DNA of 64,000 nucleotides from the human T2T-CHM13v2.0 reference genome, Homo sapiens. The notes beneath the pieces are model-generated. The model had not been told where the DNA came from and did not search any database. It was given only the letters and a program-made list of their open reading frames with translations. Within the stretch, counting starts at the first letter, position 1. Each line of letters starts with the position of its first letter. Where the stretch lies: NCBI RefSeq assembly GCF_009914755.1, contig NC_060929.1; one strand, 5' to 3'. Both the position numbers and the translations under genes were made by a program. This document shows, piece by piece, positions 1-64,000 of the stretch.

Positions 1-46
1 CCCCCCACTGACAAACATACTTTGAAAATCTTCCAGCTCTGTGTAG

Positions 47-685
<639 letters not shown>

Positions 686-1255
686 TAACTCATTGTTTTT
701 AACAGCTTTATTACAGTCTATGGTATTTTTGTGTCATCATTTACATAATCAGGGTTTTATTGAAGGTTATTTAGATTGTTACATCTAAAAATATTTTCCA
801 GAATGTCTAAAATTAGAAACAGAGTCAAAAGGAATGTATTTTAAAATGTCAACAGATACTGTTAACAATGCCCTTCAAATAGGCTGCACCAATTTATATT
901 CCATCCTCAGTGCCCATTTCTTCAAAGTCTCACCAACCTACATATCCTTCATCTAATCTGATGGGTGAAACATCTCTCTCTATCTTGTTTTAGCATTTTC
1001 CTGATTAGTTGTGAAGTTAAACAGCCTTTCACATACTTATTGCTGTGCTTAGTTCTTCTACGAATAACATACATATTTTTTGCTAATTTTTCTATTAAGA
1101 TTTGGTCTTTTTCTATTAATTGGTTCATAAGAATGTAATTGATTTTTGAAGTTTTGTTGTTTGATTTCCTTGGGTTTGATATATCTATCATCAAGTCACA
1201 GAAACTTATAAAAATTTTTCATTTCCTATTTCTCATCTTTTACCTCTAATCCCTC

Positions 1256-1895
1256 TTTTTTTCTTTTTTTTTTGGTTGCTGTGTTGCCCAAGTTGGAGTG
1301 CAGTGGCGCGATCTCGGCTCACTGCAACTTCTGCCTTCCTGGTTAAAACGATTCTCCTGCCACAGCCTCCCGAGTAACTGGGATTACAGGCACCCACCAC
1401 CACTCCCAGCTAATTTTTGTATTTTTAGTAGAGACGGGGTTTCACCATGTTGGCCAGGCTGGTCTCAAACAAGTGATCCACCCACCTCAGCCTCCCAAAG
1501 TGCTGGGATTACAGGTGTGAGCCACCGCGACCAGACTTTTCACCTCTAATTTCTAATTGCTATTAGTTGCATCACCAGTACTAGGTTTGAGGCATCTGTA
1601 TAATATCGCTGAAGCTTCCTACTCTTTAGACTAAAAATGTGACACAATTACTAAAAAGAATACAATTTTTTAATTTAAATTTTGTTTTGCTTTTCTTGTC
1701 AACAAAAGGGAAGCATTACAGTGCCTAGTTAATGCAGACTACTGGCCTAGGTTTTTTGGGTTTCTTCCAGGTGGGTTTCTTTAGGACAGGGGCTCCCTAT
1801 TGTCCAGGCTGGTCTCAAACTCCTGGCCTCAAATGATCCTCCCAGTTCAGCCTCCCGAGTTGCTGGGATTACAGGCATGAGCCACTGTGCGTGGC
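1256..1895 (-). mobile_element. Alu (~1256-1533) and partial Alu monomer (~1772-1895)
   Basis: Alu consensus motifs on the minus strand. Confidence 0.85.
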
Positions 1896-2363
1896 TATGG
1901 CTTAGGTGTGATCACTCACTCTACCACTTAGTAGTTATAGTACTTAGACAAGTTACTTAAACTAAGTCTCACTTTCTTCATTCATAAAGTAAGAATTTAA
2001 TGTCTTCATAGTCTCCTGTGAGGACTAAGAGAGCATCTTTATGAAGCACTTAGCACAAGCACTCTCCACTAAGAGCTCAATAAACATTACCAATTTTACT
2101 ATTATAGCTACCAAGAGACAGCCGTATGAGAGTTGCATAGATTGGCGCTACTAAAAAGAAACAAAATTTTGCTCGGCATGGAAAATGATTTGTGGTATCT
2201 TTCATTCATATATGCTCTCTACATGGTAAATAATCAAAGTGGAATGGTTTTCAAGAAACCTAAAAAATCCAGTCTCTACAGGGTAAAGTGCCATACCAAA
2301 TTTGCTTCTAAACCAGCCTACTCAACACACAGATGCTTAATCACAATTACACACTATACTTAC

Positions 2364-2469
2364 GATTTTTGTGGCCTAGCGTCATAATTCTATCCATATC
2401 ATCAGCATTATTTACCACATAAGCTGATAAATCTTTGATATAAACTCCCACATCAGGTCTTTCTTTAAC
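2364..2469 (-). CDS. KIF3A: KIF3A coding exon 5 (gene continues beyond the left edge)
   Basis: ttttttag|GTT AAA...AAT C|gtaagt; 106 nt; [35 protein letters not shown]; cumulative phase is consistent. Confidence 0.95.
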
Positions 2470-4132
2470 CTAAAAAAAAATTAAGACTTTATACTATATC
2501 AATAACTCTTCCACAATTATTTATTGAGTATCTCCTATGTGTTGGACACTCTACTAGACAGAGGGAATATACTGATAAGATAGACACTGTTCCTACACGC
2601 ATGGAGATGTCTATAGGAAGAACATACAAATGAAGAATTACACATAAAAATTATTTTATTTCAATTGTGATGACATGAAGAAAAATACAGAAAAAGTACA
2701 GAACACTACTAAGCTAGTGAAGGAGATAGGATAAAATTCCCCAAGATGATGTTTAAGCTAAAATTTCTTTAAATAAAAAGGAGGCAGTTAGTCAGTTGAG
2801 GTAGGAGAAGAAGAAAATGTGCAAGAATCCTGAAATAAGAAAAAACTAGGCACTTACAAAAAATTAACAAACCGAAAAAGACAATGTGGCTGGAGAGAGC
2901 AGGAAACAGGGAAAAATAGGTGAGATATCTGGTTATCTAGGAAGACAGAGACAAGTTTAGAATAGTTTTTGGTCTTTATGGTAAGAATAATTTGGAGAAT
3001 TTCAAGCAACTGAGGGAAATAATCAGATCTATAGTATCAATGTTAAAATATGATCTTTCTGTGAATTACCTTATGAGAAATTTTAACCAAATTTGAAAAA
3101 TGTATTTAGGATGGATTTACCTAAAATACAAGTGGCACTGTATAAACAAAATTCACTTTGGAAGGCTCAGAGTCATCTCTACAAACCAAAAGAATAAAAA
3201 GTGAAACTGAGGCAGAGGCCTGTGGTTGCCAGTGGGAAAAGCCATTCCACGGGTAGGAAGACCTCATAGACATCGAAGACAAATGAAAATCTGATAAACA
3301 ATTCCAGGGGAAAACGTTATAAAGGTAGACACTCAACATTCCAGTCGTTGATTTTCAATGTTGTGTGTGTGTGCATGCGCCTTTTATAACAATTGATAAG
3401 ATAAATTTACAAATTAGGAAAAATCCTTTATCTGTCATGGGATATAAATTAAGCCCTAATTCTATTAGTAGTAAAAAAAAAAAAAGTATGATGATCTCTA
3501 TAAGCCAGTGGATTTCAGACCTTGCTCTGAAAAGCCCTAGAGGGTCCATGGTGGCACTGAGGCGGCCACTGTAGGAGTTTAGGGGTCTTCAGGCCCAGAG
3601 AAGTTCTAAAGAGAAGGGCGCTTTCATGAATTTTACACATTGAGCTTCCACATAAGGTTTGGTTTGATGAAAGTGTTGAAATGCTTTACACCTTTTAAAA
3701 GGTTTGAAAATTACTGGTCTATATCAATGCTTCTCAAAAAATCTCTGATAAAGGATGTACATATTTGTAATATGATAATTTTGTAAAATACAAAAATCAT
3801 GCACTTGGATGCCTTGGCAATGTCAAATTGCTATGGAAGTTTTTAAGCACCTACTCTCAGTTTTTGTGTTCATTCTCACCGCAGACTGAAAATGGACATT
3901 TTTCAAACTGACATCTGTCTGCAAACTAGTGGTCTTCCAATCACAATATGCTATTAATTCAAAATTCAATTAATAAGTGTATTCAACTAATAACTGACTA
4001 GATATGAAAGATGAAGAAAGAAAATATAATTCCAAATGTGTGAAAGTTAAAAAACTGGATGGAAATGCTACCAAAGAATTTTTATCAAAAAAAACACAGG
4101 AATTCAATATCTATGACAAACACAGTTTATAA

Positions 4133-6784
<2,652 letters not shown>

Positions 6785-7862
6785 ACAAGAATGTTCCTGA
6801 GAATAAATCTGATCTATAATTACTGGTACAAAAATGGAAATGTTCTTTCCAAATGATTTTTTCCTAGAATTTGCATAACACAACAAATTTTTTAGGACAT
6901 GAAAGCACAGAATTAATCAGAACTAAAGTTGAAAACCAGCAACAAAGAAATTTGTTTCTATATTTGCTATATAAATGGTATCAGAGAATAAGGCTTCATG
7001 AGGTCCAACAAGCACAAACAATCCTTAACACTGTAATACACTGCTCCAAAAACTCAGTTTATGCAGTAAACTTAAAAAGAAAAAAAAGCTAATATTTATT
7101 ATGTCAGGCATTGATTTAAACACTTTCATCTGTTAGTATTGGTAATAATCCTACGAAGTGGATACCATTATTATTTCCATTTTTATGACCAAATCAAGAC
7201 TCACAGAGATTAAGTAACTTGCTCAAGATCAGAGCCAGAATTCAAGCTAAGATGGTAGACTGCTAGAACCACCTTCTTAATCCTAGATGATACTGCCATT
7301 CACTTGCTATATGACCTTGAGCAAGTCAAGAAACCCCTCTAAATTTCAGTTCCCACATCAGTAAAATCGAACTGCTGGGAAGATTAAATGAAATAAATTA
7401 TTTACTACTACCAACAACCATCAATTACTGCACTGAATGCCTATATCACATTGCAAGAGCTCAGTAATGCTGGCTGCTGTTCTACAAATGCTCTATATTA
7501 TTCTACAATGGCAGCTACTGCTGTTCTACATGTTACTCTACATACATTATTCTCCTCTATTTTACTGGTGATGCAATCCAACTAAAATTCCAGTATTAAC
7601 CTTTTCCTTGCTGTATGTCTCACATCTTAAAATATTAAAATATGCAGCAATATCAAATTTACCAATAATTTACCACCTGACTCAGCAATCCTGCTTCAGT
7701 AATTTATCCCCAGATATGTCTGCAGATGTACGACATTATATATGTACGAGATTATTTAAAATATAAAAAGCAACTTTTGTTTAAAAAAAGAAGGGGGACC
7801 TTAATTTAGCAAATATTCTATTGCTTTGGAAAAAGTACTCCACCAATTTCAATTATCCTTAC

Positions 7863-7947
7863 CTCTAACCTTTGTGTCTGATCCTTGCCCAAAAGGTCAC
7901 GAACTTCTTCATTATATATTTCCAAATAAGACACTCGAACCAAAAAT
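7863..7947 (-). CDS. KIF3A: KIF3A coding exon 4
   Basis: ttttatag|A TTT...TTA GAG|gtaagg; 85 nt; [29 protein letters not shown] contains the kinesin SYLEIYNE motif. Confidence 0.96.
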
Positions 7948-8088
7948 CTATAAAACATCATTTTTAAAAAGTCAAAGAGTGAAATATTCATAAGAACGGT
8001 TTTAAAATATGTTTATAAAATTTATACCTATGTGCCTTTCCAGTGTTTGTACTTCTCAATATCAGAAAATAAAAGAATTCCCTTTTAC

Positions 8089-8233
8089 CTTGTATCACCC
8101 TCCGCTTTTGCAATATGACCAAATATGTGAGCAAATGAATTGGGAATTATTCCTCTAAGTTCAGGAATAGCTCGAACACCTTCCATGGTAAAAGTTTTGC
8201 CTGTTCCGGTTTGTCCATATGCAAAAATAGTCC
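8089..8233 (-). CDS. KIF3A: KIF3A coding exon 3 (P-loop GQTGTGKT)
   Basis: ttttcag|GG ACT...ACA AG|gtaaaa; 145 nt; translates [48 protein letters not shown]; phase matches exon 2. Confidence 0.96.
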
Positions 8234-10173
8234 CTGAAAATGATGAAGAGAATCAGTTACTTCTTAAAGTCTAATGCTACAGAACAATAGCTCTTAAAAT
8301 TAATTCCTTTGACACTGTGATGTAATTTCTCCCCTGGATTCAAAATTTATTCTAGCACAAGTTTCACCTTTATTATCAACAATTACAATGCGTACTCTGT
8401 ACCACAAGCACAAAGCACTGTTACAGCAGTCAATGAGAGATATCCCTAAGAATTAATAAAAAGCATCCCAAGCCCTAAATGCAAAAATCTTCCAGTATAT
8501 CTAATTATGAGACATTTCTTGTCATGTGTATATAAAGTACTTATTGTGGACATTAAACTGGAGAAGGCAGTATAAGCACAGAAAAAGAATACAGGCTCTA
8601 GAGCAGGAAGACCTGTCTCAAACCACATCTGCCACTTTTTAGCCACTGACCTTGGACAAGTTATCTACCTAGAGACTGTCTCCTCAACCGTAAAATGGGG
8701 ATAAGAAAATTCGCCATTGATAGTAAGAACCAAATGAGACAATTTCCTTCAAGTGACCAACACAACACCTCATAGAAAGTATCAGTAAAATGATAGCTTT
8801 TTTCTTAATCCTAAAATAAGTGTGTTTTTAAACAATTGTTTTAAAGTAACAGCTGTAAGAAACAGAGTTAACAAAAAGATGACAATACAATTATTACAGG
8901 TAACTAAAGATAAAATCTCAACTTTCTAAATACCCAAATTCATTCATTCAACAAACATTTACCACACACCTGAGTTTGGCATTGTGCTAGGCACTAGAGA
9001 CACAGTGACAAGACAAACACAATCCCTAATCTTATGATGTGTATAATCTTGGGTTTATCATGATGATGAGTATTCAGAATGAGAAACAGGGAGTTCTAGA
9101 TGGGAGTCAGGGACATCAACTAGGCACAGGAATTGTAATGGGAAAAAGGAGAGGGGGTCAGGGAGGACTTTCCAGAAGAGGTAAGGTTTAGATCTGAAAT
9201 ACAAGTAAGAATCAGATAGGAACAGTGTGGACAGCAAGAGCCAAGAAAAAGAATGGAAATTTTGAGGACTGAAATGAGACCAGAATGGAAGAAACAGAGA
9301 TGGAAAGGGAAGATGGATGCAGGCAGAGCTAGAGAAACTGACAATGCCATAATCACACAGTATAATAAGGACGGTATTAAACTTTTTAGACCTTATCCTA
9401 AAAGCAACATGAAGCCATAGAATGATTTTTCAATCAGAGGAGTGACATCATGATCACTATGGCTATATTGTGGATGAAGAATTGGAGAAAACCAAGGGTC
9501 GATGTGGGGAAACAGAGGGCTGGAGTAGTTGGTCAGGACACAGTGTAGTAAGAAAAGATAGCCTTGGATGTGATGGCATATATGAAAACGGTTCCTCAAC
9601 TAATACTACTCTATTCAGTTAACCTCAACTTTTCTCAGACTTTTTTTTGTGAAAATAATCATAACACACTTTTCAGACTTTTCCGTGAAAATAAATGAAT
9701 CATACCAGAAGCCATTTTTTACACATGGGAATAAAAAAGTCTTAATTTTTTCAAACTGACTAAGTATTTCAAACTCTGCTATTAGGAATATAACACTGCA
9801 CTTGAAGCAGAAAATATCATGAGCTCATAGACTGCATTTCAGAATAGACACATTAAATTATTAAATAAAAAATAAGCTTTATAAGGACATCAGCTGTCAC
9901 TTACTGATCATTTGCTATGTGCTAGGTCATGTACTTTACATGCTTTTTTTTTAAGAGATGAGGTCTTGCCCTGTCACTCAGACTAGAGAGCAGTGGCACG
10001 ATCATAGCTCACTGCAGCCTCAAACTCCTGGGCTCAGGAGAATCCTCCTGCCTGTAATCCACCTGTAAATAGCTGGGATTACAGGTGCACCTCCCAGCTA
10101 TGTTTGCATTCTTATTTAACTTTCACCCCAATCCTAAAAAATAGGCACTATTTATTATTATTACTATTATTTA

Positions 10174-11224
<1,051 letters not shown>

Positions 11225-11237
11225 AAACTATATTCTG

Positions 11238-15900
<4,663 letters not shown>

Positions 15901-15939
15901 TCAATAAGGGAGTTTTTTAAAAAGTAAAGATTCACTTAC

Positions 15940-16213
15940 CATTGTAGCCTTCAAGTACAGAATCAATAATAGGTCTTGCAGTTAAGTTATAAACATCAAG
16001 TTGTTTACTCTCTGGTCCAAAAACAGTATCAAAAGTAAATGTCTTTGGAGGTTCATTGGAAGAATCAGTCTTATGTACAGTGATAGTTCCCCTCATCTCA
16101 TCCACACTGACAGCCTGTTTGTAGCACATTGATTTCTCTCTCTCATTGAGGGGCCGGCACCTAACAACAACCTTCACATTATCGCAGCTTTCTGGCTTCT
16201 CTGATTTATTGAT
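15940..16213 (-). CDS. KIF3A: KIF3A coding exon 2 (start of kinesin motor domain)
   Basis: ccaacag|ATC...AAT G|gtaagt; 274 nt encoding [26 protein letters not shown]...FTFDTVFG...[10 protein letters not shown] (ORF 15932..16267). Confidence 0.97.
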
Positions 16214-16776
16214 CTGTTGGAGATAATATTTACAAATAATGAAAAGAACATTAATTTTTACCCTCATCAGATTAAATTTATAAATTTTAAAAGGCTACTT
16301 TTCCAACTCAGTGCCTTGCACACATTAAACACTTCACAGGTATTTGTTAAATGCAATTAAAGATCTTACATATAGCTGAAAAGTTTATTAAAAGATACAA
16401 AAAGGAAAATCGTTTCTTTTAAAATGTAAAAGGGAGAGAAGAGCTAGTTCACATTTGTGGCAAAGGCTGTACAAGCAGAAACTGAACCAGTATATTATAG
16501 ATCATCTTTTTGCACAAAAGTCTCTGACCCAGCGTTTCCTGCCTGTAGGAAAACACATGTGAACATGGTTAACAACTTTAACTCAAGAAAATAGTAGGTC
16601 CTTTGTTTCCCCTGAGACTTTAGTTTTATTTCCTATCACGCATCTGTAAAATGGTTTTTATCATGTAATATATCCATATATGGCTTATCTTCTCTACAGA
16701 AAACAATAATAAGATAAAGACAGAAATGAAAGTCTAATGGCAAAGAAAAATGCCTTAGTATTACCTAACCTTATAA

Positions 16777-17128
<352 letters not shown>

Positions 17129-18699
17129 TAAGAAAATATAATGAAACACAATCCTATTATTGAAGTGAAAAGGACAGTTTAGTTGAACAGATACTTGTTA
17201 AATTCCTACTGTTTCAGATTCTCTTCTAAGCATTGAAGAGAAACAAATATGAGTCATTGTCATTGACTCTGACATTGTCACTGACAAGTAACAGATTATA
17301 TCAGTACAATACACTTCTATCTATCTCTCATCCTATTCCTCTCATCTATTCATCACCCTAGTCTAAATCACCATCATCTTGGCCCTGGATTACTGCCTCC
17401 TAACTATACTCCTGAATCTAATCAGATTGCCCTACTGCCTATTCTCCAAATAGCAGTCAGTGTCAACACACATCTAATCATGTCACTCTCCTACTTAAAA
17501 ATTCTTCAGTGGTTTCCCATAGATCTCAGAACAAAAACCAGAATCCTTAAGGTGGTCTGTAAGGTCTGGCTTCCACCCACGTCTGCTTCACTGGGCTTAT
17601 TTCACAAGATATTCTGCCTGGCTCATCCATGCCACAGCCACACTGAGCTGCTTGGCCTTTTCTTGTCACCATGCTCCTCACCACTGGCCTTTCCATGTGC
17701 TGTTCCTTCTACCTAGAACCATCTTCAATCCCCTCTTCACTTAGTTAACATCTACTTATCCTTCAGAACTCAACAGCCACTTCACCTGGGAAGACTTCCT
17801 GACTAGGTCAAATACTCTTATAGGCTCAGAGAGCACCCTGCTCTCCCCTTCCTGGACACAAATTTTACTTTTGCTTGTTCCTTATTTGATTAATGTCTTT
17901 CTGTCTACACCAGAGGTTGCAAACAGGTAGTCAAGAGGCTGAATTCAGCCCACAAATTTCTTTTGTTTGGTTCATAGTATTTAAAGAGCTTTTGAATTAG
18001 TTGCTAAAATTGAGAAATTTCACAAAAATAATTTCTAAAGTCTCTTCTTGGGAGGAAAAAAAATGACCTGTTATCATCTGCAGACCATCATTCTTACATG
18101 GCAATACATTCCAATTCACCAGAATCTACTTCTCTCTATTGTAGGATACCCACCCACTTCATTATTAAGGTTTTGTGTCTTACGTCTGTAAATATGTATG
18201 ATTTTCACCTCTGCCCAAGAAGGCAAGCCTCTCTCTTTCCAAGTTCAAGAACCTGACTGGTGTTGCTCAATGTTGTATCTTCAGGGCCTAGCATGTGGTT
18301 GGTGCCCAATATTTACTGAATTAAAACTTGAAAGCAGTGAACAGAACAAATATAGAGCATTTAATCTTAAATGTCAAGCACTGTCCTTCTAGTCTCCTGT
18401 GTATTATTTCACGCGGATAACAACCCCATGAGGTAAAGTTTACATGGGAACTAAGGACCCAGACAGATTAAATAATTATCCGAGGCCTCACAACCACTAA
18501 ATAAGCGGCCATGGCTCAATTTTCCTCCATGACCCCTAATAAGGGGTCTTAGAAGGCCCCATTATTAAGTTCACGATAACAATCTGTGAAATCCTGGAAG
18601 ATAAACATAACACCGCCACACACACAAAGACACCTACGGGTTTCATTCTGCATCATAAGCTAAAGCGCCACAAGAGCAATGACAGCTCAAGGCTAGGAG

Positions 18700-19500
18700 A
18701 CTCGGAGTATGGGGCCTGGAATAGGGGCAGGCAGCCTTCGCTCCGCTGCCTCCCTGCGCTTGCTCCGAGGCGCAAAGGCCTCACCAGGTGTGCAGCATCC
18801 AAAGAGCCCCACCGTGGCCACCCCCAGACGCCCCGCTCAGCAGGAAGGGCTGCGAGCCAGAGCGCATCCTCCAGCACAGCGCCTTTTTGATAAGCGGCGC
18901 AGGCCCCACGGGATGCAGCAGCGACGAGGGCGGCAGGGCCTGACCCCAGGTCCCTGTCGAGGCCGGCCGGACCCCCGCGGCCCCGGGGCTGACCAGCCAG
19001 GCTCTCCAACCACCTCCACCGCACGACCGAGCCTGCCCCGCCCCACCCAGGCCGCCTGCCGGCTCCGCGCCTCCATGGCAACGGCCGCGCCCCCGGGCCA
19101 GGCCGCTAGGATGAGAAGAAACCCCAGAAGCGAAGCGACTCTCCTCACCGGCATCTTGGCCCCCTCCCGTGCCCGGCGGACGTCCCCGCCCGGGGTGCAG
19201 CCCAGCGACACCGGGTGCGCAGAAAGGATGGCCAGAGACTACCGAAACACCTCGTTGACGCTCTCGAGACTGCGGCTTCTCGGGCGAGAGCGCCCAGTGC
19301 GCAGCCGCATTCCGAGCTCGCCCCGCCCCAAGCCCAGTCTCAGGCTCTCTCGGCCCTTGAATTACGCCTGCGCGGAGGCTTTCCGAGTCCATCTCCTAGG
19401 ACGCCAGACTGAGGCCGCGCGTGCGCAATGCTGCCATTCTGCTGCGCTAGAAATGTGGCACGCACTGAGGCGGAGGTAACCTGGCAGCCCGGGGTTGGGA
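18700..19500 (-). promoter_or_regulatory. KIF3A: KIF3A CpG-island promoter with NRF1-like and RFX X-box-like motifs
   Basis: Abrupt GC/CpG-rich stretch around exon 1; GCGCGTGCGC (NRF1-type) at 19417-19426; X-box-like GTTGCCATGGAGGC (minus) at 19069-19082. Confidence 0.8.
19149..19154 (-). CDS. KIF3A: KIF3A coding exon 1 (Met-Pro only)
   Basis: Minus strand reads gccaagATG CCG|gtgagg inside a CpG island; joining to exon 2 gives [23 protein letters not shown], the kinesin-2 KIF3A N-terminus. Confidence 0.93.
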
Positions 19501-20799
19501 GGAGGAGCTGCTCTTAGGCCCGTCTTCTGGCCCTTGCAATACCCGGAATATTAAAATCAGTAATAGCAATTGTACATTTTGTCTCATCCGAAGAATTGAA
19601 GACCTTACCTACCTGACCTCGCTTGATTGCTAACTTCCTCATGACCTGTCTTACCATTAGAAAGTGAGCTCTCTTAAGGAGATTGTTAGTATTCTCACAT
19701 CTATCTCCAGAGCCCACACAGAGCCTGGCACAGAGTGGGATTTTTATACGTGTTGGTCAAAGAACCAGTGATCCGTCCATCCTCTTTCTAGTCCACTTGA
19801 ATGTGTAATGGGCATTTCAAGTTAATCATGTCCAGAATTGAAATCTTGATCCCCCATCAATCGCCCCACTACCCACTCCACCCCCATCAAAAAATTTAAA
19901 AGGGCTCTCTCTCATCCCTCTCAGACTTTCTTCATCTCAATATGTGGGAGCTTAATTCCGACAACTGCTCAGGTCAAAATTGCAGTCTCTTTCATACACA
20001 ATATTCTATCTTTAAATACAGCCTGTTGTATCTATCTTTGTAGTGGAACCAGAATTTGGCCACTTCTACCACCACCATCGTCTCTCACGTGCATTACTAC
20101 AATCGCTCAGAACTGGTTTCCTTGATTGTGTGTCCTTGTCCCTTTTCAGTGTGCTGGACAGGAGCCAGAGTGCTGGTGCTAAAACATGAATCAGATCTTC
20201 TCTTTTCTCTGCTCAAAACCCTCCATTGATTTCCCATCTTACAAAGCTAAAGCCACAAGCCCTACAATCCTCCCTCTTGCTTCTTCTGCACCAGCCCCAC
20301 CTGGCCTCCTTGCTTCATCCAACATTCCCGTCGTGCTTCCATCTTAGCATGCAAGGGCTGTGAGCTTGCAGTAGGAACTGATAGAAATAAAGATAAAGCA
20401 TTTTACATAGTGCCAGTGTACTGTTCTACATGCTTTCGTTTTTTAATTCATTTAATCCACACAATAACCTTTTGAAATAGATACTATTTATTATTATTTT
20501 ACAGATAAAGTAATTGAGGCACAGGACCATTAAATAACTTTTCCAAGGTCATACATATAAACAATGGCAGAGCCCAGGTCCAAACCCAGGCAGCCTAGAC
20601 AGCTCTTTCCCTAAAAAACCACCTGACCACTCACCTCCTCCAGAAAGTCTTTGTTCACATAACCCCAGTGAACCCTAACATGATTTCCTTATTTAAAATT
20701 TCAACCTTCAGCCCAAACTCTTCTTTTTTTCCCTCCCCACTTTATATTTCTCCATAGTACCTATCACCATTCAATATTTTATATATACACACATACAAG

Positions 20800-23930
<3,131 letters not shown>

Positions 23931-24059
23931 GTTTTCTTTTCTGGCTCTCTCTCTGTCTCTCTGTCTCTCTCTCTGTCTCTCTCTCTTTCTTGGTTAGAGC
24001 ATCAGGGTGATACTTGCCTCACAGAATAAGCTGAGGATAGGGAGCGATAGGGAGCAAGT

Positions 24060-24540
24060 TCTTCTTAGAAGGGCACTAATTCCATCCCAAGGGTCCCACC
24101 CTCATGATGTCTGAGAGCCCTAATTTCCTCCCAAAGGCCTCATCTCTAAATACCATCACATTGCAGGTTAGGGTTTCAAAATATGAATTTGCAACAGGGT
24201 GTGGTAGTTCACTACTGTAATCCCAGCACTTTGGGAGGCTAAGACGGGAGGAACACTTGAGGTTAGGAGTTCAAGGCCAGCCTGGCCAACATGGCTAAAC
24301 CCTGTCTCTACTAAAAATACAAAAATTAGCCGGGCATGGTGGCATGTGCCTGTAGTCCCAACTACTCGAGAGGCTGAGGCAGGAGAATCTCTTGAACCCA
24401 AGAGGTGGAGCTTTCAGTGAGCCGAGATGGCATCACTGCACTCCAGCCTGGACGACAGAACAAGACTCCGTCTCAAAAACAAAAAACAAACAAAAAAAAA
24501 ATATGAATTTGGGAGGGACACAAACATTCCGTCCATAACA
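24060..24540. mobile_element. MaLR (MST/MLT-like) LTR piece split by an Alu (~24195-24500, +)
   Basis: ggcactaattccat...ccaaaggcctcatctctaaataccatcacattg...caaacattc pattern; TSD AAAATATGAATTTG on both sides of the Alu. Confidence 0.65.
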
Positions 24541-24639
24541 CAGCCCTAGCAGACTTAATACAATTATTTAGCCCATTCACATTTAATGTTATTATTGATA
24601 ATATTAGATTTAAGTCTCCCATTTTGCTTTTTGTTTTCC

Positions 24640-24800
24640 CTTCCTTCCTCCCTCCCTCTTTCCCTTCCACCCTTCCTTCCTTCCTTCCTTCCCTCCCTCC
24701 ATCCCTCCTTTCTTCCTTCCTTCCTTCCCTCCCTCCCTCCCTCCATCCCTCCTTTCTTCCTTCCTTCCCTCCCTCCCTCCATCCCTCCTTTCTTCCTTCC
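24640..24800 (+). repeat. (CCTT)n/(CCCT)n polypyrimidine tract at an Alu tail
   Basis: About 160 nt almost purely C/T, abutting the antisense Alu at 24801-25093. Confidence 0.9.
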
Positions 24801-25848
<1,048 letters not shown>

Positions 25849-25849
25849 C

Positions 25850-28531
<2,682 letters not shown>

Positions 28532-28839
28532 ATTTATGTATGTATGTGTATACATATATATGATTTGTATGATTTTCCTTATTATACGTTTATAGCTATA
28601 TATGTATGTATAGATACATAAACATATATGTATATGAATGAATCACCTTGTGAGGGAGGTATTATCACTTTTTTTTTCGGAGAAGAGGTAGCCAAGGCTC
28701 TGAGAGGTCACGACACATGCATGAGATCACACAGCGCGTCTGGAATTCCATTTCAAGCCTGTCTGAGGAGGGCGCTCTCGCTGCTTCTTTACCTGGTCTT
28801 GTGTCCCCAAGTGTGTAATGTGAGGTAAGACCCAGGGTC

Positions 28840-30130
28840 TGTGTCCGGGAGTCCTGGCCCAAGGCGGGCGCAGTCTCCAGCCGCCCCACCCCTGGCTGGG
28901 GGCTCTGCTCAGGGAGCACGGCCGGCAGGGGGGAGGAGGCGTGCGCTAGGCAGCAGCGGGGATGGAGGGAAGGGAGGGGGTCCGCCACCCGCCTGTGCGC
29001 GCCCAGTCCTGCCGCATCCTGGGTGCGCGCCGCCCACCCGCGGGGCGAGTGCCCAGGAGGCGAGGCGCGGCCCGGTGCGCCAGAGGTAGCTCCACCGCGA
29101 GCGTTGTGGGTGGGGCCCGCCGAGCCCGCCTCCCCACCTCCCCCGGCGGCGCCCCAGGCTGCAGTGTTCCGGGAGCTGGGTTATAAAATGCCGGGTTAAG
29201 CGGCAACTCAGACTCAGGATCCCGCTCACGACATGGCCTCGGGCGCTCAGCTCCCGCCGCAGCCGTCGAGCTCAGAGGTCAGCGCCGTCCAGAGCCCAGG
29301 CGGGCGTCCCGGCGCCGGTCTGGAGGAAACAGCCCTGGGCGTTCCTCTCCCGCCGTCTCCGGGGGAGGCCCCTCTGCCCCGAAGCAACCGGAGCAGGTGC
29401 CCTGGGACCCGCCAGCCCGGAGCGGCCTCCCTCCACGCGGCGTCCGCAGCAGTCCCCGTGCGGCCCCGGCGCGGTACGGCGCCAGCCGGGAAAACCGCAG
29501 ACGCGGTCCCCGCCGCCGCCCCAGAGCAAGCTCCGCGGCCGGCTCCACAGTCCCGCAAGCCGCGCAACCTGGAAGGCGACCTGGACGAGCGCCGGCTGCT
29601 CTGCCACTTGCAGCTGGCCCAGGACCGCGAGGCGCGCCTGTGGCGGGGCGGCAAACCCCAGGTACCCGTCGCTGCCGCGTGGCCCTCCTCGCGCGTGCAC
29701 GGCAGGCGGATGTGGCCTCCACCTGCACCCGCGCTCGGGTGTTCTGAAACTGGAGGCCGGGCCCTTCCCCAGGTGTGGCCCCTCACGAGAGGCACGAGGC
29801 TGGATCCACCAGCTTCTCTCTAGGAGGGCGTCTTGCTAGCAGGGCCTTCGGAAGAGGGCCTGTTTGAATCAAGGAACTCAGCCTACGACGAAAAGTGGGC
29901 GCGAGGGGTGGGGGTGATGGGTGAGCCGCTGCGCCGGGGGGCGCTTACTCCCAGCGGGCATGCAGAGGAAGGGACTTCTCACTGCCCCACCCCCCGCACC
30001 TTAAGCAGGAGGCTCCTGCTGCTGGGGGACCAGGAGTGGCCGCTAGCGACCTTCCTCGCCCCACCTGCTCTTCTTCCTAGCAGGATGAAATCTGCGACGC
30101 CTTCGAGGAAGTCGTGCTGTGGCTCCTGCG
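28840..30130 (+). promoter_or_regulatory. CCNI2: CCNI2 CpG island with TATA box (TATAAAA 29182-29188)
   Basis: CpG-dense block spanning exon 1; canonical TATAAAA about 45 nt before the ATG. Confidence 0.75.
29233..29661 (+). CDS. CCNI2: CCNI2 (cyclin I family member 2) coding exon 1
   Basis: gacATGG start; 143 codons, Pro/Ala-rich then cyclin-I-like LDERRLLCHLQLAQDREARLW; donor CAG|gtaccc. Confidence 0.9.
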
Positions 30131-30212
30131 GCTTCAGAACACCTTTTACTTCTCCCAGTCCACTTTTAACCTGGCCCTCACCATCTTTGGCCGCCTCCTG
30201 ATTTCAGTGAAG
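30084..30212 (+). CDS. CCNI2: CCNI2 coding exon 2 (cyclin box helices 1-2)
   Basis: cttcctagcag|GAT...AAG|gtaggg; 129 nt; DEICDAFEEVVLWLLRLQNTFYFSQSTFNLALTIFGRLLISVK. Confidence 0.92.
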
Positions 30213-30710
30213 GTAGGGAGGCCTCTGAGGGACGGTGGCAGATGGTGAGAGAAGAAACTAACCTTTGCTCCCCATTCCTGCTTGAGAGGTGAGGGTTTCC
30301 AGATGCTCAAAACCAAGGTGTATAAACTAACTTGCTCCGAGTGGAAGAGCTGGTGTTGGAACCTCTCCACATCCTACACTGGCTGTCTCAGGGTCATGTA
30401 GTCATCAGGATTGGACTTGGGGAGCGTGAGAGGACCTAGCTGGGAAAGGGCTTCCTGTGTAATGAGGTAGGATGTGCTTGTCTCGACCTGTCGAGGGCAG
30501 CTTGAGGCTAGGATGAGACTGGGTTCCCTGAGAAGGTGCCATATTTCCCACCTCCAGTCAGTCCCGAAATGAAGGAATACTGCCCAGTCATCTGCAGTTC
30601 TGAAATCAGGAGCATCTTCGTTGGTCAGATCTAAAAACGGCACTAACATTCTGTCTTGTGGAGAAATTGAGCCTTTTAAAAATGGGAAAAAAAAGCTTAT
30701 TAAAACAAAC

Positions 30711-30997
30711 GGCTGGGCGCAATGGCTCACGCCTGTAATCCCAGCAATTTGGGAGGCCAAGGGGTGTGGATCACTTGAGGTCAGGAGTTGGAGACCATCC
30801 TGGCCAGCATGGTGAAACCCTGTCTCTACTAAAAATACAAAAATTAGCCAGGTGTGGTGGCCCGCCCCTATAGTCCTAGCTACTCAGGAGGCTGTGACAG
30901 GAGAATCGCTCAAAATCAGGAGGTGGAGGTTGCAGTGAGCCAAGATCATGCCACTGCACTCCAGCCTGGGCAACAGAGTGAGACTCCATGTCAAAAA
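30711..30997 (+). mobile_element. Alu in CCNI2 intron 2
   Basis: Full dimer; AAAACAAAC on both flanks (30702-30710, 31011-31019). Confidence 0.9.
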
Positions 30998-31084
30998 AGT
31001 GTATAAAAGAAAACAAACACAGATGCTTTTCAGTTTGTTTCTGGCATTCATATTCTGCTCAAATGTGTTTGTTCCATACTGCAG

Positions 31085-31159
31085 GTAAAAGAGAAATACC
31101 TGCATTGCGCCACAATTACTTCCTTGAGGCTCGCTGCAAAAGTTAATGAAGAAGAGGAG
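31085..31159 (+). CDS. CCNI2: CCNI2 coding exon 3
   Basis: ctgcag|GTA...GAG|gtatgc; 75 nt; VKEKYLHCATITSLRLAAKVNEEEE (cyclin LAAK motif). Confidence 0.92.
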
Positions 31160-32593
31160 GTATGCATCCTTGGAAGTCCACACTGGGCTGCACTTGAGGT
31201 ATAGGGGTGTAACATTGGAGGACTCCAGTTTCCTGATAGGTCTGTGCCCTTAGGTATGGTGGATGTTTTGAAAAAGTCACCAACTTGCCGGCATCTCTGC
31301 TATCCCTTCCATCGGCTTGTCAGGCTTTGAGACCCCACAAATGAACAAGTAGAGCAGCTGAACTGTCCTGGCCCACCAAACCTAGAGACCTGAACTCTTG
31401 ACAGATACATCTGGCCTCACTGGTTGATGACAGATGCTACCTCTCTCTAAACAGGGGCATCTGCTGTTGAGCAAGGAAAAAGGCCTCCCAAACCATGTGA
31501 CTTAACATCCACCCCAAGCAATTATGTCTAAGAAAGCTGCTTGAGACTTGAGGACTTGGCTGTGTCAATGAAGCTGGTCCTTGGGAACTCTGGGACCCCT
31601 GAGAGGGACAGGAGGGCCATGTGCTGGGGGTAAAGTACAAGGGGCCCATGAGCATTTCAGGCATGGCTGGATGGCTGAATTTCACTGTGGCATCTGTTCA
31701 GGAGGAGATCATCTCCTAATACCCTTTCCAAGCTTTCCTACCTCCCTCCAACTTCTCCCAGTTTGGGGATGGTGAAATCACTGCCATTGCCACGGGGGTC
31801 ACCCTTAGCTGATCTCTGGGTCTGAGGAGGCAGGGAAGAAGTTGTGTGTCCAGTTCCAAACCTTCAATAAAAATGTTTTAAACTCCTGTTTATTAGAATA
31901 GAATTAATGCCCAAGTTGCTTTTGTCCAACTAAAAATCAAGTGACCCTTTTTCTGGAGGTTATAGTAATACTTCTGTTTATCTAAAAACATAGGATCAAG
32001 CCTTTAATGTACTTGGTACTCAAATGTTTACTCATAGACAAGCCTCATTAGTCCCTCTGTGGGAAAAGCCATAGTTTTTCCAGAACTGAACCACCTTCAA
32101 TCAAGGTTGAAGGAAATGTGTTTGCAGTTGCGATGCTAAAAAACCCATAGGAGGTTTTATCAATGTGTCTGGTACAGACTAGGAAGCTCAAAAGCATAGT
32201 TTTTTTCTCTATGCCCAGTACCCACGGTAGGGATCAGGAATAGGGAGAGGCAGAACCCATGGCTCCTGGAAAGCTTGGGGTGAGTTCTTGCAGCTGAACA
32301 GGGGAGATGGCACAGCCCCAGCCTCCAAAGCACCTTTGGGTATGAGCTAGCATGCAGCTGGGGGATCAAGACCCGGTTTCAGAGGGGGACCATGTGATGT
32401 TCACTACATAACTACCTGAGGATTTGACAGATAGCCAAGATCTGGTTTAGTATTTCTTTCAGAAGCATTTTCTGTGGCAGGCCACAGGAAGACAACTCCA
32501 CTAAGGTCATGAATGCCCAGTCCCCATGGGTAAGAAAACAAAAGCTACTATGACATGATGTAGGGCTTTGGCCTCTTTATTTTCTTTTTACAG

Positions 32594-32734
32594 TTTATTC
32601 CACAAGTAAAAGACTTCACAAAGCACTATGGCTCTGACTATTCCCCGAATGAGCTGCTGAGGATGGAGCTGGCTATTCTGGACAGACTGCACTGGGACCT
32701 CTATATTGGGACGCCGCTGGACTTCTTGACTATA
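32594..32734 (+). CDS. CCNI2: CCNI2 coding exon 4
   Basis: ttttacag|TTT...ATA|gtgagt; 141 nt; ...ELLRMELAILDRLHWDLYIGTPLDFLTI, the classic cyclin helix-5 ME..IL..L.W.L...TP..FL motif. Confidence 0.94.
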
Positions 32735-33702
32735 GTGAGTAAGGAGGTGTTTACAGAGTCTACCCTAAACTCGTTTGTGCCTTTGGAACAGCTGTTTACA
32801 ACATGGGATGGCAAAGCACAGGCGTGCACACGCCCTTGCACATGCACCACAGTGAGGTGACGCACAAGGCTCATGACATACGGAAGAGTGAAAAGGTATC
32901 TTAAATCCAACACAGTTCCACCAGACTCCCACTTCTAAAGGACATTAAATTAACTTTACAAAGATTTTTAGACGGCACTATTATGGTGAGTTTCTCTTTT
33001 AAATACACACTGCAAAAATATTTAACTTTCCATTCTATGAATACTGTACATAAATATCTGTCTGCTTTTGCTACACTTTACACACATTCACTTAGCTGTC
33101 TTTATTCACCTACACACAATCCTTATTGAAGCTTTAGACCATATTGATCTGGCACTTAAAAAAATATCATACATTAGTTTGTATTTGTTTTAGTTGGGGG
33201 AATGATGGTCATCCTTAAGGATATGATTCTGTTAGTAAGGCAAAATTATGCAATGTGGAAATCTCATGGGGTTTTGGTTTGTTATGAAGCATGAAGATTA
33301 AATTACTAAAGACTGTTTCATTACGAAAACTGGCCACCGTTGCCAAGTTGCAGAGTTTCGTCTTATGATAAGCAGATACAAGTAACTTTTCTGCTACCTT
33401 GGTCTTGAATAGTATGTTTCTATTTTTCAGAATGGAAACATTGTCATCTAGGTACTTTCCGCTCATAACGATGATGTCACAAAGCAGACTTTTTTTTTTT
33501 TTTGGTCCCGGAGTGGAAGCTCAGCTTGGCCACAGGATGGGCATTAAGCCTCAAGCCCCTTACGGAGCCATGGATAGGAATGAAAAGGGTTGGGCAACAT
33601 TTGATGTTCCCTGATGGAAATTTAAATTGTTTGCACTTTTGATCATTGATATAGGAAAAGTATGGCGTTTTCTGTTCTAACATTAAAAACCATGGTCTCC
33701 AG

Positions 33703-33933
33703 TTCCATGCCCTGGTGGTCCTGAGCTGGCCCCATGTGTTGGAGCTGCTGCCTCAGAGGAATCCTTCCCTCCACGTCGCATCCCTGACCAGGCAGCTGCA
33801 GCACTGTATGGCGGGCCACCAGCTGCTGCAGTTCAAGGGCTCCACACTGGCCTTGGTCATCATCACCTTAGAGCTGGAGAGGCTCATGCCCGGCTGGTGT
33901 GCTCCTATATCTGATCTGCTAAAGAAAGCACAG
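33703..33933 (+). CDS. CCNI2: CCNI2 coding exon 5 (second cyclin fold)
   Basis: ctccag|TTC...CAG|gtagac; 231 nt; [10 protein letters not shown]...[21 protein letters not shown]...LLKKAQ (ORF 33715..33996). Confidence 0.92.
33753..33918 (-). CDS. SEPTIN8: SEPTIN8 distal last exon (NRSDIG...REGFL*, 483 aa), antisense within CCNI2 exon 5
   Basis: tgctttctttag|C AGA TCA GAT...; AA+C=Asn, then 54 codons and TGA (ORF 33753..34097); total 483 aa; the tail matches the canonical SEPT8 C-terminus as I recall it. Confidence 0.85.
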
Positions 33934-34602
33934 GTAGACATCAACTTTGCCCCAGACCAGGCTCTGTGTTTTGCCCCTTTAGCTGACACACTCTGACCCC
34001 AAAGGGGTACCCTTTGCCCTTGTAGCCTCTGGAAAATGTTCTGGCCATAACCCTGGAAAGAGTCTGCCCAAAGGCTAGGCTTTCCACACTTGGTCACGCT
34101 CTATGCACTTGAGATGGGACATGTGTTCCCTTCACTGGACCAATGGGGGTGGTCTCTGAGAGTGAGAGAATCTTTATCTCAATGGGAGCCCTTGTAGCCA
34201 AGAGGACTGTGGGGAGTCAGGGGTATGTCTGGCTTAGGAGGAAGCAACCCTGAGCTTAATACTGAGGAGCATAAATTCTAAACTCCTTCACCTCTCCTTT
34301 GTATGAGTGTGTGGTACCAGGTACAGGGGTACCATGAGGCAAGCATTGTGGGGGCACAAGGAGGAGAGGGGTGTGTCAGAATCCCTCAGAACAGATAGGT
34401 TAGGATGGAATGCATAGTTAGACTAATGACAACTTTACTGAGGTTGGAAATGGATGTCCCTGAGATGGTAGGATTAGTGGTCCTTAGTTGGGTGGTTGGA
34501 CCTTCCTGAACTTGCTTCATGCTAACATTTTGGCACTCAATTGCCAATTTCTTAGAATGTATGATGGTTCTGCTTGAAGATGGCCACTCTATTCTAATAC
34601 AG

Positions 34603-34707
34603 GTTGGTGATATGCAGTACAGCTGCTGCAAGGAACTTGTAATGCAGCAACTGAGAAGTCTTCAGTCATCCTCCTGCACAGACAACTTTGTGTCACCTGC
34701 CAACTAG
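34603..34707 (+). CDS. CCNI2: CCNI2 coding exon 6 (last; stop TAG)
   Basis: taatacag|GTT GGT...AAC TAG; VGDMQYSCCKELVMQQLRSLQSSSCTDNFVSPAN*; all introns phase 0, total 369 aa; AATAAA at 34865-34870 is a candidate poly(A) signal. Confidence 0.88.
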   Translation, partial: VGDMQYSCCKELVMQQLRSLQSSSCTDNFVSPAN

Positions 34708-37700
34708 CCCCTCTGCCTCCACCCCGGGGCTTTCAGAGCATAGTGTGAAACCTCCTTGCTTGGACTACCATGAGTTCTTTGGCTTGTTATGAATCCTGTA
34801 AAAAGGGAAGGTGGCTCTGGAAGAGCAACTGAGAAAAAGTTCCCAACTGAGCCCTTGGAAAAAAAATAAAGGGGAGAGGGGAAAGGCAGGCTGAGGTCAG
34901 TAGAGGTCAGGGTGGTCTGATAGACTATGACCCTGTCTTCCCTTTTTCTCCTCTGGGCCTGAAGCCAGGGAGTATGAATGAATGTTCAAATGGCAGCTTG
35001 TTTTACCTTCCTTCTCCAGCAAGGGTTGGCATTGGCCCCTGGGAGCGCTGGAATATGAAACCAAGAGGCAGGCCTGGCTCAGGGCTGAAGGGCTGGGGCT
35101 AGCTCTGACCAGTTCTTGCTGCTCTACCTGCCAGAGCTGGCCAGGTCCTTCCAACTTCCCAGGCTTATCCCAAACACATATGTGGTGCTTCCAGTCCCAA
35201 CTACCCTGCCTGCCACTCCTCACATGGGACAGTCTCTGCAGATGCATTTACCCAACCATGGCTATGACTTATGTCTTCCCTTTACAAGGACTGGATTATA
35301 AAGTATGCTTTGTTTAATGTAACTTGAGCAAGCTTTAGGCATATCTTTCCTTTGTTACTCTTAAGCAAAGTGGTTTCAGTTATTAGTTTAACTAGAGGGA
35401 TTTTGTGCTAATGAATGGGTATTATAGGCTAACACCTGTGATGGGAGGCACAGCTCTGAATGCTTTCTGTTGGGATGAGCAGGTTCTGAGGCCAAGCCTG
35501 CTCCAACCACAGTGCTGCCAGGAGGAGGAGCCGGCTGCCTCTCTCATGCTGTGCTACCACAGAGCCATTCTCTAAGCAGGGGAGTGCAGCTGACAAAGAT
35601 GCCAGCTGGGGCTGTGTAAGTTGTGTTGGGGGCATGAATGACTGAGCCACACATTCAGAGGTGGTTTGTGAAGTCTTCCACTGTGAACTATGGTTTTTTT
35701 TTTTTTTTTTTTTTTTTGGTGTGTTTGTGTAAATGTGCTAAGCCATGGGGTGGGAGGGGAAAGATTTACTAGGTGCAAAGTGGTCAAGGGCCAGATATAC
35801 TATAATTGTCTATATTATAGAGTTAGTATACATCTGTATTTTTTCTTGACACACTTTTGCTTGTTGGTGCTTTCGTTAAAATTACACTTTAATTGCTTCC
35901 GATCCTGTATGAGTCTTATTTTGAGCTACCATGCATTTAGCCTTGCGAGAGTCAGATACATTTGGAACACTATCTCCTAGGTCATATCAAGAACTCTCCT
36001 CTAGTCCAGAACCCATTTTACAGATGGAGATGCTGAGGCCATGCTGCTCACAGCTTCCAGTGGTGGCCGTTGAGTGCCCTCTGCCTCCTTCCTTCCAGTG
36101 TAAGTGGGACCACAGTGCATGAGGCAGAAGGACATCCTGAGGGCCCATACCAGTTTAGGCATCCCAGGCTTTAGGGGAACTGCTGGAAGACATCTGCTGC
36201 TTAACCAGGTGGCTATGGATGTGAGCTGGATTCTGAGAGCTGATCCAACTCAAACCTCTTGGAGAAAGCAGAGGGTAGACATGTGAGTCCTAGGACTGGG
36301 GTAAGAGACAACCTTCTGCTCTGGCTTTCTATAAATGATAGAACTCTTCTATAGGGAAGCTCACTTTTGTATTGCCGAAGTCCCACTCGTGGATTTTTAA
36401 AAATCTTATGTGCTTTTCAAGCTTGCCGTGGGGCCCCAGGTCCCATCCTACTTCCCTCTAATATTCTTTTCTGACATTAGGAACTCCTATCCCACCTCAA
36501 CTCAGAGATTGGGAAACATTTCTCAGGGAGAAATATGGATACAATCTATTTTCCTTTTGACCCCAGCTATTGAAAGGCAGGGATTGGTGAAGGAATGAGG
36601 CTGAAGAAAATGGAGATGGAAAAAGCTCAGAGGCAGATGCTATGGCAGAAAGAAAGGTAGGTGGGCTCAGGGAGGAACAGGGCAGGGGGAGCATCATAGA
36701 CCTGTCTTAAACTTGTCCAAACAGTACTTCCCTGAAATGAATGAGCCAAGTCATTTGATGATGTTTCCACCACCTAGGAGGCCCTCCTCCCCCTGGCTTC
36801 CTGGAGAGTCTCTGTCCTTCAAAGCTTGGTGAATACTTTACTTTGCCTCCCTGCTGCCTGCACAAGTAGAGCTGAGCTATGCCTGCATTAGGGATGTGTT
36901 CATACCACTCTCCCTGCAGGGGTCCCCATTTTCTCATTTTGGTCTTCCCAAACCTACCTAGTGCTCAATGGAGAAAGCTCCTTAAAAAACAAACCCACAT
37001 ACTTTTTATCACTTCTTTTCACCAGTCTGCTCTTCCTCAGCCACTTTTGCCTGTCCCCTAGGGCTTTCTACCTCTAAAAAACAGTCTCAGGTCCACCAGC
37101 CCACACCATCAGGCTGTGTACTTTAACACTAGCCACACTTTCACTACTCTTCCATCATTCCATTGAGATGCCAAGGAGCAGGTGTAGCTCAGGATTTAAG
37201 GGTACAGACTACCAGCGTTCAAATCTCAACTTCTCCAGTTACTTGCCATGTAACCTTGGGTAATTACTTAAACCTCTGTGCTTCAGCTATAAAATGGGGA
37301 TGAATGGTCCCTAATCATAGGATTAGGATGAGGATTAGAGGAGTTAATGCATGTAATATGGTTCCGAGCAGTCCTGGCACTCGAATATTAGTAGTCCCGT
37401 GGCAAGCCTTTGTGTTAAGGAGGAACACTCCTCAAGGGCAGGTGCCCCTTTTCTCATGTCCTGCACCCAGTTAACCAATAAAGATTCATGGACCACAGGC
37501 TGCCCCTTTACCTTCCTGTAACTTTCCTGTGACTCTTCCCTCCATCCCCCACCTATGCAAGAGCCTTTCACAGATGTCTGTAGCAGGGTTTCCTATTAAA
37601 ACAATTCCTACAGAAGTAGATCAACCTCCACAAAATTCAAAGAACAGACAAGCTGTATTTTACCACAGTTGTAGCAGATTAATGGGCTCAGGAAACGTTA

Positions 37701-37757
37701 AATCAGAAAAGCTACTGCCCAAAAAAGACACCACAAAAACTCAAAATAAATGCAAAA

Positions 37758-37763
37758 TTTAAT
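37758..37763 (-). terminator. SEPTIN8: Candidate distal poly(A) signal ATTAAA of the long SEPTIN8 3' UTR
   Basis: ATTAAA on minus followed by a strong U/GU-rich downstream element (ttttgagtttttgtggtgtctttttt). Confidence 0.45.
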
Positions 37764-39894
37764 GAAAAAAATAAGTACAAAGTGAATGGAAAAGAACAAA
37801 AACAGTCAATGAATGCAGGAGTAAATGAATTAACACGTGAAGCAATTTTAGAAAAGCATGTTAACGTAACAGACTAGCAAGCCACACTTCCTCAGGCCTC
37901 GTATCCATGAGCCCCACTTAACAGGGAGCCCACATTTACACATACACAAACATATGCAGTCAGTAATGCACAATTACAAACCACCTAGATCAGGGTACCC
38001 ACAACTAGAAAGAACATATTTCCACATCGGCCTGGGACAGGTCTGGTTTATGCCTTTTGATCTGGTGTAATTAATAGCATCCCCTTTCTCTCTCAATAGT
38101 CCCAATTTGGGCAACGAATTATATGGTGATTCTTCTACCTCAAACAAACATGGTTTATGATAAAGACATGATAGTAAATGCCAACATGATCCTGTAAGAC
38201 AGCCCTAATAAAGCCAACAAATGACAATGAGAAAAAGAGGGGTAAATGAGACTCTGCAGACAGGGTCACATTCTATGGGGGCTAACTTACTAAACAGTGG
38301 CAAGTTTTAAGCTCACTTTATGCACCAAGGTTTAATTTGGTCTCAGCTAAAGAAGACAAAATTCCAAACACAAACAGCAGGGGAGAGGTGCAGTGAGGCT
38401 TGCTGGAGGGACCTGTGGAGGCAGCTCAGACCAGAAAACACAAGTCTGTCAAGTGTCCTGAAGATCCTGGGAAGGCTTAGGCCCGCAGGCAGCCAGCCAC
38501 GAGTATGGCCTTTCAGTATGCCTGGGGTGCGACCCGCAGGCCACAATGGACGAATGGCCAAGTCTGCATACTCCAGAGTCCTAGGTTGGCCCATGAACCA
38601 GGAATTCTCATTTCTTATGTATCCAATGAACCTGCTGGGTCACCAGGCCTCATCTTCATAAATATGTTAGCTGAGAGAGGCTATCTTAAAGGTCATGCTC
38701 TGACCCAACTGCATACACTTTCAGACATAAAATTACCCTAGAGATGAGCCATTGGCAGCCCACATTTGCCCTGGATATGCCAGTTTACCTTTTTAGATAC
38801 CCTCACTGAAGCATCAGTTTTCAATTGCAACCAGATACGGACTTATTGTGACGCTAAGGAAGCTTAATCTTCAGGGCCCCTTCCAAGACCCTGTACCTAA
38901 TTTTATATTAACATTGTTTTTCTTAAAGAAGTCTTTCTAAATAATTCAAGCTTTCAGCCCCATAAAATTTAGATCCACCCCTGGTCATAGCATAAAAAGT
39001 TGAATTGTCACTAGAACCTGCTCTGCTGCTGGAGCATGGAGCCCCTCACAGGTAAAGGCTGCCTCTTCCTGGCCGTGCCTCGGTGGACACACACAGCTCA
39101 CCCCTCCACTTCTCCCTGAGCAGAACATCATCTCAGGAAGGCAGGAGGAAGCCAGGACTTGGTCCTGGAAATCAATAATGCAAGCCAGACAGAAAGGGGG
39201 AAATGGTCATGAGAAGGAAGACAGGGGCATGAAAAGCAAACTACCAATTCCACAATAAATTAGCACGTCTTCCTGAGGCTTCCAGCCAGGGAGTAGGCTA
39301 GACTGTGAGCTCCTTGAGGGGAGCGTTGTGCATTCCTCTGGGTAGCTCCAGTGCCCAGCACGGTGCTTCAACATTAAAACTACCCTTCCTTTCATTTAGT
39401 CATTTTACATCTCCCATTTTACCAGGCCGTATTCTCAACACTGACATTCTTGGTGGCTTGTAAACCAACAGGAGCATAGAAGAGTCAAAGCTGCTAGTAC
39501 TTCCTTAAAATGTTCCCCTTTAGAGTGCAGCTGAAGGGGAAAGCTCCTTTGCCGCTCATTTTTCCCTAATTGTCTATATACATCAGACACCTTCATCTCT
39601 TCACCCTGTGACCCAGCCAGGAAAGAAGCAATGACTTTGAGGTAACAACCTTTTTCCCACTGAGTACTCTTTACATTTGGAATATGCAGGATTTGCTTGG
39701 GAGTCTTAATTGGAGTCAAACACTTAACACACACACATGGAGTTGGTCCCTGTCTACAGGTAGCACCTCTGGGGCACAGACAACAGCTTTGGGCTGCTGT
39801 TCCATTTACATTCACAGTAAAAACGCTGGACATGGTCTTGTTCATGTTCCAATTCCATCCATAAAGAAATGCCAAACACTGTCATTACAGGAAG

Positions 39895-39900
39895 TTTATT
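39895..39900 (-). terminator. SEPTIN8: Candidate proximal SEPTIN8 poly(A) signal AATAAA
   Basis: AATAAA on minus followed by GU/U-rich gtgtttggcatttcttt, a few hundred nt past the 429/442-aa stops. Confidence 0.55.
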
Positions 39901-40250
39901 ACCCACCTCTCCCTGTATATGATAGGCATACTTTATACATAAGAAAGGTTTAGCTGTATTTTTAGTTTTTAAAAATCAGGGAATCTGTGTTACTTATGAA
40001 AATAATGGGAGAGGATATTATTTGTCTTGACGCTGGTGCCAAAATAAATATTTAGAAGTGTTTTAAAGTTATTAAAATTAAGCTGTAGGTTAGAAAAATT
40101 AAAATGAGGGGAACTGGGTGAATTTTGCAGCATGTATACCAGACCACGCAGCTGCACCTAGGGCACCACGTGAGTTGCCATCTCCACGCTGAACAATTAG
40201 GCCTAGCATCCCGGCTGGGGCCTTCGCTAGAGCGGCACATAACAGCTCCG

Positions 40251-40293
40251 TCAGGGAATAGTGACACTGTAAATGGAAGACCAGCCACTGGCT
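40251..40293 (-). CDS. SEPTIN8: SEPTIN8 alternative last exon (KASGWSSIYSVTIP*, 442 aa)
   Basis: tttatttttttcag|A GCC AGT GGC TGG...CCC TGA, in phase with the exon 9 donor; matches my recollection of a SEPT8 isoform end. Confidence 0.75.
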
Positions 40294-40557
40294 CTGAAAA
40301 AAATAAACCTCGTCAGTTTTGGATTCCAGCATTCATGGCTTTTACGTGTTTGCATAGAGAGGGGTGGCCCGCCAGGCCCGGGGCAGCCTGGGGCCAGGGT
40401 CGGTGGGAGGAAAGCAAGGCTGTAAACACTGGAGTCTGTACCGGCTCCCAGTCCGTCCTCACACCATGTTATGGGAGAAGGGTCACAAGGTGTAACTCAA
40501 GCAACTTAACACATGAAAGTCTAAAGTCCACTCTTGACATGTAAGTCTGTGCGTGCG

Positions 40558-40561
40558 TTAA
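40558..40561 (-). CDS. SEPTIN8: SEPTIN8 alternative last exon, coding part (AA+T=Asn, TAA; 429 aa ending KKN)
   Basis: Very long U-rich tract ...ttttatttttcag|T TAA, followed by 3' UTR-like sequence; resembles the KKN end of SEPT6-group paralogues. Confidence 0.75.
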
Positions 40562-42538
40562 CTGAAAAATAAAAATAAAACAAACAAAACAAAAACAGAC
40601 ACATTAAAAGATATGCAGACCAAATCAAACAGAAGCAAAAGACAGCAAGATGGACACCGTGAAAGGGCAGTCAGTTTGGCATTTGTGACGAGCAAAGCAG
40701 AGAATTCACCTCAGTTTGTGGTGTCCCAGGCTAAGGGTCAAGATCTGATTGGGAAGTAATTTTGCAAAAAATTTGGATTCAAATTTAAAGAGTATGCATA
40801 ACCAATCAAAACCACTCAAATAAATGGTCATGAAAAACACCCCTGCCCCCATTCCAAAAATGCACTCCCGACTCACACTAGTCCCTTGACCAGGGCGGCA
40901 GGAAGGAGTACTCCCAGTCAACCCACCTACCCCATTCCTGGCCTCCACAGAGCCGTCATGGGAAGAGCGTTTTCTCTCCCAGGGACCAAACTGACTGAAG
41001 CTTTCTAGCAGGTCCAGAGAACAGGAAAGACCTGTTTTCCAGGCCCAGGCCTGGAGAACGTATCATGGAGCCCAGGCCACATGGGAAAAGCAGGGAGACC
41101 AGACACCAGTGACAAGCCCCCACCCCGAGGGCTGTGCTGGTGTCCTTTCAGCCTGCCTGCACCCACCTTCACTGGCCCTCAGACCCTGAACTGGCCACAG
41201 ACCCCTGTCTGCAGTTGCTGAGTGGTTTCTCCACAGCTTATTTCCTAGGGAATCCTGGCTACCTTTTCTTTAACAAGATGGCAGGAAGCAGGGCAAAGTC
41301 ACTTTGGGTGCCAGTACCTGGGTCACAGACTCCCGCTGGCCCTAATGGCTAGGCTCCATTGCCACCAAGGAAGGAAGGGCCTGGGCATACACATCCCCAA
41401 ATATCCCAGGAGGAAATGGATCCCGAGAATGATGGCCAGGTTGGGTTCACCTGCTTAGTTCCTAGGTTGGCAAGAGAAGGATGGTACCCAAGATAGGCCG
41501 GGGCAGGGAGAAGCAGGGATGGATGGGATCCCCACAGTGTGACATAGCATGGCTGTGAATGAGGTGGGTGGGCGAGGGTGAGCCCCAGAAGCCAGGACAT
41601 CTGGACTCCAGCTAAGGGTGTGGAAACAGGCTATGAAGATCGCCAGGGAGAAGTGACTCATAGTTGTCCCCACCTGACTACTCCGTTGACTGCACTCCTG
41701 GTGCTGGGAAAGGCCTCCCTGCCATCCAGTCTTTCTCTCCTCTCTCCACTCTGCAGGAACAACTCCAGCCTCTACTTGAGGGGCAGCTCTTCTCCCCAAA
41801 AGAACCCACAGAGCCCCTGTGGGAAGCCGCTTTCCTCCCTTAAGCCCTGCGGGCCCTTCAGAACAGCTGTGTGGTGACCAGTCTCCAGGAGGCCAGTGTT
41901 GGCTGGCGCGAGTGCCCGCAGTTCTCCATCACCACCTGCCAGCCAATACGGGCTCCACACCACTGCCCCACAGACTGAGGAGGGATGCGCCACAGGTGTC
42001 CAAGCAGAAACCACCACGGCTTTTGGAATCTGGCTGGAGATGCTGACATTCCCAGGTCCTGTCCCGCCCCTGGCCTGAAAGACCATTCCCAGCATTCCCA
42101 GAGCCCTGCAGCTTCGCCCTCTCCACGCTGCTCCTCACCCGTGCAGCCCCACCTTCACCACGCTGCAACAGGGCCACAGCTGCCAAGGGGGCTATGGGAG
42201 AGCGAATGGGTGAGCAAGAAAGTTGGAGGAAGAGGAAGAAGGGGGAAGAGAAGGAGAGAAAAAGGGAGAAGGGAGAGGGAGGGGGAGCACAAGATTGCCT
42301 GTGCAAGTGAGACTGCATGAGTATCAGAGCAATCCAGACGGCGAGACACTGGATCACTAGTGAAAGAAAAAGGCAACCAAGAAAGCTGGGGGGAGAGCCA
42401 CTGAAGATGAGGGAAAACCAAACAGGAAAGGGGTAAGAGAGGGCGAGCAGGAGAGCGAGAAGGGAGGTGAGGGACAAGAACGAAAGCAAGAGCCCACAGG
42501 AGCAAGAGGAGCCAGCGCAGGCGCAGCCTGCCACCTAC

Positions 42539-42729
42539 TTCTTCTTGTCCTTGTCCTTCCTCAGGGGCTGCTGCGAGGTGGCGTGCAAGGCCTGCGACTG
42601 CAGGGCCTCCACCGCAGCCTTCCGGCGATTGAAGGCGTTGGTCTCCTCCTCCAGTTCCCGGCGCTTTTCCTCCACCTTGCGCTTCTCCTCCTGGTGGACC
42701 CGCTTCAGGTGCTCAAACTTCTCATGGAG
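42539..42729 (-). CDS. SEPTIN8: SEPTIN8 coding exon 9 (coiled coil; phase-2 donor shared by alternative tails)
   Basis: tgccag|CTC CAT GAG...AAG AAG AA|gtaggt; [18 protein letters not shown]...[11 protein letters not shown]; cumulative CDS 1286 nt. Confidence 0.95.
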
Positions 42730-42869
42730 CTGGCATCAGAAAGGGGGCAGAAGATGCGGGGAGCAAGAGGAGGGCTTGAGCCTGGGCCAGGAAGGCACCC
42801 CCACCTCTACCCTCAGCCAGGCCTTCCCTCCCTCAGCTTCCCCATCCCAGCCCCCAGCCTGGCACATAC

Positions 42870-43002
42870 CTCCCTTTCCTTCTCCTTCAGCTCCAGCTCT
42901 GTCTCCTTCACTTTGTTGACAAACATCTGCCTCATCTCTTCCTCCTTCCTCTGCAGCTCACTTAGGAACTCCTTCCTCTTGGCCTCGTATGTCTCTTGTA
43001 GG
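42870..43002 (-). CDS. SEPTIN8: SEPTIN8 coding exon 8 (coiled coil)
   Basis: ccacag|C CTA CAA...GAG|gtatgt; [45 protein letters not shown]. Confidence 0.95.
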
Positions 43003-43194
43003 CTGTGGAGACCCAGAGAAAAGAGGCCAAGGATGGGATTATGACGGAATGGGATAGGGCAGGGCAGAGCCAGAGAAGTAGAATCATGTGGGCACGAGGG
43101 GTAAGAGGATGTGGGGTCCCTCAGGGAACAGATGCCAGGGTGGTGTGTCTGGCCACAGCTGTGAAGACAGGCTCACTCTGGCTCAGGCTGTCAC

Positions 43195-43363
43195 CTGAAG
43201 GGCTGGCTGTCACCATCGCTGTCCTGAAAGCCCATCTCCTCCAACTTGCAGCGCCGGTAGAGCTCGTAGTGCCGGCTGTGGGTCTGCTCGCGGAGGTCTT
43301 CCATGTTCACCCGGATCAACATCTCCCGCAGCTTCACGAAGTCGCAGTGATTCTCATTCTCCA
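43195..43363 (-). CDS. SEPTIN8: SEPTIN8 coding exon 7 (septin unique element)
   Basis: ctttcag|TG GAG AAT...TTC AG|gtgaca; [46 protein letters not shown]. Confidence 0.96.
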
Positions 43364-43536
43364 CTGAAAGCAGAGGGCCGGTGGGGTATCAGGCAGGCAT
43401 GCAGGCGGGCACACTCCAGAGTCAGGGTAGGCACGCAGGTGGGCATGAGGAGGAAACAGCACAGGGTACTACAGGCAGCAGGGCAGGCCAGGGAACTCAG
43501 TTCTACCCCCAGGATGCATTTCCTGTCCACACTCAC

Positions 43537-43633
43537 CCTGCACCACTCCCCAGGGGTACTGCCGTGCTCGGACCAGCTTGTTCCCCACCTTCACCTCCTC
43601 GGTGCTGCCCACCACGGCAAAGGGCAGATGTGC
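43537..43633 (-). CDS. SEPTIN8: SEPTIN8 coding exon 6
   Basis: tttccag|GCA...CAG G|gtgagt; [32 protein letters not shown] (PFAVVGS and RxYPWG septin motifs). Confidence 0.96.
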
Positions 43634-44220
43634 CTGGAAAGGGGCCCGGGTATGCGTAAGCCCTGAGCTGACACAGACTAATGGCAGACTCTCCCTCCCT
43701 GCCCCTGGGTCCTAGGGAGGGGCAGCCAGACCTGAACAAAGGCTCCAGGGCCAGATGCTTACTTCCTGGCTCTCTTCTGGAGAAATGTCCCAGAACTCCA
43801 AACAGGGGAGTGGGCTGAACCCTCAACCCCCTCCCTGGTGCTCCTGATTCTCCAGGCTGTTCTTTCAGCACTCGGGCCTCCCAGGGGCCATTAGAGCTTC
43901 CTGAAAGGACCTGTGAGCCTGGCTCCCTTCCAGGTTCCCAAACCCTTAAGCCTGCTCAACTGCTTCCATTTCCAGGCTCCTCCATGAGTCCAGATCTTAT
44001 GACACCCAAACCTGGGGTCCCCAGTGTAGGCCCACTATCAGATTCTTCCTGTCCCCTGCCCACAGATGTAGGACTGGCCAGCTCCAGATGCCCACCCTTC
44101 TGTCCTGGAGAAGCTAAGGCTGGAATCCTGGGGAACAAGAGTCTCCTGGGGCTGTGTCAGATCTGTGCCGGCTCCTCGCCCTCTGGCCCCAGGGCCCTGA
44201 GGCCCTCACCCAACGCTCAC

Positions 44221-44382
44221 ATTCATGACTGCGTTAATCTCTGCAACAGCCTCATCATCCGTGGGGAACTGGTAGATCTGGACCCCGTTGCTGACCAACT
44301 CGCCCATGATCTTGATCTTGAACTTGTGGAGCTCGCTCTTGGAGATGGTGTCAGCCTTGGCGATGATGGGAATAATGTTCAC
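44221..44382 (-). CDS. SEPTIN8: SEPTIN8 coding exon 5 (G4 AKAD)
   Basis: ctggcag|GTG AAC...ATG AAT|gtgagc; 162 nt; [54 protein letters not shown]. Confidence 0.96.
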
Positions 44383-45442
44383 CTGCCAGGATCAGGGGAG
44401 GGGACAGCAGGCTGGTTGGCTCTTTTGAGCGGTGGTTCCCATGCCATGCCCAGGATATGGATAGACATGCCCAGGCCATATCCCTGGGCAGGGGGAAGGA
44501 GGCCAGAGAGATGGAGCCACTCCCACGGGCAGCCATAGTGCAAACCCAGCCACCTGTGGCCATTCTGATGAGTTTCAACAATTGGCTGCAGTGCTTCTTA
44601 CAGCCCTGGTTCCCCCAAATCACCATCCAGCCCCAAAACTGGTCCCCCTAGGCATACCCAGCTTTGACCCAGAATCCTTTGAAGGTCCTAATTGGCCTGG
44701 GGCCTAACAGAAGGAGTGGTGGGGGGGCTATGCTCCCCACTAAGCAGGTAAAAGGACCCATCAGCAGTAGCCATAAGAAGATCCCAAAATCTCCCAGGCC
44801 CAGGCTATCCCGTTTTTTACAATAAAAATGAACTCCTGAGATGGGAGGGCAGTCACGTGAGAGCTGACAAGGGATGTGGGGTCACATGCCCTTCAAGATG
44901 CACAGCACTTCCAGTCCTTCCCATGAAGCTGCCTCCCTTCTCTACCCCTACAGTACCCACCCCTCATTCACATCCCATTTCTGGGCCTTAACTCTCCTCT
45001 CCCTGATGGGCTCAGAAGGAACCAAAGGACATTTATGTCAGGGAGGAAGGGGGAAGTGAAAGGAGGAGCTAGAAATTAGGAATTGAGAGATAGAAAATGA
45101 GCAGAGAAGAGGCTGAGATGGGAAGGGAGGTTCCCTGGAGCGAAGGGGAACAAACACTATCGGGAGCGGGAGGGGCTGACAATGAGAATGATTCAGCTGC
45201 AAGCAAGGGGCTCAGGGTCAGACCCAGGGCACAGGACTCTGGAGAATGAGCCCAGAGCATTGGGGGCCACTGGAGCAGGAGGAACAGACGCAAGACAGAG
45301 AGAGGACCGAGCCAATGGGGGGCCACCCACAAGCCCCCGACCAGGTCCCTGAGGACCATGGTGTTCAGGCATGAGGCAGCCACCACATCGCATCGCAGCA
45401 GAAGACTATGGAGCCTGTGACAGCAGGTGGGGACAGGGATAC

Positions 45443-45629
45443 CTTGCTGTCTAGTTTCTTCATGGTCACTAGATCTAGAGACTTCAGGGAGTGCCCTGTG
45501 GGCGTGATGAAGTAGAGGCAAACGTGGATCCTTGTGTCATGGTAGTCGAAGAGCGAGCGGCGGATCTTCAGCTCCTCCTGCAGATAATTTTCAAACTGCG
45601 CATCGATGTAGTCAACTATGGGCCTGTAA
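45443..45629 (-). CDS. SEPTIN8: SEPTIN8 coding exon 4
   Basis: tctgtag|T TAC AGG...AAG|gtatcc; [25 protein letters not shown]...[11 protein letters not shown]...KKLDSK. Confidence 0.95.
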
Positions 45630-45960
45630 CTACAGACAGCTCCATCACCCAGGAGGCTGCCAGCTGAGATCAGGGGCTTGGGGCTTGGGGGGCTCAGGGC
45701 TCGGGGCCAAGCCAGGCTGCCCCCTGGCCTTTTCTTTCTGGGAACAGCTTCTGCCTGAGATCCCTGACTGGATACAGGCAGCTGACCCCTTCTCCAGACA
45801 CCTAAAGGAGTAACTGGTCTGTTGGTGACCACAGAGCCTCAGATATTCCCCAAGAGGCCCTCCCTGGCCCCCTGCAGTGTGAGGGCTGGGCTACTGTTAT
45901 AGGGGCCAATGTAGGTGGGGTGGGAGGAGGCTGGGTGGGGCCGCCCTTCCCGCCTCTTGC

Positions 45961-46156
45961 CTCTCATCCTTATTGATCTGATCCCCAAAGCCCACGGCAT
46001 CCACAATGGTCAGCTTGAGCTGCACGTTGCTCTCCTGGAGGTCATAGGTCTGGGGCCGCAGGCGCACGCATGCCTCATGGTGACTGGCTTCCTCAGTCTC
46101 GAAGGTCGTGTTGAAGAGTGTGTTCATCAGTGTGGATTTGCCAATGCCGGTCTCCC
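45961..46156 (-). CDS. SEPTIN8: SEPTIN8 coding exon 3 (G1 [10 protein letters not shown]3 DAVG); ends at a GC donor
   Basis: gcccag|GG GAG ACC GGC ATT GGC AAA TCC...GAT GAG AG|gcaaga; 196 nt; phase fits exon 4. Confidence 0.93.
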
Positions 46157-47145
46157 CTGGGCAGTGAGGACAGGAGGGGAAGAAGTGGGTGTCATAGGCT
46201 GGAAATGGGCTGTCCTTGACTGGTGGCTAGGCCAGGCAGGGCTCAGGCATCCATGGCCCCTGGATAAGAGAAAGGGGCAGGCCGCCCACCCCATCCCTCA
46301 TCACCCCCATTCCCCAGGAACTATCTTTTCCTGTGGCCTCAGAAATAACCTGTGGAAGGAAGAGCCAAAAGGTGAACTTGGACAGAAGACATAGCTGTGT
46401 GTGATATGTGATGTATTTCCTCAGGGAGCAGGGAAGAGACAGAGCCAGGCAGCTGTGTAGACACCACTGCAGACCCAATCACCTCACACATAACCTGCTC
46501 TACACAACACCCCTCCTGGGACCAGGGTGGTCATGGGACCAAGAGGGCCAGGGTCTAAAGCCACCAGTGGCTCAACCCATGCGCCCCGGACAGCCCTAGC
46601 TCCACATGGCTTTAGCTGGGGGAACTCAGGATGGGCTGCTTCCCGAAGGACACCTGCAGAGGGACCAGAAGAGCACTTTGTGTCCTTCTGGGAGTCCCAG
46701 GGAACCTCCGAGAGCCTCTCTGCTTGGGGCTGTTATTTGTTCACATGCGTGCTGGAGCACTTACCATAGGATATGGTGATGAGGGGCAGAGCTGTTTACC
46801 ATAACGTCCTTGACACAGGGTGGGAAGCAGTAAATGAGTACATGTTTTTTAAATGAACAAACAAATGAATAAATGAACCTAAATCTCTGTGATAAACACC
46901 CACAGTTTACAAAGCACTTTCATGTGCCCGATCCAGTTTACTCTTCATGACAATGCTGTGTCAGGCCCTGGCTCTAACTCTATCCTTGACTCTGGCAGAG
47001 ACACCAACCAAATCCTCGTCCTGACACCCCCAAAGTTTCACTCTGCCTGGGAAGCCCCCTTGCAGCTCAACAGGGGGCCAGAAGCACCCCCTCTCCCAGG
47101 AGGTTCTCACCCACCCTCTGTCTGAGGCCAGGCCCTGACACTCAC

Positions 47146-47266
47146 CCACACAGAGGATGTTGAAGCTGAAGCCCTGAGTGACCGACTTGCTGACCAGCTG
47201 GTCGGGGAGGCTGTCGAAACCCACATGGCCGCCCAGGGAGAGGCTCCGGGGCTCTGGCTCTGCATT
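47146..47266 (-). CDS. SEPTIN8: SEPTIN8 coding exon 2
   Basis: ttggcag|AAT...GTG G|gtgagt; [40 protein letters not shown] (SEPT6-group signature). Confidence 0.96.
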
Positions 47267-49679
47267 CTGCCAAGAGAGAAATAAAGCAAGACATGAGCCC
47301 ACTGGGGAAGAAAGGTCAAGCTGCGGGGTGGGCGCTAAATCTGAGTTAAAACAGTGAAGCAGCCCCACCCGATGTCTGAATTCTCAACAAATCTCAGACA
47401 CACCCTGAGTACACCCGAGCACCAACTCCAGGCCAAGTTTCCCCAGAGGGAGCCCGATGCCCCCAGGGGGAAAGGCCCTTCCACTCTGTAGCTTTGCTCC
47501 ACCTGGGATGGCCAGGGATGCCTGGGCTGAGGGCTCCATGTCTCCTGGCATAGGTGGCCCCAGGGGCTGTGGTTGCTACCCATAAGGGCCCACCTGTTTT
47601 CCTACTCAGGAGGAGGCCCCAGATGGTCCCAGAGGACCAGATTGGAAAGTGTGTCTGTTCCTGCAGCCAGCTCTAGGAGACGGGGGATGCTGCCCCTGCC
47701 TAGTCCTCCCAGGCCCTCCCACTGATGCAGGACTCAAGTAGGGCCACGTCTGGTCCAAACCCCTCACAAGCATGCTCCCTCAGAGGAGCCTTCTCTATCA
47801 GCTGGGCTCGTAGCCCTCCATGTTCACCCCTGCTCCTCACACACCCACGTGTGGGACTCATGCATGGACCCTGCTAAAGGAGCCGGCCCTCACTCACACA
47901 ACCCCCCCGTGGGGCTCAGGGGTGGGTTTCAAAGGGACTGAGACTCTGAGGCCTCCTCCCTTCTGCCTCAGTGGTATTCTCTAGAGACCCCCAGCTCCTG
48001 GCTCCTGACTCCTGCCACCCTTCCACCCCCATCTCAGCCCTGGTTGTCTAGACAGAAGGTTCCGGGTAAGAATGTGGAGGCCTGGCCTTAGCAGAGGGCT
48101 GAGCGGCAGGCCCCGAGTGAGCTGGGGCCACTGGAGGTGGCCCACCGCTCTATAAAAAGAAACCACGAGGACCCAAAGCAGAGGGTCATGGTCACACTCC
48201 AACTTGTGTGGCTGGTTTCTCTGACTCCCTGGAATGGGGTAAAATGCTGCCCGAGGGAAGGTTCCCAGGTTCAGCCCCTCTGGAGGGCAGACCTTAGGCA
48301 GCTCCATGTTGTGCAGAGTCATGCCTCCTCCATTCCTGAGCCCCACTGCCCTGAGACAGCTAGAAAGAGGAAGGAGAGGAAGGGGCAGCGGATTCAGAGT
48401 CTCTCCTGCCCATAGCCGCAGGGTGGTGAAGCAGGTCCAGCTAAGGACAGCCCAGGAGATAGGGCCAGTGGCAGCCCTTGTGCAGATGTGGATACAGGCT
48501 CGGGGTCAGGAACCGACAGGGGGCCCTGACTCCTGCCCCACAGAAGCATCTCCTCAGCACCTGAGCAGCTGACCTGTGCCACAGCCCACTGCCTTGGCCT
48601 GAACCCCTCTGGCCATCCTTCCCTCCCAACCAGAGAACCTTGGCACTCAAACCCAACCTTCTGCACAACTGATGTCTACCTCCCCACAGCAGCCTTGCAT
48701 CAACGACTCCCAAGTGTGGGTGCTGGCAACCTAGACCCCACATGGCCCCTCTGGGCAGTTGTACCATCCCCTCAAACAAGTCAGGGCTACCCCTAAACCT
48801 GCTTTCTCCCATGACTCTCTCTCAACGGAGCCTCTTTTCTTATAGCTGACCCTTTCTCCCCATCACCTAGCCCCAAAGCATCATGTCCCAATCTCCCCAC
48901 TCAAGCCCAGATCTCCTTAGGGCTGCAAACATAATTGGACAAGGAGGTCCCAAAGGCAGTTTCCTCTCATTGGTGCCCACATAAAAGTAGTTAATGAAGC
49001 CTAGGAGGTGCTGGGTCAGGTCCAAAGCCCTTAGCATGGTGTTCCAGGCCTTCCTCACTGGCCTGGTTCCAGCCCAGCTGGTAACTCTGAGCTCTCTTTT
49101 CAAACTCTGCCCCTCCCCTCGGCTCTACAGCTACTCTACTTTTCCCTTGGCACCCACTCTCACCTGGCCCCCAAGCACTTACGTTCCAGACCCCTCACTT
49201 GGCAGTTATCCTGTTTCCTAGTACTACTGGTTATCCTTTTTTAATGCATCTTGATTCTCCACCTATTCTATAAGCTTCTAGATGTCGGCTGCAGGTTGGG
49301 GAGGTCAGGTTTTCTGTTCTTCCTTCCCTCCCATTACTATGCCCAACATGCTGGACAATGCTACCATTTATAAGTTACTGAACACAGCCTCCAACTGCTA
49401 CGGCATCAGAGCACCTGCCCACCTTACACAGGGCTTCATTATTTAGTCTCTGTTCCACCTCCTTGTGTCGGCTTGAGGATCAAATGGAGGACACAGTCGG
49501 TCTAGAGCTTTTTTCTTTTCAGGCAAGACTGAAAATCTCCAAAATTTAAGGCGTGCTGTGCTTGCAGAGAAGGCTATGTGTTTATTCATCCTCTTCTTCC
49601 AAGGGGTGACACAATCAGGATGCAATCCAACATCCTGTAGTCTGCCGCCAAACCCCACCAAGTCAGCTGTGTCTGGAAA

Positions 49680-49680
<1 letters not shown>

Positions 49681-49730
<50 letters not shown>
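49681..49730 (+). repeat. Perfect (CA)25 microsatellite in SEPTIN8 intron 1
   Basis: Direct count. Confidence 0.97.
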
Positions 49731-49734
<4 letters not shown>

Positions 49735-51718
49735 GCCGCAGAGCACTTACTGAGAAGCAGAGGCCATTCCATTCCTGTTTTCCCCCACTTTCTTACAGTT
49801 CTAGGCCCCAGAGGCTAAGTGTAGCACTGGGGGTTCTTGGGGTGGGTCTCACATAAACCACCTATCCACACACAGCAACTGCAGAGTGGCCTCCTCTCAC
49901 ACAGCTTGGCTCTCTCTGTGGAAGTGTGGGGTACAGGGAGGTCATCATCCCTAAGTTGTTACCCAGGCTACACTCTGTTATCGCAGGGGCCACACATCTG
50001 GGGCAATACCTGTTTAGGAGCCCCGGGGACCAGTCAGGGGTATGAGTCTATGGAGCATGCATGCACACACACACGTACACACACAGAATGGCCACTGGCC
50101 CTGATGGAGGCAGTGTTGTTACCTGGTCCCAGGAGACTGATCTGACCTCCAGGCTTTACCGAGGGGTAACTCTCACTAATGCCAACTCCCTGATCATAGA
50201 TTTGGCATCGACATGTGATCTAAGTTGCATTGCTCACTCCAGGGTGCCTGCTCCAGGCATCTCTACCAACCTGAGTGGGGTTACAACCTAGGAGGAACCA
50301 GCAGCCCCTGAAGGACCTCCTGCACATCTCAGCTACCATGACTCAGAAATAAAGTCAGGTGACCCAGTGGCTACCAGCCCTGCAATTTGGTGGGTGAGAC
50401 CACAGCTCCAACTCCCAGGGTGGGAGCCCATCAGCGTGATGCCATGATCGGTGCAAGTACAGGCAAGTGACGCAGGTTGAGCCTTTATGACCATCTTGAG
50501 ACCATTAGGGGAGCTAGCCTAAGGCTGCAGTCTACTCACAGGATGGCAGAGCCAAGAAAATCACAGAGAAAAGAGGGAGCCAGAGTCTGCCCTATCTCTG
50601 GGCTTTTCCCCTTCCCCCTGGCCATATCCTCTTTATTGCTGAGGCTAGTTGAGTGGTATTATCTATTACTTGCAACTGAAACATCTTCGGTGCCATAGGA
50701 TCCAAAGTAAAACTCTTTGGATGCAGAGGAACAGGGAGAAAGCGAGGAGAGCCAGGAAAGGAGGGACAGTGTGGAAGGTAAAACATCTCAGTATTCACAA
50801 CCAAAGGAAGGAAGGGACGTCTGGGATGATACCAACACCTCACTGAGGACCACCATGTGTGAACTAAGCCAAGTGATTTACACCCAGGCTCTCACTTGGT
50901 CCTTCCTCACTGTGGATGACAGACTCCATGATTATCCCCATTTTACAGGGGAGGAAACTGAAGCACACAGAAGCTAGGGAACTAACCAGGGCAGAGCAGG
51001 GACCTGAGAACAGACCAAGCTCTTGTCCCAAACCACTCTGCTACATTGCCTCCCCTGTTCTTAGCAGGCTTCCAACTCATTCATTCAGTCACTCAACACA
51101 CACGCACTGGACATGTCTGCTGTGTGCCAGGAACTGAGATGGCTGCCAGTGAAAAGATGAGGACATCAGATCCTTGACCTCAGAGGGCTAAGCCTAAACT
51201 CAAATGCCTTTAGAAGCCAGGCAGGTAACATATATAGGTGAAGGGGAGCAGCACCTTAATAACAATGGCAACAACAACAGACATAACTAACATGTATTGC
51301 ATGCTTGCTTTGCGCAACCCTAATTTAATCTAATTTAGTCCACACATCAGCCCTATGACATAGGCCGTAGCAGCCTCCCCATTGTCTAGATGAGACAATA
51401 GAGGCATCAAGAGAGTGTGTAATTTGCCCAAGACCACACTGCTCAGGAGAGCAAAGCCAGGATCTGAATGGAGACAACATGACTGTGAAACCCACACTTC
51501 TAGTCACATCACTCCCCGCCTGCTGGATGAAAGACAGCCACTAACTTGGCCAAGCGTGGGGGTTCCCGGGGAGAGGTGGGAATGGCAGAGAACTGGAGAG
51601 CCTGTGCTTATGCTCAATCCATGGTGGCCACAGTTCCACAACGCCAGCCAACTGTGGGAACACAGATCTAGTGTTGCCAAATCTTCCCGTTTTTAAAGAG
51701 AACCCAAAAATCTCTCTC

Positions 51719-51817
<99 letters not shown>

Positions 51818-51886
51818 GTATATATGTATATATATATGTATATATGTATATATATATATATATGTATATATGTGTATGTGTGTGTA

Positions 51887-51917
<31 letters not shown>

Positions 51918-52217
51918 ATATATGTATGTATGTATTTTTTGAGACACAGTCTGGCTCTGTCACCCAGGCTGGAGTGGTGTGATCTCAGCTCACTGTAACC
52001 TCCGCCTCCTAGGTACAAGCAATTCTCATGCCTCAGACTCCCCAGTAGCTGGGATTACAGGCACGCAACCACCACGCCTGGCTGATTTTTGTATTTTTAG
52101 TAGAGACGGGGTTTCACTATGTTGGCCAGGTCGGTCTTGAACTCCTGACCTCAGGTGATCCACCTGCGTTGGCCTCCCAAAGTGCTGGGATTACAGGTGT
52201 GAGCCACCATGCCTGGC
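51719..52217 (-). repeat. Compound (TA)/(TG)/(TATG) microsatellite (51719-51934) at the tail of an antisense Alu (51935-52217)
   Basis: About 215 nt of alternating purine-pyrimidine sequence directly abutting the Alu T-tract. Confidence 0.93.
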
Positions 52218-55200
52218 CCAGAAATCTATATTTTTATGTGAAATTCTGTAATTTTTAAAGATTGACAACCAATACAAACTGAGAATACCATGAGGGCCCA
52301 ATACAACATGTCAGGGGGCTGGTGTGGGCCAAAGGCCTGCTGGTCTGTAAGCTGGCTCTGGTGGGAGGGTGAGCTGGACGGACCCTGCAGCCAGGCTCCA
52401 TTCTCAAGTCAGGAAGCCCCATGGCAGACTGCTCTGTGGGGAGGAGCCTTCAGGCAGGACAACTTAACTTGGACCCCAGAGAGAGGTGGACCCAAAGCCT
52501 CTGGCTCATTCCACACACCCAGCTCCCTGAGGTGCTCACACAGGGGTGAGCGTTGTATATGTCTTCAAAGTCCCAGGATAGAGGGAGTTGGCAGCTCTGA
52601 GCTCTACATATGCAATGAGAAACTCCATGGGGCCATTATCCCCTCTCTAATCACTAACAAGCTTTTGGCTCCTGAGCCAGGCCCCAGGCTTCTGTGTCAT
52701 CATTTCTTTGGCACATCAAAGACAACAACCAAAACAATAACTTCTCAGGCCGGCTGCGTGCCTCCATGCCCGGCCGTCCAAGACAAAGTAGAGAACAGCA
52801 TTTTGTTACGCAGCCCAGTGGATAACTAGGACGCCCTTTTCCTGATAGGAAATGCTCTGTCTGAGCCTCCTAGAGCAGCCCTCATCACCAGCCAAGAGGA
52901 GCTGTCCCTTTTACCATGAAACAAGGTGGGATCTGGGAAGAAACTGCATCTCATGGTTGCCAACACACAAAAACAGGTTTTTATCCAGAAGGAACTGGAA
53001 ATCTACTGAATCTCTAAACCAACAGAGCCGGGGAAGCTGTGGGTAAATAAAGACCCCTGTGATCCAAACCCCCAAACTAGGCTGGTTGTTGCAGTGGGAG
53101 TAGAAAGGATACCCCACCATAGGTGGATTGGCTACCGAGTAATGGACAAAGAGCAGCCCCCAGACCTCAGGCCTTCCAGAGTTCTCCAGTGCCTTGGACT
53201 TTGGATGCTTTTCTTCCTCTGGGCTCCCATGCCTAGCACCCACTCACCTGTACACCCAGTCAGGCAGACAGGAAGCCCACTCCCCAGGGGAGCTCCAGCC
53301 CTGGGGGTGGCCCTATTAAGTAACTGAGCAATGGACTCAGGAGTCAATGGACCACTGGAAGCTTTCTCCACCCATGTTCCTGGCACAAACTATGCTAGCC
53401 CCGGCTCCAGCTCCTCCCAGGAGCCTGGGCCTTAAATAGCCAGAGCAGAGGCCTCTAGCCAGAACCCGTGGTCGCGGTCATAAGCACAACTGTCCTTGAG
53501 CCTGAGAGGAATCCTAGGAATTTTCCCAGGAAAGGCTTCGGCTCTGGTCCCAGGATTCCACAGCAAGCCTCTAAGCCCAGGTCAGAGGTTACGGGAAATA
53601 ACCAAGGAGACATACGTGGGAGGGTGGGGGTGGGATGCTGCTACCCGGGGCCAGGAAGGAAGAATAGAGGCAGGATATACCTGTCCCAAATCAAGAGGAC
53701 ACCTGGGAGCCAAAGCATCTTTCTCCTACAGTGGCAACAGAAAACTTGAGAGAAGATTCAAGCAAGGATCACCCGCCATGGTCCCAACATGACGGCAGTC
53801 AAGGTAACAGGAAGCCAATCATCCTCACAAGGCCAGTCCTACTCCACCCATCCTGGGAAGAGAAGGAATTTTGGGAGCAAAACCATCCCCTGACCCCAAT
53901 ACTCCATTCTCTCTGTTTCTCTGTCTCACTAAGAGGCACTGTCTTTCCTTTCTGCACACAGCCAGCCAGGCTGGAGCTTATTAATTTGGGATAGTGTGTT
54001 TCAAGCTTTTCCCATCAAAATCAGATTTCCAGGAAGCTAAGAGCACAGTTACTGGTAGCTGGGCCAGTACTCGCCACCCCAACCCCCAGGCCTAGGACAG
54101 ACACATTCTTGGCCTTTATTGTGCTGCCTGAGAGGGAGTGGTCTATCCCACCACAGAGGAGATGGGGAAGGTGCTCTGGGCTGCAGAATGTACTAGAACT
54201 CCAGGCATTCATATTTTCTTACTTAGCTCAGGGACTCCAGTGGCAGCCACCACTGCCTTGTAACAGGGAAAGCCACGAGTGGTCTGGGTATCACTGGCAG
54301 GAGAAGGCAGCCTCTGTTTCACAGCAAATGAAACCCTTGGAGGGAGAATGTGGGCAGCAAAGGTGCCCCGCCTTCTGTCCAACCCCACGATGGATGCCAG
54401 TGCTGGAAAGGGACGGAGGAATGCATGGGCACCAATACGGGTTGGCAGAGGTATGGGGGTGGCACTGCTATACTTCTCTGCTGCTTGTCCATTCACTCCA
54501 ACACCAGGCAGAATGTCAGGTTTGTACCCAGGCCCAAGAGCCATGTCTGGCAAGTGGGCTTGGGTCCATACCCACAGCCCCTCCTGAACCCCAAGCATCA
54601 GGCAGCCCAAGCCCTGGAGCCCCCTCAGAAAACAGCCAGCCACCTGCCAGCAGACATGGGCCCCTGTACCTTCCTCTGCTGGTTCTGTCCCTCTAATCTG
54701 ACCTCTAGGATAGGGAACACCTGAAAGCCGTGTATCCTGAGGAGAATATCTAATTTGCCCCAAGAACATGTAGGGCAACTGCACGCAGAGCCAAGATGCC
54801 CCCTGCCCCGTCCTCCGCTGCCTCTTCCCAGCCAGTTCTTTCAGGAGCTCTGAAGGTTCAGATGGCTCCAAAAGAAGCCAACAGAGTGCCCCAGCTCTAC
54901 CACAAGGGCATGGAGACCTTGGGAGGGCGTCTCCTCCCCAGGCAGATGTGTCTCCCTCCTGCATGCATAGCTCTGCATCTGGTTATCTGGCAAAGCTTTT
55001 GCCTTGGGGGCCATGCCTGGGGATCCTGAAACCCAAGCTGGCAGCACAGAGGCAGGAAGGCTGGGGAGGCTGCAAGGGACACACAGAGGCCAGCTGGCCC
55101 TCAGGCCCTTTGCTCTACCATCCTGCAGCTGCTCGCCTCTGGTAGCTGGACTTGAGCCACAGAGACATTCGTGGTAGTTACTGCCCCAAATATAATATAT

Positions 55201-58200
55201 GCTTCCACCTAGCCCATCCGAGGGCTCAAAACGCCAAGGTATCCACCCTCTCTGTCATCTCTGGTATTGGAATTTGGATCTTGTTCCCCCTACCTTTGCT
55301 AGCCAATGACCAAAGTCTGCATCCTCACCCAACCTTGGGCTGTTGGCATCAACAAGATAATGCGCTCAAAGCACCCACTGCCCTCCTTGCCATCCAAGGT
55401 TTTTGACACAAGTCAGACCCTGGGTTCCCAGGCTCCATCCAGTCTCCCTCCTCCTTGGCCCTGAGCTTGGTCTCCTCCTTGCCATCCTCTCTGTTCCTAT
55501 CATGGTCAGTCTTTTAGCATGTGCTCCCTGGAATGACCAATGCTTTCCATCAGCCCCGCAGCTCTGACCCACTGCAATCAAGACCCCAAGGAGACCTTCC
55601 TAAGGTGGGCACACATAGCATGGTCTGATGCCCAAGAGAGAGGGAGGGCAGGCAGACTCACCTCCTGGGGGAGAGGGCAGAGCTGCAGCTCTGCAGGTGG
55701 TGCTCACATGTGCCCTGGGAGCTGCACGGGCATCTCTTGCTCAGCTCCCGTTTTTCTTCGGCATGGCTCAGCAAGGAGGCTACTGGCCGTTTTTACAAGA
55801 TGGGGAGATATCACTCTGACAGAGACCTTGAGCCTCATTTGGGTGCGGGCTCTCAATTCCTGCTTCAGGAGGGACTAGGTACTCCCTGAAGAGCCCGCTT
55901 CTTGGGGAAGTATCAAGATTGCAGGGGTGACAACGGAAGTGACAGATGGTGCTGGGGATAAAGCAGAGATGGGGGTAAGTGACTGGCTGGGAAGAACGCC
56001 AGTGTGAGGCTGTGTGCTGCACGTTTCTTCCTCTCCCCCTCAGCTTCACTTTCCCCAAGCCCTAAAGGGTTGCTCACCACGGGGTCTGAACCTGTGAGAT
56101 TCTGGCAGGAGAAAACACCGGAGCTGGCCCTCGGGGAAGAAAGGGCTGAGCCCCAGAGTCAAGGTTCCAGTTAGGAGGAGGGGCACAGCAAGAGTGGACA
56201 GGAATCTGGCTGCCCGAGGAAGGCAAGAGGCAACACACCCTCCTCAGAGGGCTGCTCCACACACCCACACACAGGGGATGCCAACCCTTACCCCAATACT
56301 GATCTAGGGTGGAGCAGAGCCCAGTCAGGATGCCAAGGCTGTTGGCCTGTGGTGTGTACACCATGCTATGTGAGGACACAGGAACCCAGCACACATCCAT
56401 CTCAAAGTACAACTCTGTATGCCGTCTAAGCTCCAGGTCAGGACAATTCTCAGGCCTGCAGGGCTAGACTGACCACTGAGCTGGCCAGAGGGACAGTGTA
56501 GACCTGTCATGGCTCCATCACATCCTGGGGCTTGCGAGACACCTCAGCATATTTCCAAACATGCCACGGACTGCAATTAACCCTCCATAAACTCTCTGAG
56601 GAACCAGTGTGGCTCTGCCCATTTTACAGCAAGATAAAGGCAGAAATGATTTTCCCAAGATGACAAGCCAGGAAGGGTGAATGGAGTCCAGACTTAAATT
56701 CAGGCCAAACTCCACCCAAGGTCTCCACCCAAATCCAACCCTATCCAAGCCCTTCCAGGAGGCTGACAGCCCAAAGTGCAGAGGGTGTGGAAGGTGTCCA
56801 TCCCTCCAGCTGAAGCTGGCATAGCAACCAAGGCCCTGCGCTCAGGCTCTACGCCCTTGCCTGAGTCAGTCCCCTCTCTGTGCCCTGGCCACCCCGCAGC
56901 TAATACCAAAACTCCTCACAGGAATGGTCCGAGAGCAAACACAGGACCCCAGGGGAAGGCTTGACCAGCCCACAGCATGGCCTCTCAGCTAACCCTCTGA
57001 GGACCATCTCTGGACGAGCAGGGATGGAAGCTCTACAGAGAGTGCCATGAACAGGGCAAATGCATCCTCTGCTCCCTTCTTACATAGGGGGCCAGTCCTC
57101 ACATCCACGTGGACAATAGGTAGCATATATTATTTATTGTGTCCTTACCATGTGCCAGACACAGGGCTAAGTACCTCCCCTGGATTCTCTTGTTGAATCC
57201 TCACAATACCCCTATGAGGGAAGAAATATTTCTATCCCATTATACGCATGAGAGCACCAAGGGGTTAAATAACCTGCCCAAGGTCACATGGCCAACAAGG
57301 AGTGTCTAGGATTCCTATCAGGCTGTCTGATTCTGGTTTCTCTACATACCTCTCCCACCTGCAAGATCAACTGTTAAACCTCTGGCCACAGACAAGACCC
57401 AGACATAACTTTCTGGTCAGCTGGGCACAGAAAATGCACACAGACACACATGCAGAGACACCCAGGCACTCACGGGTCTCTTGGCCTCCAGCTAATCAGC
57501 AGGTCTGTTAGGATTCAGGCACTGCCCTCCTCCGGTACATAAATTCCAATTTATAATACGGGGCGAAGTGAATCTCTGAGTAGCCCAGCCTCTGAATCTG
57601 TTCCTCATGTATTTAAACTTACTTAACTGACATACGACCCCCTCTCCAATGGGAATAAAACACCCGAGTCTAGAAATTATGAAACCAAGAGCTCCTGCTT
57701 TAGTCATGCACATTTCCAAAGTAGAATAAGAAATGTATTTTCAGATTAAATGGAAAATTTACATATATAAATTGGGATGACGGTATTTATAGCATTAATT
57801 ACATAAGTCCTGGCTCCCTTATTTAGCCCCAGAACCAATTCGTTATCGTTCACATATTCAGAATTCCCCCTTCCCTCCAACAGCCCTGGGCCTCCCTCCT
57901 CCTCCTCCTCCTTCTCCCCCTCCTCCCCCTTCCAGCCGACCAGGGCCTTACATGCTGGCAAGAGGACACAGCTTCCTTCACTGTCACAGCCTAGCCTCCC
58001 AGACACACCCAGATCCAGCCTTAGACAGCAGGGGATGTCCAGATACAACCCCCCAAAGGCCTCCCTCCCGCGAGTGAATTATGAAAGCCTTTAGTAAGTT
58101 GGCTGTCGGCAGGCTCAGGCCCAGTGAGACCCCTGCAGGGACCACCAGGGACATCAACCTTCTGAGGACCTGGACTGGAGCCCAAATAAACGCCCACTGG

Positions 58201-58279
58201 GCTGAGTCTGGAATCCCTCCAGCTCCTGGCGAATGGCTGCCGCAGACCCGACCACTGAGGCCTGACCTGCCTGGAGTCG

Positions 58280-59680
58280 CACCCAGGATTCCGGCGTGGG
58301 GAGCGGGGCAGAGGGGAGCGGGGGAGGAAGGAAAAGCAGGCCAAGGGTCTTCAGGACTCAAGTCTGCAACTGTCCTGGGCTCGTGTGGGAGACTCTCTCG
58401 GATCCTGGGGCCTCCATCCTCCCCGGCTGTACCTATCCCGCAGCACCTGTGCGGCTAGGACTCTTCCCCAAGTGTGCAGAAAGAAACACCCTGGGCGATA
58501 GGGTCCGGAGTGTCCCGGACCCTCACCTGCGGCCCCGCGGGCGCCACTCTATCTTCGCACCTGCCCGGAGCCAGGCGGGTCTTTGCTCCTTCCCGCGAAA
58601 GGGGTTAGCCTTGCCTGCGCCCCAGGAAGCGACCCCGACCAGCCGCCCGGCAAGGCAGGCCGCCCGACGCTCCGGGACCCCCCGATAGCGCGGCCGAGAG
58701 CCCGCGCCGGGGTCCTCGAGCTGGCCCGGTGTCGAGGCCCGGCCGTGAGGCGCTGACAGCCCGCTTCGCGCCCCCCGCCAGCTGCAGGGCGGCCCCTCCT
58801 GCGCCCCGCGCCTCCCGCGCGCGCCGTGGCCCAGCGGGGCCCTCACCGAGAAGCGCTCCAGGTCGGTGGCCGCCATGGCGAGCTCCGCACCGGGCGGGTG
58901 GGCTGGGACGAGCGCAGGGGCAGCGACAGGGACCAGCCGGCTGCGGGACGCGCTCCGCCCGGGCGGCTGCGGCTGAATGGATCCAATATGGCCACTTCCT
59001 GGAAACTCCCCTTGGCGGCGGCGGCGGGAGAAGCCGCGGAGCCGCCCCTGCCCCCGCCCGCGGGACCGGCCTCCCCGCCCGGCCCGGCCACGAGCGCAGC
59101 CGGAGCCCCGCCGCTTGGACGGCCGGGGGTCTCCGCGGCGAGGCGGGAGGTGCCAGCTGCGGGGACTGCTGGGACTTGTAGTCCGCGCGTTGGGGGACCG
59201 GGACGGCAGTGTCGGGGGGCTCGGGGCTGGTGCCCGGCGGGCCTCTGCGTGTCCCCTGGAGCCTGGGGCCGAGCCTAGGTGAGAGTCTCCTGGGTCCGCG
59301 CGCTGGAAAGCCTTTCCCGTAAGGGGGAAGTGGGGCACGGCGTGCGCCCTAGAGATCTCCCCCACCAAGCCGTCTCCACCCGCTGGAGCCTGCAAATGTG
59401 CTGGGACCACCAACCAGAGTGTGGACAAGCTGCGGGAGACCCGTCGGATCCGGGAGAGGCCGCGGCAGCCTAGTCTGCGGGTGTCTTGGGCCCCACCTGA
59501 TGCTCCGGCCGGAGCTAAGGCGGGAACCCCGGCGGGACCCGCGCGTCCGGCCAGGCGGCCTTCCCGGGCAAGGGACCAGCCTTCGGCTCCTTGTGCAACC
59601 AACGAGCAGGATGCGCAGTTTAGGCTGGGATTCCTGCAATAGAAAAGCGGAGCTCGACGGTCAAGGCGTCAGATTGCAAG
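58280..59680 (-). promoter_or_regulatory. SEPTIN8: SEPTIN8 CpG-island promoter
   Basis: CpG-dense; ZNF143/THAP11-type ACTACAAGTCCCAGCA (minus, ~59167-59182), GC boxes, and a CCAAT/YY1/ETS/STAT-like cluster at 58983-59004. Confidence 0.8.
58847..58876 (-). CDS. SEPTIN8: SEPTIN8 coding exon 1
   Basis: gccATGG Kozak; MAATDLERFS then TCG|gtgagg; inside a CpG island. Confidence 0.92.
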
Positions 59681-62600
59681 TGTCCATCACCCTGCCTGTC
59701 CCAAGGGCTTGGGACAACGTCTTAATGGTTCCACCATTGTGCAAAGAGGATGACCACTCCCAGTGCGTGCACGTTCTCTCCGCTAATGTCACTGCTCAAA
59801 ACGTTCAGAAAATTAACACTTACGCCAGGGTCGGAGGCCTCAGGAGGTTCTGTATCCTTCTCACTGACAATCTATACAAAAGCAGCTCCCAAATCCTCTG
59901 AAACCCCGTTTCTTTCTCTTCCCTCTGCCTTTCTCTCTGCTCTTTCTGGGAATGTGGCAAGGTTTGCCCCCTACCCCCCACTGGCCTCATCCCAGGTTGG
60001 TCCACCCTCCACACACACCCCTCACCCCAGTATGCTGAGAAGCAACCTGACCTGTTTCTCCTACTCAGAAACTTGTGCTGACTGGAGGTGCCTAAAGACC
60101 ACGTTCGACTTAGCACACCTGGCTTAAGAGGAGCCCCCTCTCTGCTGTTTGACCTTGTCACCCTGATTTGGCTTTCCCCTCCTCACTCTCCCAGGCAAAC
60201 TGTAGCTTGTCCCCAAGGTGGACTGACTTCCCGCTGGACCTTCCTGACAATGTTTTCACTTTGCTCCTCTCTCTATGTTGCTGTTTCCCATGCTGTATTA
60301 AAGTTATCTACAAGAAATAGAGCAGAGCAGTGGTTAGGGTAGCTGGATCTATGGCAAACCTTCCTGGTGGAATCCTGCTAGCTTTTTAACCTTAGCTAGG
60401 CAAGTTACTTAACTATGCCTCCCTTCCCTGGTCCTAAAAATGAGAACAAGTATAGCACCTATGTTACAGGATTAAATAACATAAGTAAAGGGCTTTAAGT
60501 TGTACTTAAAATATAATATTAAATAAAATCTCCCTCTCTAGACTACAAGGGCCTTAATCTCAGAGCCCAGAGAATGTGTGGTCAATACTGAATTGATCAT
60601 CCTAGACTGTATCTACTGTTTCCTTTTTCTTTCCCTATAACTAACAAGAAATCACGACCAACTGCCATCCGTATGGCAGTTCTGCATTACAACTCTCTGG
60701 GACTAGCCCTAAATTATCTTCAAAATGGTCTTTTATCTCTAATCGGAAATATTTCAAAACATGTACTTCTTACAGTCCTGGCCAGTGGCTATGAGAAGGA
60801 AAAGCTCAGAGTACAGGTGACTTCCTTCTTTTGGGATATATTCACTCTGCTCTGTAGGAGTAAACAGGAGAATTTCCTCCTATTCCACAATGCCGAAATT
60901 TCTCTCATTTTATGCTGCTGCTGGTCAGAACTTATAAAAGAGTGAGAATTATCTATGAGGGCTCAAAAGGTGAATATAACGATCATTTCTCACATGGCAA
61001 AGTGTTATTTCTTATGGCAGCATTTCTGAGTGTTTCGTATACACCTAGAGGTTAGTTCATAGATTTTACCACAAAAAGATTGGTCTCACCGTCAAATAAC
61101 TGGGGAATGCTGAGTTCCATACACAGACAGGGTTCTGTAGAAGTCCTCAGCTTTTGATCAGCTAATATGCATTTTCTGTGCAAAAGAAAGGGGAATATAC
61201 AGCTCTACCCACACTTTGTTGCCCCTTGTCTCTACCCTGCATACATACCCAGCACCACACTGAACTTGAACATGACAAGACTTCGCTTCAGGAAATGCTG
61301 CCCTCCAGGCCTCTTGCTTGTCTTTTACTTTTGTTTATACTTTCTTTTGTCATGTAGAAGTTTAAATTTTTGATGTTGTCAAGTGTACTTGTTATTTTAT
61401 TTATTATTTTTACTTTGGCTTCTAAAAATAAAGACCCTTCCCTAACTTCACAAAGATATTGTGTTTGTGAGAAAAGAATAAATTTTCTTTAAAAACTTTT
61501 TTTTAACTCCTTCACATCTAGGCAATTTGTGTATGTGTATGCCAAACCAGTTGTTTCATCTTTCCCCTCTGATGTACAATGCAAATGGTATCACAGACGA
61601 CATTTCTGTATGTGTGTGCAGGTTGTGCATCAGTTAGGATTATGTTCAGCTGCTTCAACAAGATAGAAATGTCTTCCTTTCTTACATTGTCCAGGTAGGT
61701 AGTCCAGGGCTTATGTGACTCTCTACGCACACTTTCTTCTTGTTGCTTGGCCTTACGTGGTCTTGCTCTCATGGTCCAATATGGTGATATCTGCATTCCA
61801 GGCAGCAAGAGGCAATGATAGTAATACAGTGCAAATGAGCCAACTCTCAGAGGATTCCAGAAGCTGCCATGTGGCACTTCTGCTTACATGCTATTGGCCA
61901 GAGCTGGAAAATGGGGTCTTTATTCTGGCTATCATGTGCACAGCTAAAAAGTCCATAAAATGTTAGAGGAGAGCAGATGTTGGGAGGCTGCAGCCATCTC
62001 TGCCAAGTCTGTTTCTGGACTATCCGTTCCAGTGAGATGCCTGAAAATCTTTTTTTCTAATACTATGAAATTTTTGTTTATTAGAAAATTAAAATATAAA
62101 AAATGACAAGCAAGAAAATAATCAGCCATACACCAACAGAATCAGCCACAGATAATTTCTTAGCCTTCCACCCCTTTTAAAGAAAAATTTCATGTTTTTA
62201 AGTGATATATGTACATTTTAAATAATTTGAATACAGAGAATATTAAATTATCCCAATCCCACCACTCAGAAATCACCATCATGAACACTACATTTATATC
62301 ATTCCAGAAAACTTTCTATGTATATTTACTGATAGGAGGAAAGATAATAGAGATACTTTATAGGAATCTGGGCCATAATACAGATGCTATTTAAATTAAA
62401 AGTACTTAATTTTACTTGAATTTAAAAGAAGACAAAGAAGTTGAAACTGAAGAAAGAGTTGAACTTCAAAGAATGTTTCTTGACCACAAGAGATATTACT
62501 TCCTAAAAGATACCTCTGAGGTTAAACAAAAATTGTAAAAAACACTGAGGTTAGAGTTATTTTCTTAAAATGCACATTTCAGTGACATATGAGTGTGTGT

Positions 62601-62739
62601 GTGTGTATGTGTGTTCAGTGTGTTCATTGCTTTGAAAAATTCGCTCTCATGATTCTTTCCATCTCTGACTGACCTGCTTCCTAAGTTTAGTTACATATTA
62701 TTGTTACATTATCCATGTTTATAACACTCATATTCTGTT

Positions 62740-63560
62740 TTGTAAACATAACTTCATAGTTAGTTGATAAATATTCTGAATTAAAATGAATTCAATGGTC
62801 ATCGTTAGTCTTCTTACCAAGGCTTTTTTTTCCATTTGCAAGTTCTTTATTTTTGTTCATCTCTTCATGGACTAAATTAATCGTTAAGCTGTTTTTCCAG
62901 GAAGTATTTTCGATGTTTAACAGTATCTGTCTGTGCCTCGATACTGGAACCATATCTTGGCTGGGTATAATATCCTTGAGTCTCATCTTTCCCACTGAAT
63001 GTGGTAGGTTTTGCCTCTTTTTCTTCTGGGAAGAAGCCTGAGGCCAGCCTGAATTTTCCCCTTTATAGGAGACATTTTTTTCTGCTTGAATGCCTAAAGA
63101 AGTCACTCTTCATCTTTTTTTTAGGTTCAATAACTTAACTAAGATGTCTTAGTAGTAAACATTTCAAATCAAGCTTTTCTGGAATATAGTGTGTTCTTTC
63201 AATCTGCAGCTTTAGTTTTGAAATTTACCTGTTTGTTTCTCCATTAAAGGAATTCTCTTTTGGTTCTGTTTCTGGTTTTCCTTCTTCAGGGATTTTAATT
63301 AATTTTTATATCAGATCAGCTTTGTCTGTCTTTCATTTCTACTAATTCTAATTGCTTTAATCTCTTTGCCTAGTTTAGCTGCCCTAATTCAGTAATTTGA
63401 GTTTCAATGGGGCCCATTCTCTTTCTTGTTAGTTCTAATTTGTTTGTCTATAATAATATGTTTTTGTCCTCAACTTGTTGCCTTTCCATCCCATTCTTGT
63501 GTTCTAGCATCCTATCGTTGAGCCCCCACTTTATTAAATTCACATTCTTAAGTCATTTCA
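62740..63560 (-). mobile_element. Ancient L1M ORF1-region fragment
   Basis: T-rich plus strand; ORF 62792..63106 has faint ORF1p similarity (VSYKG motif). Confidence 0.5.
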
Positions 63561-64000
63561 TAATATGAAGCAGTTGCAAGAAATTCCTTAAGTTTTTTTA
63601 GGGGTGGGGAGGAGCCCTCATCTTTCGCTCTCTGTTTTTCCCCTTATTTATCATTAATATTTTGCTGCCATGTGTTTGCATCCATTTCTTTTCTTTCTGG
63701 TTTGGTGGCTCTGTCCAGACCTTCTTTATGCCACTGTAACACAGCAGCAGGGAGAAGAGCTTACTGACGTCTCCCCACTGTTTGAGACCCTATTTTTCCC
63801 TCTGAGCTAAGCAGAAGGCTGAGTATTTAGGTTCTCTACACTTTTTGGTAGTCTGGATGGGACAGCTGAGCTGAAGCAGCCTGTGGTCTTTGTTGGAATG
63901 CCTCAGCATGCTCCTGTCCTGAGAGCCTTTTTAATGTCCTGTACGGGCTCATGCCACCTAACTGGGGTGGAAAGCAGGACTCTATACACCTTTTCTGAGG

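What the first reader, a model, noticed from the sequence alone, without database searches (positions are those of the whole stretch)
33753..33918. Dual-coding DNA: the SEPTIN8 long-isoform tail is overprinted antisense on CCNI2 coding exon 5
Seen: the SEPTIN8 exon 9 donor (AA|gt, 42539) splices in phase to a minus-strand acceptor (ttctttag, 33920-33919), giving [55 protein letters not shown] (483 aa). All 166 coding nt lie within CCNI2 exon 5 (33703-33933). The acceptor's pyrimidine tract is the complement of the CCNI2 codons for L-K-K-A, and the third codon positions of the two frames coincide. Established: antisense CDS-on-CDS overlap is rare in vertebrates, and the plus frame is homologous to cyclin I, so it is the older frame. 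Inference: the septin tail arose de novo by overprinting. I recall the 483-aa isoform being annotated, so the novelty lies in origin and constraint, not existence.
Basis: partly seen in the sequence, partly recalled or inferred. Interest (0 to 1): 0.8.

Follow-up and report, generated by a model that had tools for sequence, protein, structure and literature searches.

The report
Septin-8 tail written antisense on cyclin-I2
The last 55 amino acids of the long form of human septin 8 are encoded on the opposite strand of a coding exon of the neighbouring cyclin gene CCNI2, and this two-way use of one stretch of DNA is real, functional and at least as old as bony vertebrates.

Summary
The SEPTIN8 exon 9 donor (42539) joins in phase to the minus-strand acceptor at 33918, giving a 55-residue tail and a 483-aa protein. 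All 166 coding bases lie inside CCNI2 exon 5, with third codon positions coinciding.

An open antisense frame alone is not surprising: 48% of synonymous resamples keep it open. The evidence that it matters is comparative.
- The tail occurs only in septin-8, from mammals to frogs and teleosts.
- Septin-8 tails and CCNI2 exon-5 peptides of the same bird or mammal species fit one DNA in the human register with 0 of 54 conflicts. Teleost pairs give 0-3. Shuffled tails give about 47.
- The cyclin frame is older. The chr4 paralogue has a homologous 77-codon exon whose antisense frame holds 4 stops.
- In CCNI2 the overlapped codons are 1.5-1.8 times better conserved than the cyclin box. In other cyclins the ratio is 0.6-1.2.

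The isoform and its function are known. I found the overprinting origin and dual constraint in no paper. It is a new member of a known kind, closest to THRA/NR1D1.

The parts
33753..33918 (-). Coding part of the SEPTIN8 distal alternative last exon (mouse 'exon 10b'). It gives 55 tail residues (N429-L483) and the TGA stop at 33753-33755.
   Evidence: sequence and spliced translation. The hub annotation is NM_001098811.2. The tail is conserved in septin-8 from mammals to teleosts.
33792..33803 (-). Codons for C468, C469, S470 and C471. The Cys-Cys pair is homologous to the palmitoylated C469/C470 of mouse SEPT8-X1. It is written antisense to CCNI2 codons L32-Q33-H34 of exon 5.
   Evidence: One search gives the codon map. 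The CC pair is invariant in the 9-sequence alignment and is present in every tail listed. Palmitoylation was shown in mouse only (PMC6092797).
33919..33933 (-). 3' splice site (AG at 33920-33919) and polypyrimidine tract of the distal last exon. It is the complement of CCNI2 codons 73-77 of exon 5 (L-K-K-A-Q). A tandem acceptor (tagCAG) allows a second start at 33915.
   Evidence: These 5 codons are 5/5 identical in all 23 CCNI2 orthologues compared. Majority-residue frequency is 0.98, against 0.54 in other cyclins. The hub lists an exon 32561-33915. Orthologues P0005 and P0013 read KKKSDIG.
33703..33933 (+). CCNI2 coding exon 5: 77 codons, phase 0. It encodes the start of the second cyclin fold and is the older reading frame.
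   Evidence: There is a homologous exon on chr4. Cyclin_C covers the homologous region in P0174 and P0236.
32556..33752 (-). 3' UTR of the distal SEPTIN8 last exon. It runs antisense through CCNI2 intron 4 and all of CCNI2 exon 4 (32594-32734). AATAAA signals start at 32599 and 32581.
   Evidence: Hub annotation; for the poly(A) signals.
42539..42729 (-). SEPTIN8 exon 9. Its donor (AA|gt at 42539) feeds all the alternative last exons.
37741..41461 (-). Proximal alternative terminal exons (mouse 'exon 10a' type). Acceptors at 41461, 40561 and 40293 give very short tails (KN, N, KASGWSSIYSVTIP). The poly(A) signal ATTAAA is at 37763. Skipping this poly(A) site is required to reach the dual-coding exon.
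   Evidence: Hub annotation. The mouse mechanism is described in PMC6092797.

Best explanation
This is a genuine antisense dual-coding exon that arose by overprinting.

Origin. A septin of the SEPT6 group and a cyclin-I-type gene were already convergent neighbours. Septin transcripts that ran past the proximal poly(A) site captured a 3' splice site lying antisense inside the cyclin's exon 5. The polypyrimidine tract is the complement of Lys-Lys codons, and the AG is the complement of a CTN Leu codon. The antisense frame whose third positions coincide with the cyclin's was open, and it became the C-terminal tail of septin-8. This happened before ray-finned fish and tetrapods split (inferred).

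Function. The tail carries a Cys-Cys pair with nearby basic residues. In mouse this motif is palmitoylated, acts as a filopodia-inducing motif and promotes dendritic arborisation. Its use there is switched on by NOVA blocking the proximal poly(A) site (shown in mouse in print; inferred for human from the same exon architecture and a nearly identical tail).

Present state. The DNA now serves two proteins plus a splice site, and the younger septin reading appears to be the stronger constraint. The overlapped codons are by far the slowest-evolving part of an otherwise fast-evolving CCNI2. The tail also persists in murid rodents although CCNI2 is reported missing from mouse and rat.
For: Anatomy.

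Older cyclin frame.
- The chr4 paralogue exon has the same length and boundaries: 41 of 77 residues identical, E 5e-18.
- All 10 distant relatives tested carry Cyclin_N, and Cyclin_C spans the homologous region in 2 of them.

Younger septin frame.
- The only significant hits of the tail in the human genome are itself and the antisense of the chr4 cyclin exon (52% identity, with stops). All other hits have E > 1.
- The paralogue's antisense frame has 4 stops.
- The tail has no Pfam family.
- Every named hit among 24 of 24 candidates and 61 of 727 candidates is septin-8.

Age. Tails are 96-100% identical to human in primates, horse and fox, 89% in gerbil and naked mole-rat, 74-78% in birds, gharial, echidna and a caecilian, 57-65% in frogs and 58-73% in teleosts. 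28 of 54 positions are invariant in a 9-sequence alignment.

Same DNA, same register. I tested whether one DNA can encode both peptides.
- Human gives 0 of 54 conflicts. 300 shuffled tails give a mean of 47.5 and a minimum of 41.
- Same-species pairs give 0 of 54 in Equus asinus, Microcebus murinus, Corvus moneduloides and Pardalotus punctatus. The same peptides paired with the human partner give 2-10.
- Unnamed teleost-type ccni2 fragments against teleost tails give 1/54 (P0179 with the cyprinid tail P0018), 2/54, 3/54, 0/41 and 0/37. Against the human tail they give 18-21/54 for the three complete fragments and P0182, and 12/37 for P0227.
- Over 186 cyclin segments the best-partner count is bimodal: 60 at 0, 40 at 1, 15 at 2 and 9 at 3. 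The CCNI-type and other non-CCNI2 cyclin segments score 13 or more.

Extra constraint.
- Human CCNI2 against 13 mammals: cyclin box (exons 2-4) 61-83% identical, overlapped 55 codons 49-53 of 55.
- Human CCNI2 against 10 sauropsids: box 47-52%, overlap 44-45 of 55.
- The overlap/box identity ratio has mean 1.77 and minimum 1.50 in 174 CCNI2 pairs. It is 0.59-1.16 in 55 pairs of non-CCNI2 cyclins.
- The conservation profile steps up at the tail's stop codon: 0.68 for codons 1-17, 0.88 for 18-72 and 0.98 for the acceptor codons.
- Substitutions are more conservative (BLOSUM62) in the septin frame in 35 of 36 lineage pairs, which are not independent.

Function and persistence.
- PMC6092797 (passages): mouse exon 10b is used in 65% of motoneuron Sept8 transcripts. 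C469/C470 are palmitoylated, an isoform-specific antibody exists, and the isoform rescues dendritic arbors.
- The motif spacing C,C,R+6,R+11 is identical in human (C468, C469, R474, R479).
- PMC5256034 (passages) states that CCNI2 is absent from the mouse and rat genomes.
- 0 of the 120 CCNI2 hits listed is named as a muroid, while a murid septin-8 with the tail heads a 417-member cluster.

Convergent septin-cyclin neighbours occur on both chr5 and chr4.
Against: - No orthologous DNA could be read. Overlap in other species is inferred from protein pairs.
- The teleost ccni2 fragments are unnamed, so species matching is not verified, and 1-3 conflicts remain.
- The open frame in human is not improbable by itself (P about 0.48).
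- Many tails are automatic gene models that may be guided by homology.
- The region is also the best-matching exon between CCNI2 and its chr4 paralogue. Some of its conservation is therefore intrinsic to cyclins.
- The CCNI2 set was retrieved with exon 5 as the query, and it was selected by compatibility with tails. Both choices favour conserved exon 5 sequences.
- Xenopus tails found no compatible CCNI2 partner (best 13 conflicts). The murid tail's best partner has 3.
- No human junction reads or peptides were examined.
- The YCAY count around the human proximal poly(A) site is not enriched: 7 per 300 nt against a mean of 5.3, and 32% of windows reach 7.
- Absence of CCNI2 in mouse and rat rests on one paper's statement.
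Confidence: 0.84

Rival explanations
1. The overlap is older than the duplication that produced SEPT8/SEPT11 and CCNI2/CCNI. On this view the ancestral septin already read its tail antisense on the ancestral cyclin-I exon, and the chr4 pair later lost it.
For: Septin and cyclin-I-type genes are convergent neighbours on both chr5 and chr4. The antisense of the chr4 cyclin exon still reads a peptide 52% identical to the tail.
Against: That similarity follows automatically from DNA homology of the two cyclin exons. The chr4 antisense frame has 4 stops, one of them where the CC motif would be. No septin other than septin-8 was recovered with the tail or its profile. No cartilaginous-fish or lamprey sequence was named among the hits, so the question is open rather than settled.
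Confidence: 0.12
2. The tail is a passenger. On this view its conservation merely mirrors purifying selection on CCNI2 exon 5, and the long isoform has no function of its own in human.
For: The open frame is expected by chance in about half of synonymous versions. Almost every non-synonymous change in one frame changes the other: 307 of 324 first- and second-position changes are non-synonymous in both frames. Conservation of one frame therefore forces conservation of the other.
Against: The rest of CCNI2 evolves fast, and the homologous region of other cyclins is less conserved than their box. The tail persists in murids although CCNI2 is reported absent from mouse and rat. Palmitoylation, an isoform-specific antibody and a dendritic phenotype are published for mouse. 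Substitutions are more conservative in the septin frame.
Confidence: 0.03
3. The septin frame is the ancestral one, and the cyclin exon was overprinted on it.
For: None found, beyond the stronger present-day constraint on the septin reading.
Against: The cyclin reading is homologous to the chr4 paralogue exon and to Cyclin_C regions of distant cyclins. The septin reading has no homologue outside septin-8.
Confidence: 0.01

Closest known systems
THRA (TR-alpha-2) / NR1D1 (Rev-erb-alpha) antisense coding overlap
   Same: Two convergent protein-coding genes are involved. An alternative last exon of one gene overlaps the 3' coding exon of the other on the opposite strand, so the choice of terminal exon creates a different C-terminus. 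Sources: abstract of PMC4569393 and the search-listing abstract of PMC3047299.
   Different: The TR-alpha-2 overlap evolved within mammals and is absent in platypus (abstract). The septin-8/CCNI2 overlap is found from mammals to teleosts. Here the overlapped partner gene is itself dispensable in some lineages. Regulation by antisense pairing is documented for THRA and was not tested here.
[quoted passage not shown]
   Same: One frame has deep homologues and the other is lineage-restricted, which is the standard criterion for telling the ancestral frame from the novel one (abstracts in the listing).
   Different: The overlap is antisense rather than same-strand. It adds a tail to an existing protein through splicing instead of making a new protein. 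The novel frame seems to be the better-conserved one.
Palmitoylated filopodia-inducing motifs (Gauthier-Campbell et al. 2004, seen only as reference 62 of PMC6092797)
   Same: Two adjacent cysteines with nearby basic residues. Human has C468, C469, R474 and R479, spaced as in the mouse motif C469, C470, R475, R480.
   Different: The motif is encoded on the antisense strand of another gene's coding exon. Palmitoylation of the human protein was not examined.

Membership tests
Antisense CDS-on-CDS (dual-coding) exon | Both strands carry an open, spliced-in-phase coding frame over the same bases | tested here: met
   166 nt, 483-aa and 369-aa products, third positions coincide.
Antisense CDS-on-CDS (dual-coding) exon | Both readings are made into protein | not testable with these tools
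   From print only. The mouse SEPT8-X1 tail is detected with an isoform-specific antibody and acyl-RAC (PMC6092797). CCNI2 protein is detected in chicken tissue and CCNI2 was depleted by siRNA in human cell lines (PMC5256034). No human junction or peptide data were seen.
Antisense CDS-on-CDS (dual-coding) exon | The overlap and its register are conserved in other species | tested here: met
   0/54 conflicts in 4 same-species pairs (2 birds, 2 mammals) and 0-3 for teleost-type pairs, against about 47 for shuffles. The evidence is at protein level only.
Antisense CDS-on-CDS (dual-coding) exon | Constraint exceeds what one frame alone explains | tested here: met
   Overlap/box identity ratio is 1.50-1.8 in CCNI2 and 0.59-1.16 in other cyclins. 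The conservation profile steps up at the tail's stop codon. The synonymous-rate test was not possible.
Origin by overprinting | One frame has homologues that predate the overlap | tested here: met
   The chr4 paralogue exon has the same 77 codons and boundaries. Cyclin_C covers the region in distant cyclins.
Origin by overprinting | The other frame is restricted to one lineage or paralogue | tested here: met
   Only septin-8 carries it. No other human septin locus matches. Pfam finds nothing. Its absence from sharks and lamprey is not established.
Origin by overprinting | The equivalent frame is closed in the non-overlapped paralogue | tested here: met
   There are 4 stops in the chr4 exon's third-on-third antisense frame.
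Origin by overprinting | Compositional or codon-usage asymmetry between the old and new frame | not tested
   55 codons are too few for a meaningful test.
Palmitoylated filopodia-inducing motif | Adjacent Cys-Cys with nearby basic residues | tested here: met
   Human has C468, C469, R474 and R479. CC is invariant in the alignment and in the tails. The first basic residue is K in birds and H in teleosts.
Palmitoylated filopodia-inducing motif | S-palmitoylation and filopodia or dendrite phenotype | not testable with these tools
   Shown for mouse SEPT8-X1 only (PMC6092797).
NOVA-controlled alternative last exon | Proximal terminal exon with a poly(A) site embedded in a YCAY cluster | tested here: inconclusive
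   Human has the same proximal/distal architecture, with ATTAAA at 37763 and 6 YCAY in the 80 nt upstream. However, 7 YCAY per 300 nt is reached by 32% of windows in the gene.

The most novel reading that the evidence does not exclude
The overprinted septin frame has become the main selective tenant of this DNA. It has kept a 55-codon piece of a cyclin exon nearly frozen for more than 400 million years (date recalled) while the rest of CCNI2 drifted. In murid rodents it survives as the only function of that sequence after the host gene CCNI2 was lost. That would make it one of the oldest antisense dual-coding exons known in vertebrates, and a case of a de novo frame outliving its ancestral frame.
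Probability: 0.55. Interest if true: 0.7.

Novelty: new member of a known kind. Interest (0 to 1): 0.55.

Why it matters
- It gives a clean, datable vertebrate example of a functional protein motif (a lipid-anchoring Cys-Cys signal) born on the antisense strand of an older coding exon. A natural control exists in the non-overprinted paralogue, and a natural experiment exists in lineages reported to lack the host gene.
- It matters for variant interpretation. At the shared third positions only 40% of changes are silent in both genes, against 67% in CCNI2 alone. Five single-base changes that are synonymous in CCNI2 would truncate the septin-8 long isoform.
- It warns that conservation scores over CCNI2 exon 5 largely reflect SEPTIN8.
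- Convergent transcription through a shared coding exon raises the question, open to direct test, of whether CCNI2 expression and the choice of septin-8 terminal exon influence each other, as described for THRA/NR1D1.

Tried and rejected
- Earlier findings of this scan were not open to the session.
- Two calls to the genome search failed because the machine was busy. The same request was answered later.
- Literature searches. CCNI2+SEPT8 gave 6 papers and CCNI2+SEPTIN8 gave 1, all gene lists from association studies judging by title and abstract. Septin+overprinting gave 1 unrelated paper. A broad search on overlapping genes and overprinting listed 15 of 46 papers, none about this locus by title. 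CCNI2/rodents/lost returned nothing useful. SEPT8 transcript variants in human brain returned nothing useful. Supplementary gene-pair tables of overlapping-gene surveys were not opened and could list the pair.
- PMC9004782 lists mouse Septin-8 in a table of its PPT1-substrate study, but the passage seen gives no site.
- Pfam gives nothing for the tail or for exon 5 alone.
- The YCAY count near the human proximal poly(A) site is not above the gene background.
- A synonymous-rate or codon-alignment test, dating in sharks and lamprey, and inspection of the mouse locus for CCNI2 remnants were not possible.
- The Cervus tail P0013 was dropped from the compatibility table because its last residues differ, probably through a model error. 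It had given 4 conflicts with its own CCNI2.
- 3 of the 120 CCNI2 hits, and the segments marked 'gapped', were left out because they did not align to exon 5 without gaps.

Full report
**1. The observation**

- On the minus strand, SEPTIN8 exon 9 ends AAG AAG AA|gt at 42539.
- The distal last exon begins after ctgtgctttctttag at 33918.
- The junction is in phase and reads a 55-residue tail that ends at TGA 33753-33755.
- Joining the hub's coding parts gives 1452 nt, or 483 aa. For CCNI2 it gives 1110 nt, or 369 aa, with every exon in phase 0.
- The 166 septin coding bases lie wholly in CCNI2 exon 5 (33703-33933).
- The third positions of both frames fall on the same bases.
- The acceptor AG and its pyrimidine tract are the complement of CCNI2 codons L-K-K-A-Q.

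An open antisense frame of this length is not remarkable in itself. In this phase a stop needs a T- or C-ending codon followed by Tyr, or a T-ending codon followed by His or Gln. When CCNI2's peptide is held fixed and codons are redrawn from its own usage, 48% of 20,000 versions stay open for at least 54 codons; with uniform codons the figure is 18%.

**2. What is already known**

PMC6092797 (passages read) describes the mouse gene.
- Mouse Sept8 has proximal (10a) and distal (10b) alternative last exons.
- NOVA binds at the 10a poly(A) site, suppresses cleavage and promotes 10b. 10b is used in 65% of motoneuron transcripts and 22% of whole spinal cord transcripts.
- 10b encodes a filopodia-inducing motif (C469, C470, R475, R480) that is palmitoylated.
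- The isoform is recognised by a specific antibody and partly rescues dendritic arbors after NOVA2 knock-down.
- The paper never mentions Ccni2 or an antisense gene: 0 occurrences of either word.

[quoted passage not shown] It also states that human and chicken CCNI2 differ strongly outside the cyclin box.

The human window shows the same architecture as mouse.
- Proximal acceptors lie at 41461, 40561 and 40293 and give tails of 1-14 residues.
- A poly(A) signal lies at 37763.
- The distal exon has AATAAA at 32599 and 32581.
- The human motif is C468, C469, R474, R479, with the same spacing as in mouse.

**3. Which frame is older**

CCNI2 exon 5 finds one strong relative in the human genome. 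It is an exon on chr4 (80395963-80396193, minus strand), with 53% identity and E 5e-18. That exon also has 77 codons and is flanked by ag and gt; 41 of 77 residues are identical. From memory of the map I take it to be CCNI; the tools give no gene names.

A search of 1.84 billion representatives with exon 5 gave 128 hits. Ten full-length non-CCNI2 hits all carry Pfam Cyclin_N, and in two of them Cyclin_C spans the homologous stretch. The plus frame is therefore part of an old cyclin fold.

The minus frame shows the opposite pattern.
- In the human genome the tail matches only itself and the antisense of the chr4 cyclin exon (52% identity, E 2.5e-8, with stops). Everything else has E > 1.
- The chr4 match is a by-product of DNA homology. 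Read in the same phase, that exon has 4 stops, including one exactly where the Cys-Cys pair would lie.
- Pfam has nothing for the tail.
- Every named protein recovered with the tail (24 of 24 candidates) or with a 9-sequence tail profile (61 of 727 candidates) is septin-8.

**4. How old it is**

Identity of the tail to human by group:

| Group | Identity to human tail |
|---|---|
| Primates, horse, fox | 96-100% |
| Gerbil, naked mole-rat | 89% |
| Birds, gharial, echidna, a caecilian | 74-78% |
| Frogs | 57-65% |
| Teleosts of several orders | 58-73% |

28 of 54 positions are invariant in the alignment. All tetrapod tails end at the same residue.

No orthologous DNA is reachable, so I tested the overlap itself through the proteins. 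For a septin tail and a CCNI2 exon-5 peptide, a dynamic programme counts the minimum number of tail residues that cannot be encoded by any DNA that also encodes the cyclin peptide in the human register.
- Human gives 0 of 54. 300 shuffled tails give a mean of 47.5 and a minimum of 41.
- Same-species pairs give 0 of 54 in Equus asinus, Microcebus murinus, Corvus moneduloides and Pardalotus punctatus. The same peptides paired with the human partner give 2-10.
- Unnamed teleost-type ccni2 fragments from the representative search fit teleost tails with 1/54, 2/54, 3/54, 0/41 and 0/37 conflicts. Against the human tail they give 18-21/54 for the three complete fragments and P0182, and 12/37 for P0227.
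- Over 186 cyclin segments the best-partner count is bimodal: 60 at 0, 40 at 1, 15 at 2 and 9 at 3. The CCNI-type and other non-CCNI2 cyclin segments score 13 or more.

The two readings therefore co-vary as they must if they share one DNA, in birds and in teleosts as in mammals. The overlap predates the teleost-tetrapod split.

Septin exons on chr4 (80337240-80371798, plus strand) converge on the chr4 cyclin exon, just as SEPTIN8 converges on CCNI2. The tail-to-tail neighbourhood is therefore older than the duplication. Whether the overprinting itself is older remains open; this is rival 1.

**5. Constraint**

Identity of human CCNI2 to its orthologues:

| Region | 13 mammals | 10 sauropsids |
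|---|---|---|
| Cyclin box (exons 2-4) | 61-83% | 47-52% |
| 55 overlapped codons | 49-53 of 55 | 44-45 of 55 |
| 5 acceptor codons | 5 of 5 | 5 of 5 |
| 17 non-overlapped codons of exon 5 | 8-15 of 17 | 10 of 17 |

- In 174 CCNI2 pairs with box identity below 0.6, the overlap/box ratio averages 1.77, with a minimum of 1.50.
- In 55 pairs of other cyclin I/G-like proteins the ratio is 0.59-1.16. There the region is normally less conserved than the box.
- A per-codon profile over 75 distinct CCNI2 sequences gives 0.68 for codons 1-17, 0.88 for 18-72, 0.95 for the core opposite SKVMM...CLV, and 0.98 for the acceptor codons. In 32 other cyclins the corresponding values are 0.53, 0.61, 0.64 and 0.54.
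- Where the two frames differ between lineages, the septin-frame substitutions have the higher mean BLOSUM62 score in 35 of 36 comparisons among 9 lineages. These comparisons are not independent.

A murid septin-8 still carries the tail, while CCNI2 is reported missing from mouse and rat. No muroid is named among the 120 listed CCNI2 hits. Together this points to the septin reading as the stronger constraint.

**6. Caveats**

- Exon 5 is also the best-matching exon between CCNI2 and its paralogue.
- The CCNI2 set was retrieved with exon 5 as the query.
- The one search set was selected by compatibility with tails.
- Many sequences are automatic gene models.
- Xenopus tails found no compatible partner (13 conflicts). 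The murid tail's best partner has 3.

**7. What the phase implies**

With third positions shared, 65 of 162 possible third-position changes (40%) are silent in both frames. 67% are silent in CCNI2 alone and 57% in the septin frame alone. 307 of 324 first- and second-position changes alter both proteins. Five changes that are synonymous in CCNI2 create a stop in the tail.

**8. Comparison with known cases and novelty**

The closest described case is THRA/NR1D1. There the alternative last exon of TR-alpha-2 overlaps the coding 3' exon of Rev-erb-alpha on the other strand, and the arrangement evolved within mammals (abstract of PMC4569393; listing abstract of PMC3047299). The present case has the same architecture but is far older, and its host gene is dispensable in some lineages.

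The isoform, its annotation and its mouse function are known. No paper in the held library links it to CCNI2 or to overprinting. Supplementary tables of overlapping-gene surveys were not checked.

It is a new member of a known kind.

Noticed in passing
window 33915-33920 (minus strand): There is a tandem NAGNAG acceptor (tagCAG). Using the second AG starts the exon at 33915 and replaces Asn-Arg by Lys. The hub lists an exon 32561-33915. Fox isoform X2 (P0005) and a red-deer model (P0013) read KKKSDIG.
   Followed up: partly
window 45961 (minus-strand donor of exon 45961-46156): The SEPTIN8 intron after this exon begins with GC and not GT, so it is a GC-AG intron.
   Followed up: no
window 32594-32734: The 3' UTR of the distal SEPTIN8 last exon runs antisense across all of CCNI2 coding exon 4 and intron 4. 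The RNA-RNA complementarity between the two mRNAs is therefore much longer than the 166-nt coding overlap (hub table; for the poly(A) signals).
   Followed up: no
G000:C8:56854058-56855233 (outside the window): This is an intronless septin copy, 71% identical to septin-8 over residues 44-436, with 3 in-frame stops. It looks like a processed pseudogene of a SEPT6-group septin.
   Followed up: no
proteins P0007, P0008, P0020 (unnamed sources): These gene calls from short unnamed contigs carry the septin-8 tail and continue through its TGA stop as Trp into the following antisense sequence. Vertebrate DNA in those collections seems to have been translated under a code that reads TGA as a residue.
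   Followed up: no
G000:C4:80501468-80501749 and G000:C5:163976231-163976488 (outside the window): CCNI2 has weak matches (33% and 26% identity) to two further cyclin-like loci, one about 105 kb from the chr4 cyclin exon. From memory these are CCNG2 and CCNG1. This is consistent with chr4 and chr5 being duplicated blocks.
   Followed up: no
proteins P0289, P0290, P0293 (Xenopus septin-8): Xenopus tails are the most divergent tetrapod tails (57-58% identical to human). They had no compatible CCNI2 partner among 186 segments; the best had 13 conflicts. This may mean that ccni2 is absent or very divergent in Xenopus, or merely missing from the sets searched.
   Followed up: partly
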